From NCBI GenBank assembly GCA_965214705.1, contig OZ243972.1, positions 3,296,001 through 3,360,000 on the forward strand: a stretch of DNA of 64,000 nucleotides. The letters run 5' to 3'. This document shows positions 1-64,000 of the stretch, in pieces. A program made the translations under genes and the position numbers. Position 1 is the first letter of the stretch; the number at the start of each line of letters is the position of its first letter. The notes beneath the pieces are model-generated. The model had not been told where the DNA came from. It saw nothing but the letters and a program-made list of their open reading frames with translations, and searched no databases. This DNA comes from Alphaproteobacteria bacterium (GTDB lineage Bacteria > Pseudomonadota > Alphaproteobacteria > UBA828).

Positions 1-108
1 GACTATTAATGCAGATAATCAATCGCTCGGTGCTATTGGTGGTCGCTGCCGCCTCGTAAACTGACGGGATTCGCTGCCGAGAACGACAACAGTGTGGAGG
101 GGGGCGCC

Positions 109-1347
109 GTGACCGACACGGAGAGGATCACCACGCAGAAGGTTTGGAGCGTCGGCGAAATGCAGCGTCGCCTGCGCAACCTGCACGCGCTGATGGACGA
201 GCGGTCGCTCGATGCCGTGATCCTGACCAGCCTTCACAACGTCCTCTACTACACCGGGTTCTTCTGCCCGCCCTTCGGCCGGCTGCACTCTGCGGTGATT
301 CCGAGGAACGGCGAGCCCGCTCTCATCGTCTCCCTGATCGAGGACGTACGGCCCGAGCACTGCTGCTACTACGACGACATCCGCCTCTTCCATGACTGGG
401 AGATGAGCCCGCTCGAAAACAACGTGCGGCTCTTCGACGAAGTGCTGCGCGACAACGGGATCGCGAGCGGCCGCCTGGGCTACGAGGAAGATTCCGTGTC
501 GGTCGCCTTCAAGGCGATGATCGACAATGCGCTCGGCGGCTTCGAGTTCGCCGACGTGGCCTACGACACCATGCGCCAGCGTCTGGTCAAGTCGGAGGAG
601 GAGATCGCCCTCATCCGGCAGGGCGTCAAGGTCTGCGAGGTCGGCGGCTACGCCGCGCTGGAGGCGTTGAAGCCGGGCGTGACCGAGGTCGAAATGGCGC
701 GCGCCGCCAATTCCGCGATCGAGGATGAGCTCCGCCGGCGCTTCCCCGACATCGAGGTCGACAACGTCAACATGTGCTGGGTCCAGACCGGCCCCTATCG
801 CAGCCGCGTCGGCCACATCATGAACGCGCACCGTGTGGTGCAGAAAGGCGAGATGATCAGCGTGAATCCCTACGCGATCATCGGCGGCTACTACCATGTC
901 CTCGAACGCAGCCTCTATTGGGGGCACATCCCCGACGACGCGCTTGCGGTCTTCAAGACCAACGTCGAGGCGCATTATGCGGGGCTGCGCACGCTCCGCG
1001 CCGGCATCAAGTGCTCCGACGTCGACAAGGTGATCAACCCGATCTACCGCGAAGCGGGCCTGCTGGAGGGGCGCTCCTTCGGCACCGGCCACTCGGTCGG
1101 CATCATGTGCATCTGGTACGGGCGCGAGGAAGGGGGCGAGCTGCGCCAGTACAACGACACGGTGCTCGAAGAAAACATGGTCGTGACCATGGAGCCGATG
1201 GTTAACGTCGACGGTCTCGGCGGCTTCCGCCATCACGACATTTGCCGCATCACCGCCGACGGCATCGAGAACCTCAACACCTTCCCGCGCGGCGTCCTGT
1301 TGGCGCAGGACGACGGAAGCCTGGAGGAGCTTTGGCTGCCTTCCTAG
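109..1347 (+). CDS. Creatinase-like amidinohydrolase (M24 pita-bread fold)
   Basis: AVILTSLHNVLYY, PFGR, WVQTG..GH, YYHVLER, GHSVG..YGREEGGELR and VTMEPM match the creatinase motif pattern rather than metal-binding Xaa-Pro peptidases; GTG start after GGAGG. Confidence 0.8.
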   Translation: MTDTERITTQKVWSVGEMQRRLRNLHALMDERSLDAVILTSLHNVLYYTGFFCPPFGRLHSAVIPRNGEPALIVSLIEDVRPEHCCYYDDIRLFHDWEMSPLENNVRLFDEVLRDNGIASGRLGYEEDSVSVAFKAMIDNALGGFEFADVAYDTMRQRLVKSEEEIALIRQGVKVCEVGGYAALEALKPGVTEVEMARAANSAIEDELRRRFPDIEVDNVNMCWVQTGPYRSRVGHIMNAHRVVQKGEMISVNPYAIIGGYYHVLERSLYWGHIPDDALAVFKTNVEAHYAGLRTLRAGIKCSDVDKVINPIYREAGLLEGRSFGTGHSVGIMCIWYGREEGGELRQYNDTVLEENMVVTMEPMVNVDGLGGFRHHDICRITADGIENLNTFPRGVLLAQDDGSLEELWLPS

Positions 1348-1381
1348 ATTTGGCCGTAGGCCCGACGCAGCGAGCGGTGCG

Positions 1382-3442
1382 ATGACTGCCCGGCTTGCCG
1401 CGGACATCGGCGGTACCTTCACTGACCTGGTGCTGCTGGATCCCGGCGGTGGCGTGCATGTCGCAAAGACCCTGTCGACGCCGGGCGACTTCAAGGAAGG
1501 CGTGCTGAGCGGCGTCGAGAGAATCCTGTCGGATGCCGGAGAGGCAAGGGGCCAAGAAATTGCGCTCGCCGATGTCGACTACTTCGTGCATGGCGCGACC
1601 GTCGTGCTCAACGCACTGCTGGAGCGAAAGCTGCCGCAGGCTGCTCTGGTGACCACGGCGGGGTTTCGGGACGTGCTGGAGATCATGCGCACCAACAACC
1701 CGCGCATGTACGACCTCAAGTGGATCAAGCCGAAGCCCATCATCCCGCGCCATCTGCGCTTCGAGGTCGCCGAGCGCGTCCGTCACACCGGCGAGGCGCT
1801 GTGTGCGCTGGACGAGGCCGGCACCCGCGAGGTGGCCCGCCGGATCAAGGCGCTCGGCATCCACTCCGTCGCGCTCTGCTTCCTCCATGCCTATGCCAAC
1901 CCGGACCATGAGCGCCGCGCCCGAGAGATCATTCTGGAGGAGCACCCGGAGGCGCACGTCACCATCTCCTCCGATGTCGCGAGCGAGCTCAGGGAATTCG
2001 AGCGCACCTCGACGGTCGCGATCAACGCCAGCACGATCCCGATCATCTCGGCCTATCTGGACGGACTGTCGCAAGCGCTCATCGACCGGGGCCTGGAGCG
2101 GGAGCTCTTCGTGATGCAGTCGAACGGCGGCGTCATCACGAGCCGGACCGCCCGGTCGCTGCCGGTCCGCACCGTGATGTCGGGTCCGGCCGGAGGCGTC
2201 GTCGGCGCGCAGTTCATCGCGAACCGCATGGGCTTGCGCGACGTGGCGACCATCGACATCGGCGGCACCAGCAGCGACATGGGCGTCATATCCGACGGCC
2301 TGGCTCGGACCGTGGATCAGAGCGCGGTCGAGGGCTGGCCGATCATGGCGCCCACCATCGAGATCCTGGCGATCGGGGCCGGCGGCGGCAGCATCGCCTG
2401 GGTCGATTCAGGCGGCGCGCTGCGCGTGGGGCCGCAGAGCGCGGGCGCCCGGCCCGGCCCCGCCTGCTACGGCCTCGGCGGGAAAGAGCCCACCGTCTCC
2501 GATGCCTGCGTCACCCTCAACCGGCTGAACCCGGATTACTTCCTCGCAGGCGAGATGGTGCTCGACCGCGCGGCTGCCGAGCGCGCCATCCGCGAGCGGA
2601 TCGCCGAGCCCCTCGGAATGGAGATCGCCGAAGCCGCCGAAGGCATTCTCCGGGTCGTCACCGCCAACATGAACAAGGCAATCCGCTCGATCCTCATCGC
2701 GCGAGGCTTCGATATCCGCCAGTTCACGCTCATGGCGTTCGGCGGCGCGGGCGGCATGGTGGCAGGCGAGCTGCTGCGCATCGGCGACGTGCAGCGGCTG
2801 GTCGTGCCGAGCAATCCCGGCGCCGTCTCGGCCATCGGGATGCTGGCCACCGACCTCCGGCACGACTTCGCACAGTCTTCGGTGCAGTCGTTCGGCGAAG
2901 TCGAGTGGGGTGAAGTCCGGCATGCCCTGCGTCATCTTCGAACGCTCGGCGCGGAACGGCTCCAAGCCGACGGCGTGGATGAAGCGGCGATGCACTTCGG
3001 CGACGCGCTCGACCTGCGCTACGTCGGACAGGACTACTACCTCCGCGTCTACGTCGATATCGACGACCTCGACGGCGAGCGCATCCGGTCCGACTTCGAT
3101 CGGCTGCACGAGCACACCTACGGCTTCGCCAATCCGGAGTTCGAGGTCGAGATGGTCAACGCGCGGGTCTTCGCGATCGGCGCGTTCGAGCGGCCGCAGC
3201 TACCGGAGATCGATACCCGTCAAGCTCCTCACGGCCCGCTCACGCCGAAGGCGCGTCGTCCGGTGTTCTTCGACGGTGCGTTCGTGGAGACGGACATCTA
3301 CGATGTAACGGCGCTCTGCGCCGACGATGCCACCGCCGGTCCTTGCGTCATCGAGGACCCGCGCTCGACAATTGTCGTCATGCCGGGCCAGAGCGCCGCG
3401 GTCGATCGGTTTCGCAATCTATCGATCGAGGTCGCGGCTTAG
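1382..3442 (+). CDS. Hydantoinase/oxoprolinase subunit A (ATP-binding, HyuA-like) #1
   Basis: DIGGTFTD, SGPAGG, DIGGTSSD, GAGGGSIA, GPQSAGARPGPACY. Confidence 0.93.
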   Translation: MTARLAADIGGTFTDLVLLDPGGGVHVAKTLSTPGDFKEGVLSGVERILSDAGEARGQEIALADVDYFVHGATVVLNALLERKLPQAALVTTAGFRDVLEIMRTNNPRMYDLKWIKPKPIIPRHLRFEVAERVRHTGEALCALDEAGTREVARRIKALGIHSVALCFLHAYANPDHERRAREIILEEHPEAHVTISSDVASELREFERTSTVAINASTIPIISAYLDGLSQALIDRGLERELFVMQSNGGVITSRTARSLPVRTVMSGPAGGVVGAQFIANRMGLRDVATIDIGGTSSDMGVISDGLARTVDQSAVEGWPIMAPTIEILAIGAGGGSIAWVDSGGALRVGPQSAGARPGPACYGLGGKEPTVSDACVTLNRLNPDYFLAGEMVLDRAAAERAIRERIAEPLGMEIAEAAEGILRVVTANMNKAIRSILIARGFDIRQFTLMAFGGAGGMVAGELLRIGDVQRLVVPSNPGAVSAIGMLATDLRHDFAQSSVQSFGEVEWGEVRHALRHLRTLGAERLQADGVDEAAMHFGDALDLRYVGQDYYLRVYVDIDDLDGERIRSDFDRLHEHTYGFANPEFEVEMVNARVFAIGAFERPQLPEIDTRQAPHGPLTPKARRPVFFDGAFVETDIYDVTALCADDATAGPCVIEDPRSTIVVMPGQSAAVDRFRNLSIEVAA

Positions 3443-3472
3443 GCCGCGCGGCGTGCCGGATCAGGGGGCACC

Positions 3473-5296
3473 ATGGCCAAGGCAGTGCATCTCGTTGACG
3501 TGGCGCAGGTGGAAACGGTCGATCCGGTCACGCTCGAGGTCGTTCGCGCCGGGCTGCATTCGATCATCAGCGAGATGTCGATCACGCTGAACCGGACCTC
3601 CTATTCGACGATCCTCCGTGAGATCAACGACTACAGCTGCGTCCTGTTCGACAGCCGGGGCCGGCTCCTGGCCCAGGCCGAGGGCATCCCGATCTTCAAC
3701 GGCAGCATGAACTTCGTGGTCGATGCGGTGATCGAGAAGTTCCCGCTCACCGAGATGGAGGAGGGAGACATCTTCCTCTCCAACGATCCCTACACCGCCG
3801 GCGGTACGCACAAGAACGACATCAACGTCGTCATGCCGATCTTTTGGCAGGGCGCGCTGGTGATGCTGGCGGCCAACAAGGCGCATCACCTGGACATCGG
3901 CGGCAAGGACCCGGGCAGCTGGTCGGCGGATGCCCGCAACACCTATCAGGAGGGCCTCTGCCTTCCCGCTCTGAGGCTCGCGCGGCGCGGCGTGATGAAT
4001 GAGGAGCTGGTCGAGGTCCTGATGGCCAACCTGCGCACACCGACGCTCTCCCGTGGCGACTTCTCGGCTCAGATCGCGGCGCTGAAGACGGCGGAGCTCC
4101 GCACCCACGAGTGGCTGGAGAAGAATGGGGCCGATGCCCTGACCCGGACGGCGGACGCGCTGCTGGACCACGGCGAACGTGTCGTCCGTGCGGCGATCGA
4201 GCGGATTCCCGACGGCGTCTACAAGGCATCCGGCTTCGCAGATGGGGACGGCGTCTCCGACGAGCCCATCCCCATCGCGGTCACCGTCACGGTCGACGGC
4301 AGCGACATCCACATCGACTACGCTGGCAGCGGCGCCCAGCGAGAGGGCTCGGCGGGGAACGCCCATTGGGTCGTGACGGTGTCCATGACACGCCAGGCGA
4401 TGATGTTCTTCACCGACACCGCGCTCGGCGGCAACGAGGGCTCGTACCGGCCAATCCACATCTCCGCGCCGGCAGGTTGCGTCTTCAACCCCGAGTACCC
4501 CGCACCGGTGACGACCGGCATGGGCAACATGGGCACGCGGCTGATCGAGCTGATCTTTCAGGCGCTGGCCGACGTCATTCCCGAAGAGGTTATCGGCGGC
4601 ACTTTCGGCTGTTTCAGTTGCATGACCCTCGGCGGCAAGGACCCTGAAACAGACGGCGAGTTCGTGCACTTCGAGTGCTATTCCGGCGGCTGGGGCGGGC
4701 GCCATCATGCGGACGGAAACAGCGCGACCGTCTCGCTCGGCAGCGGCGATGCCTACAACATTCCGGTCGAGGTGATGGAGACCACCACGCCGATCCTGCT
4801 CTGCGAGAAGTTCGCCCTGCAGGAGGGCTCCGCCGGCGCCGGCAGGCATCGCGGCGGCTTCGGCACCGAGATCGACTACCGGATGATGGGCGAGGCCGAA
4901 CTCGCCATCGCCCTGGATCGCGAGACCTTCAAACCCTACGGTCTGTTCGGCGGGCTGGAAGGGCAAGGCAGCGAGCTCCTGGTCGAGCCCGGCACGCCGT
5001 CGGAAGAGTTCTACGTCCGCGCGAGCGGCGTGAAGGTGGCCGAGGGCGCGCTCGTCCGCCACCGGACGGCCGGAGGGGGCGGCTACGGCCCACCGGCCGA
5101 GCGCGACCCGGCCCTGGTTGCGGACGATTGCCTGAACGGACTGATCACCATTGAGGATGCGCGCGACCTTTATGGCGTGGCGATCGATCCCGGCACCTTC
5201 GCGCCGGACCTCGACGCCACGGCCGCTCTGCGACAGGCCCAGCGAGGACAGAGTGGGTGCTCGCCTCCGATTTCCGAGGGTGAGCGGACGCAGTGA
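3473..5296 (+). CDS. Hydantoinase/oxoprolinase subunit B (HyuB-like) #1
   Basis: NDPYTAGGTHKND, HHLDIGG, EGL, GAGRHRGG, TAGGGGYG. Confidence 0.93.
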   Translation: MAKAVHLVDVAQVETVDPVTLEVVRAGLHSIISEMSITLNRTSYSTILREINDYSCVLFDSRGRLLAQAEGIPIFNGSMNFVVDAVIEKFPLTEMEEGDIFLSNDPYTAGGTHKNDINVVMPIFWQGALVMLAANKAHHLDIGGKDPGSWSADARNTYQEGLCLPALRLARRGVMNEELVEVLMANLRTPTLSRGDFSAQIAALKTAELRTHEWLEKNGADALTRTADALLDHGERVVRAAIERIPDGVYKASGFADGDGVSDEPIPIAVTVTVDGSDIHIDYAGSGAQREGSAGNAHWVVTVSMTRQAMMFFTDTALGGNEGSYRPIHISAPAGCVFNPEYPAPVTTGMGNMGTRLIELIFQALADVIPEEVIGGTFGCFSCMTLGGKDPETDGEFVHFECYSGGWGGRHHADGNSATVSLGSGDAYNIPVEVMETTTPILLCEKFALQEGSAGAGRHRGGFGTEIDYRMMGEAELAIALDRETFKPYGLFGGLEGQGSELLVEPGTPSEEFYVRASGVKVAEGALVRHRTAGGGGYGPPAERDPALVADDCLNGLITIEDARDLYGVAIDPGTFAPDLDATAALRQAQRGQSGCSPPISEGERTQ

Positions 5297-5335
5297 GTTG
5301 GCAACGCGAAGAAAGCTGAAAGGGAGGGCTTGATC

Positions 5336-6433
5336 ATGTGGAAGTGGATTACAGGCGCTGTCGCGGCAGTCGCGATAAGCGCATTCGCCGTCTCGGCCTC
5401 GGAGGCGGCGTTCAAGCTGGAGGGCGAGCCCAAGGTCGCGATGCTCCAGCTTGCCACCGTCAACGACGGCGGCTGGTCGGAGGCGCTCGAGTACGCGCGG
5501 GTCAAGACCGAAGAGGCGCTGGGTATCGAGATCGCCTACACCGAGAACGTGCCCGAGGATAACTCGGAGATTCTCAGGACCATCGATCTCTACGTGAACC
5601 GGGGCCACAACGTCATCATCGGCACATCGTGGGGTTATGGCGACGCCTTCCTCGAAGCCGCCACCAAGTACCCCAACGTGGCCTTCGTGAACTGTGCCGG
5701 CGAGACCAACAATTCGGTGAACCTGGAGAGCTTCTACGCCCGCAGCTATCAGGGCTGGTATCTCGCCGGGATCGTCGCCGGCCATCTGACGCAGTCCAAG
5801 AAGGTCGGCACCATCGGCGGTTATCCGCTGGGCGTGGTGAACTGGGACCTCAACGCCTTCCTGCGCGGCGCGCAGTCGGTGGATCCCGCGATCGAGATGG
5901 TCGGCGTCTTCGTCAACACCTGGTACGACCCGGTGAAGGAGACGCAGGCGGCAGAGGCCCTGCTGGAGCAGGGCGTCGACGTGCTGGGTTCCAACATGAG
6001 CACGCCGGGGCCGCATCTCGCCTTCCAGGAGCAAGGCAAGTGGTCCGTCGGCTTCCAGATCGACGTGTCGGACCAGGCGCCGGATGCGGTGGCGACCTCG
6101 ATGATCTACAAGTGGGAGGCCTATTTCATCCCGACGATCTCTGCGATCATCGACGGCACCTGGGAGCCTGGTGAGTGGGGCTGGTGGGAAGGAATCGATA
6201 CCGGTCTCCTCGACGTCGATCCCATCGCGGACTGGGTGCCCGCGGCGGCGGTGGCGGACGTCGATGCGGCGCGCGCGGCGATGGTCGCGGGCACGCTCGA
6301 TCCGTTCCAGGGGCCACTCCATCGCCAGGACGGCTCGCTGGCGGTGCCCGAGGGCGAGGTCCTCTCCGACGACAACCTGTGGGGGATGAACTACTTCATC
6401 CAGGGCGCCATCGGCACCATGCCCGCGGAGTAA
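5336..6433 (+). CDS. BMP-family ABC transporter substrate-binding protein
   Basis: Signal peptide; NDGGWS, ENVPE, IIGTSWGY, NAFLRGA, NTWYDP motifs. Confidence 0.9.
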   Translation: MWKWITGAVAAVAISAFAVSASEAAFKLEGEPKVAMLQLATVNDGGWSEALEYARVKTEEALGIEIAYTENVPEDNSEILRTIDLYVNRGHNVIIGTSWGYGDAFLEAATKYPNVAFVNCAGETNNSVNLESFYARSYQGWYLAGIVAGHLTQSKKVGTIGGYPLGVVNWDLNAFLRGAQSVDPAIEMVGVFVNTWYDPVKETQAAEALLEQGVDVLGSNMSTPGPHLAFQEQGKWSVGFQIDVSDQAPDAVATSMIYKWEAYFIPTISAIIDGTWEPGEWGWWEGIDTGLLDVDPIADWVPAAAVADVDAARAAMVAGTLDPFQGPLHRQDGSLAVPEGEVLSDDNLWGMNYFIQGAIGTMPAE

Positions 6434-6479
6434 ACCCACCGGGCCGGTTACGGCCCGCACACAGTGCCGGCGTGACAGG

Positions 6480-7979
6480 GTGAGTCACGCCCTGGAAATC
6501 GCCGGCGCAAGCAAGGCGTTCGACGGCCGCCCGGCGCTCAGGCGGGCGTCGTTCGCCTGCGACTGGGGCGAGGTCCACGCCCTGCTTGGCGAGAACGGGG
6601 CCGGCAAGTCGACGCTGATGAACGTCGCTTGCGGGCTCTATGCCCCGGACGAGGGGTCGATCGCGGTCGACGGCCAGCCGGCCGCGATCACCGCGCCGGC
6701 CGACGCCGCCAGGCTCGGCATCGGCATGGTTCACCAGCACTACAAGCTGGTGAAGCGCTTCACCATTGCCGAGAACATCGTGCTCGCCTGCCGCAGCGCG
6801 CTCGGCGTGCGCCGCCCGCGGGACGCGGCCGAGGCGGTCGCGGCCAAGGCGGCGGAGGTCGGCTTCGATATCGACCCCAATGCTGTCGTCGGCGACCTTT
6901 CCATCGCCGAGCAGCAGCGAGTCGAAATCCTCAAGGTGCTGCTCCTCGGTGCCCGGATCCTCATCCTCGACGAGCCCACGTCGGTGCTAACCGATCAGGA
7001 GTCGGTCGCGGCCCTCACCTTCATGCGCCGCCTCGCCGAGGACGGCCACGCGGTCGTCCTTATCACCCACAAGCTGCGCGAGGTGATCGGCTATTCGTCG
7101 CGGGTGACGGTGATGCGCGGCGGCGAAACCGTGCTCGCCGGCGCCGAGACGGCGGGCCTGGACGCCGAGACGCTCGCCCGGACCATGGTGGGCGAGGAGG
7201 GCGAGGCGACCGAGCGCCACGCCCGGCAGCTCGGCGAGGTCCGGCTCCGGGTCGAGGAGCTTAGCGTGCGCGGCGCCGGCGGCATCGGTGTAGACGGTGT
7301 CGGCTTCGCCGTGCGCGGCGGGGAGATCTACGGGATCGCCGGCGTCGGCGGCAACGGGCAGCAGGAGCTCGCCGACGCGCTGACCGGGCTGCGCCCGCCC
7401 AGCCGTGGCCGCATCGCGATCGATGACGACGAAATCGCGGGCAGGGATGTCCCCGCCTTCCGCCGTCGCGGGATGCGCGCCGTGCCCGCCGACCGTTTCC
7501 GCACCGGCCTCCTGGCGGAGCTCGCGGTCTACGAGAACCACGGCGTGACGGGCGTGCCGGCCGGCGAGTACGGCAACCCGGCACTGGTTCGTCGCGGCGC
7601 CATGAAGGCGGCGGCAGCGGGCGCCATCGAGGCCTACAACATCCAGGGTGCGGCGCCCGCCACGCTCTCCAGGCTGCTTTCCGGCGGCAACGCCCAAAAG
7701 CTCCTGCTCGCACGCGAGCTCCGGGGCGAGGCCAGCGTGTTGGTCGCCCACTCACCCACCCGCGGCCTCGACGTGAGCGCCTGCCGCACCGTTCACGACC
7801 TGCTGCAGGGCGCGGCGGACGCGGGCACCGCCTGCGTCCTGATCAGCGAGGACCTGGAGGAGGTGCTCGCGCTGTCGACCACCATCGCCGTGATCAGCCG
7901 GGGCAGGCTGGTCGGCGAGTTCGCCGCAGGCGAGGTGAGCCGCGCCGAAATCGGCCGCCTGATGCTGGGTCACGCATGA
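6480..7979 (+). CDS. ABC transporter ATP-binding protein (double ATPase, sugar/nucleoside type)
   Basis: GENGAGKST, LILDEPT, LSGGNAQK, PTRGLDV. Confidence 0.95.
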   Translation: MSHALEIAGASKAFDGRPALRRASFACDWGEVHALLGENGAGKSTLMNVACGLYAPDEGSIAVDGQPAAITAPADAARLGIGMVHQHYKLVKRFTIAENIVLACRSALGVRRPRDAAEAVAAKAAEVGFDIDPNAVVGDLSIAEQQRVEILKVLLLGARILILDEPTSVLTDQESVAALTFMRRLAEDGHAVVLITHKLREVIGYSSRVTVMRGGETVLAGAETAGLDAETLARTMVGEEGEATERHARQLGEVRLRVEELSVRGAGGIGVDGVGFAVRGGEIYGIAGVGGNGQQELADALTGLRPPSRGRIAIDDDEIAGRDVPAFRRRGMRAVPADRFRTGLLAELAVYENHGVTGVPAGEYGNPALVRRGAMKAAAAGAIEAYNIQGAAPATLSRLLSGGNAQKLLLARELRGEASVLVAHSPTRGLDVSACRTVHDLLQGAADAGTACVLISEDLEEVLALSTTIAVISRGRLVGEFAAGEVSRAEIGRLMLGHA

Positions 7980-9061
7980 TGCTCAGCCTCAGCCCGATCT
8001 ACCTCGTGCCGCGTCAGCAGGCGCCGCTCTGGATGCGGGCGGCGACGTTCGTCGGCGGCATCGCGCTCGGCCTGCTCATCGCCTTCGGCATCCTCATCGC
8101 CTACGGCGTCTCCGCCGGGCAGATCATCAACGAGTTCATCGTCTACGTGTTCCTCGACCTGAACGGCCTCGCCCAGGTCGTGACCGCGTCGACGCCATTG
8201 GTGCTCGTCGGCCTCGCGGCGGCGGCGGCGCTCAAGCTCAGGTTCTGGAACATCGGCGTCGAGGGCCAGATGTGGCTGGGCTGCATCGCCGCGACCGGCG
8301 TCGCCCTCTTCGACATCGGCCCCGATTTCTTCCGCCTGCCGCTCATGTTCATCGCTGCCGCCGTCGCCGGCGCCTGCTGGATCGGCATCCCCGCCTTCCT
8401 CAAGCTCCGCTTTCGGGTCAACGAGATCATCACCTCGCTGCTGCTCACCTATGTCGCCTATCAGCTTGTCCAGCATCTGCTCTTCGGCCCGTGGCACGAC
8501 CCCGGCAGCGCCTTTCCCAACTCCCGGCACTATGACGAGGGGATCGAGCGCCTGGCACGGCTCGGCTGGGGCTCCTCCCACACCGGCATCTGGATCGCGT
8601 TGGGTTGCGGTGCCCTGCTCTGGTTCACCATGGCCCGCTCCAGGCTCGGCTTCTACATGGACGCGATCGGCGCCAATGTGGAGGCGGCGCGGGCGGCGGG
8701 CATCCCGGTCGTGCTCACCACCGCATTCGCCGCCGCCATGTCGGGCGGGCTCGCGGGCGTCGCCGGCGCGGGGCTCGCCGCCGGGCAGGAATACCGCATG
8801 ACCCTCTTCATCGCCGGCGGCTACACCTTCAGCGGCATCGTCATCGCCTTCATCGGGCGCTTCCGGCCGGTCCCCGTCATCGTCACGGCGTTCGTGGTGG
8901 GCGGTGTTTACACGGCCGGCGACACCCTCAAGGTGTTCTATCAACTGCCTGCGGCAATCACGACGCTGATCGAGGCGGTGATCCTCTTCACCTTCGTCGT
9001 CGTCGAGTTCTTCAGCCGCTACCGCCTCAGCTGGGGCGTGCGGGAGCGGGAGCACGCCTGA
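7976..9061 (+). CDS. ABC transporter permease
   Basis: Hydrophobic helices, WNIGVEGQ, NEIITSLLL; overlaps the ATPase stop. Confidence 0.92.
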   Translation: MMLSLSPIYLVPRQQAPLWMRAATFVGGIALGLLIAFGILIAYGVSAGQIINEFIVYVFLDLNGLAQVVTASTPLVLVGLAAAAALKLRFWNIGVEGQMWLGCIAATGVALFDIGPDFFRLPLMFIAAAVAGACWIGIPAFLKLRFRVNEIITSLLLTYVAYQLVQHLLFGPWHDPGSAFPNSRHYDEGIERLARLGWGSSHTGIWIALGCGALLWFTMARSRLGFYMDAIGANVEAARAAGIPVVLTTAFAAAMSGGLAGVAGAGLAAGQEYRMTLFIAGGYTFSGIVIAFIGRFRPVPVIVTAFVVGGVYTAGDTLKVFYQLPAAITTLIEAVILFTFVVVEFFSRYRLSWGVREREHA

Positions 9062-9990
9062 TGGCGGCCGATTTCGTGCAGAACTGGCTCGCCACCACGC
9101 CGGGCTTCGCCACGCCCTACCTGCTCGCCGCACTCGGCCTGATCATCAACGAGCGGGCCGGCGTCCTCAATCTCGGTTGCGAGGGCATGATGCTGGTGGG
9201 CGCGATGGTGGGCGCGGTCGTGAGCTTCAACACCGGGCTCGCCGGCGCCGGCGTGCCCGTCGCCATGCTGGCGGGCGCCCTGGTGGGTCTCGTCTTCGGC
9301 ATCGCCGTCGTCGTCTTCCGCACCGATCAGGTGCTGACCGGGCTCATCATCGTGGCCCTTGGCGACGGGCTGACCGGGGTCGTCGGCCGGCCCTACATGT
9401 TCGAGAAGGTGGCGGGCTTCCGCGATCTCGATCTCGGCGTGCTCAGCGACATCCCGTGGCTCGGCCCGATCGTCTTCCAGCAGGACATCCTGGTCTACGC
9501 CGCTGCGGCGCTTGCCATCGCGGTGTGGTGGGGCCTCGACCGCTCGGACGCGGGGCTCAGGCTCCGCGCCGTCGGCGAGGACCCCGCGACGGCCGATGTC
9601 GCCGGCGTCAACGTCCAGCTCTTCCGTATTGCCGCCGTCATGCTGGGGGGCGCGCTCTGCGGAATCGCCGGGGCCTACCTGTCGCTCGCCTCCAGCTTCG
9701 TCTGGACCGAGCACATGGTCGCCGGACGCGGCTGGATCGTCATCGCACTCGTCATCTTTTCCGGCTGGCGACCGGGGCGCGCGGTGATCGGCGCGCTGAT
9801 CTTCGGCGGCGCGGAGGCACTGATCCCGCGCGTCCAGGCGATCGGCCTGGACGTGCCCATCTATATCGTCGGCATGCTGCCCTACGTGCTGACGCTCGCG
9901 GTGCTGATCGTGCCCACGATCCTGCGCGGCGAGCGTTCGCCCGCGCCGAGCGGGCTTCTGCTCAACTACCTGCGCCAGGACAGGCGCTAG
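9061..9990 (+). CDS. ABC transporter permease
   Basis: ATG at 9061 coupled to the previous stop; ERAGVLNLGCEGMM, GRGWIVIALV. Confidence 0.92.
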   Translation: MAADFVQNWLATTPGFATPYLLAALGLIINERAGVLNLGCEGMMLVGAMVGAVVSFNTGLAGAGVPVAMLAGALVGLVFGIAVVVFRTDQVLTGLIIVALGDGLTGVVGRPYMFEKVAGFRDLDLGVLSDIPWLGPIVFQQDILVYAAAALAIAVWWGLDRSDAGLRLRAVGEDPATADVAGVNVQLFRIAAVMLGGALCGIAGAYLSLASSFVWTEHMVAGRGWIVIALVIFSGWRPGRAVIGALIFGGAEALIPRVQAIGLDVPIYIVGMLPYVLTLAVLIVPTILRGERSPAPSGLLLNYLRQDRR

Positions 9991-10047
9991 ACTGTCGCCA
10001 AGAAGAAACGGCGATCATCGACATCGACATCGAATGGGAGGCTAGAC

Positions 10048-10659
10048 ATGTCCGGCTTGACGACGGTGCGCGAGACCCACGAGGTGGCGGCGCGCACGGG
10101 CAAATCGTTCGAGGTGGCAACCGGAGACCTCATCCGGATCACGGATCTGGAAGGCTCGCAGCCGGTGGATTTCTGGGCCTTCAGCAAGGAGGACCATCTG
10201 GAGTTTCTCTCCTGCGAGCACACCAAGCCCTCGATCGAGAAGCTGTTCCCCCACGTCGGGGACTCGGCCTACACCAATCATCGGCGAAGGATCGTTACCG
10301 TGGTGGGCGACACCTCGCCCGGCCAGCACGACATGCAGTACGCCGCGTGCGATCCCACGCGTTACGCGGAGCTCGGCGTCGAGGGTTATCACGAGAGCTG
10401 CCAGGAGAACCTTCACCTGGCGCTCGACGGCTACGGCATCGTGCTCGACTTCACGCCGCAGCCCTGGAACCTGTTCACCAACTTCTTCATCAACCCGGAC
10501 GGCACCTTCACCATCAAGGCGCCGGAGTCGAAGCCGGGGGATCACATCGTGTTGCGGGCCGAGATGGACGCCACCATCGTCGTCTCGGCCTGCCCCCAGG
10601 ATCAGAACCCGACCTGCGGCGGTCTGCCCACCGACATCCGCGTCGAGGTCGGCCGCTGA
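10048..10659 (+). CDS. DUF1989 / urea carboxylase-associated family protein
   Basis: DLEGSQPVD, HDMQYAAC, SCQENL, NLFTN, VSACPQDQNP. Confidence 0.88.
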   Translation: MSGLTTVRETHEVAARTGKSFEVATGDLIRITDLEGSQPVDFWAFSKEDHLEFLSCEHTKPSIEKLFPHVGDSAYTNHRRRIVTVVGDTSPGQHDMQYAACDPTRYAELGVEGYHESCQENLHLALDGYGIVLDFTPQPWNLFTNFFINPDGTFTIKAPESKPGDHIVLRAEMDATIVVSACPQDQNPTCGGLPTDIRVEVGR

Positions 10660-11132
10660 GCCGGCGCCCGAGTCGCCCGCACCTTTTCCCCGGCGCGGTG
10701 GGACAAAACCAACTTTAATTTTGCGGGACGCACCGGGATTAGGCGGGATAGGTGGGAGATGTCGCGTACGTCCGGAGGGACGTGCGCGCGGTAGATAGAG
10801 TCGCGGGCGTGGTAACAACGTCCCGCACGCGAAACCAAGAGGCGCGCACACCCATCCGTTTTGCTCGCCGAGACCCGTTCGCTCTCGCACTGCGTCGCGC
10901 GGATACGCGCGCGGGAATGTGATTGACGCATGGCGCAATCCTCACGCAGTCACCGCGCCCTGTGCACCGCACTATAGTCTGGGGTGTCGCCCGCGCCTGA
11001 AGGGTCGCAGGCGCGTCAGACAGGATCGTGCGCGCGGCATATTGGGGCACGCGCGGGGCGGGGCTACGGCCGACAAGCCCCCTGACGTAGACAAGGAACG
11101 GCGGAACCCGGTCGAGGGGCAAGGAGGGCACG

Positions 11133-11561
11133 ATGCCGAGCGCAAACCGAGCGTCCGACGGATCGAGGGTCGTCCGCACCATGACCCGCGACGACCTGGA
11201 CTCCGCCTGCCGCATCCTGGTGGACCAAGGGCTCTGCGCCGCCGAAGGGCTGCCGCGGCGGCTCGCGGCGACGGTGGAGACGGCCAATGCCGATTACCTC
11301 GTCGCCGAGGAGGACGGCGCCATCGTCGGCGTCACGCTCTCGGTCTTCGACGGGTTCACCAGCTTCGTCGGCTACATGGCCGTCGCACCCGGCGCCGAGC
11401 GGCGGCACATCGGGCGCCGGATGATCGACGAGCTGGTGCGGCGCACGCGGGCACGCGGCGGCCAGAACATCGTCGTGGCAACCTGGCTCAGCGCCGCCGG
11501 ATTCTACGAGCGCATGGAGTTCCGCACGCCCGGCGCCGTCTTCCTGGTCCGGGATGTGTAG
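11133..11561 (+). CDS. GNAT family N-acetyltransferase
   Basis: MAVAPGAERRHIGRRM (motif A), AAGFYERM; RBS AAGGAGG. Confidence 0.85.
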   Translation: MPSANRASDGSRVVRTMTRDDLDSACRILVDQGLCAAEGLPRRLAATVETANADYLVAEEDGAIVGVTLSVFDGFTSFVGYMAVAPGAERRHIGRRMIDELVRRTRARGGQNIVVATWLSAAGFYERMEFRTPGAVFLVRDV

Positions 11562-11584
11562 TGAACCGTATCCGAAGGTCGTAA

Positions 11585-13744
11585 CCCAAGTTGGCACTTT
11601 TCCGCTGCCTGTGTTCCCTATTGGTTTGATTCAACGCGATATTTTTCTCGGTCGATTCCAACATGGCCCCACATTTTGTGAGATTCTGTCAGCTCATCAG
11701 ACGGGTCCTCGTGCGGTGGATGGCGGGGTCCACGCCCGCCGCCGAGGAGATTGCGGCAACCTCGGCGGCCGGGCGCGTGTCCTGGCGGTTGACGATCAAG
11801 GTGCCGTCGGTCTGGCGCAGGCGCGTGGTGATCCGCACCCAGGTCCGCATGCTCTCGCGGATCGACGCCCAGCACTTGTGGATGCCGCGCGCGGCCAGCC
11901 GGGTACGGATCAGATGCACGGCGTGGTAGGCCAGCACGGCGATCAGCAGGTGGGCCGCGATGCGCCGGTCGAGCTGGTGCCAGATCGGGCGAAGGCCGAG
12001 CTCGGATTTCAGGCTCCGGAATGTCGCCTCGATATCCGTGATCCGCCAGTACGTCCGCAGGACCGTCTCGATGTCCCAGTCGACGTGGCTGGTGCGCAGC
12101 ACATAGGCACCGGCGCCCTCATCGGCCTCGTCGTATCGCGGCCTGCGCTTGAAGCGCACGGCGGTGGCATTGGGGCCGGTTTTCGCCCTCTCGACCGTGA
12201 TCTCGTAGTGCCTGGCGACGGCGGAGAAGCGCTGCTTGAGGCGGCCTATGCTCTCCAGCACCTTGTCGTAGCGCTTGAGGCGGCCCTTGACCGCAAGGCC
12301 GCCGTGGAGCCTTTCCAGCGCCGCCTCGAAGCGGTTCCGCCTCAGGCCGATGATCGCGTTCTCGGCCTTCTTCTTGCCCTCGCTGACGACGTAGAGCCGC
12401 GCCTCGCCGTCCTCGCTGGCAAGCCGCCAGGCCCGCACCTCGTGGCGCGCGCTGGTGATCAGCAGGGCCTCGGGTCCGCCCTCGGGCGGCGCAGGCCTGG
12501 CACCGCGGCTGACCGCGATCCAGTCGTAGCCCTGCTCGCCCAGCCACGCGATGTTTTTCTCGGTGGCGATGCCCGCGTCCATGACCACCGTGGGCTTCGG
12601 CGCCGTGCCGCCGCACACCGCCTCGAGCCGCGCCAGCGCCTCGTGCAGCGTGCCCGGCTCGCTCACGTTGCCCGGCAGGATCTCGCAACTGCGCGGGAAG
12701 CCCGCGCCGTCGAGCGCCAGCGCCAGCGTGATGAGGGGACAGTCGTCGCGCTTCTGCTTGGAGCGCCCGAACCTGGGAAGCTCGCCGCCCGTGTGGCCGT
12801 GGTAGTGGACGTTGGTGAGATCGTAGAAGGCGATCGTCTCGGGCAGGTCGAGCAGTGCGCGCTCACGGTTGAACAGCTCCCGCTGGATGGCGGCGCGGTG
12901 GCGCCAGAGCAGGTCGCCGATGCGGTAGAGCGTCTTGCGCCGCAGCGCCTTGCGGTCGCCCTCCAGGCCCAGGAGCTCGGCGGCCGCGCTGTCGTGGCGG
13001 AGCCAGCGGCTGGTATCACGCTCGCTGGCGGGATGGACCATCCTGGCGACGATCAGCGCGCTGGCGATGCGCCCGTCGCGGCCCTTGATGTCGAGGCCGT
13101 GGAGGATTTCGGCGAAGCCGAGGGCGTCGAGGGCCTTGAGGCACAGGCGCTCGCAGCCGACCGTGCGCGGGTTCTCGTGCTCCAGGGTATCGAGGTCGAC
13201 GGTGGCGATGTCGGGCTTGCGCGCCTCTTCCTGCATCGCCTCGACGCGGAACCCCCTGGCCCTGAGCTTGGCGACGATGTCCTCGGCTGCGGCCCGCACA
13301 TCCGCCTCGCCCTCGAACAGCGGCGGCTTGCCGTGAAGCAGCGCCTCGGCGAGTTCGGTGACGGCCTTCCACTTCTCGCGCGGCACCGGATAGTCGGTGC
13401 CGAGATTGAGCAGCGTCCTGTGGCGCACCTTGTCGCCGACGCGCTGGGCGAGCACGAGGCGATGGCTTCGGACCGGCTGGCCGGCCTTGTCGGTGTGTGT
13501 CCTGGTTGCCTTGATGTACATGGCGGCGCCGTTTCTGCGATGCCTGTTTCGCATACACGGCGTTCGCGGCATCTGGCAAGAGGGATATCGACTCAACTCC
13601 AAAGTCCTGGCCCCACAATTGGCTTCCAGGACCACGAATGGCAAATGTGGGTCTCAGGTGTCCTCCAACCCCAACATCTAGTGGTTCAGCGCCGCAAAAC
13701 TGGCTCGAACAGGCTCGGCTGGTCGGAAAAAGTGCCAACTTGGG
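11585..13744 (-). mobile_element. Complete IS1634-family insertion sequence #1
   Basis: Terminal IRs CCCAAGTTGGCACTTTT (from 11585) / AAAAGTGCCAACTTGGG (to 13744); direct repeat GTAA at 11581-11584 and 13745-13748. Confidence 0.9.
11689..13521 (-). CDS. IS1634-family DDE transposase
   Basis: FYDLTN, GRSKQKRDD, VVMDAGI, YWRITDIEATFRSLK, LRPIWHQ..RIAAH. Confidence 0.9.
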   Translation of the reverse strand: MYIKATRTHTDKAGQPVRSHRLVLAQRVGDKVRHRTLLNLGTDYPVPREKWKAVTELAEALLHGKPPLFEGEADVRAAAEDIVAKLRARGFRVEAMQEEARKPDIATVDLDTLEHENPRTVGCERLCLKALDALGFAEILHGLDIKGRDGRIASALIVARMVHPASERDTSRWLRHDSAAAELLGLEGDRKALRRKTLYRIGDLLWRHRAAIQRELFNRERALLDLPETIAFYDLTNVHYHGHTGGELPRFGRSKQKRDDCPLITLALALDGAGFPRSCEILPGNVSEPGTLHEALARLEAVCGGTAPKPTVVMDAGIATEKNIAWLGEQGYDWIAVSRGARPAPPEGGPEALLITSARHEVRAWRLASEDGEARLYVVSEGKKKAENAIIGLRRNRFEAALERLHGGLAVKGRLKRYDKVLESIGRLKQRFSAVARHYEITVERAKTGPNATAVRFKRRPRYDEADEGAGAYVLRTSHVDWDIETVLRTYWRITDIEATFRSLKSELGLRPIWHQLDRRIAAHLLIAVLAYHAVHLIRTRLAARGIHKCWASIRESMRTWVRITTRLRQTDGTLIVNRQDTRPAAEVAAISSAAGVDPAIHRTRTRLMS

Positions 13745-13801
13745 GTAAGGCGTTGATTCCCTGCGCGTATTGGTCAACCCCACACCCTCACGCCCCCACA
13801 C

Positions 13802-13895
13802 CGTCATGCCCGGACTTGATCCGGGCATCTCTCTCGCGCAACGCACTGTAAGGAAAAGAAAAACGTGGATGGCCGGGTCAAGCCCGGCCATGACG
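13802..13895. repeat. Palindromic REP/RPE-like element, copy 1
   Basis: CGTCATGCCCGGACTTGATCCGGGCATC...GTGGATGGCCGGGTCAAGCCCGGCCATGACG; related copies at 17539 and 44325. Confidence 0.8.
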
Positions 13896-13929
13896 AGGTG
13901 GGTGGGTTCGCGCCCTTCTCCCGCTTAAA

Positions 13930-16021
13930 CCGAACTTCCGTTAGCATCTGATTGCCGATCTGGCCGGATTTTGCCTGTTTCCGCCCTTTCTGCGCAGTTT
14001 AGCGCCCGGTTTGGCGCGAAATTCCCGAAATGATCGCCGAAACCGCCGCGATTCGGCGCTCCAGCGCTGGATCACGCCGTCCCGGCGCATCCACCAAAAC
14101 CTGAATACTAGTCAGTAGATAGTTTTCTCGTTACGATAATTGCTCCGCATTCCCAAGCCTTTCCGATATGATTGCCGCGATTCGCTAGGCAGATCGATAT
14201 GCACATCGAAACCACCCGGTCCGGAAACTCCCGCTGCCACCTCCTCAGACAGTCCTACTGGCAGGACGGAAAACCCAAGAAGCGCACCCTGTGCAACCTC
14301 TCCGCCCTCCCGGAACACGCCATCGAAGCCCTCAAACGCGCCCTCAAGCGCGGACCCGCCCTCAATCCCGACAGCGCCGACGTCGAACTGCGCGCCAGCC
14401 GGGCGCACGGCGCCGTCAGCGCCGTTCTCGGCACCCTTCGCGACATCGGCCTCGACCGCGTCATCTTCCACCGGCCCGATCGCCGCAGGGCCCTCGTCAT
14501 CGCCATGATCGTCGCCCGCCTGATCCGGCCCGGCGCCAAGCTGCGCGTCGAGCGCGAACTGGGAGCGGCCGGCACAACCACCCTCGCCGCCCTGCTCGGC
14601 GTCGAAGGCGTCAGCGTCGACGAACTCTACGCCGCCATGGACTGGCTGGGCGCGCGACAGGGCGCGATCGAGCGCAAGCTCGCCCGGCGCCATCTCGGAG
14701 AGGACGATCTCGTCCTCTACGACGTGTCCTCGAGCTACATGGAGGGCAACGCCTGCCCCATGGCGAAGCGCGGCTATTCGAGGGATCGCCGGGGCGACCG
14801 CCCGCAGATCGTCTACGGCCTCCTCTGCACCCGCGATGGCTGTCCGGTCTCGATCGAGGCCTTCGCCGGCAACACCGGCGACCCGATGACTCTGGCCAGC
14901 CAGGTGCGCAAGGTCCGCGACAGCTTCGGCATCCGGCGGGTGGTGTTGGTGGGGGACCGCGGCATGATCGCGCAGACCCGCATCGACCGCGACCTCGCGC
15001 CCAACGGCATCGACTGGATCACGGCGCTGCGCGCATCCTCGATCCGCAAGCTCGTCGACCGGGGGCATGTCACGCCCGGCCTGTTCGACACCTGGGGCCT
15101 CGCGCGGGTGACCACGCCGGACTATCCCGGCGAGAGGCTGATCGTCTGCTACAACCCGGTTCTGGCGGCCGAGCGCAAGCGCAACCGCGACGGGCTGCTC
15201 AATGCGACCGAGACGGACGCGCGCGATTTCGCCGCGCGCCACGCCGCCGGCGACATCGACCGCGACGAGTTGAACCGTCGGCTGGGAACCTTGCGCCGCC
15301 GCAAGATGGCCAAGCACTTCCGCTTCGAATTCGACGAGGGCAGCGGCACCTTCAGTTGCGAACGCGACCGGGCGTCGATCGACGCCGAGGCCGCCCTCGA
15401 CGGTCTCTACGTCATACGCACCAACGTGGACGAGGACGAGATCGAGGACGTCGAGGCGGTCCGCGTCTACAAGAGCCTGTCACGCGTCGAGCGCGCCTTC
15501 CGCTCGCTCAAGACGGTGTCGTTGCGGATCCGCCCGATCTTCCACTGGCGCGACGACCGAGTACGGGCGCATCTTCTGATCTGCATGCTGGCTTGGTATG
15601 TCGAGTGGCACATGCGCCGCAGGCTGGCGCCGCTGCTGTTCGCCGAGGAGGACGGAGCGCCGCTGTCCGCGAACCCGGTGGCGCCGCCGGAACGCTCGGA
15701 AAAGGCCCGGCGCAAGGACAAGCGCCGAAAGACGGATGATGGACTTGCGGTGTGCGACTTCCGCGATCTCCTCGGCCATCTCGGCACGCTTGCTGCCACT
15801 GAGATCGCCACCGGAACCGACTTCGCCGTGCCCGCCCTGACCAAGCCGACCGAACTGCAGGAAAGGGCGTTCGCATTGCTCGGGCTGCGGCCCCATCCTG
15901 CGCCCGCGCTCACCGAAAAGGGGATGACCACCGCCAAACCTGTCCAGTAATCGTCGCTTCGAAACTCGCCGAAACCCCTGCCGCACAACGGTTCTTTGAC
16001 TATCCCACACTGGAAGTTCGG
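13930..16021 (+). mobile_element. Complete IS1634-family insertion sequence #2
   Basis: IRs CCGAACTTCC / GGAAGTTCGG; 6-bp TSD CTTAAA at 13924-13929 and 16022-16027. Confidence 0.9.
14199..15950 (+). CDS. IS1634-family DDE transposase
   Basis: LYDVSSSYMEG, GYSRDRRGDRPQ, VGDRGM, YKSLSRVERAFRSLK, RVRAH. Confidence 0.92.
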   Translation: MHIETTRSGNSRCHLLRQSYWQDGKPKKRTLCNLSALPEHAIEALKRALKRGPALNPDSADVELRASRAHGAVSAVLGTLRDIGLDRVIFHRPDRRRALVIAMIVARLIRPGAKLRVERELGAAGTTTLAALLGVEGVSVDELYAAMDWLGARQGAIERKLARRHLGEDDLVLYDVSSSYMEGNACPMAKRGYSRDRRGDRPQIVYGLLCTRDGCPVSIEAFAGNTGDPMTLASQVRKVRDSFGIRRVVLVGDRGMIAQTRIDRDLAPNGIDWITALRASSIRKLVDRGHVTPGLFDTWGLARVTTPDYPGERLIVCYNPVLAAERKRNRDGLLNATETDARDFAARHAAGDIDRDELNRRLGTLRRRKMAKHFRFEFDEGSGTFSCERDRASIDAEAALDGLYVIRTNVDEDEIEDVEAVRVYKSLSRVERAFRSLKTVSLRIRPIFHWRDDRVRAHLLICMLAWYVEWHMRRRLAPLLFAEEDGAPLSANPVAPPERSEKARRKDKRRKTDDGLAVCDFRDLLGHLGTLAATEIATGTDFAVPALTKPTELQERAFALLGLRPHPAPALTEKGMTTAKPVQ

Positions 16022-16022
16022 C

Positions 16023-16340
16023 TTAAAAGTCGGGATCGATGCTATACTTGATGGATAGCGACTGGGGCGTGTCTATATCGGTGGCCAACGCTGTCAGCGC
16101 GTGACCCTGGATAAAGCCCTGCGCGACGCCCAGGAATCGTGGTTCGGCACCACTATCCTCGTATAAGCGGATGTGAGCCATGCCCGAATCGCAAGTTGTG
16201 CTGGCTTCGATGGATAGCATTCCCATCGCGTTCTGCCACCGCCAGTCCTCGATCTCGCAGGTCCCGACGTGATCGTCGCAGGCAAGAGCCGAGCCCATGC
16301 ACAGCGGGATGACAGCAAGCGACGACAGAGCGAACCGCAT
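16023..16340 (-). CDS. Small putative secreted protein, unknown function
   Basis: Signal-peptide-like MRFALSSLAVIPLCMGSALA, RBS GGAG, three Cys in the mature part. Confidence 0.6.
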   Translation of the reverse strand: MRFALSSLAVIPLCMGSALACDDHVGTCEIEDWRWQNAMGMLSIEASTTCDSGMAHIRLYEDSGAEPRFLGVAQGFIQGHALTALATDIDTPQSLSIKYSIDPDF

Positions 16341-16355
16341 TCCTCTCTCCTCCAA

Positions 16356-17516
16356 TCAGTTGTCATCGGACCCAGCGCCGAACTCCCCCCGTATTGCCTC
16401 GCTCTGCTCACCGAGCGCGGGGACGGGGCGGAAGGGGCGGTCGGCGTCTGCGCCGTCGACGTGGCGGGCGGGGGGTGCGACGATCTCGACCGTGCCGGCG
16501 GCGGTCTCCACCGGCGCGCGGCGGAGCTGCGGGTGCGCGGACAAGCCCGCGACGTCGTTGAGCCGGCCAAAGGCGATTCCGGCCTCGCGCAGCGCGTCCG
16601 CCAGCGACTCCATGTCGTGGCGGCTGAAGACTTTGACGATCAGCGCGTCCATCTCGGCCCGGTTCGCGAGCCGGGCCGGGTGGCCGGCGAAGCGCGCATC
16701 GGTCGCGAGAGCCGCATCGCCCAGGATGCCCTCGCAGAAGCGTGCCCACTCGCGCTCGTTCTGGATCGCGATCACCATCTGCCCGCCGCAGCCCACCGGG
16801 TAGGCGCCGTAGGGCGCGATCATGGCGTGGCTGAGGCCCGTGCGCGCCGGCGCCTTGCCGCCGTGCTCCAGGTGCAGGAGCGGCACGGTCATCCAGTCCG
16901 CCATGCCGTCGAAGAGCGAGACCCTGATGCCGGTGCCCCGGCCGGTGCGCGCGCGCCCGATCACCGCCTCCAGGATCGCGCCGTAGGCGTTGAGCCCCGC
17001 CCCGATATCGCAGACCGAGACCCCGACCCGGCTCGCGGACTCAGGCGTGCCGGTGACAGAGGCGATCCCCGATTCGCACTGGATCAGGAAGTCGTAGGCC
17101 TTCATCGCGGCGTAGGGGCCACTCTCGCCATAGCCGCTGATGTCGCAGGTGATGAGGCGGGGATGCCGGCGCCTGAGCTCGTCGGAGTCGAAGCCCGCCC
17201 GCGCCGCCGCGCCCGGCGCGAGGTTCTGCACGAACACGTCGGCGCGGGCGACGATGCGGTGCAGCAGGGCGTTGTCGCCCGCATCCTTGATGTCGAGGAC
17301 GACGGATTCCTTGCCCCGGTTGAGCCAGACGAACCAGGCGCACTCGCCGCCCACGTGGCGGTCGTAGAAGCGGGCGAAGTCGCCCTCCGCCCGCTCCACC
17401 TTGATGACGCGCGCGCCCGCGTCCGCCAGCCGGCTGGTGGCGAAGGGGGCGGCGACGGCCTGCTCGACCGAGACCACCAGGAGGCCGGCGAGCGGGCCGG
17501 TGCCTGCTTCGCTCAC
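16356..17516 (-). CDS. CaiB/BaiF family III CoA-transferase (itaconate CoA-transferase-like)
   Basis: EQAVAAPFA.RLADAGARVIKVE, LNRGKES, KAYDFLIQ, VCDIGAG. Confidence 0.9.
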   Translation of the reverse strand: MSEAGTGPLAGLLVVSVEQAVAAPFATSRLADAGARVIKVERAEGDFARFYDRHVGGECAWFVWLNRGKESVVLDIKDAGDNALLHRIVARADVFVQNLAPGAAARAGFDSDELRRRHPRLITCDISGYGESGPYAAMKAYDFLIQCESGIASVTGTPESASRVGVSVCDIGAGLNAYGAILEAVIGRARTGRGTGIRVSLFDGMADWMTVPLLHLEHGGKAPARTGLSHAMIAPYGAYPVGCGGQMVIAIQNEREWARFCEGILGDAALATDARFAGHPARLANRAEMDALIVKVFSRHDMESLADALREAGIAFGRLNDVAGLSAHPQLRRAPVETAAGTVEIVAPPARHVDGADADRPFRPVPALGEQSEAIRGEFGAGSDDN

Positions 17517-17538
17517 GACCCGCTCTTTATCCCTACTC

Positions 17539-17642
17539 CGTCATGCCAGGCCCCCGGATCAAGTCCGGGGGTGTTCCGCGCATCCATATCGACCCGGTGC
17601 GGCGGCACGACGTGGATGGCCGCATCAAGTGCGGCCATGACG
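17539..17642. repeat. Palindromic REP/RPE-like element, copy 2
   Basis: CGTCATG...CCCCCGGATCAAGTCCGGGGG...GTGGATGGCCGCATCAAGTGCGGCCATGACG. Confidence 0.7.
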
Positions 17643-17689
17643 AGGTGGGGTTAACGCGTGAGGGCATGCGAACGGCTGTCGGGGGGCGG

Positions 17690-17866
17690 TAGAGCGTGTC
17701 CGTCTTTGACGGACACGCGACAGGCCGCGACTGCGGCCCGCCGCTTATGCGGCGCCATCGCGCGCCCGCGCGCGTGGACGCGCGACGCGGAGGCGCCGGC
17801 CGTAAGGCCGGCTGCCGTGAGCGATAAAGAAGCCGGAGCGTTTCCGTGCAAAACGGAAACGCTCTA
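17690..17866. repeat. 177-bp multi-hairpin intergenic element with TAGAGCGT/ACGCTCTA termini, copy 1
   Basis: Terminal inverted repeats and internal hairpins; about 138 bp recur in inverted orientation at 31751-31888. Confidence 0.8.
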
Positions 17867-19041
17867 ATAAGAGCGCGGCATGCCGAGCACATGCTGGCCG
17901 AGGTAGGCGAGGACGAGGTTGGTCGAGATCGGCGCCACGCGGTAGAGCCGGGCCTCGCGGAACTTGCGCTCCACGTCGTACTCCTCGGCGAAGCCGAAGC
18001 CGCCGTGGGTCTGGAGGCAGGTGTCGGCGGCCTTCCAGGAGGCTTCCGCCGCGAGCAGCTTCGCCATGTTGGCCTCGGGCCCGCACGGGCGGCCCGCGTC
18101 GAAGAGCGCGGCGGCCTTCTGCACCATCAGCCGCGCGGCCTCCATCTGCGCGTAGGCCTCGGCGATGGGGAACTGCACGCCCTGGTTGGCGCCGATGGGG
18201 CGGCCGAACACCTGGCGCTCGGTGGCATAGGCGCTGGCCTTCTCGATGAACCAGCGGCAATCGCCGATGCACTCGGCGGCGATCAGGATGCGCTCGGCGT
18301 TCATGCCGTCCAGGATGTAGCGAAAGCCCCGGCCCTCCTCGCCGATCAGGCTGGAGCCAGGGATCACCAGGTCGTCGAAGAAGAGCTCGGTGGTGGCGTG
18401 GTTGATCATGGTGCGGATCGGCCGGATTTCGAGGCCCTGGCCCACCGCGTGCTCCAGCTCCACCAGGAAGACCGACAGGCCCTCGGTGCGCTTCTTGGTC
18501 TGCGCCGCCGGCGTGGTGCGGGCGAGCAGGAGCAGCAGGTCCGAGTGCTCGGCCCGCGAGATCCAGACCTTCTGGCCGTTCACGGTGTAATCGCCGTCCG
18601 CGCGCCGCTCGGCGGTGGTGCGAAGCTGGGTCGTGTCCGAGCCGGTGGTGGGCTCGGTGACGCCGAAGGCCTGCAACCGGCGCGCGCCGCTCGCGATCTG
18701 TGGCAGGTAGGTCTCCTTCTGCGCATCCGAGCCGTGCCGCAGCACCGTGCCCATGGTGTACATCTGGGCGTGGCAGGCGCCGCCGTTGCAGCCGGACGCG
18801 TGGATTTCCTCCAGGATCGCAGCGCCGGCGCCGATGCCGAGCCCGCTGCCGCCGTAGCGCTCGGGGATCAGCGCGGCGAGGAAGCCCCCATCCGTCAGCG
18901 CCTGCACGAACTCCTCCGGGTAGGCCCGTTCGCGGTCCTTCTCCCGCCAGTACTCGCCGGGGTAGCGCGCGCAGAGCGCGCTGACCGGCTCGCGCAGCTC
19001 ACGGTGGTCGTCGTCGAGGTCGATGAAGGCGCGCTGCTCGC

Positions 19042-19045
<4 letters not shown>
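17864..19045 (-). CDS. Acyl-CoA dehydrogenase
   Basis: PERYGGSG, GVTEPTTGSD, NGQKVWIS, RQVFGRPIG, QTHGGFGF. Confidence 0.93.
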
Positions 19046-20865
<1,820 letters not shown>

Positions 20866-20881
20866 GGTGCCGGCGCTCCCT

Positions 20882-22237
20882 TCAGTCCCCGGCCGGGCCG
20901 GACTTGCGCCGCTCGCGCCGCCGCGCTGCCGCGCCCTCGCGCTGGCGCTGCTCGCCCCTGGCGACGGCGATCGCGTCCGCCTCCACGTCCTCGGTGATCA
21001 CGCTGCCCGCGCCGACCACCGCGCCGGGGCCGACGGTCACCGGCGCCACCAGCGCGGTGTTGGAGCCGATGAACGCGCCCTCGCCGATCTCCGTCCGCGA
21101 TTTTTGGTAGCCGTCGTAGTTGCAGGTGATGGTGCCGGCGCCGATGTTGGCGCCCGCGCCGACGCCCGCGTCGCCGACGTAGCTCAGGTGGTTGATCTTG
21201 GCGCCTTCCGCGACCGTGCTGCTCTTCACCTCGACGAAGTTGCCGACGCGCGCGCCCTCGCCGATGTCGCTGCCGGGCCGCAGCCGCGCGAACGGGCCGA
21301 TCGTGGCACCCTTCCGCACGCGAACGCCTTCCAGGTGGCTGAAGGGCCTGATTTCGACCCCGTCCTCGATCGTCACGCCGGGTCCGATGGCGACGTTCGG
21401 CCCAATGGTGACATCGGTGCCCAGGCGCGTGTCGCAGCAGAGCCAGACCGTGGCCGGCTCGGTAAGCGTGGCACCTCCCTCCATGGCGGCCCGGCGCAGC
21501 CGGTCCTGAACCACGCGTTCGGCGTCGGCCAGCTGTACGCGGTCGTTGATGCCCATGACCTCTTCGGTCGGCGCCTCGGCGACCGCGCACCGGCCGCCCT
21601 CCGCCGAGACGATGGCGGGGAGGTCGGTCAGGTAGTACTCGCCCTTGGCGTTGTCGTTGCCGATGGCGTCGAGCAGGGGGAAGAGCCGGCGCCCGTCCAC
21701 CGCCATCATGCCGGCATTGCAGAGCGTGACCGCGCGCTCGTCCCCGCTGGCCTCGGCATATTCCACGATGCGGGCGAGCGAGCCGTCGGGCGCCAGAATC
21801 AGCCGGCCGTACTCGGCCGGGTTCTCCGGGCGAAAGCCCAGCACCGCGGCGGCCACGCCATCGCCCGCCCGCCGCGCCTCGACGAGCCGGGCCAGGGTCC
21901 CGCTGCGCACCAGCGGCGTGTCCGCATAGAGCACCAGCACGTTGCCCTCGAAATCCTGCAACAACGGGCGGGTCTGGGCCACCGCATGCGCCGTGCCGAG
22001 CGGCTCGTCCTGCACCACGCAGGAAACCGCGCCGCCAACGCCCTCCAGGCCGGAAGCCGCAGCCTCGAGCTCCGGCCCGATCACCAGCACCGTGCGTTCC
22101 GGTGCAAGCGAACCGGCGATGGCCAGCGCGTGCTCTACCATCGGCCGCCCGGCCAAGGGATGCAGGACCTTGGGCAGGGCCGAGCGCATGCGCGTGCCCT
22201 TGCCCGCCGCGAGCAGCACACAGGCAAGCCCGCTCAC
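20882..22237 (-). CDS. glmU: Bifunctional UDP-GlcNAc pyrophosphorylase / glucosamine-1-P N-acetyltransferase
   Basis: LAAGKGTRMRS, LGTAHAV, EYYLTD, GNFVEVK, HLSYVGDA, TITCNYDG. Confidence 0.98.
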   Translation of the reverse strand: MSGLACVLLAAGKGTRMRSALPKVLHPLAGRPMVEHALAIAGSLAPERTVLVIGPELEAAASGLEGVGGAVSCVVQDEPLGTAHAVAQTRPLLQDFEGNVLVLYADTPLVRSGTLARLVEARRAGDGVAAAVLGFRPENPAEYGRLILAPDGSLARIVEYAEASGDERAVTLCNAGMMAVDGRRLFPLLDAIGNDNAKGEYYLTDLPAIVSAEGGRCAVAEAPTEEVMGINDRVQLADAERVVQDRLRRAAMEGGATLTEPATVWLCCDTRLGTDVTIGPNVAIGPGVTIEDGVEIRPFSHLEGVRVRKGATIGPFARLRPGSDIGEGARVGNFVEVKSSTVAEGAKINHLSYVGDAGVGAGANIGAGTITCNYDGYQKSRTEIGEGAFIGSNTALVAPVTVGPGAVVGAGSVITEDVEADAIAVARGEQRQREGAAARRRERRKSGPAGD

Positions 22238-22441
22238 CCACGCCTCCGCTGTGGGGTGCGCGCCCGCTGGCGACGTGTGCGATGGGAGACCGCTTGGCTC
22301 ACGCCCGATGTCTCATTGGTTCAGGGATATCCAGCGCCGGATCGGTGGGGCCGTGCGACTCCGACCATCATACCATGCCCGCCCGCGCCGCGGCCTCGCG
22401 CCGCCTTGTCAACATGGGCGGGTTCCCGCACCATCCGCGCG

Positions 22442-23122
22442 ATGCGTGAGCATGTGGACGCGGTTCTCGTCGACTTCGACGGGACGCTTGTCGATTCCGC
22501 GCCCGATCTCATCGCGGCGCTCAACCGGCTGTTGACGGAACTGGGCCACGCGCCGGTCGTGTTCGAGCGCTTCCGCCAGCGCGCGGGCCAGGGCGCCAAG
22601 CGCCTCCTCCTCGCGGCGTTCGACTCCCAGGGCGCGACGCGGCCCGACGATGCCACGCTCCGGACCCTGATCGAGCGGCTCATCGCCTACTACTTCGAGA
22701 TCGAGACCGAGCGGGCGCAGCTCTTCCCCTCCGTGGCGGCCACCATCGAGCGGCTCCACGACGCCGACATCGCGCTCGCCGTCTGCACCAACAGGGGTGA
22801 GCGCTCGACGCGGCGCCTGCTCGCCCACTTCGAGATCGACCGCCATATCGAGGCGGTGCTCGCCGGCGACATGGTCGCCAGGATCAAGCCCGATCCCGGC
22901 CACGTTCAGGAGGCGCTGACGGCCCTCGGCACCCGGCCGGAGCGCGCGGTCATGGTGGGCGACAGCGCCGCCGACGTGGATTCTGCGCAAGGCGCGGGCG
23001 TCGCGGCGATCGTCACGGCCTACGGATACAGCCCGATCCCGCCGCATGACCTGGGGGCCGATGCCGTGATCGACGACTTCGCCGAGCTGCCGGCCGCGAT
23101 CGAGCGTCTCTTCCGAGGGTAG
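22442..23122 (+). CDS. gph: HAD-family phosphatase, phosphoglycolate phosphatase-like
   Basis: DFDGTLVDSAPD, KPDP, MVGDS; divergent from glmU. Confidence 0.8.
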   Translation: MREHVDAVLVDFDGTLVDSAPDLIAALNRLLTELGHAPVVFERFRQRAGQGAKRLLLAAFDSQGATRPDDATLRTLIERLIAYYFEIETERAQLFPSVAATIERLHDADIALAVCTNRGERSTRRLLAHFEIDRHIEAVLAGDMVARIKPDPGHVQEALTALGTRPERAVMVGDSAADVDSAQGAGVAAIVTAYGYSPIPPHDLGADAVIDDFAELPAAIERLFRG

Positions 23123-23130
23123 CCCGCCCG

Positions 23131-24111
23131 ATGACGATCCTCGTGACCGGGGCCGCCGGCTTCATCGGCTTCCACGTCTGCAAAGCGCTGCTCGCGCGCG
23201 GCGAGCGCGTCCTCGGCGTGGACAATCTGAACGCCTACTACGACGTGCGCCTCAAGCAGGCCCGGCTCGCCCTGCTGCAAGCACACGCGGGCTTCGCCTT
23301 CGCCCGCGCCGACATCGCCGACCGCGAGGCGATGGCCGCGGCGGTCGCGCAGGAGCGCGGCGCGATCACCGGGGTGGTCCACCTGGCGGCCCAGGCCGGG
23401 GTGCGCCATTCCCTGGTCGACCCTTACGCCTACGTGCAGGCCAACGTGATGGGCCAGGTGGTGCTGCTGGAGCTCTGCCGCGAACTGCCCGCGCTGGAGC
23501 ACATCGTCTACGCCAGCTCCAGCTCGGTCTACGGCGGCGTTGCCGAGGCGCCGTTCTCGACCGAGGCCCGCGTCGATTCCCCGGTCTCCCTCTATGCGGC
23601 GACCAAGACGGCCGGCGAGCTGATCGGCCACGTCTACGGGCATCTCCATGCCGTGCCCGCCACCGGGCTCCGCTTCTTCACGGTCTACGGCCCCTGGGGG
23701 CGGCCCGACATGGCCTATTTCCTGTTCACCCGGTCGATCCTGGAGAGCCGGCCGATCACACTCTTCAACCACGGCCGCATGAAGCGCGACTTCACCTATA
23801 TCGACGACGTGGTGCCGGCGGTCTTGCGCGTTCTCGACGCACCGCCGTCAGGCGACGGCGCCGCGCCCCACCGCCTCTACAACGTCGGCAACAACCGGTC
23901 CGAGGCCCTGACCGACTTCGTCGCCGAGCTTGAGCGGGCGCTCGGTCGCAAGGCGGTGGTCGAGCACGCGCCGATGCAGCCCGGCGACGTGGAGGAGACC
24001 TGGGCGGATATCGCGGCGCTGCAGCGCGACCACGGCTACGCGCCGAAGACCACCATCGCCGAGGGCATCCCCCGCTTCGTCGCCTGGTACCGCGAGCACT
24101 ACGGCGTCTAA
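23131..24111 (+). CDS. UDP-glucuronate 4-epimerase-like extended SDR
   Basis: TGAAGFIG, HLAAQAGVR, YASSSSVYG, YAATK, RFFTVYGPWGRPDMA. Confidence 0.92.
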   Translation: MTILVTGAAGFIGFHVCKALLARGERVLGVDNLNAYYDVRLKQARLALLQAHAGFAFARADIADREAMAAAVAQERGAITGVVHLAAQAGVRHSLVDPYAYVQANVMGQVVLLELCRELPALEHIVYASSSSVYGGVAEAPFSTEARVDSPVSLYAATKTAGELIGHVYGHLHAVPATGLRFFTVYGPWGRPDMAYFLFTRSILESRPITLFNHGRMKRDFTYIDDVVPAVLRVLDAPPSGDGAAPHRLYNVGNNRSEALTDFVAELERALGRKAVVEHAPMQPGDVEETWADIAALQRDHGYAPKTTIAEGIPRFVAWYREHYGV

Positions 24112-24126
24112 GCGGGCTCGCCCCGC

Positions 24127-25194
24127 TCAACCTTTGCCAGACGCTTTTCCCCAGCCCAGCTCGGCAAGTGCGCGGGCGCGGTCGCCGTATTCGTGCGCGT
24201 TGGGCGCGCTCGCGTTGCCCTTGAGGCCGCGCGCGTAGACTCCCTGGCAGATCGCCGCCATGCGGAAGAAGGCGAAGGCCATGTAGAAGCGCCACTCGGC
24301 GATCGGACCGCGCCCCGCGCGCTCGCAATAGGCGTCCCGGTAGGCCTCTTCCGCCGGCAGCCCCAGCGCCTCGAAGTCGGCGCCGCCGAGCCCCGGCAGC
24401 GCGGACGCGCCCCGGGGGATCGAAAAGGCCAGGCAGTTGTGGGCGAGGTCGCTCAGCGGGTGGCCCAGGGTGCTCAGCTCCCAGTCCAGCACCGCGGCGA
24501 CGCGGGGCTCGTCCGGGTGCACGATCAGATTGCCGGGCCGGTAATCGCCGTGGACGATGGTGGTCTCGTCGTCGTCGGGGATGTGGTCGGGGAGCCAGGC
24601 CAGCAGGCGGTCCATTTCCGGGATCTCGTCGGTGCGCGAAGCCTCGTACTGCCCGGACCAGCGCCGGATCTGGCGGGCGATGTAGTTGCCCTCCTTGCCG
24701 AAGTCGGCGAGGCCCAGCCCCCGCCAATCCGCGCCATGCAGCCGTGCCAGAACGTCGGCCATTGAGTCGTAGGCCGCCCCGCGCTGGTCGGTGCTAAGCG
24801 CAGGCCAGGCCGGGTCCTGGTCCACCGAGCCCTCCACATGGTCCATCACGTAGAAGGCCGTGCCAATGATCTCGGGATCCTCGCAGAGGTGGTGGACCTT
24901 CGGCACGGGCACGTCGGTCTCGGCCAGCGCCGCGAGGATGCGGTACTCGCGCTCCACCAGATGGGCCGAGGGCAGCAGCGTGCCGGGCGGCTTCTTGCGC
25001 AGCACGAAGCGCCGCTCCGGCCCTTCGATCAGATAGGTGGGGTTCGACTGCCCCGCCGCGAACTGGCTGATGGCCCGGATCGGCACGGCCTCCGGCACGT
25101 GCCCGCCCAGATGGCGCTCGAGCGCCGCCTGGTCGATGCGGTGCGCCGCGCGCACAGGCGTGGTCGCCGTCCCTGAAGCCGCTACCTGGGCCAT
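24127..25194 (-). CDS. Phosphotransferase family protein (APH / ACAD10-11 kinase-like)
   Basis: GQSNPTY, VLRKKPPG, HGDYRPGN, LDWELSTLG. Confidence 0.9.
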   Translation of the reverse strand: MAQVAASGTATTPVRAAHRIDQAALERHLGGHVPEAVPIRAISQFAAGQSNPTYLIEGPERRFVLRKKPPGTLLPSAHLVEREYRILAALAETDVPVPKVHHLCEDPEIIGTAFYVMDHVEGSVDQDPAWPALSTDQRGAAYDSMADVLARLHGADWRGLGLADFGKEGNYIARQIRRWSGQYEASRTDEIPEMDRLLAWLPDHIPDDDETTIVHGDYRPGNLIVHPDEPRVAAVLDWELSTLGHPLSDLAHNCLAFSIPRGASALPGLGGADFEALGLPAEEAYRDAYCERAGRGPIAEWRFYMAFAFFRMAAICQGVYARGLKGNASAPNAHEYGDRARALAELGWGKASGKG

Positions 25195-25320
25195 AAGTCA
25201 GCCTGACCGTTCCCAAACCCTCTTTCCTGCCCACCATTCTAGGGAGCGGCCCTCGAAGCGGCCAGAGTCGACTCCCTCATCCGGCCCCCGCTATCATCGC
25301 CGCCAAGCGGGGAGGGGCGT

Positions 25321-27192
25321 ATGGAGGCAGTGGTCGAGCGCGGCGGGGCGGAAGGCGCAGCCAGCACAGCCGCCGGGGCCAACGACGCGGGCGGGGGCGA
25401 TCCCTTCGGCTTCGAGCTCTTCCGCAACGCCATCTTCGCCATCGCGGACGAGATGGCGCTCACCGTCTGCCGCACCACCTATTCCGGCGTGCTGCGCGAC
25501 AACATGGATTTCTCCACCGCGCTTACCGACGGCGACGGCCGCCTGATCGCGCAGGGGCTCACCCTGCCGGGCCATCTCGGCTCGGTGCCCACCGCCATCC
25601 AATCGGTGCTGCGCCACTACGGCGACGACATGCACCCCGGCGACATCTTCGTGATGAACGACCCGTTCGACGGCGGCATGCACCTGCCCGACATCTTCAT
25701 CTTCAAGCCGATCTTCGACGGGGACGAGCGCCTCGCCTTCGCCGCCACGGTCTGCCACCACGCCGATGTCGGCGGCCGGGTCGCGGGCTCCAATGCCTCG
25801 GATTCCACCGAGATCTACGCGGAAGGCGTGCGCATCCCGCCGCTCCGCCTCTACGACGCCGGCAAGCGCAACGAGACCCTCTTCGCGATCCTCGAGAAGA
25901 ACGTGCGCCTGCCGGTCAAGCTCTTCGGCGACCTGCGTGCCCAGCTTGCCGCCTGCCACATCGCCGAGCGCCAGTTCCTCGACCTGGTGCGCCAGCACGG
26001 CGCCGAGGCCACGCGCTTCTACCTGCGCGAGATCATCGACTATGCCGAGCGGCTGACGCGCGCGGCGCTCCGCGAGCTGCCCGACGGCGAGGCGAGCTTC
26101 GAGGACTGGATCGACGACGACGGCATCGACCGCGGCAAGCCGATCAGGCTGTTCGTGACCTTCCGCAAGGAGGGCGACAGCCTCCACGCCGACTGGGCGG
26201 GGTCCTCGCCGCAGGTCAAGGGCGCGATCAACGGCACGCTGTCGTGGACCAAGGCTGCGACCTACACGGCGGTGCGCTCGGTCCTGCCGCCGGGCATCCC
26301 GGACAACGAGGGCGTCTTCCGCGCCATCACCGTCACCGCGCCGCCCGGCACCATCACCAACGCGGTGCTGCCGGCGGCGTGCGCGGCGCGCGGGCTCACC
26401 GGCTTCCGCATGGTGGACTGCGCCTTCGGCGCGCTCGCCATGCTGCTGCCGGACAAGGTTTTCGCGGCCTCCGACGGCGGCAACACGGGCATCACCATCG
26501 GCGGCTACGACGCCGAGCGTAAGCCCTTCATCTACGTCGATTTCACCTGCGGCACCTGGGGCGCCAGGCCCTGGGCCGACGGCCTCGAAGGCAACTCCAA
26601 CATCCTCGCCAACATGGCGTCGCAGTCGGTGGAGGTGATCGAGACCGAACAGCCGCTGCAGATCCTCTCCTACGAGTTCGTGCCCGACCGCGCCGGCGCC
26701 GGCCGCTACCGGGGCGGCACGCCCTACCGCCGCGACTATCGCTTCCTGGAGGCAGAAGGCCTGCTCCAGGTGCGGGCCGACCGGCACACCTTCAGGCCCT
26801 ACGGGCTCTATGGCGGGAGCCCCGGCCAGCCCTCGCGCAACGTGCTGAACCCGGGGCCGGACGAGCAGCCGCTGCCGAGCAAGCTCACCGAGACCATCCT
26901 GCGCGGCGACGTCTTCCGCCACGAACTCGCGGGCGCGGGCGGCTGGGGCGACCCGCTGGAGCGCGCCCCGCACGCCGTGCTGCGCGACCTCCGCAACGAG
27001 CTGATCGGCGATGCCACCGCGCGCAACGACTATGGCGTGATTGTCGACCGGGGCGCGTGGCAGGTCGATCACGCCGCGACCGACGCGCGCCGGGCGGCGC
27101 TGCGGGCCGCGCGGGGGTGGACTGCGCTACCCGCCGTCTCGCGCGGCGAGATGCCCGAGACGGGGAGCGGCGCGCCCGAGAGCGGGGCGTGA
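25321..27192 (+). CDS. Hydantoinase/oxoprolinase subunit B #2
   Basis: NDPFDGGMHLPD, HHADVGG, GAGRYRGG, GAGGWGDP. Confidence 0.93.
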   Translation: MEAVVERGGAEGAASTAAGANDAGGGDPFGFELFRNAIFAIADEMALTVCRTTYSGVLRDNMDFSTALTDGDGRLIAQGLTLPGHLGSVPTAIQSVLRHYGDDMHPGDIFVMNDPFDGGMHLPDIFIFKPIFDGDERLAFAATVCHHADVGGRVAGSNASDSTEIYAEGVRIPPLRLYDAGKRNETLFAILEKNVRLPVKLFGDLRAQLAACHIAERQFLDLVRQHGAEATRFYLREIIDYAERLTRAALRELPDGEASFEDWIDDDGIDRGKPIRLFVTFRKEGDSLHADWAGSSPQVKGAINGTLSWTKAATYTAVRSVLPPGIPDNEGVFRAITVTAPPGTITNAVLPAACAARGLTGFRMVDCAFGALAMLLPDKVFAASDGGNTGITIGGYDAERKPFIYVDFTCGTWGARPWADGLEGNSNILANMASQSVEVIETEQPLQILSYEFVPDRAGAGRYRGGTPYRRDYRFLEAEGLLQVRADRHTFRPYGLYGGSPGQPSRNVLNPGPDEQPLPSKLTETILRGDVFRHELAGAGGWGDPLERAPHAVLRDLRNELIGDATARNDYGVIVDRGAWQVDHAATDARRAALRAARGWTALPAVSRGEMPETGSGAPESGA

Positions 27193-29273
27193 GCGGCTGG
27201 CGCATCGGAGTCGATATCGGCGGCACCTTCACCGATATCGTTCTCCTCGGCGCGGACGGCACCGTCGCCACCCGCAAGATCTCCTCCAGCGTCGACGACT
27301 ATGCCCGCGCCATCATGGAGGGGATCGCTTCCCTCGTCGCCGAGCACGCCATCGACGGCGCCGAGATCGCCGAGATCACGCACGGCACCACCGTCGCCAG
27401 CAACGCGCTGCTGGAGCGCAAGGGCGCGCGTACCGGCCTGATCGGCACGAAGGGTTTTCGGGACATCCTGGAGATCCGCAATCTCAGGATGCCCCGGCTC
27501 TACGACCTCGCGTGGGAGAAGCCGCCGCCCCTGGTCGAGCGCTACCTGCGCGCCGTGGTGGACGAGCGCATCGACGCCCGCGGCAACGTGCAGACGGCCC
27601 TCGATGCCGACGAGGCGCGCGCCGTGGTCGACCGGCTGCTTGCAGAGGGGGTGGAGGCGATCGCCGTCTGCCTCATCAACGCCTTCAACAATCCGGTGCA
27701 CGAGCGGGCGCTGGAGGCCATCGTGCGCGAAAAGGCGCCGGGCTGCACCGTCTGCATCAGCTACGACGTCCTGCCCGAGATCAAGGAGTACGAACGCACC
27801 TCCACCACGGTGATCAACACCTACATCAGCCCGATCGTGCGCACCTATCTGGAGCGGCTGCGCCAGGCGATCCTGGAGCGCTGCCCCAAGGCCCACCTGC
27901 TCATCATGCAGTCCAACGGCGGGTTGACCTCGGCGGACGAGGCGGCGCGGCGCCCGGTCAACATCGTGGAATCCGGGCCGGCCGGCGGGGTGGTGGGCGC
28001 GCTCGCCATGGCCGGCGACATCGGCCAGGACGATCTCGTCACCTTCGATATGGGCGGCACCACGGCCAAGGCGGCGCTGATCGAGGGCGGCGTCATCAGC
28101 CGCTCCGCCGAGTTCCAGGTGGGGGGTGGCATCCTCACCGGCTCCCGGCTCTTGACCGGCGCCGGCTACCTGGTGCGGATGCCCGCCATTGACCTCGCCG
28201 AGGTGGGCGCGGGCGGCGGCTCGCTCATCGCCATCGACGCCGGCGGTTCCATGCAGGTGGGGCCCGAGAGCGCGGGCGCCGAGCCCGGCCCCGTGTGCTA
28301 CGACCAGGGCGGAACCGCGCCCACCATCACCGACGCCAACGTCGCGCTCGGCTACCTCAATCCGGACTACCTCGTGGGCGGGGCGCTCCCCATCGACGCT
28401 GCCAAGGCGATCGCTGCCCTGCGCACGCAGATCGCCGAGCCGCTCGGCGTCTCGGTGGAGGAGGCGGCCTACGGCGCGCACCGGATCGTGGCCTCCAACA
28501 TGATCCGCGCCATCCGCGCGGTCTCGACCGAGCGCGGGCGCGACCCACGCGGCTACACGCTGGTCGCTTTCGGCGGCAACGGGCCGGTGTTCGGCGCCGC
28601 GATGGCGCAGGCCCTCGATATCCGGCGGGTGGTCGTGCCGCAGGCACCGGGTCTCTTCTCCTCGTTCGGGTTGCTCACGGCGGATGTGGAGCACCACCTC
28701 TCGCGCACCTTCCGGGAGCTTCTGCGGGGCATCGACAAGGCGGCGCTCAACGAGCGCTGGGACGCGCTCGCGGAAGACGCGCGGCAGAGGCTCGCCGCCG
28801 ACGGCTACGGCGGGGAGGCCGGCCAGATCGAGCGTCACGCGAGCCTGCACTACCAGGGGCAGACCTACGAGCTCACCGTGCCGGTGCCCGACGGCCCGCT
28901 CGACGATGCCGCGCTGGCTGCGCTGGAAGAGGCCTTCCACGCGGAGCACGAGCTCACCTACGGCCACCGCGCGGGGTCGGAGGAGCCGGTGGAGCTGGTG
29001 ACGCTACGCGTGCTGGGCCGGGGCCGCAGGCCCACGGCGCCGCCGCCCCGCATCGAGCATGGGGCAGGGGCGGCGCAGGAAACCGCCGCGCGGCGCGCCT
29101 ATTTCGGCCCGGAGCACGGCTGGCGCGAGGCCGCCGTGATCGGCCGTGCCGACCTTGCGGAGCGCCGCGAGGGGCCGCTGATCGTCGAGGAGTACGACGC
29201 CACCTGCGTCGTGCCGCCCGGCGTCTCCGCCGCGCTCAACGACGCCGGCTGTATCGTCCTCGAGGTGGGCTAG
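27189..29273 (+). CDS. Hydantoinase/oxoprolinase subunit A #2
   Basis: GTGA overlap with B; DIGGTFTD, ESGPAGG, DMGGTT, GAGGGS. Confidence 0.93.
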   Translation: MSGWRIGVDIGGTFTDIVLLGADGTVATRKISSSVDDYARAIMEGIASLVAEHAIDGAEIAEITHGTTVASNALLERKGARTGLIGTKGFRDILEIRNLRMPRLYDLAWEKPPPLVERYLRAVVDERIDARGNVQTALDADEARAVVDRLLAEGVEAIAVCLINAFNNPVHERALEAIVREKAPGCTVCISYDVLPEIKEYERTSTTVINTYISPIVRTYLERLRQAILERCPKAHLLIMQSNGGLTSADEAARRPVNIVESGPAGGVVGALAMAGDIGQDDLVTFDMGGTTAKAALIEGGVISRSAEFQVGGGILTGSRLLTGAGYLVRMPAIDLAEVGAGGGSLIAIDAGGSMQVGPESAGAEPGPVCYDQGGTAPTITDANVALGYLNPDYLVGGALPIDAAKAIAALRTQIAEPLGVSVEEAAYGAHRIVASNMIRAIRAVSTERGRDPRGYTLVAFGGNGPVFGAAMAQALDIRRVVVPQAPGLFSSFGLLTADVEHHLSRTFRELLRGIDKAALNERWDALAEDARQRLAADGYGGEAGQIERHASLHYQGQTYELTVPVPDGPLDDAALAALEEAFHAEHELTYGHRAGSEEPVELVTLRVLGRGRRPTAPPPRIEHGAGAAQETAARRAYFGPEHGWREAAVIGRADLAERREGPLIVEEYDATCVVPPGVSAALNDAGCIVLEVG

Positions 29274-29284
29274 AGCGCGTCCGC

Positions 29285-31320
<2,036 letters not shown>

Positions 31321-31408
31321 CCGGGCGGGCGTCAGCCTGCGCCCCACCGATTTAGGCCAGCACTGCTGTCTTGACAGGCGTGGGCGGCGGGGTTGATGTC
31401 GTGGCGCC

Positions 31409-31744
31409 ATGGCCGAGCGATTCGCCCGCGTTCGCTACCGGACCATCATCGTGCTGCTCACCTGCGCGCTGGGCCTGCTCTATGTCGGCTACCAGAGCGT
31501 GCAGGGCGAGCGCGGGCTGCTCCGGTGGGTCGAGCGCTCCGCCGAGGTGGAGCGGACCCGCGCCGAGGTGGGCGCGCTTGCCGAGGAGCGGCGCAAGCTG
31601 GAGCACCGTGTCTCCCATCTTCGGAGCGACAACCTGGACCTCGATCTGCTGGATCAGGAGGCCCGCCGGATGCTCAACCTCGGCCACCCGGACGAGGAGA
31701 TCATCTTCCACGACCGCCCGTCGGGCTCCGGCACGAACGAGTAA
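31409..31744 (+). CDS. ftsB: Septum formation initiator FtsB/DivIC
   Basis: N-terminal TM helix, coiled coil, LDLDLLDQEARRML; conserved position after eno. Confidence 0.88.
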   Translation: MAERFARVRYRTIIVLLTCALGLLYVGYQSVQGERGLLRWVERSAEVERTRAEVGALAEERRKLEHRVSHLRSDNLDLDLLDQEARRMLNLGHPDEEIIFHDRPSGSGTNE

Positions 31745-31750
31745 GCGCAT

Positions 31751-31888
31751 TTTCTCGCTCACGGCAGCCGGCCTGCGGCCGGCGCCTCCGCGTCGCGCGT
31801 CCACGCGCGCAGGCGCGCGATGGCGCCGCATAAGCGGCGGGCCGCGGTCGCGGCCTGTCGCGCGTCCGTCAAAGCCGGACACGCTCTA
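31751..31888. repeat. Multi-hairpin intergenic element, copy 2 (inverted, partial)
   Basis: Near-identical to the reverse complement of 17690-17828. Confidence 0.8.
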
Positions 31889-32032
31889 GCGTCGAGCGGC
31901 CAAATCCCTTGTCATGGCAAGTAACTGTTGCCTTCCCCTTGTCAGCCGACCCCGATTGACCTAGCGTGCCTTGACGTTCCGCGCCAGCCGATTACGTGAT
32001 GGGTGGAGCGGGCGTCGGAGGCGAGGACAGGA

Positions 32033-33052
32033 ATGGCGACTGCCAGGAAACGGGCCCGGAGTGGGACTGCACCCGCTCGCGAGGCCGCGATGGAGCCGGA
32101 GACGCTGCATCGCGCGTTCCGCGACATGCTGCTGCTCCGCCGCTTCGAGGAGAAGGCGAGCCAACTCTATGGCATGGGGCTGATCGGCGGCTTTTGCCAC
32201 CTCTATATCGGGCAGGAGGCGGTGGTCACCGGCATCCAATACGCGCTCGGGCCCGGCGATTCGGTCATCACAGGCTATCGCTGCCACGCCCACATGCTGA
32301 TCGCGGGCGTTCCGCCCAAGGAGGTCATGGCGGAACTCACCGGGCGTGCTGCCGGCTCCTCCAAGGGCAAGGGCGGCTCGATGCATCTGTTCGCGCCCGA
32401 GCGCGGCTTCTACGGCGGCCACGGCATCGTCGGCGCCCAGGTGCCGCTCGGCGTCGGCCTCAGCTTCGCCCACAAGTACCGCGCCTCGGACCGCATCTCC
32501 GTCACCTACTTCGGCGACGGTGCTGCCAATCAGGGCCAGGTGTTCGAGGCCTTCAACATGGCGGCGCTCTGGCAGCTCCCCGTCCTCTTCGTGATCGAGA
32601 ACAACCAGTACGCCATGGGCACGGCGGTGGAGCGCTCGGCGGCGGTGTCGGAGCTCCACGAGCGCGGCGCGGCCTTCGGCATTCCCGGCGGGCGGGTCGA
32701 CGGCATGGACGTAGCGGCGGTCTACCATGCGACGCAGGAGGCCGTCGCGGGCTTGCGGGCGGGCAACGGGCCGCTGCTGCTCGAAATGATGACCTACCGC
32801 TACCGCGGCCATTCGATGTCCGACCCAGCCAAGTACCGGAGCCGCGATGAGGTGAGCAAGGTGCGCAAGGAGCGCGATGCCATCGAGCAGGCGCGCCAGG
32901 CCCTGATCGACGGCGGCCACGCCGACGAGGACGCCATTAAGGAGATCGACCGGGAGATCAAGGCCATCGTCAACGAGGCCGCCGACTTCGCGCAGGAAGC
33001 GCCGGAGCCCGCGCCGGTCTCCCTCGACGCCGATATCGTGGTCAGCGCCTGA
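32033..33052 (+). CDS. pdhA: Pyruvate dehydrogenase E1 alpha
   Basis: IGGFCHLYIGQEA, GKGGSMH, GDGAANQGQ, YRYRGHSMSDP. Confidence 0.97.
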   Translation: MATARKRARSGTAPAREAAMEPETLHRAFRDMLLLRRFEEKASQLYGMGLIGGFCHLYIGQEAVVTGIQYALGPGDSVITGYRCHAHMLIAGVPPKEVMAELTGRAAGSSKGKGGSMHLFAPERGFYGGHGIVGAQVPLGVGLSFAHKYRASDRISVTYFGDGAANQGQVFEAFNMAALWQLPVLFVIENNQYAMGTAVERSAAVSELHERGAAFGIPGGRVDGMDVAAVYHATQEAVAGLRAGNGPLLLEMMTYRYRGHSMSDPAKYRSRDEVSKVRKERDAIEQARQALIDGGHADEDAIKEIDREIKAIVNEAADFAQEAPEPAPVSLDADIVVSA

Positions 33053-33076
33053 GAGCCGCGCAGGACGCCGCCCCAC

Positions 33077-34060
33077 ATGGTTCAGCAGACCGTTCGAGAG
33101 GCGCTCCGCGACGCGATGGCGGAGGAGATGCGGGCCGACCCCGACGTGTTCCTCATGGGCGAGGAGGTGGCGGAATACCAGGGCGCATACAAGGTGAGCC
33201 AAGGGCTGCTCGACGAGTTCGGTGCGGGGCGCGTGATCGACACGCCCATCACCGAGGCCGGGTTCGCCGGCATCGGCGTCGGCGCCGCCATGGGCGGGCT
33301 GAAGCCCATCGTCGAGTTCATGACCTTCAACTTCGCCATGCAGGCGATGGACCATCTGATCAACTCGGCCGCGAAGACGCTCTACATGTCCGGCGGCCTG
33401 CTGCCGGTGCCGGTGGTCTTTCGCGGACCCAACGGCGCCGCCGCAAGGGTCGCGGCGCAGCACTCCCAGTGCTACGCGAGTTGGTTCGCCCACGTGCCCG
33501 GCTGGCGGGTAATTGCGCCCTATTCGGCGGCCGACGCCAAGGGGCTGCTGAAGTCCTGCATCCGCGATCCCAACCCGGCGGTGTTCTTGGAGAACGAGCT
33601 GCTCTACGGCCAGAGCTTCGAGGTGCCCGAAGGCAACGATCACCTGGTGCCCATCGGCCAGGCCGCGGTCGCCCGCGCCGGCAGCGATGTCACCGTAGCC
33701 GCGTTCTCGATCATGGTGGGCCGCGCGCTGGAGGCGGCGGAGACGCTCGCCGCAGAGGGCATCGAGGCCGAAGTCATCGACCTGCGCTCGCTCCGCCCGC
33801 TCGACGGCGCGGCGGTGCTGGCCTCGGTGGAGAAGACCAACCGCCTGGTCACGGTGGAGGAGGGCTGGCCCTTCGCCGGCATCGGCGCCGAGGTCGCCGC
33901 GCTGGTCATGGAGCAGGCGTTCGACATGCTCGACGCGCCGGTCGCGCGGGTCTCGGGCGCCGACCTGCCGATGCCTTACGCCGCCAATCTCGAAGCCGCG
34001 ACCCTGCCGGGCGCGAAAGACATCGCCGACGCCGTCCGCCGCGTCTGCTATCAGGAATAG
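33077..34060 (+). CDS. pdhB: Pyruvate dehydrogenase E1 beta (no lipoyl domain)
   Basis: [31 protein letters not shown]. Confidence 0.97.
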
Positions 34061-34069
34061 GGAGACGAC

Positions 34070-35383
34070 ATGCCGATCCAGATTCTCATGCCGGCGCTCT
34101 CGCCGACGATGACCGAGGGCAACGTCGCGAGCTGGCTCAAGAACGAGGGAGACTCGGTCCAGGCCGGCGACATTCTGTGCGAGATCGAGACCGACAAGGC
34201 GACCATGGAGGTGGAGGCCACCGACGAGGGCACGCTTGCCAGGATCGTCGCCCCCGCCGGTACCGAGGCGGTGCCGGTGAACGCGGTCATCGGGCTGATC
34301 CTGGAAGAGGGCGAGGACTCGTCGGCTCTCGAGGGCGCTGAGGCTGCAGCCCCCGCAGCAGCGGCGCCCGCTGCCGCGCCGGCCGAGCCGGCGGCTGAGC
34401 CCGCACCGGCGGCAGCCCCGGCCGCACCAGCGCCCGGTGGCAACGGCGCGACACCGCCTGCGCCCGCGCGCGAGCCCGGCGCACGCATCTTCGCGAGCCC
34501 GCTGGCACGCCGCATGGCCAAGCAGGCCGGCCTCGCGCTGGAGGCCATCGCCGGCACCGGCCCGAACGGGCGAATCGTCAAGGTCGATGTCGAGGCGGCG
34601 ATCGCCGCCGCGGCGGCCGCGCCTGCAGTTGCCGCGCCCGCTCCGGCGGCGGCTGCACCCGTTGCGGCGCCGGTCGCGGCGCCTGCCGCTCCTGCTGCCT
34701 ACCAGGACGCGCCGGCCAGCACCATGCGCAAGGTCATCGCGCAGCGGCTGCAGGAGGCCAAGCGCGAGGTCCCGCACTTCTACCTGACGGTCGACTGCGC
34801 GGTCGATGCGCTGCTGGAGACCCGCGCCCAGCTCAACGAGCGCTCGGACGACTACGCCCTCTCGGTCAACGACTTCGTGATCCGCGCCGCGGCGCTCGCG
34901 CTGCGCAAGGTCCCGGCCGCCAATGCCTCGTGGGTGGACGGCGCGCTCCGGCAATACGCGAGCGCCGATGTCTCGGTGGCCGTTGCCATCGAGGACGGGC
35001 TGGTGACGCCCATCGTGCGCAATGCCGACGGCAAGGGGCTCGCCGAGATTTCGGCCGAGGTGAAGGAGCTCGCCGGGCGCGCCCGCGCCAAGCCCATGGG
35101 GCTCGCGCCGGAGGAGTATCAGGGCGGCACCTTCAGCGTCTCCAACCTCGGCATGTACGGCATCAAGGAGTTCGCGGCGATCATCAACCCGCCGCAGTCG
35201 ATGATCCTCGCCGTCGGCACCGCCGAGCAGCGGCCGGTGGTCAGGGACGGCGCGCTCGCCGTCGCCACCATGATGTCGTGCACGCTCTCGGTCGATCACC
35301 GCGTGGTCGACGGCGCGCTCGGCGCCCGGTTCATGCAGGCGTTCAAGGGCCTGATCGAAGACCCGCTCACCATGCTTCTCTAG
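34070..35383 (+). CDS. pdhC: Dihydrolipoamide acetyltransferase E2
   Basis: Lipoyl motif EIETDKATME, Ala/Pro linkers, ASPLARR, DHRVVDG. Confidence 0.97.
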   Translation: MPIQILMPALSPTMTEGNVASWLKNEGDSVQAGDILCEIETDKATMEVEATDEGTLARIVAPAGTEAVPVNAVIGLILEEGEDSSALEGAEAAAPAAAAPAAAPAEPAAEPAPAAAPAAPAPGGNGATPPAPAREPGARIFASPLARRMAKQAGLALEAIAGTGPNGRIVKVDVEAAIAAAAAAPAVAAPAPAAAAPVAAPVAAPAAPAAYQDAPASTMRKVIAQRLQEAKREVPHFYLTVDCAVDALLETRAQLNERSDDYALSVNDFVIRAAALALRKVPAANASWVDGALRQYASADVSVAVAIEDGLVTPIVRNADGKGLAEISAEVKELAGRARAKPMGLAPEEYQGGTFSVSNLGMYGIKEFAAIINPPQSMILAVGTAEQRPVVRDGALAVATMMSCTLSVDHRVVDGALGARFMQAFKGLIEDPLTMLL

Positions 35384-35434
35384 CTTGGGAGGGCCATAAC
35401 GGCCCCCCTCACGCAGACCAGACCGGAGGACATC

Positions 35435-36838
35435 ATGGCCGATCCGTCCTTTGACGTTGTCATCGTCGGCACCGGCCCCGGCGGCTATGTCGCGGCAATC
35501 CGGGCGAGCCAGCTCGGCCTGAAGACCGCCGTGGTCGAGCGCGAGCGGCTCGGCGGCATCTGCCTCAACTGGGGCTGCATCCCGACCAAGGCGCTGCTCC
35601 GGGTCTCGGAGCTGCGCCACACCCTCGGCCGGCTCGGCGACTTCGGCATTACCGTGGGCGACGTCTCGGTCGATATCGAGAAGGTGGTCGCCCATTCCCG
35701 CAAGGTCGCGGACCAGCTCTCCCGCGGCGTGGCCTACCTGATGAAGAAGAACGGCATCGCGGTGATCGAGGGGCATGCCCGGCTGGCCGGCTCCGGCACG
35801 CTCGAGGTGACCAAGGAGGACGGGGCAGTCGAGACCGTCCGCGCGGCCCACATCATTCTCGCCACCGGCGCCAGGGCGCGCGTGTTGCCCGGTATGGAGC
35901 CCGACGGCGAGACGATCTGGACCTACAAGGAGGCGATGGTGCCGCGCGCGCACCCGGCCTCGCTGCTGGTGATCGGCGCCGGCGCCATCGGCATGGAGTT
36001 CGCGAGCTTCTATGCCGACCTCGGCAGCGCCGTCACCGTGGTCGAGATCCTGCCGCGCGTGCTGCCGGTGGAGGACGAGGAAATCTCGGCCGCCGCCCTC
36101 AAGGCATTCGAGGGCCAGGGCATGACCATCCACACCGGCGCGCGGGTGACCAGCCTCGCGGCCAGCGGCGGCGCGGTGCAGGCCGCCATCGAGACCGCGG
36201 ACGGCGAGACCGGGAACGCCACGTTCGATCGCGCGATCCTCGCCGCCGGTATCGTCGGCAACGTCGAGGACGTCGGGCTGGAGGGCACTGGCGTCGTGGT
36301 CGAGAAGGGCCACATCCAGACCGACCCCTGGATGGCGACCGGTGAGCCCGGCGTCTATGCCATCGGCGATGTCACCGGCCCGCCCTGGCTCGCCCACAAG
36401 GCAAGCCACGAGGGCGTGCTCTGCGTGGAGAAGATCGCGGGCGCAGACGGCGTGCACCCGCTGGACACGAGCCGGGTGCCGGCCTGCACCTATTGCCGGC
36501 CCCAGGTCGCCTCGGTCGGGCTCACCGAAGCCGCGGCGAAGGAGGCGGGGCACGCGGTGCGCGTCGGGCGCTTCCCCTTCATCGGCAACGGCAAGGCGAT
36601 CGCGCTGGGCGAGCCCGAAGGCATGGTCAAGACCGTGTTCGACGAGGCGACCGGCGAGCTGCTCGGCGCCCACATGATCGGCACCGAGGTGACCGAGCTG
36701 ATCCAGGGCTACACGGTCGCCCGCTCGCTGGAGTGCACCGAGGCGGACCTTGTCGAGACGATCTTCCCGCACCCCACATTATCCGAGGCGATGCACGAAT
36801 CGGTGCTTGACGCCTATGGGCGCGTCATCCACATCTAG
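35435..36838 (+). CDS. lpdA: Dihydrolipoamide dehydrogenase
   Basis: [19 protein letters not shown]. Confidence 0.97.
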
Positions 36839-36860
36839 GTGGGAAGCCGAGGAGCCGAGC

Positions 36861-37811
36861 ATGGCTGAGTCGCAGGTCACACCGCTGAAGTCCCGTAGCG
36901 ACCGCGAGCCCAAGCCGCGCTGGCTCCGGGTCAAGGCGCCGACCTCGCCCGAGTACAACGCGACGCGGAAGCTGATGCGCACGCACCGGCTGAACACCGT
37001 GTGCGAGGAGGCGGCGTGCCCCAACATCGGCGAGTGCTGGGCCAAGGGCCACGCGACGGTGATGATCCTGGGCTCGGTCTGTACCCGCGCGTGCGCCTTC
37101 TGCAACATCGCCACCGGTCGGCCCGACCAGCTCGACCCGCACGAGCCGGACGAGCTCGCGCAGGCGGTCGGATCGCTCGGGCTCGACCACGTGGTCATCA
37201 CGTCGGTGGACCGTGACGATCTCGACGACGGCGGCGCCTTCCAGTTCGTGCGCTGTATCGAGCGCCTGCGGGAGACCGCGCCCGAGACCACCATCGAGGT
37301 GCTGACGCCGGACTTCCGCAACAAGCCCGGCGCCATCGAGGCGGTGACGGGTGCGAAGCCCGACGTTTACAACCACAACCTGGAGACCGTGCCGCGCCTC
37401 TACACCCAGGTCAGGCCCGGTGCGCGCTACTACCACTCGCTCCGCCTGCTGGACACGGTGAAGCGCTGCGATCCCTCGATCTTCACCAAGTCCGGCGTCA
37501 TGGTGGGGCTCGGCGAAGAGCGCCGCGAGATCCTCCAGGTGATGGACGACCTGCGCTCGGCGGACGTGGATTTCCTCACCATCGGCCAGTACCTGCGCCC
37601 GACCGAACGCCATCACGAGGTGATGCGCTACGTCACGCCGGACGAGTTCGCCGAGTACGAGCGGCTGGCCTACGCCAAGGGTTTTTTGATGGTCTCGTCC
37701 TCGCCGCTCACGCGCTCCTCCTATCACGCTGGCGACGATTTTCAGACCCTGCGGGCCAACCGCGAGGCCAAGCTCGCCGCCGACGCGGCCGCGTCCCCTT
37801 CTGGCGCCTGA
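36861..37811 (+). CDS. lipA: Lipoyl synthase
   Basis: [26 protein letters not shown]. Confidence 0.98.
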
Positions 37812-37822
37812 AGGCGCTCCCA

Positions 37823-38287
37823 ATGCCGCAGCACGTCGAGCGCCGCTTCATGCCCTACAGCTCGGACCAGATGTTCGATCTGGTGGCCGAGGTCGAGTGC
37901 TACCCCGAGTTCCTGCCCTGGTGTCTCGGCACCCGCGTGACCAGGCGCGTGCCCGGCGAGCCCGGCATCGTGGAGGCCGACATGCTGATCGGCTTCATGA
38001 TGCTCCGCGAGCGCTTCGGCTCGCGGATGCAGCTTCACCGCGACGAGTATCGGATCGAGGTGAACCACACCCACGGGCCGTTCCACCACATGGTCAACCG
38101 CTGGCGCTTCGATGAGCGCACTGACGGCTGCGAGGTCGATTTCTTCGTCGATTTCGAGTTCCGCTCCAGGCTTCTGAGGCGGGTCATGAGCGCGCTCTTC
38201 GCCGAGGCCGTGGACCGCATGGTGCGCGCCTTCGAGGTCCGCGCCCGCCAGCTCTACGGCGCGCCGGCGGTGGAAGCGACGGCCTAG
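37823..38287 (+). CDS. Coq10/RatA(PasT)-family START-domain protein
   Basis: MFDLVAEVECYPEFLPWC, GPF, FEVRA; follows lipA. Confidence 0.9.
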   Translation: MPQHVERRFMPYSSDQMFDLVAEVECYPEFLPWCLGTRVTRRVPGEPGIVEADMLIGFMMLRERFGSRMQLHRDEYRIEVNHTHGPFHHMVNRWRFDERTDGCEVDFFVDFEFRSRLLRRVMSALFAEAVDRMVRAFEVRARQLYGAPAVEATA

Positions 38288-38414
38288 GGCGGAGGCTGGC
38301 CGCGGTGAAAAACTCGAAATTACAAAACGAACCCAATTTCGCATAACCATCTTATTTGATTGAATAATTAGCGCCGAAGCCGGCTCTGGATCGGGCGGCG
38401 AGGGGAGGGCAGTC

Positions 38415-39935
38415 ATGGCGATCAAAGCACCCACCACGGACCAGATCGTCGAGGTCGGCGCGCAGCTCGGGATGAGCCTCTCGGAGGACGAGGCCGCCCA
38501 GTATCTCGCGGCGATGCAGCCCATGCTCGCGGGCTACGGCGTTGTGGACTCCATGTCTGACGAACTGCCGGAAGTGAAGTACCCGCGCGTTCCCGGCCAC
38601 CGGCCCACGGGCGACGAGAACCCGCACAACGGCTGGTACTGGAAGACCGCGATCAAGGGCGCAGCGGAGGGCCCGCTCGCCGGCAGGCGGGTCGGCATCA
38701 AGGACAACGTCTGCGTCGCCGGCGTGCCGATGATGAACGGCGCCTCGGTGCTCGAAGGCTACGTGCCGGAGGTGGACGCCACGGTGGTGAGCCGAATCCT
38801 CGATGCGGGCGGCGAGATCGCGGGCAAGACCGCCTGCGAGTACCTGTGCTTCTCCGGCGCGAGCCACACCAATGCCACCGGCAACCCCGTCCACAATCCC
38901 TGGAAGCGGGGCTACACCTCCGGCGGCTCCTCGTCGGGCTCCGGCGCGGTGGTCGCGGCCGGCGACGTGGAGATGGCGATCGGCGGCGACCAGGGCGGCT
39001 CGATCCGCATACCGGCGTCCATGTGCGGCATCGTCGGGCTCAAGCCGACGCACGGCCTCGTGCCCTACACCGGCGTCATGCCCATCGAGCTCACCATCGA
39101 TCACGTCGGCCCCATGACCGACACCGTCGCCAACAACGCGCTGCTGCTGGAGGCGATCGCCGGCAGCGACGGGCTCGACCCGCGCCAGATCGGCGTGCCC
39201 GAAATTCCGGCCTACACGGCCGCGCTCGGCCAGGGCGCAGAGGGGATGACCATCGGCGTCGTGACCGAAGGCTTCGGCCACCCCAACTCGGAGCCCGCCG
39301 TGGACGAGACGGTCCGCGCCGCGATCGCTCAATACGAGGCAATCGGCGCCACCGTGCGCGAGATCAACATCCCGGAGCATCTGGTCAGCGGCGCCGTCTG
39401 GACCCCGATCGGGCTCGAGGGCACGGTCGACTTCATGATCAACGGCAACGGCTTCGGCACGAACTGGAAGGGCCTTTTCGTCACCAGCCTGATCGACCGC
39501 TACGCCCGCTGGCGCGAGCGCGCCGACGAGTTCCCGCACACGCTCAAGTACGCGATCCTGCTCGGCCAATACATGCTGAACCAGTACGGCGGGCGCTACT
39601 ACGGCAAGGCGCAGAACATCGCCCGCCGCATTCGTGCGGCCTACGACCGGGCGCTCGGCGAGTGCGACGTGCTGGTCATGCCGACGCTGCCCATCGTGGC
39701 GACGCCCCTTGCGCCGGCGGACGCGCCGATCGACCTCTACATTCAGCGTGCCCACGAGATGCTGACCAACACCGCCTGCCACAACATCACCGGCCACCCG
39801 GCGCTCACGATTCCATGCGGCCTGAACGACGGCTTGCCGGTCGGCCTCCAGCTGATCGGCAGGCACTTCGACGAAGCGACGATCTACCGCGCCGCCCACG
39901 CCTGGGAGCAGTCCGTGGACTGGAAGACGCTCTGA
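38415..39935 (+). CDS. Amidase signature family amidase (CX3C subtype)
   Basis: IKDN, CEYLC, GGSSSGS, GGDQGGSIR. Confidence 0.92.
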   Translation: MAIKAPTTDQIVEVGAQLGMSLSEDEAAQYLAAMQPMLAGYGVVDSMSDELPEVKYPRVPGHRPTGDENPHNGWYWKTAIKGAAEGPLAGRRVGIKDNVCVAGVPMMNGASVLEGYVPEVDATVVSRILDAGGEIAGKTACEYLCFSGASHTNATGNPVHNPWKRGYTSGGSSSGSGAVVAAGDVEMAIGGDQGGSIRIPASMCGIVGLKPTHGLVPYTGVMPIELTIDHVGPMTDTVANNALLLEAIAGSDGLDPRQIGVPEIPAYTAALGQGAEGMTIGVVTEGFGHPNSEPAVDETVRAAIAQYEAIGATVREINIPEHLVSGAVWTPIGLEGTVDFMINGNGFGTNWKGLFVTSLIDRYARWRERADEFPHTLKYAILLGQYMLNQYGGRYYGKAQNIARRIRAAYDRALGECDVLVMPTLPIVATPLAPADAPIDLYIQRAHEMLTNTACHNITGHPALTIPCGLNDGLPVGLQLIGRHFDEATIYRAAHAWEQSVDWKTL

Positions 39936-39967
39936 CCCGGCAGCGGCCATCAAGGGAGAACCACCAC

Positions 39968-40600
39968 ATGAAGCTCTATGAATTTTCGCTCGCGCCCGGC
40001 CCGCGCCGGGTGCGCATGTTCATCGCCGAGAAGGGGATCGAGATTCCCTCCGTCCAGATCAACACCCGCGAGCGGCAGCAGTTCACCGACGAGTACCGCG
40101 CCGTGAACCCCAACTGCGTGGTGCCCACGCTGGTGCTCGACGATGGCACCTGCCTCGGCGAATCGGTGGCGATCTGCCGCTATCTGGAGGAAACCCATCC
40201 CGAGCCCAACCTGATGGGCCGCGACGCCAAGGAGAAGGCGGTCATCGAGATGTGGAACCGGCAGGCGGAGCTGGAGGGCTATCTCGCGGCCGTCGATGCG
40301 CTGCGCAACAGCGCGCCCATGTTCGAGGGTCGCGGGGTGGCCGGCGTGACCGGCGGGGTTCCCCAGATCCCGGCGCTGGCCGAGCGCGGCAGGCAGCTCA
40401 TGGGGCGCTTCTTCGCCAAGCTCGACGGCCGCCTCGCGGAGAGCAGCCATCTCGCCGGCGACAGGTTCTCCATCGCCGACATCACGGCGTTCATAACGAT
40501 CGACTTCTCCAAGCGCGCCGAGATCGAAATTCCCGAGGACTGCGCCAACGTCGCCCGCTGGTTCGCCGAAGTCGGCGAGCGTCCCAGCGCCTCGGCGTAG
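39968..40600 (+). CDS. Glutathione S-transferase (GTT2-like)
   Basis: APGPRRVRMF, VNP..VPTL, ESVAICRYLE, FSIADI; RBS GGAG. Confidence 0.9.
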   Translation: MKLYEFSLAPGPRRVRMFIAEKGIEIPSVQINTRERQQFTDEYRAVNPNCVVPTLVLDDGTCLGESVAICRYLEETHPEPNLMGRDAKEKAVIEMWNRQAELEGYLAAVDALRNSAPMFEGRGVAGVTGGVPQIPALAERGRQLMGRFFAKLDGRLAESSHLAGDRFSIADITAFITIDFSKRAEIEIPEDCANVARWFAEVGERPSASA

Positions 40601-40683
40601 GCGGCTTCAGCCCCGGGCCGTCAGGCCCGGAGCGCGCGACCGCGCGCCGCGCCTAATGGCGCGAAAGCCAAGCGAGCGGAGCG

Positions 40684-40747
40684 AGCGCCCGGCGCTTGAG
40701 GGAAATGATTAAGCCAGCGCCCGCCGACTGAGGGAAATGAACTGACC
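40684..40747. repeat. Imperfect 2 x 32-bp tandem repeat
   Basis: AGCGCCCG-N5-TGAGGGAAATGA at 40684 and 40716. Confidence 0.6.
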
Positions 40748-40789
40748 GAGGCTTGCCGCCATCGCGCGGCCGCGCTATGAGGCCGGGCG

Positions 40790-41077
40790 ATGGACGTGCG
40801 CATCTACAGGCCGGCGAAGACGGCGACCCAGTCGGGCCGGGCGAAGACCAACCGCTGGGTGCTGGAGCACGCGCCGCGCGGCAACCGCGCGGTAGACAGC
40901 CTGATGGGCTGGACCGGCTCGGACGACACCACCCAGCAGGTCAAGCTGAGCTTCGCGACCAAGCAGCAGGCAATCGCCTACGCCAAGCGCAAGGGCTTCG
41001 CTTACGTCGTGGACGAGCCGCAGTCGCGCCCCATCCGGCCCAAGTCCTACGCCGACAATTTTATTCGCAAGACCTGA
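40790..41077 (+). CDS. ETC complex I subunit (NDUFS4-like)
   Basis: RIYRPAKTATQSG, LMGWTGS.D, KSYADNF. Confidence 0.92.
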   Translation: MDVRIYRPAKTATQSGRAKTNRWVLEHAPRGNRAVDSLMGWTGSDDTTQQVKLSFATKQQAIAYAKRKGFAYVVDEPQSRPIRPKSYADNFIRKT

Positions 41078-41078
41078 G

Positions 41079-41121
41079 GCGCCCGCCGCTCAGCCGGCGA
41101 AGTGCATTCCGACCTTTCTAA
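41079..41121 (+). pseudogene. Possible degenerate 5' half of tRNA-Arg(UCU)
   Basis: GCGCCC.GCTCAG..GG..AG.GCA..CGACCTTTCTAA resembles the acceptor, D-arm and anticodon part of tRNA-Arg(TCT); no intact T-arm. Confidence 0.35.
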
Positions 41122-41459
41122 CCCAAGAGCACGGACAGCTTTGCGCGCACGTCGCTGACCACTTCCGGCGGCGCCTCGGTCGCGAAACGGGCGTGACGGG
41201 CCCGCCAATCCAGGCTCCTGACTTGGTCGGAAAGGACGACACCAGTCACTCGACCAGCGGCGGGAAGCGCGACTTCGAAGGGATATCCCTTCACCCTGGA
41301 GGTGATGGGGCAGAACAGTCCCATCCCGGTCTTTCCGTTGTAGCTCTGCGGGCTTAACACAAGGGCAGGACGGTGCCCGGCTTGTTCATGTCCGGCTTGG
41401 GGCGAGAACGCGAGCCATACGATATGCCCCGTGTCCGGGACATATTCTGTCTCTACCAT
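41118..41459 (-). CDS. mazF: MazF/PemK endoribonuclease toxin
   Basis: FSPQAGHEQAGHRPALVLS, CPITSRVKGYPFEV, DQVRSLDW. Confidence 0.95.
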   Translation of the reverse strand: MVETEYVPDTGHIVWLAFSPQAGHEQAGHRPALVLSPQSYNGKTGMGLFCPITSRVKGYPFEVALPAAGRVTGVVLSDQVRSLDWRARHARFATEAPPEVVSDVRAKLSVLLG

Positions 41460-41692
41460 TGCTCATTGCCCTGGGGATCTCCTGTGTCCTGCTCGGGATG
41501 CAGATTGTCGTCGGTAACGCGGCTCAACAGGTCGTCGAGGTCGTACGTTCTCTTCCGCATCACGACTCGATCGCCGTGTGAGGCCATATCAATGACGGAA
41601 CCTTCTGACACTCCCCATTGCTCGGCGATGGCCTTGGGGATGCGCACTGCCAAGCTGCTCCCCCATTTCCGAACATGCTGAGTTGCGCCCAT
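41453..41692 (-). CDS. mazE: MazE/AbrB-type antitoxin
   Basis: VRKWGSSLAVRIP, LDDLL, TGDPQGNEQW; overlaps mazF. Confidence 0.93.
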   Translation of the reverse strand: MGATQHVRKWGSSLAVRIPKAIAEQWGVSEGSVIDMASHGDRVVMRKRTYDLDDLLSRVTDDNLHPEQDTGDPQGNEQW

Positions 41693-41708
41693 GAACGATC
41701 CTCCTTGA

Positions 41709-41745
41709 GTATCTACATTATAGATACATTGGGTAGAGGCTGCAA
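41709..41745 (-). promoter_or_regulatory. mazEF sigma70 promoter with palindromic operator
   Basis: Minus strand TTGCAG-17bp-TATAAT; palindrome GTATCTA-N5-TAGATAC (41709-41727) over the -10; RBS AAGGAGG. Confidence 0.8.
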
Positions 41746-41796
41746 TCGGTAGTGCCGGCGTTGGCGCGCAATAGCGCCCGATAATTCAAGCGCTGC

Positions 41797-42714
41797 TCAC
41801 CCCGCGAAGCGGGGCTCCGGAATCCCCCTGATGCCGAGGCCGGTGACCGCGAACAGGCCGCCGGCGAGGAATTGCGGCTTGGCCTCTACCTGGAACATGT
41901 CGTGCACCGCCGGGTGCTGCACGCGGGCCATGGAGGTGACGTAGAGCACGTCGAGGTTGTCGCCGCCGAACATCACGCTGGTAACGTTCTTCACCGGCAT
42001 CCCGATGCGGCGCTCCACCGAGCCGTCCGGCGCATAGCGCACCAGCTCGCCGCCGATCACCTGCGCGTTCCAGAGGCAGCCTTCCTCGTCCACGGTGGAG
42101 CCGTCGGCGACGCCGGCGTCGTCCTTGGTCGAGGCGAACACCCGCTTGTTGGAGAGCGTGCCGGTCTCGATGTCGTAGTCGAAGGCCCAGAACTCCTCCT
42201 GGAAGCTGTCGGCCAGGTAGAAGGTCTTGTCGTCCGGGCTCCAGCATGGGCCGTTGGTGCAGATGATGCCGCCGTCCACCTTGGTGACGCTGAGGTCGGG
42301 GTCGAGCCGCCACAGGCCGCAGATGGTAAGCTCCTCCTTGTCGTCCATGCCGCCGGCGAAGAAGCGCCCGCGCCGGTCGCACTTGCCGTCGTTGAGCCGG
42401 GTGCGCGGCTGCTCGGCGTCGACCTTGGTGATCAGCTCCATCTCCGCCTTGTCGTAGTCGAAGAAGTAGAAGCCGTCGTCGAGCGCCATCACCGCGCCGC
42501 CGCCGGCACGCAGCGCCATCGCGCCGACATCGTGCTCGCCGAGGGTCCAGTTCTCGACCTTGCCCGTGCGCGGGTCCATGCGCCAAAGCTCGGGCTTGCC
42601 GACCCGGCGCCCGGTGCCGTCCACCCAGTAGAGCCGGCCTTCGTCCACGTCCCACACCGGGCCTTCGCCCAGGTGGTTCTCGCAGTCGAGGATGCACTCG
42701 ATCTTGATGCTCAT
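41797..42714 (-). CDS. SMP-30/gluconolactonase/LRE family protein
   Basis: LGEGPVWD, RLNDGKCD, NGPCWSPD, DGSTVD.EG. Confidence 0.92.
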   Translation of the reverse strand: MSIKIECILDCENHLGEGPVWDVDEGRLYWVDGTGRRVGKPELWRMDPRTGKVENWTLGEHDVGAMALRAGGGAVMALDDGFYFFDYDKAEMELITKVDAEQPRTRLNDGKCDRRGRFFAGGMDDKEELTICGLWRLDPDLSVTKVDGGIICTNGPCWSPDDKTFYLADSFQEEFWAFDYDIETGTLSNKRVFASTKDDAGVADGSTVDEEGCLWNAQVIGGELVRYAPDGSVERRIGMPVKNVTSVMFGGDNLDVLYVTSMARVQHPAVHDMFQVEAKPQFLAGGLFAVTGLGIRGIPEPRFAG

Positions 42715-42824
42715 ACGCGTCACCCCTTGGTTTGCCCGATGGTGGCGGCGGGTCGCGCCGCGCGCAAGGCCGCACACGTTGTCACCGGGCGGCACGGCCG
42801 CTAAGAGGGGGCGGGGAGGATCGC

Positions 42825-43511
42825 ATGACCGCTCACGACATCGACCTCGCGGCGCTCGGCCGCTACGACACGCCCACCATCTGCAACGCGCTGCTCGCGA
42901 TCGCGCCGCAGGCGGCGGGGCGCTCGACCAAGGCGACGCTCCAGTGCGCCCGCCCCGACCTGCCGCCGATGGTGGGCTTCGCGCGCACCACGCTCTACCG
43001 CACGCTGGAGCCCGGCGGCCTCGACGCCGAGGCTGAGAAGGCGCAGGACCTCGCCTGGTTCGACTACGTTGCTGCCGGGCCTGAGCCCCGCATCGTCGTG
43101 GTGCAGGACGGCGACACGCCCCACGCCGCCACCAACGCCCTCTTCGGCGAGGTGATGAGCTTCATGCACAGCGCGCTCGGCTGCATCGGCCTTATCACCA
43201 ACGGCGCCGTCCGCGACGTGGCCGGCATGACCGAGGGCTTCCAGGTTCTGCACGGCGGCATCCGGCCCAACCGCGCCGACTATCACCGGGTGGATTTCGA
43301 CTGCGAGGTCAACGTCGCCGGGCTCTACGCGCGCACCGACACGCTCATTCATGCCGACGTCAACGGCGCCGTCGTCGTCCCGCCCGAGCTTGTGCCGCAG
43401 ATACTGGAGGCGGCGGTCGCGGTCACCAGGAAGGAGCAGGCGATCATCGACTTCTGCCGCGACCCCGATGTCACGGCCGACAGCTTCAAGCGCTTCTGGC
43501 GTGAAGGCTGA
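42825..43511 (+). CDS. RraA / HMG-aldolase family protein
   Basis: DTPTICNA, LFGEVM, ITNGAVRD, IHADVNG. Confidence 0.85.
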   Translation: MTAHDIDLAALGRYDTPTICNALLAIAPQAAGRSTKATLQCARPDLPPMVGFARTTLYRTLEPGGLDAEAEKAQDLAWFDYVAAGPEPRIVVVQDGDTPHAATNALFGEVMSFMHSALGCIGLITNGAVRDVAGMTEGFQVLHGGIRPNRADYHRVDFDCEVNVAGLYARTDTLIHADVNGAVVVPPELVPQILEAAVAVTRKEQAIIDFCRDPDVTADSFKRFWREG

Positions 43512-43517
43512 CCGCCG

Positions 43518-44258
43518 GTGCGTATCCTCCTCCTGCAGAACCACGACAACTCCGGGCCGGGCTACCTGGAGGAGCCGGCGGCGCGGCGCGGCGTCCGCTT
43601 CGAGGCCTGCATGCCGCACCTCGATGCCGACCACCGGCTGCCCGAGGACGACTCGGGCTACGACGGCTTCCTTCTCATGGGGGGCGCCATGCACGCAGGC
43701 CACGTGGAGGAGCATCCCTGGCTCGAGGACGCGGCGGCGCTGGTGCGGCGCTTTACCGAGGCGGAGAAGCCGGTGCTCGGCGTTTGCCTCGGCTCGCAGA
43801 TCGTCGCGCGCGCCTTCGGCGGGCGCTGCTACGACGTGGATGTGCCCGAGGTGGGCTTCGTGCCGATCCGGCTGACGCAGGCGGCGGAGACCGACCCGCT
43901 GCTCGGCCAGGGTTTCGACAATCCCGTCCACCTCGCCGAGTTCCACAGCCAGACCTTCGACATTCCCGAGGGCGCTACCCGGCTCATGGTGGGCGAGGAG
44001 GTGCCCAACCAGGCCTTCCGCATCGGGGCAGCGACCTATTCCTTCCAGCCCCACTTCGAGGTAACGCCGGAGATGATGACGCACTGGGTCTCGATCTCCG
44101 ACGAGATCGTGCCCACCCACTATCCGACGCTGCCCGACGCGCTGCCGCACCAGCTGCAGCTCCACCACTTCGCCTCGCACGATTTCTGCTACCGCGTGGG
44201 CGACGCTTGGCTCGACCTCATCGCCGCACGGGCGCGACGGGACGGGGCGGGCGGCTGA
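43518..44258 (+). CDS. Class I glutamine amidotransferase-like protein
   Basis: PVLGVCLGSQ, FQPHFE catalytic triad. Confidence 0.88.
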   Translation: MRILLLQNHDNSGPGYLEEPAARRGVRFEACMPHLDADHRLPEDDSGYDGFLLMGGAMHAGHVEEHPWLEDAAALVRRFTEAEKPVLGVCLGSQIVARAFGGRCYDVDVPEVGFVPIRLTQAAETDPLLGQGFDNPVHLAEFHSQTFDIPEGATRLMVGEEVPNQAFRIGAATYSFQPHFEVTPEMMTHWVSISDEIVPTHYPTLPDALPHQLQLHHFASHDFCYRVGDAWLDLIAARARRDGAGG

Positions 44259-44324
44259 CGCTGGTGACCCCTACGGTCTGAGACGGCGGCGCTGCCCTGT
44301 AGAACCTGAGCCCCTACCAAATGT

Positions 44325-44419
44325 CGTCATGCCCGGACTTGATCCGGGCATCTCTCTCAGCAAGGGCCACCCGCCGCCAGGCAAACACGTGGATGGCCGC
44401 AACGAGTGCGGCCATGACG
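44325..44419. repeat. Palindromic REP/RPE-like element, copy 3
   Basis: CGTCATGCCCGGACTTGATCCGGGCATCTCTCTC identical to the start of copy 1; ends GTGGATGGCCGC..GCGGCCATGACG. Confidence 0.8.
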
Positions 44420-44465
44420 TATTCGGGATGCCGTGCATGTGGATAGAAGCTTCTCAAGCGAGACA

Positions 44466-44753
44466 CTAGGCAGCGCTAATGCGCTCAACCTGTATCGTCT
44501 GCTCAAGGTGGCGGGACTGCGCCAGATCGAAGGCCAACTGCATGCCAAGCCATGTCTCCGGCGTCGAGCCGAAGGCCTTCGACAGGCGATAGGCCATCTC
44601 GATGGAGACCGACGCCTTCTCGTTTACCAGATTGGAAAGCGTCTGGCGCCCGACGCCGAGCCGCCTCGCGCCTTCGGTAACGGTGAGACCCAATGGCTTC
44701 AGGCAGTCTTCGCGAACGATGGCACCGGGATGCACGGGGTTCTTCATGGCCAT
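44466..44753 (-). CDS. higA: HigA antitoxin (HTH)
   Basis: MKNPVHPG, EMAYRLSKAFG, WLGMQ. Confidence 0.9.
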   Translation of the reverse strand: MAMKNPVHPGAIVREDCLKPLGLTVTEGARRLGVGRQTLSNLVNEKASVSIEMAYRLSKAFGSTPETWLGMQLAFDLAQSRHLEQTIQVERISAA

Positions 44754-44764
44754 CGTAGGGTCTC

Positions 44765-45043
44765 CTAGTGGTAGTCCAGGTAGTCGACATCCGCGGCGTG
44801 TCCGTCTTCGAACCGAAACGTCACCCGCCAGTTGGCGGAGACGGATACGGCATAATGCCTCTGCAGGCGGCCCTTGAGCGGATGAAGCCGAAAGCCAGGA
44901 ATGTCCATTCCCTCGGGACCACGGCTCTGGTCCAGGGCAGTCAGAATTCGCAGAAGTTTCCCGACGTGCTGCTGAGCCACCTTCGCTGAACGATGCTGCT
45001 CGTATAGCTCCTTCAAACCGCGATGCCGAAAGGACCTGATCAC
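44765..45043 (-). CDS. higB: HigB toxin (RelE superfamily)
   Basis: MIRSFRHRGL, PGFRLHPLKG, NWRVTFRF, YLDYH; toxin precedes antitoxin. Confidence 0.93.
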   Translation of the reverse strand: MIRSFRHRGLKELYEQHRSAKVAQQHVGKLLRILTALDQSRGPEGMDIPGFRLHPLKGRLQRHYAVSVSANWRVTFRFEDGHAADVDYLDYH

Positions 45044-45049
45044 GCGTCA

Positions 45050-45078
45050 TATGTATGGTGTCTATCGACACTAGTCAA
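45050..45078 (-). promoter_or_regulatory. Putative higBA promoter/operator
   Basis: Minus strand TTGACT-17bp-TACATA; palindrome GTGTC-N4-GACAC (45058-45071) in the spacer; GTG start 6 nt later, possibly leaderless. Confidence 0.55.
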
Positions 45079-45104
45079 CTGAACATCGGGCCTATTGCCG
45101 CCGA

Positions 45105-46049
45105 TCATGTGTCCTCCCCGAAATTCGCGTGGGCGAGTGTCGCGGTCCCGAGATCTGCGAGCGCGGATCCAGAGGACTTGAAGAGCGTGATTTCCTGTTC
45201 GTCGCCGCGGCCGGCGACGGTTCCCCGGCAGAGGCCCGTCAGGTCGCCCGCGATCGCCTTCTCCGTCAGCGCGCCGGACTGGATCGGCCCGATGATGTCG
45301 CCGCTCTCCTTCAAGGCTCCTTCCGTATCGATGTAGACGCGCGCGCGGCGCACCGCCGCGTCGTCGGCTTCGCGCATGTGGGGCCTGAAGCTGCCGATCA
45401 GGTCGAGATGCTGTCCAGGCCTGAGCCACGCGCCCGCGATCAGGGGGTTGATTGCCAGCGTTGCACAGCTGATGATGTCGGCGTCCGCGACCGCAGCCTC
45501 GAGATCCGTCGCGGCCGCGGCGCGAAACCCCGCGCCGTTCAGCCTTCGCGCCAGCTTGTCGGCATTCTCCGCATTGATGTTCCAGACCGTGACGTCCTCG
45601 ATCGGACGCACGGCACGAAACGCGTCCGCCAGGTTGGCGGCGACGCATCCGGCGCCGACCACCAGCAGCCGGCGCGCGTCCACGGGCGCCAGATAGCTCG
45701 CCGCCAGTGCGGCGGTAGCGGCGGTGCGCCGGTCGGTGAGCTCGCCGCCATCCAGCGCCGCCAGGTGCCGCCCGGTCTTCGCATCGAAGAGAAGATAAGA
45801 CGAGGACACCGAGGGGATTCCGATGGCCGCGTTGCCCGGATTGACGTTCACGATCTTGACCCCGCCGAGGCCCGCCGGGTTCCACGCGGGCATCAGGAGC
45901 AGCGCCGCGTCCGGCTGCCCGTCGAGCGCGATGGCGTGGTGATGGCGCAAGGGCGCGGCGGCGCCGGCCCGGAACATCTCCCGCAGCGCCTCGATCAGCG
46001 CATCGAACGGCAGCAGGTCTCGGGTCTCTTCGGCACTGAAGACGTGCAT
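45105..46049 (-). CDS. Ornithine cyclodeaminase / mu-crystallin family protein
   Basis: LMPAW, GVKIV, LTDRRTAA, HLDLIGSF, LFKSSG.ALAD. Confidence 0.92.
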   Translation of the reverse strand: MHVFSAEETRDLLPFDALIEALREMFRAGAAAPLRHHHAIALDGQPDAALLLMPAWNPAGLGGVKIVNVNPGNAAIGIPSVSSSYLLFDAKTGRHLAALDGGELTDRRTAATAALAASYLAPVDARRLLVVGAGCVAANLADAFRAVRPIEDVTVWNINAENADKLARRLNGAGFRAAAATDLEAAVADADIISCATLAINPLIAGAWLRPGQHLDLIGSFRPHMREADDAAVRRARVYIDTEGALKESGDIIGPIQSGALTEKAIAGDLTGLCRGTVAGRGDEQEITLFKSSGSALADLGTATLAHANFGEDT

Positions 46050-46337
46050 GATTACGTTCCTCGATTACGTAGCGGGGCAACGCAGCCTTTCGGGCCGGCG
46101 CTCCCCACCGGCCGGCGTGGCCCTGCGGCGGAAGTCACGTCCGGGATTCTATGACACCGTCCTCGTTGATGCAGCGCGCGGCGCCGGAACCAGGCGGTCC
46201 TCGCCCGCATTTCTCACCACGTTCATGGTCTGCGCGGCGCTGTCCGGCCGACAGGGTAGGAACGGCGCGCAGCGCGATGTGGGGCATCGGGCGAGCGGTT
46301 TGACGCACTCTGTGGGCGGAACAGCGCTGCCCTTCGG

Positions 46338-46436
46338 GTCGCGCCCAGGCGCCCGCCCGCGTCGTCGCGGGCTTCAACCGTATTCCCCGATACGCCTTTC
46401 GGCCCGCTCCTGGCGGGTCGAACGCCTGGGCGCGAC
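46338..46436. repeat. ~100-nt rod-like hairpin
   Basis: 14-bp perfect outer stem GTCGCGCCCAGGCG/CGCCTGGGCGCGAC plus nested inner stems. Confidence 0.6.
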
Positions 46437-46650
46437 GCAGGTCGTGACTCTGGTGAGAAACCATAGTGACTTACTGCGCCTCCTGTTGTCCTGAGATGCC
46501 TGGAGAGGCTTGGAGGTTCATTTTGTTGTGGTATTGAAATGATCTATCCGGCCTGGAGCGGACTGTAGGTCCCCCGAAGGGTCCTGAGGTTACTTCCATG
46601 TGTTGTAGTAGGTGTTGATTTGATATGCCCCGACATGCCACAATCCATGC

Positions 46651-48244
46651 ATGTCAAACATATCCGGAAAGCGCGTCGCACGCGTCAAGCTCACAATCGC
46701 CAAGCGCGCCATCGACAGCCTCGAGCCCGCCCACAAGCCATGGATCGCATGGGACGATAAGCTCACTGGCTTCGGCGTCCAGGTCCACCCGTCTGGCGCC
46801 AAGTCCTACATCGTCAACTACCGCCCCGGCGCGGGCGGCAGGGCGGCGCCCAACAAGCGCCTCGTCATCGGGCGCTGCGACAGGATGGCGCCGGAGCAGG
46901 CGCGGCGCGAGGCCCACAGGCTGCTCGGCATGGTCGCCGTGGGCGAGGACCCGGCGGCGGCGCGCGCCAGGAGTCGGCGCATGCCGCCCCTCAGGGAGGC
47001 CTTCGAGCAGTACATGGCGTCCAATCCCAAGCGCAGGGCGAGCACGACCGAGAACTACCGCGATCGGTTCGAGCGGCCTCTCTCGGACTGGCTCGGCCGT
47101 TCTCTCGACGCCATCACGCGCAGCGACGTGGAGGATCGATTCAACCGTATTACCGAGAAAGGCTTATCCCTCTGGCTCCGGTTCCCCAACATGTTGTACC
47201 GGCCACCTCGGCGGCGGTATCCGACACGGTCGCAGTTCCTTCCGTGTCTCAATGGGTTGCCCGTAAAGTGCCCAGCGATCCGGCACCCCACATATGGAGA
47301 AGCCGGATGTAAGGGGATAAGCCTTTACCGAGAAACACGGCTGGGCGACCGCCAATCAGTGCATCTCCCTGCTGCGCTCGGTCTATCGCCGGCCCTGCGT
47401 GGACTACGAAGGGCTGGTCAATCCCGTCGATCTCTGGCTGGCTGGCGGGGGCCGGTTCCACCCCAAGCCGCGCCGCAAGATCCCGCCGCCGGCGGAGGTC
47501 CTGCCGTGCTGGCGCAGGGGCATCGAGGCTGTGGTGAGCAACCCGGCTCTTCGGGACGTGTTCTGGTTCGGCATGTACACGGGCATGCGGCTCGGCGAGG
47601 TGCTGCCGCTCAGGTGGGAGCGTGTGAGCCGGGAGGCGCAGGTCTTCCGTGTGGACAACACCAAGACGGGGGCGCCGCTGGAGTTGCCCATCACCCGGCA
47701 GCTCGCAGACATTCTCGATCGTCGGTGGGGCGAGAGCGGTCACCTGAAAGGCGGCTGGGTGTTTCCCTCTGCCGCCAGTCGCACGGGCTACTTCGTGAAG
47801 CTGACGTATTTCTATCGCCGGATCAGCGAGGCCGGTGGCGCGAAGTTCTGGTTCCACGGGATGCGCAACTGCTTCATCACGGTGGCCGAGCGCGAGCTGA
47901 TGCTGCCGCACGCCCTGACCAAGCGTCTGGTGAACCATGCGCCGCCCCGCGACGTCACCGAGGGGTACACCGCCGACTGGACGATCGGGCAGTTGCGCGA
48001 ACCCGCTCAGCGTATCGCGGATCGCATCGAGGCGTTGATGGGAGCTGAGCCCAACTGCGTTGTCGGGGGAATGGAGACGCCGGTTCCTGACCTGAAGGAG
48101 GAGACGGTCCATTCTCGGATGGCGGCTTGCCGCGCGCAACGGCAACGCAGGAAGTCGAGGACGGGTGACAAAGCTCAGGCATCCACAGGCGTCTCCTCGG
48201 CATTGGCGTCCGCCAGCGGGGACCAACCGGCCTCCGCGAAATGA
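46651..48244 (+). pseudogene. Arm-domain tyrosine integrase disrupted by a MITE
   Basis: WDDKLTGFG (Arm), TGMRLGE, KTG, HGMR, LVNH..TEGY; removing 175 bp restores the reading ...FNRITEK|HGWATANQ... Confidence 0.88.
47159..47325. mobile_element. 167-bp MITE, probable IS1595 (ISSod11-group) derivative
   Basis: IRs AAGGCTTATCCC / GGGATAAGCCTT; 8-bp TSD TACCGAGA (47151-47158, 47326-47333); IR/TSD split is ambiguous by a base or two. Confidence 0.82.
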
Positions 48245-48629
48245 TTGCGTGCGGTTTCGTCAGGAAACATGATCAATCGCTCGGAAGTACCGCCCTCATC
48301 GTGGACTCCGCTCTGACGTGCAACGTTGGTTTTCTCCTCGGGCTCGCGCGCCCCGGCGGTACGCGCGGTGAGGATCATCACGAGGCGGGCGGTGCGCTTC
48401 CTGACGCGCGGTGTTGAGTTGCCGGACATGCCTTGATCGGCATCGACTGCGGGTCCTGGACCGGCGCCTCGTCCAGCCGGCTACATTGATGCGAGCATTT
48501 GCACCTCCGTCAGTTCAGCTATCCGCATCCGATGAAGAACAGCGACCAGGGCCACATGCTTTCCTCCTCATCTGTGGCTGGCCGACTCCCTGGCGGATCG
48601 AAGACCAGCCAAAGCGGGCCTCTCCCGCC

Positions 48630-48803
48630 GATGCGCTCCCACGGAACCAGCTTGTCCATCTTCTCAAGGAACAGCTTGCGCCGCGTCCGGCGCTTCTTCA
48701 AGTCGTGCTCCAGTTCCGCAAAGCTTGCCTGTGCCATGACCCGATCATCCAATCCGCGACTCCTGTCGCAAACTGTGGCACACCCGACTTGATCAGACCT
48801 TCC
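48630..48803 (-). pseudogene. IS5-family left end and transposase N-terminal relic
   Basis: IR GGAAGGTCTGATCAAGTC next to TTAA; MAQASFAELEHDLKKRRTRRKLFLEKMDKLVPW then similarity is lost. Confidence 0.8.
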
Positions 48804-49189
48804 TTAACCTTTACAGGGCAGGCCAACTCCTATGTCAAAGCTCATTACGACGCCTCCTCGAACGCTGAAGGTCGTCATCAATTACGGAACTTCGAAACAG
48901 GTTGCGACATCTTTGGCCGCATCCGACCAGACCCCCGGAGCCGTTCGAAGGTGTGCATCAACGGAAGCGTCCACAGATGTCTCTAACTTGAGTGGCCAGC
49001 TCCTCGCCTTGAGGTGGCTCCGAAAACAATCGTCATGCCAAGCTGGTCTGCACCTTAAGCGTGACATGGCGACCATGAGGCAAACGAGCCCGAATTTTTT
49101 CGGACCCGGTGGACCAAACTCGGGGCGAGCCCATTCTTCTCTTTGCCACTTATGAAGATGGAGCAATCTGGTGAGGAGCGACCAGCCAG

Positions 49190-50596
49190 TTATATCGGAG
49201 GCCGTCGATCTGCCCAGGGTCGTGCCTGCTCGAAGGCGCGAGCCGCCTGGAGCACGGTTAGTTCGGCGAAGCGCTTGCCCACGATTTGCAGCCCGACCGG
49301 CAGGCCCGCATCGGTGAAGCCGCAGGGCACGGAGGCGGCGGGGTTGCCGCTGAAGTTGAATGGATAGGAAAACTCGGCCCACACGATCCAGTCCCACGGG
49401 TGGGAGGGCCAGTGTTTTGGCTGCTGCCGATCGGCTGGGAATGCCGCCACCGAGACGGTGGGCGTGAGCAGCAGGTCCCACTCCTCGAAGAAGCGGTGCA
49501 CCGCCTCCACATAGGCGAGCTTGCGCGCCCGCATCTTGAGATAATCCGTGCCCGTCATTCCATCTACCGAGCGAATGCAGGCGACAAGGCCGGGGTCCAT
49601 GCGGTCTTCGTAATCGTCAAAGTAGTGACGATAGGCAGCGTTGAGCTGCATGGGCCAAGTGACGCGGACAATCTGGGGCCCGTCGGGGCCGAAAGGCACC
49701 GTGGGGTTGTCGACCGTGCAGCCCAGCGATTGGAATGCTTCGGCCGCGCTCTGCACCAACGCCGCAACCTCGGGATCGACCCGAGCGTGTCCGAGATCGG
49801 GACTGAAGGCGACCTCCAGGCCCGCGATCCCGTCTTCGAGCTGCGCCGGATAGTCGGCGGGCGGGGCCTCCAGACTGGTGTGGTCCCACGGATGGGGGCC
49901 CGCCATCGCCTTGAGCATCAGGGCGGCGTCGGCCACCGTCCGGGTCATCGGCCCCACGTGAGAAATCTGGTCGTTGTTCGGCACCGGCCAGTTGGGCACC
50001 CGGCCAAAGGTTGGTTTGATGCCAAACGTGCCGCAGAAGTGCGAGGGCATACGGATCGAGCCCGCGCCGTCCGAGCCCTGGTGAAGCGGCCCGTAGCCCG
50101 CCGCCGCCGCAGCGGCCGCGCCGGCCGAGGAGGCACCTGCGTTATAGCCGTCCTTCCAGGGGTTGGAGGTGATTCCGGTGGGCGGACTCCAGCTCACCCC
50201 CGTCCAGGCGAACTCCGATATGGTGGTCTTGCCGAGGCTGATGGCGCCGGCCTCCGCCAGCCGGGTCACCACGGGTGCGTCGACGGTCGGCACGTAGCCC
50301 TCCCACGCGTACGAGCCGCGCTCGGTCGGAATTCCCGCAGTCTCGGTCAGGTCCTTGATGGTGACCGGGAGACCGAAGAGCGCGCCATCGGCGCCCCCCT
50401 GCATCAGCGCAGCCTCCGCGTGGCGAGCGCCCTCCCGCGCACGCTCGGCGGTGAGCGCCGCGAAAGCGTTAATGCGAGGCTCGCAGGCCTCGATACGGGC
50501 CAATACGGCGTCGATCAGCTCGACTGGCGAGAGCGCCTTGCTACGGACCAGAGGCGCAAGCTCGGTCGCAGGCGTGAAGCAGAGGTCATCGGTCAC
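49190..50596 (-). CDS. Amidase signature family amidase
   Basis: PVTIKDL, GASSAG, GSDGAGSIR, GLPVGLQ. Confidence 0.92.
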   Translation of the reverse strand: MTDDLCFTPATELAPLVRSKALSPVELIDAVLARIEACEPRINAFAALTAERAREGARHAEAALMQGGADGALFGLPVTIKDLTETAGIPTERGSYAWEGYVPTVDAPVVTRLAEAGAISLGKTTISEFAWTGVSWSPPTGITSNPWKDGYNAGASSAGAAAAAAAGYGPLHQGSDGAGSIRMPSHFCGTFGIKPTFGRVPNWPVPNNDQISHVGPMTRTVADAALMLKAMAGPHPWDHTSLEAPPADYPAQLEDGIAGLEVAFSPDLGHARVDPEVAALVQSAAEAFQSLGCTVDNPTVPFGPDGPQIVRVTWPMQLNAAYRHYFDDYEDRMDPGLVACIRSVDGMTGTDYLKMRARKLAYVEAVHRFFEEWDLLLTPTVSVAAFPADRQQPKHWPSHPWDWIVWAEFSYPFNFSGNPAASVPCGFTDAGLPVGLQIVGKRFAELTVLQAARAFEQARPWADRRPPI

Positions 50597-50758
50597 CGGC
50601 GGTTCCTCAGCGGTCGTGGTCTGGTTCAAGGATTATGGCGGCAGCGGTTAACCCTGTCATCTCGCGCCCCAGAGCGACGGAAGAGAATCCGCTGCTCGTG
50701 CTTTGGCCTTGTGTTACTGTGCGAGGAGAGCAGTCGTGACGGACGAGCGGAGGTGAAT

Positions 50759-52078
50759 GTGGAAGATTCACAGGCGATCGTCATCGATACGGACTGGTCA
50801 TACGAAGCCGTTGCGGCAAAACGACGGCAGTTCATGGCTCCCTCGGTCGCCACCTTTACCGCCTATGAGCAGCCCCTCGTGCTCAACCGAGGCGACGGCC
50901 AGTATCTCTGGGATGAAGCGGGCAAGAAGTACCTCGACTGCTTGGCGCAGAACTTAACGATCAGCGTTGGACACAATCATCCGCTGGTCTCGAGCGAGGC
51001 GCGCAAACAGCTCGATTCCATGCAGCATTGCACGACTATGTACTACCACCCCGTGCCCGCTCATTTTGCGGAAGAGCTGGTGGCACGCATGCCCCCCGGG
51101 CACGACTGGGTGGTCCACTTCACGAACAGCGGTGCTGAGGCGGTGGATCTCGCGGTGCTGATGGCACGCGCCCACACGGGAAATTTCGAGATCATCGCGC
51201 TGCGCAACTCGTTCCACGGTCTGCACACGACTGCCATGGCGACGACCGGCATGGCTGTTTGCCGCCAGCCTGTGCCCGTGCCGGCCGGCGTGCTTCACGT
51301 CAGTAATCCCGACCAGTATCGGGGCATGCACGGCGCCACGGTCGAGCCTTATCTCGAGGAAATCGATCGTCTGCTTCAGAGTTCGACCCCAGGAGTGATC
51401 GCGGGCTTCATCGTTGAACCGATTCAGGGCTATGGCGGCGTAATCCCCCTGCCCGAGGGGTATCTCCCGACGGCCTACGAGCGCGCGCGCGCGGCCGGTG
51501 GCGTGTGTATCGTCGATGAAGTACAAACCGGCTTCGCGCGTCTGGGAGAGAACCTCTTCGCCTTCGACGACCACGGCGTGGTCCCCGATATTGTGGTCCT
51601 CGGCAAGGGCATCAGCAACGGGTTTCCGCTCTCGGCCGTGGTCGCCAAGCGTGAAATCGCCGAGGCGATGGCGCAGCGCAAGTTCTTCAATACCTACGCC
51701 GCGAACCCGGTATCCTGCGCCGCCGGACGGGCGGTCCTGCGCGCGATCGACGGCGAGGGCCTCCAAGACAACGCGCGCAAGGTCGGCGAATTGATGATGC
51801 GCGATCTGCGGGCGCTGCAGCAGAAGTACGACATTATCGGCGACGTGCGCGGCAAAGGGCTCATGATCGGTGTCGATCTCGTTCGGGACAGGCGAAGCAA
51901 GGAGCCTGCCGTGACCGAGACCGTACGGGTCTTCGAGCGCACGAAGGAGCTTGGCCTGGTCGTCGGCAAGTCCGGCATCCACGGCAATCTGCTGCGTATC
52001 AGCCCGCCGCTCTGCATTCAGGAAAGCGATGTCGGTTTCTTCACCGAGGTCCTGGATAACAGTTTCGCCGCGCTTTGA
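50759..52078 (+). CDS. Class III PLP aminotransferase (AGXT2 / omega-aminotransferase-like)
   Basis: NSGAEA, SFHG, EPIQG, DEVQTGFAR, LGKGISNG, FNTY; GTG after GGAGG. Confidence 0.9.
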   Translation: MEDSQAIVIDTDWSYEAVAAKRRQFMAPSVATFTAYEQPLVLNRGDGQYLWDEAGKKYLDCLAQNLTISVGHNHPLVSSEARKQLDSMQHCTTMYYHPVPAHFAEELVARMPPGHDWVVHFTNSGAEAVDLAVLMARAHTGNFEIIALRNSFHGLHTTAMATTGMAVCRQPVPVPAGVLHVSNPDQYRGMHGATVEPYLEEIDRLLQSSTPGVIAGFIVEPIQGYGGVIPLPEGYLPTAYERARAAGGVCIVDEVQTGFARLGENLFAFDDHGVVPDIVVLGKGISNGFPLSAVVAKREIAEAMAQRKFFNTYAANPVSCAAGRAVLRAIDGEGLQDNARKVGELMMRDLRALQQKYDIIGDVRGKGLMIGVDLVRDRRSKEPAVTETVRVFERTKELGLVVGKSGIHGNLLRISPPLCIQESDVGFFTEVLDNSFAAL

Positions 52079-52115
52079 GCGCGTCGCGCCATATTCCCGC
52101 CGCTCCCGCCCGGTG

Positions 52116-52310
52116 AGCTTCTTTGTCCTGCGCGCGAAATCCAACACCAAGCTCCGCCGCCTCTACTCCCGCCCTGTCGCGGTCTCATCTGCGATCAGGT
52201 CGTACGTCAACAGCGCGACCGATTATCTGCTGGCACATCGAGTTGTTCTTCAAATGGAGACGCGGTGTCGTCGCAGCGCTCGAGAAAACGCCTCTCTATC
52301 AACTGTTTGA
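52116..52310 (+). pseudogene. Heavily deleted IS4-family transposase relic
   Basis: Fragments FFVLRAKSNTKLRRLYSRPV, WHIELFFKW and LEKTPLYQLF in collinear order. Confidence 0.65.
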
Positions 52311-52320
52311 CCCAGAGGAC

Positions 52321-52541
52321 CTGGGCGGCGCCGCTTGAGGATTCGCTGCCGGCCGGTCCCGCCGCCGCTTGTCAAGCAAAGGGGTGCGCGATACGTTTTG
52401 ATTGACGGGCCTGCGATCCGAATATTGGGACTCCACACCATCGGATAGACCGCTCCAAAGGCTGCAGTTGACGGTGAGCCGTGTCTGCAGACGCTCGTCG
52501 CGCGCTGGGCGGCGCCGCTTGAGGATTCGCTGCCGGCCGGT
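52321..52541. repeat. 37-bp perfect direct repeat (52321-52357, 52505-52541)
   Basis: CTGGGCGGCGCCGCTTGAGGATTCGCTGCCGGCCGGT twice, 147-bp spacer. Confidence 0.85.
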
Positions 52542-52570
52542 GGCACAGCAACGCCCGAAGGGACTCTGAA

Positions 52571-54391
52571 ATGTCGGACCTGTCGGACGGCAATGGCAGC
52601 CAGACCGATCCTTTCCTCATGGCCGTGCTGTCGAGCCGGATCGAGGCGATTATCCGGGAAATGATCAACACGGTGACGAAGGCGAGCCGCTCCGCCGTGA
52701 TCAAGAATGCTCGAGACCTCTCCTGCGGCGTGCTGACCTATGATCACCGTCAACTTTGCGTCGAAGAAGGAATCCCGATCCACATTTCGGCGCTCGATTT
52801 GACCACGCGCGCCGTCACCGATCACTTCAGCGACGTTAAGGAGGGTGATGCCTTTCTCAACAACTGCTCCTACACGGGCGGCACCCATCACGCGGACATC
52901 ACGCTTGTCGTCCCCGTGTTTTGCGACGGAGAGCCCCTATTCTGGGCACTTGCACGCTCGCACCACGCCGACGTCGGCGCGCCCTTGCCGACGACCTATC
53001 TGCCTAACGCGGCGACGATCTACGAGGAGGGGCTGAACTTCCCTTGCATGCGCATCCAGGAGGATTTCGAGGACAAAGAAGACCTCATTCGCTTCTGCAT
53101 GTTCAACATCCGTTGCAACAACATTTGGTACGGCGACTACCGCGCCCAGGTTGGCGCGTGCCGGACCGGCGAGCGGCGGCTCAAGGATCTCGTGGCCAAG
53201 TACGGCAAGGAGACGATCAAGCAGTTCATCGAGGACTGGATGGCCTATGGCGAGCGCCGCATGGTGGCAGAAATCGAGAAGCTACCGGCCGGCACGTGGC
53301 ATTACGAGACGCGCCACGACGAGATCCCAGGTATCTCGCCGGAGGATGGCATCCCGGTTCGGGTCTCCATGTCGGTCGATCCCGACGAAGGCTTCATCAC
53401 GGTCGACGTGCGCGACAACATCGATAACGTTCCGGGTGGAGTGAATCTGTCCGAAGCCTGCGCGGTGGGCTCCTGCCGGATCGGCGTCTACTTCAATCTC
53501 GATCCCTCCCTGCCTCACAATGCCGGGACCGATCGGCGCATCCGCGTGCTGCTGCGCGACGGCGCCGTGGTCGGGCGGCCGACGTATCCTGCCGGCACGT
53601 CCATCGCGACGACCAACGTGAACGAGCGTCTGGTGAACGCGGTTCAGGCCTGCTTCGCGCAGATGGGCGAGCCCTACGGGCTTGCCGAAGGTGCAGTGCA
53701 GCAGCAGGCAGGCGAATCCATGATCTCGGGCGTCGACTCGCTCAACGGCGGCGAGCCCTACGTGAATCAGCTCTTCATCGGCTATGGCGGAGGCCCCGCC
53801 AAGCACGGCACCGATGGCTGGCTCACCTATCTCGGCCCGGTCAACGCAGGCACGATCGTGCTCGACAGCATCGAGATCGACGAAGGCATGTACCCGTTCA
53901 TCGTGGAAACTCGGAAGGTGGCGGTCGACAGCTTGGGGCCCGGCAAATGGAACGGTGCCCCCGGCATGACCGGCACGTTCTGGCCGCTCGCCGACGAGAT
54001 GCTCGTGATCTATTGCAGCGACGGCTGCGTCAATCCGCCAAAGGGCGTTCTGGGCGGCGGCACCGGCGGTGCGGCGCGCAACATGAAGCGGCTGAAGGGC
54101 GGCGAGACGGTCGACCTCCCCGGCTTCCATGAAGAGCTCGTCCAGCCCGGCGAGGCGATCATCTTCGTCAACAATGGTGGCGGTGGTTATGGCGAGCCTA
54201 CGGAGCGGGAGCCGGCGTTGGTCGCCCGCGACGTGAACCGTGGCTGGCTTAGCCTGGAGCGCGCGCAGGCGGTCTATCGCGTGGCACTGGTGATGGCCGA
54301 GAACGGCCTCGAGTACGAGGTCGATCAGATGGGCACCGCAGCGCTCAGGGACGCGGCCGCCGGCACCACATCCGATGCGATAGACGCATGA
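52571..54391 (+). CDS. Hydantoinase/oxoprolinase subunit B #3
   Basis: GGTHHAD, HHADVG, YEEGL, GGGGYG. Confidence 0.92.
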   Translation: MSDLSDGNGSQTDPFLMAVLSSRIEAIIREMINTVTKASRSAVIKNARDLSCGVLTYDHRQLCVEEGIPIHISALDLTTRAVTDHFSDVKEGDAFLNNCSYTGGTHHADITLVVPVFCDGEPLFWALARSHHADVGAPLPTTYLPNAATIYEEGLNFPCMRIQEDFEDKEDLIRFCMFNIRCNNIWYGDYRAQVGACRTGERRLKDLVAKYGKETIKQFIEDWMAYGERRMVAEIEKLPAGTWHYETRHDEIPGISPEDGIPVRVSMSVDPDEGFITVDVRDNIDNVPGGVNLSEACAVGSCRIGVYFNLDPSLPHNAGTDRRIRVLLRDGAVVGRPTYPAGTSIATTNVNERLVNAVQACFAQMGEPYGLAEGAVQQQAGESMISGVDSLNGGEPYVNQLFIGYGGGPAKHGTDGWLTYLGPVNAGTIVLDSIEIDEGMYPFIVETRKVAVDSLGPGKWNGAPGMTGTFWPLADEMLVIYCSDGCVNPPKGVLGGGTGGAARNMKRLKGGETVDLPGFHEELVQPGEAIIFVNNGGGGYGEPTEREPALVARDVNRGWLSLERAQAVYRVALVMAENGLEYEVDQMGTAALRDAAAGTTSDAIDA

Positions 54392-56463
54392 GCTTCAACG
54401 TCTGTATCGACATCGGCGGCACATTCACCGACTGCGTCGTCTCCGCGCCGGACGGCGAGGCGCACATTTTCAAGGCGCCCTCGACGCCGGATGCCTTCGA
54501 GCAGGGATTCATGACGTCACTGGCGCTCGCCGCCGAGCACTACGGGCTCGGCCTGGAGGCCTTTCTCGAGCAGGTCGACGGCATCGTTCACGGCACGACC
54601 GTCTCCACTAACGCGCTCATCGTCGCCAAGGTGGGCCGAGCAGGCATCATCGTGAACGAAGGCCACCCGCACGTTCTCCTGCTGCGCGAGGGGCCGCGCA
54701 AGCGCTCGTTCGACTGGTCGACCGATTTCCCCGAACCCTTCGTGCCGACGTTTCTGACGCGTGAGGTCGGTGGGCGCATGGATGCACGCGGGCGCGAGAT
54801 CGTTCCGCTCGTGGAGGACGACGTCTCTGCTGCGGTCGCGCATTTCCGGAAGGTCGGTGCGGAGGCGATCGCCGTCTCCCTCCTCTGGTCGATGGTCAAC
54901 GGCGACCACGAGCGGCGCATTCGCGAGATCATCCATGCTGAGTGGCCCGAGGTCTCAGTCACACTCGGCCACGAGCTCAACCCAATCCAGCGCGAGTATC
55001 GGCGCGCGATCTCGACGGCGATCAACGCGTCGCTCCATCCGGTCGTGAGCGCCTACGTGGCCGCGCTGAGCAGCGCCTTGCGGCGTGCAGGTTACGCCCG
55101 TGAACTCCTCATCGCCAACTGTATCGGCGGGATGATGCCGCCGGAGGAGATCATCGACAAACCGATCTTCTCGGTGATGTCCGGGCCGACGCTGGCGCCC
55201 ATCGCCGCCCAGCGACTGACCAACGAGGCGGACGTGATCGTCGTCGATATGGGTGGCACCACCTTCGATGTCTCAGCGGTGCGCGGCGGCCAGCTCGTCG
55301 TCACGCCGGAATCCACCATCGGCGCCGACTTGCTCGGTATCCCAAAGGTCGACGTGCGCTCGATCGGCGCCGGAGGCGGCAGCATCGCCTGGGTCGATGC
55401 CGGTGGGCTTCTGCATGTGGGGCCGCAGAGCGCCGGAGCGAAGCCCGGCCCCGCGTGCTATGGCCAGGGTGGTGCCGAGCCCACCGTGACCGACGCCAAC
55501 GTGGTGCTGGGCCTGGTCAATCCCGACAACTTCCTGGGCGGGCGCATGCCGCTCGATCGGGCGGGGGCAGAGGGCGCGGTCTCGGCCATCGCCCAGGCGC
55601 TGGGGATCGATGCGATTGAGGCGGCCTACGCGATCCATACCTCCTGCACCCACAACATGGTCGGTGCGATCGAGAACATCACAGTCAACGAGGGTATTGA
55701 CCCGCGCGAGAGCTACCTCGTCTGCGGCGGCGGCGCGACACCGAGCCATATCGCGGAGATTGCCGCCGTGCTCGGAATTCGTCGCTTTCTCGTGCCAAGG
55801 CTCGCGGCGGGCCTGAGCGCCTTCGGCGGGCTGGTCTCCGATATTCGCTTCGACGAGCTCGCGACACACCAGACCGACGCGCGCGCCTTCGATTTCGCGG
55901 GCGTCAATGCGGTCCTGGCAGAACTTCGTGCGCGCGGCCAAGCCTTCCTGGATCGCGCTGGCGTGCCGGTGGAGCAACGCCGTCTCGACTATGCCTTCAT
56001 GGGGCGCTACCGCTATCAGTCATGGGATATCGAGGTGCCCATCGCACTCGATGGCGAGGCCATCCGCGAAGAGGACCTGCCCTCGCTTCTGCAGGCCTTC
56101 CACGACATGCACGAGCGGATTTATTCGATCAAGGACGAGCGCGACACCGTCGAGTTCATCACCTGGAAAGTCTCGGCGACCGGCCTCAACACCATTGGCT
56201 CAGACTCGGCTGGGCGGCCCGTGGCCGGCACAGCGGCCGGGGTGGAGGCGACGGAGACGCGGCGGGTCTACGTCCACGAGGCGGGCGGGATCGTCGATCT
56301 GCCGATCTACGACGGACCCGCGCTGCCCGTGGGCGCCAGCCTGTCTGGCCCCTGTATCGTTGAGGAGGAGACCACCAGCCTTTTCCTATTGCCCGGGATG
56401 ACGGCGACGACGACGCCTGCGGACGCATACGCGGTAATGACCGGTGAGGCATCGGTTGGCTGA
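54388..56463 (+). CDS. Hydantoinase/oxoprolinase subunit A #3
   Basis: DIGGTFTD, HGTT, DMGGTT, GAGGGSIA, GPQSAGA.PGPACY. Confidence 0.92.
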   Translation: MSFNVCIDIGGTFTDCVVSAPDGEAHIFKAPSTPDAFEQGFMTSLALAAEHYGLGLEAFLEQVDGIVHGTTVSTNALIVAKVGRAGIIVNEGHPHVLLLREGPRKRSFDWSTDFPEPFVPTFLTREVGGRMDARGREIVPLVEDDVSAAVAHFRKVGAEAIAVSLLWSMVNGDHERRIREIIHAEWPEVSVTLGHELNPIQREYRRAISTAINASLHPVVSAYVAALSSALRRAGYARELLIANCIGGMMPPEEIIDKPIFSVMSGPTLAPIAAQRLTNEADVIVVDMGGTTFDVSAVRGGQLVVTPESTIGADLLGIPKVDVRSIGAGGGSIAWVDAGGLLHVGPQSAGAKPGPACYGQGGAEPTVTDANVVLGLVNPDNFLGGRMPLDRAGAEGAVSAIAQALGIDAIEAAYAIHTSCTHNMVGAIENITVNEGIDPRESYLVCGGGATPSHIAEIAAVLGIRRFLVPRLAAGLSAFGGLVSDIRFDELATHQTDARAFDFAGVNAVLAELRARGQAFLDRAGVPVEQRRLDYAFMGRYRYQSWDIEVPIALDGEAIREEDLPSLLQAFHDMHERIYSIKDERDTVEFITWKVSATGLNTIGSDSAGRPVAGTAAGVEATETRRVYVHEAGGIVDLPIYDGPALPVGASLSGPCIVEEETTSLFLLPGMTATTTPADAYAVMTGEASVG

Positions 56464-57472
56464 ATCCACGACAGGCAACGCAGACCGGGAACCGGCGCAA
56501 GGAGAGCCACCAACCTCCCAAGCCGTGGAGCAGCGGGCAACACGCACGTGGCTTGGCTGCGACTTGACGCCGGCCGACTGGCGCGTGCCGATCCCTCCCG
56601 CGGTGGTAGAAGAACTCGGAGCCGCGATGGAGCAACCCGACTCCGTGCGCGTGGCGGCCGAGCGCCTGACGCCGGACATGTTCTCGGTAGATGAATGCCG
56701 CGCGCTCATGCTCCGCGTGCGAGAGACTGTCGATACCGGCATCGGCTTCGCGGTGCTCGACAGCCTTCCGCTCGAGAGCTGGACGCTCGAGCAGGCGTCG
56801 CGCGCGTTCTGGCTGCTCGGCTCGCTCGCCGGGAGGCCAGTGGAACAGAGCACCGACGGCCGCAAGCTCTACGAGGTGCGCGACACGGGGCGGCCGCCCG
56901 GAGGCCGCGTGCGCCGCGACAGCACCCGTGTCGCCGTCCCCTTCCATACGGACAACAACTACAACGCGGCGCCGCCCGAGGTCTTCGCGCTGCTTTCGGT
57001 GCGGCCGGGCGTGAGCGGTGGCGAGAGCGCCGTCCTGAGCTTCTACGCGGTGCACGAAGCGCTAGAGCAGCGCGACCCGACGGCGTTGGCTCGCCTCCAC
57101 GAGCCGTATTGCTTCGACCGGCAACAGGAGCATGGGCCGGACGAGTCGCCCTTCTTTACCGCTCCGGTGTTTGCCTGGCACGGCACGCTCCGCGTGCGCT
57201 ACTCGGACGCCCTGATCCCGCGCGGCTATGCGCTGGCGGGCAAGGCGCTCGATGACGCCGGCCAAAGAGCGCTCGACTCCCTCGCCGAGGTTCTTGCCGA
57301 GCCCGCGCTTGCCGTCCATTTCGACCTCACGCCGGGGCAGATCCTTATCCTCAACAACGCGTTCATCGGCCATGCGCGCACGGCCTTCACCGATCATGAC
57401 GATCCGGCCAAGCGACGCCTGATGCTGCGGCTCTGGCTGCGAGACGAGGGCAGCCCTCTCTACGCCGGCTAG
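56456..57472 (+). CDS. TauD/TfdA-family Fe(II)/2-oxoglutarate dioxygenase
   Basis: FHTD, GGES, NN...GHARTAF, RLMLRLW; start codon uncertain. Confidence 0.85.
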   Translation: MAESTTGNADREPAQGEPPTSQAVEQRATRTWLGCDLTPADWRVPIPPAVVEELGAAMEQPDSVRVAAERLTPDMFSVDECRALMLRVRETVDTGIGFAVLDSLPLESWTLEQASRAFWLLGSLAGRPVEQSTDGRKLYEVRDTGRPPGGRVRRDSTRVAVPFHTDNNYNAAPPEVFALLSVRPGVSGGESAVLSFYAVHEALEQRDPTALARLHEPYCFDRQQEHGPDESPFFTAPVFAWHGTLRVRYSDALIPRGYALAGKALDDAGQRALDSLAEVLAEPALAVHFDLTPGQILILNNAFIGHARTAFTDHDDPAKRRLMLRLWLRDEGSPLYAG

Positions 57473-57484
57473 CCGCTGTCGACG

Positions 57485-58306
57485 ATGGAAAGCCGTCCGC
57501 GGGGACCGGACACCATGCAACGAAGCGACCAGGATCGCGGCCTCAATCTCTCGCGCTCCGTCGCCAAGGCGCTCGCGGTCCTCGAGTTCGTCGGGCTGAA
57601 CGGCGAGTCCGGCCTCGCGCAGATCGCGGCCGCGACGAAGCTGCCCAAGTCGACGCTGCACCGGCTGATCAACACGCTCGTCGAGGAAGGGTTCCTGCGG
57701 AGGACCGCCTACGGGCAGTACCGCGTCACCGTGAAGCTTTGGCGCATCGGGGCGAGCGCCGTCGACTACGAGTCGGTGCGGGAGTCCGCGCGTGACGTGC
57801 TCGAAGGGCTGGTGCACGCCACCTCGGAGACCGCGCACTATGCCGTCTACGAAGGCGGCTGGGCGGTCTATGTCGAGAAGATCGACGGCGTGCACCCGAT
57901 CCGCGCCTACACGACCGTCGGCGGGCGTTCGCCCGCCTATGCCAGTGCCACCGGGAAGGCGCTTCTGGCTTGGCGCGGGCCGGCAGAGATCGCTGATGTC
58001 GGCGAGAGCGCCGAGCGCTTCACGTCGACGACCCACGTCGGCGCGGAACCACTGCTCGCGCAAGCGGAAGCCATTCGTCGGACGGGCATCGCAATCAATC
58101 GAGGCGAGTGGCGGGCCGACGTCTGGGGCGTGGGCGCCCCAGTCTTCGGCCCGGCGGGCGATGTCGTGGCGGCCATCGGCGTCTCCGGCCCGGCGGCACG
58201 CGTCGAGACCAACCTGGAGCGTTATGTGGCGGCGGTGCGCGAGGCGGCGCAGCGGTTGTCGTCGCTCGACAGCCCTGCCGGGCATATGGCGGAGCGGCGC
58301 GGGTGA
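57485..58306 (+). CDS. IclR-family transcriptional regulator
   Basis: LPKSTLHRLINTL HTH, ASATGKALLA, VAAIGVSGP. Confidence 0.93.
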   Translation: MESRPRGPDTMQRSDQDRGLNLSRSVAKALAVLEFVGLNGESGLAQIAAATKLPKSTLHRLINTLVEEGFLRRTAYGQYRVTVKLWRIGASAVDYESVRESARDVLEGLVHATSETAHYAVYEGGWAVYVEKIDGVHPIRAYTTVGGRSPAYASATGKALLAWRGPAEIADVGESAERFTSTTHVGAEPLLAQAEAIRRTGIAINRGEWRADVWGVGAPVFGPAGDVVAAIGVSGPAARVETNLERYVAAVREAAQRLSSLDSPAGHMAERRG

Positions 58307-59496
58307 GCGCCCAGCCGCTCAAGGACATCCGGGTTCTCGAATTCGGCCAATTCGTCGCGGCCCCCTACGCGGCCGAGGTCCTGGCTGACCTCGGCGCCGA
58401 GGTGATCAAGGTCGAGCATCCCGATGGCGACGGCATTCGCGGCTGGGGTCCTCATCCGGGTGGCGAGAGCGCCCCCTACATGGCGTTCAATCGGGCCAAG
58501 CGGAGCGTCGCAATCAATTTTCGCAGACCTCATGGCCAGGACATCATCCATCTCCTGTACGACCGCGCGGATGTCGTGATCGAGAACTACCGGCCGGGCG
58601 TGACCGACAAGTACGGCCTCGGACCCAAGGCCGCCCGCGCGCGCAATCCCCGCCTCGTCTACTGCTCGATCTCGGGTTTCGGTCAGCGGGGCGACGGGGC
58701 GGGGCGGCCCGCCTTCGACCTCATCCTGCAAGGCATCACGGGCATGATGGACATGACCGGCGAGGCCGGCCGCGCGCCGGCCAAGGTGCCCGTGCCCATT
58801 GCCGACGGAACTGCGGCCCTGCACGCGACGACGGCGATCCTCGCCGCGCTTCACGAGCGTGAGCGGAGTGGCGAGGGGGCCACCCTCGACGTCTCACTCC
58901 AGGCCTCGACGCTTACATGGATGATGCTCGTCGCCGCCGGCTATTTCGCCGATGGGCGCACACCGGCCCGCCTGGGTTCGGCCCATCCTCTGGCAGCGCC
59001 CTATCAGGCCTTCCGCACCCTCGACGGCTACATCACGATCGCGGCCGGCAACGACCGGCAATGGCAGAAGACCAGCGATGCGCTCGGCCTGGAGGCGGAT
59101 GGGGACCCGCGCTTTGCGAGCAGCAGCGACCGGGCCCGCAATCAGGAAGAGCTCCGCCGCCTCGTCGAGGAGCGGCTCACGACCCGCCCGAGCGCAGCGT
59201 GGCTGCAGGCTCTCAACGAGGCCGGCGTGCCATGCGGTCCGATTCACGGCCTTGCCGAGGCTCTGGAGGATCCCTCCGTGGTGACGCGTGGCCTCGTTGG
59301 TGAGTTCACCCATCCCAAGGCGGGCCGCGTGCGGACCATCGGCAATCCCATCGCCTTCGAGGAGCCCAACCCGCCGCCGGTCCGCTCGCCATTACTCGGC
59401 GAGCACACGGTGGAGGTGCTGGCCGAGCTCGGCTTTGCCCAAGTTGGCACTTTTTCCGACCAGCCGAGCCTGTTCGAGCCAGTTTTGCGGCGCTGA
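58303..59496 (+). CDS. CaiB/BaiF CoA-transferase with IS-derived C-terminus
   Basis: LADLGAEVIKVE, NRAKRS, IENYRPG, LGEHT; sequence from 59438 onward is IS1634 left end. Confidence 0.88.
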   Translation: MSAQPLKDIRVLEFGQFVAAPYAAEVLADLGAEVIKVEHPDGDGIRGWGPHPGGESAPYMAFNRAKRSVAINFRRPHGQDIIHLLYDRADVVIENYRPGVTDKYGLGPKAARARNPRLVYCSISGFGQRGDGAGRPAFDLILQGITGMMDMTGEAGRAPAKVPVPIADGTAALHATTAILAALHERERSGEGATLDVSLQASTLTWMMLVAAGYFADGRTPARLGSAHPLAAPYQAFRTLDGYITIAAGNDRQWQKTSDALGLEADGDPRFASSSDRARNQEELRRLVEERLTTRPSAAWLQALNEAGVPCGPIHGLAEALEDPSVVTRGLVGEFTHPKAGRVRTIGNPIAFEEPNPPPVRSPLLGEHTVEVLAELGFAQVGTFSDQPSLFEPVLRR

Positions 59497-59696
59497 ACCA
59501 CTAGATGTTGGGGTTGGAGGACACCTGAGACCCACATTTGCCATTCGTGGTCCTGGAAGCCAATTGTGGGGCCAGGACTTTGGAGTTGAGTCGATATCCC
59601 TCTTGCCAGATGCCGCGAACGCCGTGTATGCGAAACAGGCATCGCAGAAACGGCGCCGCCATGTACATCAAGGCAACCAGGACACACACCGACAAG
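59438..59696 (+). mobile_element. Truncated copy (left 259 bp) of IS1634 #1
   Basis: Matches the reverse complement of 13486-13744, including IRL and the first 12 transposase codons. Confidence 0.92.
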
Positions 59697-59817
59697 CGCA
59701 CCTTCGGTTCTAATGTACTGACATAGCGTTGCTTTTCCCTCCTGTTCTTGGCCGACAAGGGCGAATTCGATCGCCGTTTTCGCCCCGGCTGCAACAGGAA
59801 GTGCAGGAGGAGAATCC

Positions 59818-60939
59818 ATGGCAACGCTTCGTCTCCACCAAGGCCGCGTCGATGCGCTCAAGCCTCGTAAGTCTGCATACGACATCCGAGACCGGGAACT
59901 CAAGGGCTTCGGCGTCAGGGTTCTGCCCTCGGGCGCCAGGCGCTACTTCATCCATAGCCAGCACGATGGCCGACGGGTCTGGAAGATGCTCGGCAAGGGC
60001 GAGGCCATCGGCGTGGACGAGGCCCGCGAACGGGCCCAGGCCATACTGGCCTCAATACGGGCTGGAAACGACGACGAGACTGCGGCGGTGCCTGACACCC
60101 CGTTCGAGACAGTCGCCGACGAAGTCTTCCGCCGCTACGCCCGGAACTGGAAGCCGTCGACGCTCAAGGTCAACCAGGGCTACTACCGCAAGCAGATCCT
60201 GCCTTGGTTCGAGGGACGTCCGATCACCGGCATCACCGCCCGCGACGTTCAGCAGTGGTTCGCATCTCTCCACGAGACCCCCGTAGCTGCGGACCGCTCG
60301 GCCCCCGTCCTGTCCGTCATCATGCGCCAGGCCGAGGTCTACGGCTACCGGCCCGAGGGGACAAACCCTTGCGCGGGCATCAAGCGATACCGGCGCCAGG
60401 GGCGCGAGCGCTTCCTCTCGACGGCCGAAGTCAGCCGGCTGGGCTCGGTGCTGGCGAGCCATGAGGCGGGCCACCCGCAGGCTGTGGCGATCATTCGGCT
60501 GCTGCTGCTCACCGGATGCCGCAAGGGCGAGATCGTATCCTTGAAGTGGCGCGACTACCGCGAGGGCAAGCTGTTCCTCCCCGATAGCAAGGTCGGGCCG
60601 CGCACGGTCTGGCTCTCCTCCCCCGCGCGCGCCATCCTCGACGGCCTGCCTCGCACTGCCGTCTGGGTCTTCCCCTCGCCAAGGAACGGCCTCCTGCATG
60701 CAGCGTCGGTTGGCAGCGTCTGGCATCGTGTGAGGGAAGAAGCTGACCTGCACGATGTCCGCCTTCACGATCTCCGACATACGCATGCCAGCATCGCGCT
60801 GGCGCAGGGCGAGACGGTGCTGACCATCGGCCGGCTTCTCGGACACCGCAATCCGGCGACGACGCTGAAGTACATCCACCTGTCCGACGCCATGGTGCGC
60901 GAGGCGGTGGACGTTGTCGGCGCAGCCCTCGAGGGTTGA
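59818..60939 (+). CDS. Arm-domain tyrosine integrase A
   Basis: DRELKGFGVRV, TGCRKGE, SKVG, HDLRH, LGH...LKY; RBS AGGAGG. Confidence 0.93.
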   Translation: MATLRLHQGRVDALKPRKSAYDIRDRELKGFGVRVLPSGARRYFIHSQHDGRRVWKMLGKGEAIGVDEARERAQAILASIRAGNDDETAAVPDTPFETVADEVFRRYARNWKPSTLKVNQGYYRKQILPWFEGRPITGITARDVQQWFASLHETPVAADRSAPVLSVIMRQAEVYGYRPEGTNPCAGIKRYRRQGRERFLSTAEVSRLGSVLASHEAGHPQAVAIIRLLLLTGCRKGEIVSLKWRDYREGKLFLPDSKVGPRTVWLSSPARAILDGLPRTAVWVFPSPRNGLLHAASVGSVWHRVREEADLHDVRLHDLRHTHASIALAQGETVLTIGRLLGHRNPATTLKYIHLSDAMVREAVDVVGAALEG

Positions 60940-60942
60940 TCC

Positions 60943-62085
60943 GTGGCCGTGAAGAGGAGGCGTCTGACTGACGCAAGTATCGCGAAGCTGACGCCGGCGG
61001 CCCGCGAGTATACCGTTTGGGACACGCGCCATGCGGGTCTCGGCGTTCGGGTGCGGCCGTCGGGGCACCGGGGCTTCGTATACTGGCGGAAGGGCGAGGA
61101 CAGTGCGCGCAGGATCACGCTCGGGCCTGCGTCGTTGATGAAGATCGAGGAGGCGCGCAGCCAGTGCGTCTCCATCGAGAGCGGCGCACGATCCGGCCAG
61201 GCGCGGCGCGACAAGGTGCCCACCTTCGAGGAATTTGTCGCGGGTCCGGGGCGGACGTGTTTCGAGCGGGGCAAGCCGTCGACGCGGAAAGTCTTTGCCA
61301 GGATCGTCTCCGTGCGACTGCTGCCCGCCTTCGGCTCGTTGCCGCTGGACCGGATCACCCGCGCCGATGTGACCCGCTGGTTCGACGAATGCAGCCGGAC
61401 CACGCCGGGCGCGGCCAACAAGGCGTTGAACCTGCTCAGCCGGGTTCTCAATCATGCGATCGTCTGCGGCCATATCCAGGCGAACCCCGCGCGTGGCATC
61501 AAGCGGAACCCCGGTGCCAAGCTCACCCGCTTCTTGTCGCGCGAGGAAGTCCGCCGACTTCATCACGCCCTGGATCGCCACGATCACGCGCGGCCGTCGC
61601 GCGCGCGACAGGCGGACGTCATCCGTCTTCTCTTGCTCACCGGCTGCCGGAAGAGCGAAATCCTGACTCTGCGCTGGCAGGACGTGGACGGGGACACGCT
61701 CAATCTGATCGATGCGAAGACCGGGCCGCGGCGGGTTTTTCTGAACGTGCAGGCTCGTGCCATTCTGGAGCGCCAGTCGCGCTCGGAGAGCGCCTACGTC
61801 TTCCCTGCGCCGTCGAACCCCGGTCGTCCTCTTTCGCATCACCTACCGCTCTGGCATTCTGTGCGAAGGGAAGCCGGGATCGAGGATGTGCGGATTCACG
61901 ACCTCAGACACACGTTCGCCAGCCATGCAGTCCTGCGAGGCATCCCGCTGCCGGTCGTCTCCCGCCTGCTTGGCCACAAGAGACCAAGCATGACACTGCG
62001 TTATGCCCACGTGGGTGATCGGGAAACCGAGGCAGCGGCCGAACGCATCGGTGCGGCCATCGCGCGGGCGTTGAGTGATCGGTAA
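60943..62085 (+). CDS. Arm-domain tyrosine integrase B
   Basis: WDTRHAGLGVRV, TGCRKSE, AKTG, HDLRH, LGH...LRY; 3 bp after the integrase A stop. Confidence 0.93.
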   Translation: MAVKRRRLTDASIAKLTPAAREYTVWDTRHAGLGVRVRPSGHRGFVYWRKGEDSARRITLGPASLMKIEEARSQCVSIESGARSGQARRDKVPTFEEFVAGPGRTCFERGKPSTRKVFARIVSVRLLPAFGSLPLDRITRADVTRWFDECSRTTPGAANKALNLLSRVLNHAIVCGHIQANPARGIKRNPGAKLTRFLSREEVRRLHHALDRHDHARPSRARQADVIRLLLLTGCRKSEILTLRWQDVDGDTLNLIDAKTGPRRVFLNVQARAILERQSRSESAYVFPAPSNPGRPLSHHLPLWHSVRREAGIEDVRIHDLRHTFASHAVLRGIPLPVVSRLLGHKRPSMTLRYAHVGDRETEAAAERIGAAIARALSDR

Positions 62086-62199
62086 GCGGTACGCGGACAC
62101 CATACCGGAATCTGGGTTGACTACGACGGGGACTTGTTGAGGCCAGCGCCGCAACGGTTAAGTTTGCGCCGATTTCCGGGCATTTTCACGGAAACAAGA

Positions 62200-62411
62200 G
62201 GCTCATTTCGTGAAACGTAGGCATCCCAGACTGTCGCCAGCAGCGGGGTACGCTTGTTTCGCGCCGGCAGGGGTTGAACCAACAGCTTTTTCGGGGCTTT
62301 ATGAGGCTTCCCATGCGTCGATCCAGGCAACCGCAGAGAAAGGCACCCATAAGCTAACCGCCCGTTATTACTGGATTTTTCCGTTCATGCCTACATTTCA
62401 CGAAATGAGCC
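62200..62411. mobile_element. 212-bp MITE, family unassigned
   Basis: 25-bp IRs GGCTCATTTCGTGAAACGTAGGCAT / ATGCCTACATTTCACGAAATGAGCC (1 mismatch); flanks AAACAAGA / AAACAAAA. Confidence 0.78.
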
Positions 62412-62418
62412 AAACAAA

Positions 62419-64000
62419 ATGGTGATGACGGCGGTTGAGGCGTATTTCGCCGATCTGCGGCGGGTGCGCGCATCGGGCGGGGCGACCGGGGAGCGGTCGC
62501 TCTACGCCCCGCTCGCGAACCTGTTGAACGCCGTCGGCGTGACGCTCAAGCCGAAAGTGTTCTGCGTCGGGGAACTCGCCGACCAAGGCGTCGGCCATCC
62601 CGATTTCGGCCTTTACGCAGCGAAACAGGTTCAGAAGGGCCGGCCGCGCGAGGGGCAGACGCCGGAGGGCGGCGTGGTTGAAGTCAAGGCTGCCGGAGAC
62701 GACGCCTGGCTCACGGCTTCGGGCGATCAGGTCAGCCGTTACTGGGGCCGCTATCGACTGGTGTTGGTGACCAACACACGCGACTTCGTGCTGGTAGGCG
62801 AGGATGCGGCGGGCCGCCCGGCGCGGCTGGAGACGTTCCGACTGGCGGACAGCGTGGACAGCTTCCACCGCAAGTTGGAGAAGCCTCGCGCGTTCGCCGG
62901 AGAAGTCGGCGCGGGTCTTGCCGAATATCTCGCCCGCGCGCTGTCGCATCGTGCGGCGCTTGCCGAGCCGAAGGACCTGGCGTGGCTGCTCGCCTCCTAC
63001 GCCCGCGACGGGCTCGCGCGTGTCGAGGCGGCGGGCGACGCGCCGCAGCTTGCGGCGGTGCGCAAGGCGCTCGAAGAAGCGCTCGGCGTCCGCTTCGAGG
63101 GCGAGCGGGGCGCGCGGTTCTTCCGCTCGACGCTGGTGCAGACGCTGTTCTACGGCGTCTTCTCCGCCTGGGTGTTGTGGGCGCGGCAACTGTCACCGCC
63201 GATGGACGCATTCGACTGGCGCACGGCGGTCTGGCATCTGCGCGCGCCGGTGCTACGGGCCTTGTTCCAGCAACTGTCCGATCCCGGACGATTGCAACCG
63301 CTCGGGCTGGTCGAAGTACTCGACTGGGCCTCCGCCGCACTCGACCGAGTGGACCGTGCCGCCTTCTTCGCTCGCTTCGCCGAGGGCGAGGCGGTGCCCT
63401 ACTTCTACGAGCCGTTTCTCGAAGCCTTCGACCCCGGCCTGCGCAAGCAGCTCGGGGTGTGGTACACGCCGACGGAAGTGGTCCGCTACATGGTCGCCCG
63501 CGTGGACCGTGCATTGAAAGATGACCTCGACATCGCCGACGGGCTGGCGGCAGAGAACGTCTACGTGCTCGATCCCTGCTGCGGGACCGGGGCCTATCTC
63601 GCCGAAGTGCTGCGCCGCATCGCCGCCAATCTCAAGGGCCGGGGCCTGGGCGCGCTCGCTGGGGCGCGGGTGAAGCAGGCGGCGACAGAACGCGTGTTCG
63701 GCTTCGAGATCATGCCCGCGCCTTTCGTGGTGGCGCATCTGCAAGTCGGGCTCACCATGCAGGACCTCGACACGCCGCTGGTCGATGATGGAGATGAACG
63801 TGCCGGCGTCTTCCTTACCAACGCGCTCACCGGCTGGGAGCCGCGCACAACCAAGCCGCTGCCCTTCCCCGAGCTTGAGCAGGAGCGCGACCGGGCGGAG
63901 CGAGTGAAGCAGGAGACGCCGGTCCTCGTGATCCTCGGCAACCCACCCTACAACGGCTTCGCCGGCATGGCGGTGGACGAGGAGCGAGAGCTGTCCGAAG
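62419..64000 (+). CDS. Fused restriction-modification enzyme (PD-ExK nuclease + N6-adenine methyltransferase; Type IIG/ISP-like), 3' end outside the window
   Basis: Open frame from ATG 62419, absent from the ORF track because it has no stop: HPDFG..VVEVK, GVWYTP, LDPCCGTG, ILGNPPY. Confidence 0.88.
   Translation, partial: MVMTAVEAYFADLRRVRASGGATGERSLYAPLANLLNAVGVTLKPKVFCVGELADQGVGHPDFGLYAAKQVQKGRPREGQTPEGGVVEVKAAGDDAWLTASGDQVSRYWGRYRLVLVTNTRDFVLVGEDAAGRPARLETFRLADSVDSFHRKLEKPRAFAGEVGAGLAEYLARALSHRAALAEPKDLAWLLASYARDGLARVEAAGDAPQLAAVRKALEEALGVRFEGERGARFFRSTLVQTLFYGVFSAWVLWARQLSPPMDAFDWRTAVWHLRAPVLRALFQQLSDPGRLQPLGLVEVLDWASAALDRVDRAAFFARFAEGEAVPYFYEPFLEAFDPGLRKQLGVWYTPTEVVRYMVARVDRALKDDLDIADGLAAENVYVLDPCCGTGAYLAEVLRRIAANLKGRGLGALAGARVKQAATERVFGFEIMPAPFVVAHLQVGLTMQDLDTPLVDDGDERAGVFLTNALTGWEPRTTKPLPFPELEQERDRAERVKQETPVLVILGNPPYNGFAGMAVDEERELSE

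Follow-up and report, generated by a model that had tools for sequence, protein, structure and literature searches.

Two adjacent Arm-type tyrosine integrase genes, intA and intB, form a co-inherited, co-evolving unit and not a chance tandem, and the elements that bear them share conserved ends. This pair probably integrates and excises the members of a family of integrative mobilizable elements (IMEs), working through a 10-bp core, with targeting that would be guided by base pairing and an action that would be heteromeric. The typical integrative island has a single integrase and one fixed site. In the present family a fixed paralogous Arm-type pair stands at no fewer than 33 left ends within a single genome, and is present in other genera and families; its core is merely 10 bp, half of it lineage-specific, a rarely described integration design.

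The integrase pair in the window and across genomes

One copy lies in the 64,000-nt stretch of DNA analysed here (the window), at the left end of a 35.9-kb (35,913 bp) island. The features concerned are:

59438..59696, plus strand: IS piece, the first 259 bp of a 2160-bp insertion sequence (IS) whose limits are shared by 100%-identical copies
59686..59695, plus strand: attL core ACACCGACAA, 10 bp; its second copy, at C1:3391599-3391608, is outside the window
59696..59817, plus strand: left-end non-coding arm, containing the ribosome-binding site of intA and three conserved blocks, G-CGCACCTTCGGTTCTAA, CTGACA and GCTGCAAC
59818-60939, plus strand: intA, 373 aa, Arm-type tyrosine integrase, which the tree places in clade A (30 genes at support 100)
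60722..60731, minus strand: ACACGATGCC inside intA, a site occupied in a sister copy by another family member
60943-62085, plus strand: intB, 380 aa, Arm-type tyrosine integrase, which the tree places in clade B (32 genes at support 100)
62086..62418, no strand: spacer between integrase module and cargo; similarity to other copies ends at about 62073
62419..64000, plus strand: 5' portion of the gene for a Type IIG restriction enzyme-methyltransferase of 1103 aa; the gene ends at C1:3361730

The original prediction, made from the letters of the window, described two diverged paralogous integrases 3 bp apart, each with an Arm domain and a full catalytic set; open reading frames, Pfam matches and alignment all agree with it. 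The genes meet at TGA-TCC-GTG, in the same frame, and their products share 38% identity across an alignment of 374 columns (E 8e-67). Both match PF14659, PF22022 and PF00589, and both are classed as Arm-type by an N-terminal PF13356 (Arm-DNA-bind_3) domain above the cut-off of 27 bits (35.9 in IntA, 28.8 in IntB). The catalytic R, K, H-x-x-R, H and Y are complete in IntA and IntB and are kept genome-wide in 29-30 of the 30 A-type and 31-32 of the 32 B-type copies, so that nearly all 62 copies of the family have all six positions expected of a PF00589 tyrosine recombinase. On the DNA, repeated TGCAAC and CTGACA blocks are the only candidate arm-site features seen.

A census of the source genome retained 97 full-length integrases, leaving out 19 fragments or rows of odd length, and contained 25 intact A-B pairs of the intA-intB family. 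The A clade comprises 26 first-in-pair genes, three solo genes and one beside another A, and the B clade 25 second-in-pair and seven solo genes; subclades of the two trees run parallel, and a B-type sequence, intact or broken, lies downstream of all 30 A-type genes. Order and the spacing of stop, one codon and start are kept in 23 of 26 pairs. Ka for A and Ka for B are correlated (r = 0.94 over 288 comparisons among the 25 pairs, which are not independent of one another), and Ka/Ks has a median of 0.34 in A and 0.32 in B. The expectation that A and B would form co-evolving clades is thus borne out, and the opposite possibility, that homologues usually occur alone, does not hold for A. A second, more distant tandem-pair family (13 pairs) gave no common end when its upstream regions were aligned.

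The pair extends well beyond this genome. A is followed by B at 8 of 10 loci from other genomes, three other families among them, and in metagenomes a search at E <= 1e-60 returned 4324 clusters, labelled "integrase" at most: the family is abundant yet unnamed there. A plasmid collection searched by DNA gave only one weak match, of 168 bases. Islands with adjacent integrases commonly accrete at hot spots (PMC5704250, PMC5587801, in the portions available), which could suggest that two islands of independent origin, with one integrase apiece, were stacked at one spot; the fixed order of the 25 intact pairs, their parallel trees, a single set of ends per pair and the recurrence of the same pair in other genera and families make such an origin exceedingly improbable.

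Element ends, empty targets and the 10-bp core

About 130 bp upstream of the start of all 30 A-type genes is a left junction of the form ACAC[C/G]-N5-N-CGCACCT.CGGT.CTAA, and the sequences to the left of it are unrelated to each other. This pattern occurs 33 times in the source genome; of 20 further genomes in the genus, 13 have it, 1-10 times each. The reversed controls of both searches gave no occurrences. At the other side, the exact 10-mer (ACACC plus five lineage-specific bases) recurs 13.9-94 kb downstream in 11 of the 30 elements; delimitation demanded an exact repeat, and three more candidate end pairs mismatch at one of the five variable bases. Homologous right ends are common to 10 of the 11 delimited elements, and the ends of the unit are thus conserved.

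For 6 of 10 elements tested, empty sites with a single core copy are present in the source genome. Of the occurrences of the 22-mer to the left of the window island, 36 of 39 continue through one core copy into the right flank and are thus empty; counts for the other five elements are 2/5, 85-90/92, 1-7/13, 1/6 and 7-8/10. Such numbers of empty and filled copies of the same targets within one genome provide clean before-and-after junctions for the design of tests.

In the window, the left edge was correctly seen to interrupt an IS and not a tRNA: the 259-bp piece ends at 59696, the next base being 59697, and ARAGORN finds no tRNA in the 64,000 nt. The IS encodes a DDE_Tnp_1 transposase (Pfam) and has about 40 copies in the genome; its remainder (positions 260-2160) continues from C1:3391610, a point 35.9 kb downstream that is beyond the window. 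The element begins GCGCACCTTCGG... and ends ...TTTAGGACC, after which ACACCGACAA follows, 35,913 bp downstream of attL; the same 10-mer is present once in each of 36 intact IS copies. The split IS in turn sits within the 3' end of a gene for a CoA-transferase (Pfam). Integrase genes of the family are targets as well: a sister intA is split by a 39.9-kb element bordered by ACACGATGCC, and the stretches to its two sides match window positions 59432-60731 and 60721-62069.

The two halves of the core, the ACACC side and in the window copy the CGCACCTNCGG side, resemble direct and not inverted repeats, an uncommon arrangement for the core of a tyrosine recombinase that speaks against the mechanism proposed below. 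Near relatives are closer in their five variable bases, in unrelated flanks, than otherwise (Hamming distance 1.77 over 13 pairs versus about 3.6), and they follow relatedness at a Mantel r of 0.19, reached by 2 of 2000 permutations. The same five bases recur within other genomes, and the three closest copies occupy the identical position in different IS copies. The pattern points to homology-guided targeting by the five bases, and the relaxed target choice first proposed for the pair is too simple a description of a core repeated exactly at both ends whose variable bases track lineage. A lineage-specific preference of the proteins would be an alternative cause of five bases shared among close relatives. 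As to where insertions fall, left flanks lie in sequences of at least three copies in 12 of 33 cases versus 55 of 300 random windows, and a strong preference for repeats was set aside on this only twofold excess in a very repeat-rich genome. A 12-bp tandem array beside one right end was likewise dismissed as a recombination footprint; it is found in the empty target copy too and is hence native.

The repeat equals the target sequence wherever an empty site exists, its five variable bases differ between copies and insertions are found at many unrelated places, all of which would also suit a true transposon, for which the 10 bp would be a target-site duplication and ACACC a loose preference, with no matching bases needed in the element. 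Strand exchange by tyrosine recombinases involves no DNA synthesis and leaves targets unduplicated, and in the 13.9-kb member no other nuclease or transposase was matched (8 ORFs there have no Pfam match). Since, in addition, most of the five bases are common to close relatives in unrelated flanks and identical sites are re-used by sibling copies, transposition of this kind is very unlikely, and site-specific recombination through the core is preferred.

Assembled contigs of 17 public runs were compared with the 13.9-kb member and its flanks, and in these contigs neither an excised circle nor a restored site was found. Many short joints typical of repeats were seen; one, which goes back 14,180, is in the flanks and not at the ends, has a side of 32 bases and touches a high-copy IS, and was given no weight.

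Mobilization genes and a proposed mechanism

From left to right, the family has intA-intB, then cargo, then a TrwC/MobF relaxase, with NikA-like genes occupying the right end. Of 12 elements, 7 have a relaxase-like protein and 9 a member of the NikA-like family, the NikA-like matches being sub-threshold (21.6-26.7 bits versus the Pfam cut-off of 27). Clearest is the 13.9-kb member, with TrwC (4.5e-74), MobF (1.2e-75) and three NikA-like ORFs, and with no match to another recombinase or to a type IV secretion system (T4SS). It thus combines its own integrases and a relaxase with an absence of mating-pore genes. Judged by gene content, the family is one of integrative mobilizable elements because its members carry TrwC/MobF relaxase and NikA-like genes, which displaces the earlier picture of a minimal two-gene transposon.

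For the window copy the case is less direct. That no excisionase or conjugation gene is visible stands within the window; beyond base 64000 the statement fails, for the island includes a relaxase-helicase remnant there, with a NikA-like gene at the far end. Of the relaxase, only the helicase portion is retained and the relaxase domain is absent, and the IME label of this copy therefore depends on its relatives. The copy is probably no longer mobilizable; excision may still be possible. A second element is nested inside the island, and its candidate right end does not match at all. The restriction-modification gene predicted to follow the pair is confirmed as a Type IIG ORF from 62419 (models at 1e-85 and 4e-70); it is cargo of the window copy only, with one other similar stretch in the genome (C1:47089-48652, 78% identity).

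In the mechanism proposed here, an element would run from attL through an intA-intB operon, variable cargo and a TrwC/MobF relaxase-helicase to one to three NikA-like ribbon-helix-helix genes, a non-coding right arm of about 330 bp and attR. Recombination would proceed through the core, of which an empty target has one copy and an inserted element one at each end. ACACC would be recognised by the proteins, while the five variable bases would lie within the strand-exchange region and need to match between element and target; each lineage would therefore have its own address, drifting by single steps. IntA and IntB are envisioned as a heteromeric complex like that of XerC and XerD, in which each integrase would handle one half-site or one strand of a core with unlike sides. 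The excised circle could then be moved by a helper conjugation system acting through the relaxase and the NikA-like proteins.

The heteromeric step has a competitor in division of labour, with one integrase performing integration and excision and the other resolving circle multimers, controlling direction or using a second site. Each protein is a complete integrase that could act singly, and in one element pair the A genes are near-identical (Ks 0.09) and the B genes diverged (Ks 0.86), so the genes can be exchanged separately. A Prevotella MTnPi1 copy without the second integrase had a diverged first integrase as well (PMC4755523, in the part available), and the need for both is therefore unsettled there too. 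Weighing on the other side are the conserved order and 3-base spacing, the equal selective constraint on intA and intB, the fact that A is never without B and the asymmetry of the core, of which one side only is conserved in targets; division of labour is accordingly thought unlikely, and joint action of IntA and IntB is the favored reading.

A bolder version is a re-addressable two-integrase system, in which the proteins read ACACC only, the five bases are checked by pairing between element and target, and a single-base change in the core of the element re-aims it. We regard this as conceivable and somewhat doubtful. Were it true, diversified bases would keep about 30 sibling copies from recombining with one another, much as heterospecific lox spacers do, and the colonisation of dozens of sites by one pair, relatives' integrase genes included, would be accounted for. 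Provided that the two proteins are both required and that the five bases do pair, the family would offer a compact natural model for heteromeric tyrosine recombinases on an asymmetric site, as well as for address change by site-specific elements.

Comparison with known systems

XerC and XerD, two paralogous tyrosine recombinases that form a heterotetramer on an asymmetric core, are the working model for IntA and IntB. Xer proteins have no Arm-type domain, act at dif and are encoded by chromosomal housekeeping genes. Identity with XerC/XerD was rejected, as IntA and IntB have an arm domain and reach only 57.3 and 69.9 bits against a XerC cut-off of 335, the NCBIfam Xer models together giving 57-70 bits with cut-offs near 330.

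CTnDOT/NBU-type and P4-type integrases are also Arm-type, with a target in which a short conserved block stands beside a few variable bases of the exchange region. They act as a single integrase, and the variable bases at the two ends of CTnDOT differ after insertion, whereas those of the present family are identical at both ends. This comparison draws on general background, apart from the accessible part of PMC2817482.

Tn554, the strand-biased circularizing elements (SE) and GInts also need more than one tyrosine recombinase and insert at non-tRNA sites (PMC10214605, as far as its available text describes). They combine one ordinary and one large recombinase with extra core genes (TnpC, Tfp/Srap, GinC/D), end in unlike 6-bp "fingerprint" and "footprint" sequences and are putatively non-mobilizable (same source); the elements described here have two ordinary-sized Arm-type integrases, identical 10-bp repeats and a relaxase. 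Membership was rejected, both proteins being of about 375 aa and the end repeats identical 10-mers; accessory genes may still be present among the 8 small ORFs of the 13.9-kb member without a Pfam match. RIT and BIM modules resemble the pair as conserved multi-gene recombinase modules found by synteny, mostly in Alpha- and Betaproteobacteria (PMC3414803, in part). RIT has three recombinases (same source) and is excluded by the two adjacent genes here, followed by cargo; BIM, a single recombinase plus an unrelated second protein, does not fit either.

Closest are MTnPi1-3 of Prevotella intermedia, mobilizable transposons of the "Tyr duo" type (PMC4755523; reviewed in PMC5704250; both in the parts available), and in light of these the claim of an undescribed system was too strong. 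As reported there, MTnPi1-3 have two tandem tyrosine-recombinase genes at one end and a mobilization module built around a relaxase; their att is short (about 11 bp, compared with 10 bp here) and they occur in several copies per genome in different places, with insertion in another element's integrase gene also known. In the present family, too, two tandem genes replace the single integrase. By their published description, MTnPi1-3 differ in that they belong to another phylum, have a primase, and have excision circles shown by PCR; here both integrases are Arm-type, with a MobF relaxase and NikA-like genes. The distant relationship and lack of significant mutual homology given for Tyr duo integrases (PMC5704250), and for those of MTnPi1-3 as no significant homology (PMC4755523), does not extend to IntA and IntB, which are 38%-identical paralogues. 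A literature search, with most subscription journals outside its coverage, found no description of such an Arm-type pair. The present family is a variant of the already published Tyr duo mobilizable elements, and not a new kind of system.

Two integrase genes forming one unit

intA and intB form one unit. The original prediction described adjacent Arm-type integrases of 373 and 380 aa, a left edge in an insertion sequence (IS) rather than a tRNA, and a following restriction-modification gene. ORFs, domain matches and the IS fragment directly upstream bear this out, and a search for tRNA genes within the window found none.

59438-59696: first 259 bp of a 2160-bp IS of about 40 copies, identical in sequence
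59818-60939, + strand: intA, ORF of 373 aa
60943-62085, + strand: intB, ORF of 380 aa
ORF from 62419, downstream of intB: Type IIG restriction enzyme-methyltransferase, 1103 aa

IntA and IntB are 38% identical; both match the Arm DNA-binding domain (PF13356) above cut-off, and each matches SAM-like and central integrase domains and catalytic PF00589. Their genes share one frame, with a stop and a single codon between (TGA TCC GTG), and readthrough at this stop (window 60937-60945), if it occurred, would be predicted to give a fused double integrase. A same-frame stop (mostly TGA) plus one codon also separates 22 other pairs in the genome, and 23 of 26 tandems of this family (family I) have the arrangement stop, one codon, ATG or GTG.

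The assembly searched comprises 7.92 Mb in three contigs, C1 to C3, the window being C1:3296001-3360000. A protein search of all genome ORFs of at least 150 aa returned 150 related ORFs, from which the 97 with a 330-420-residue match were kept for a tree, leaving out 19 fragments or odd lengths and rows below 150 bits. Among these 97 integrases, 39 take the first and 39 the second place in a same-strand tandem; the other 19 are solo. The co-evolving clades proposed as a check are present: A-type genes form one clade (support 100; 26 first, 3 solo and 1 behind another A, 30 rows in all) and B-type genes another (support 100; 32 rows, 25 second and 7 solo), with subclades that mirror each other and Ka values that correlate (r = 0.94 over 288 non-independent comparisons). 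Broken or interrupted B sequence lies downstream of all three A "solos" and of the A-A case (tblastn), and 25 A-B pairs are intact. Median Ka/Ks is 0.34 for A and 0.32 for B, and the complete set of six catalytic positions is retained by 29-30 of 30 A sequences and 31-32 of 32 B sequences. Between the elements at C1:384054 and C3:284471, Ks is 0.09 for intA but 0.86 for intB; such near-identical intA beside diverged intB indicates that exchange at times affects one gene without the other.

A second, deeper family comprises 13 tandem Arm-type integrase pairs that share about 40% identity with IntA and IntB; their upstream regions differ, some with repeated TACGCT blocks. Examples are:

C2:32990-35311: second-family pair
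C2:472769-475138: second-family pair
C3:303641-305947: second-family pair

Ends, empty sites and a proposed mode of insertion

Similarity among copies starts near 59685 and stops near 62073. All 30 A genes share a left junction, ACAC[C/G], five variable bases, one base and CGCACCT.CGGT.CTAA, and the sequence to its left is unrelated among them. The window's element splits the 2160-bp IS, which has terminal inverted repeats, a 588-aa DDE_Tnp_1 transposase and about 40 further genome copies at 99.7-100% identity. The IS itself lies within the 3' end of the gene for a CoA-transferase and changes the last residues of that protein; IS positions 260-2160 continue at C1:3391610, beyond the window. 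The left junction reads ...GGACAC-ACACCGACAA-GCGCACC..., the right ...TTTAGGACC-ACACCGACAA-GGCCGG..., and the unsplit IS at the same place ...GGACAC-ACACCGACAA-GGCCGG...; set against the intact IS, the split IS and its two junctions therefore delimit an element of 35,913 bp core to core, mostly beyond the window, the core being the 10-bp repeat (ACACC plus five variable bases) at both ends.

Other ends were located by looking downstream of each left end for its own 10-mer: for 11 of 30 left ends it recurs 13.9-94 kb away, in a search that demanded identity and cannot tell how often two ends differ. Homologous right ends, finishing ...AGGACC, ...TAGTGC or ...AGGTTC, are present in 10 of those 11. 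Three more candidate end pairs, paired by orientation and distance alone, mismatch at one of the five bases, and the candidate right end of the nested copy does not match. Empty sites, in which left flank, single core and right flank are contiguous, exist in the same genome for 6 of 10 elements (36/39, 2/5, 85-90/92, 1 exact (7 within three mismatches)/13, 1/6 and 7-8/10). Two members are inserted inside other members' integrase genes (C1:364537-382350 and C1:597598-655655): one splits an intB within codons for EYTVWD, at the site ACACCGTCTG, and one splits intA of the sister copy at the site ACACGATGCC, which the window's own, intact intA has at 60722-60731.

The genome is repeat-rich (55 of 300 random 300-bp windows have at least three copies at 90% identity). 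A left end at C1:4139685, 30 kb from the C1 end, and a right end at C3:3026548, 16 kb from the C3 end, share the core ACACCTTAAC, neither with another partner; in the actual chromosome these two contig ends may be contiguous.

The integrase pair is the sole recombinase module, with ends and core as described. By the chemistry of tyrosine recombinases, insertion would be conservative: a circle with a single core would recombine with the identical 10 bases in the chromosome, which would leave the core at either end with no DNA synthesis needed. ACACC is constant in targets and elements, and no other target feature is conserved. From sequence comparison, we read the five variable bases as behaving like an address that travels with the element. 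When 430 pairs of elements in unrelated flanks are compared, the 13 pairs with IntA distance below 0.05 differ at 1.77 of five positions and more distant ones at about 3.6; five-base likeness follows IntA distance with a Mantel r of 0.19, reached by 2 of 2000 permutations. The nearest relatives of the window's copy occupy the same position in other IS copies, another trio of elements has one target in common, and other genomes of the genus use the same five bases repeatedly. The five bases would pair where strands are exchanged, and one base would slip now and then; their sharing among close relatives may instead reflect a lineage-specific preference of the protein. Fixed order and coupling, equal constraint, A never without B and unlike core halves suggest that A and B may work together as a heteromer.

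Mobility genes, cargo and spread

Clustering of 352 ORFs from 12 delimited elements gave three shared families: the integrases (12/12), a small ribbon-helix-helix protein near the right end (9/12) and a protein of 1600-1800 aa (7/12). In one element, of 13.9 kb, this large protein is identified as a TrwC/MobF relaxase-helicase; three ORFs at the right end have weak NikA-like matches, the other eight are without match, and no mating-pore gene or further recombinase was seen. Such a gene content is that of an integrative mobilizable element (IME); the two-integrase transposon originally proposed does not fit relatives that carry a relaxase.

The window's copy is decayed, with only a 727-aa helicase part of its relaxase left and IS66-type and other IS copies inside; its single NikA-like gene lies 330 bp short of the right end. 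It also holds:

C1:3379140-3381464, opposite strand: second integrase pair
C1:3384868-3390396 (L010:8868-14396): Hsp70-GrpE-DnaJ-TPR cargo cluster

The cluster encodes a 926-aa TPR protein, a short DnaJ-domain protein, a GrpE-like protein and Hsp70, and PADLOC gave no match to it beyond one faint one. In an ORF at L009:8050-9066, a DruA-like N-terminal part is joined to a DDE_Tnp_1-associated domain, and IS66-type elements interrupt the ORF.

IntA relatives at E <= 1e-40 occur in 20/20 other genomes searched from the genus and 0/4 from other genera of the family; at E <= 1e-85 they occur in 4/400 other genomes of the class, in three families. Of 10 loci retrieved from other genomes, 8 show a B-type gene directly after the A-type one in order. 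Left junctions number 33 in this genome, the extreme, and 0-10 in others of the genus. Public records are titled solely as uncultured Alphaproteobacteria, except for one short contig assigned to Dehalococcoidia (DAOUKW010000053.1, 8.9 kb), whose A-B pair is 78% identical and reflects cross-phylum transfer or else mistaken binning. In a large protein collection, 4324 clusters reach E <= 1e-60, at most named "integrase".

Relation to known recombinase systems

Solved structures include just remote relatives of these integrases. Xer, RIT, BIM, Tn554, SE and GInt were considered as identities, and each fails defining features. In literature that covered few subscription journals, no description turned up of a module pairing two Arm-type integrases. 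A "Tyr duo" class of IME with two tandem tyrosine recombinases is represented by MTnPi1-3 of Prevotella intermedia (PMC5704250), which carry a relaxase and primase, have att sequences of about 11 bp, occur in multiple copies per genome and form circles detected by PCR, and of which a copy without the second integrase did not excise (PMC4755523). As described there, MTnPi1-3 are the nearest functional precedent for the pair, but no homology between their two proteins is detectable, and their host belongs to another phylum. The finding is real and more extensive than was visible from the window alone; rather than the predicted "undescribed system", it is a new form within a kind already known though little studied, the "Tyr duo".
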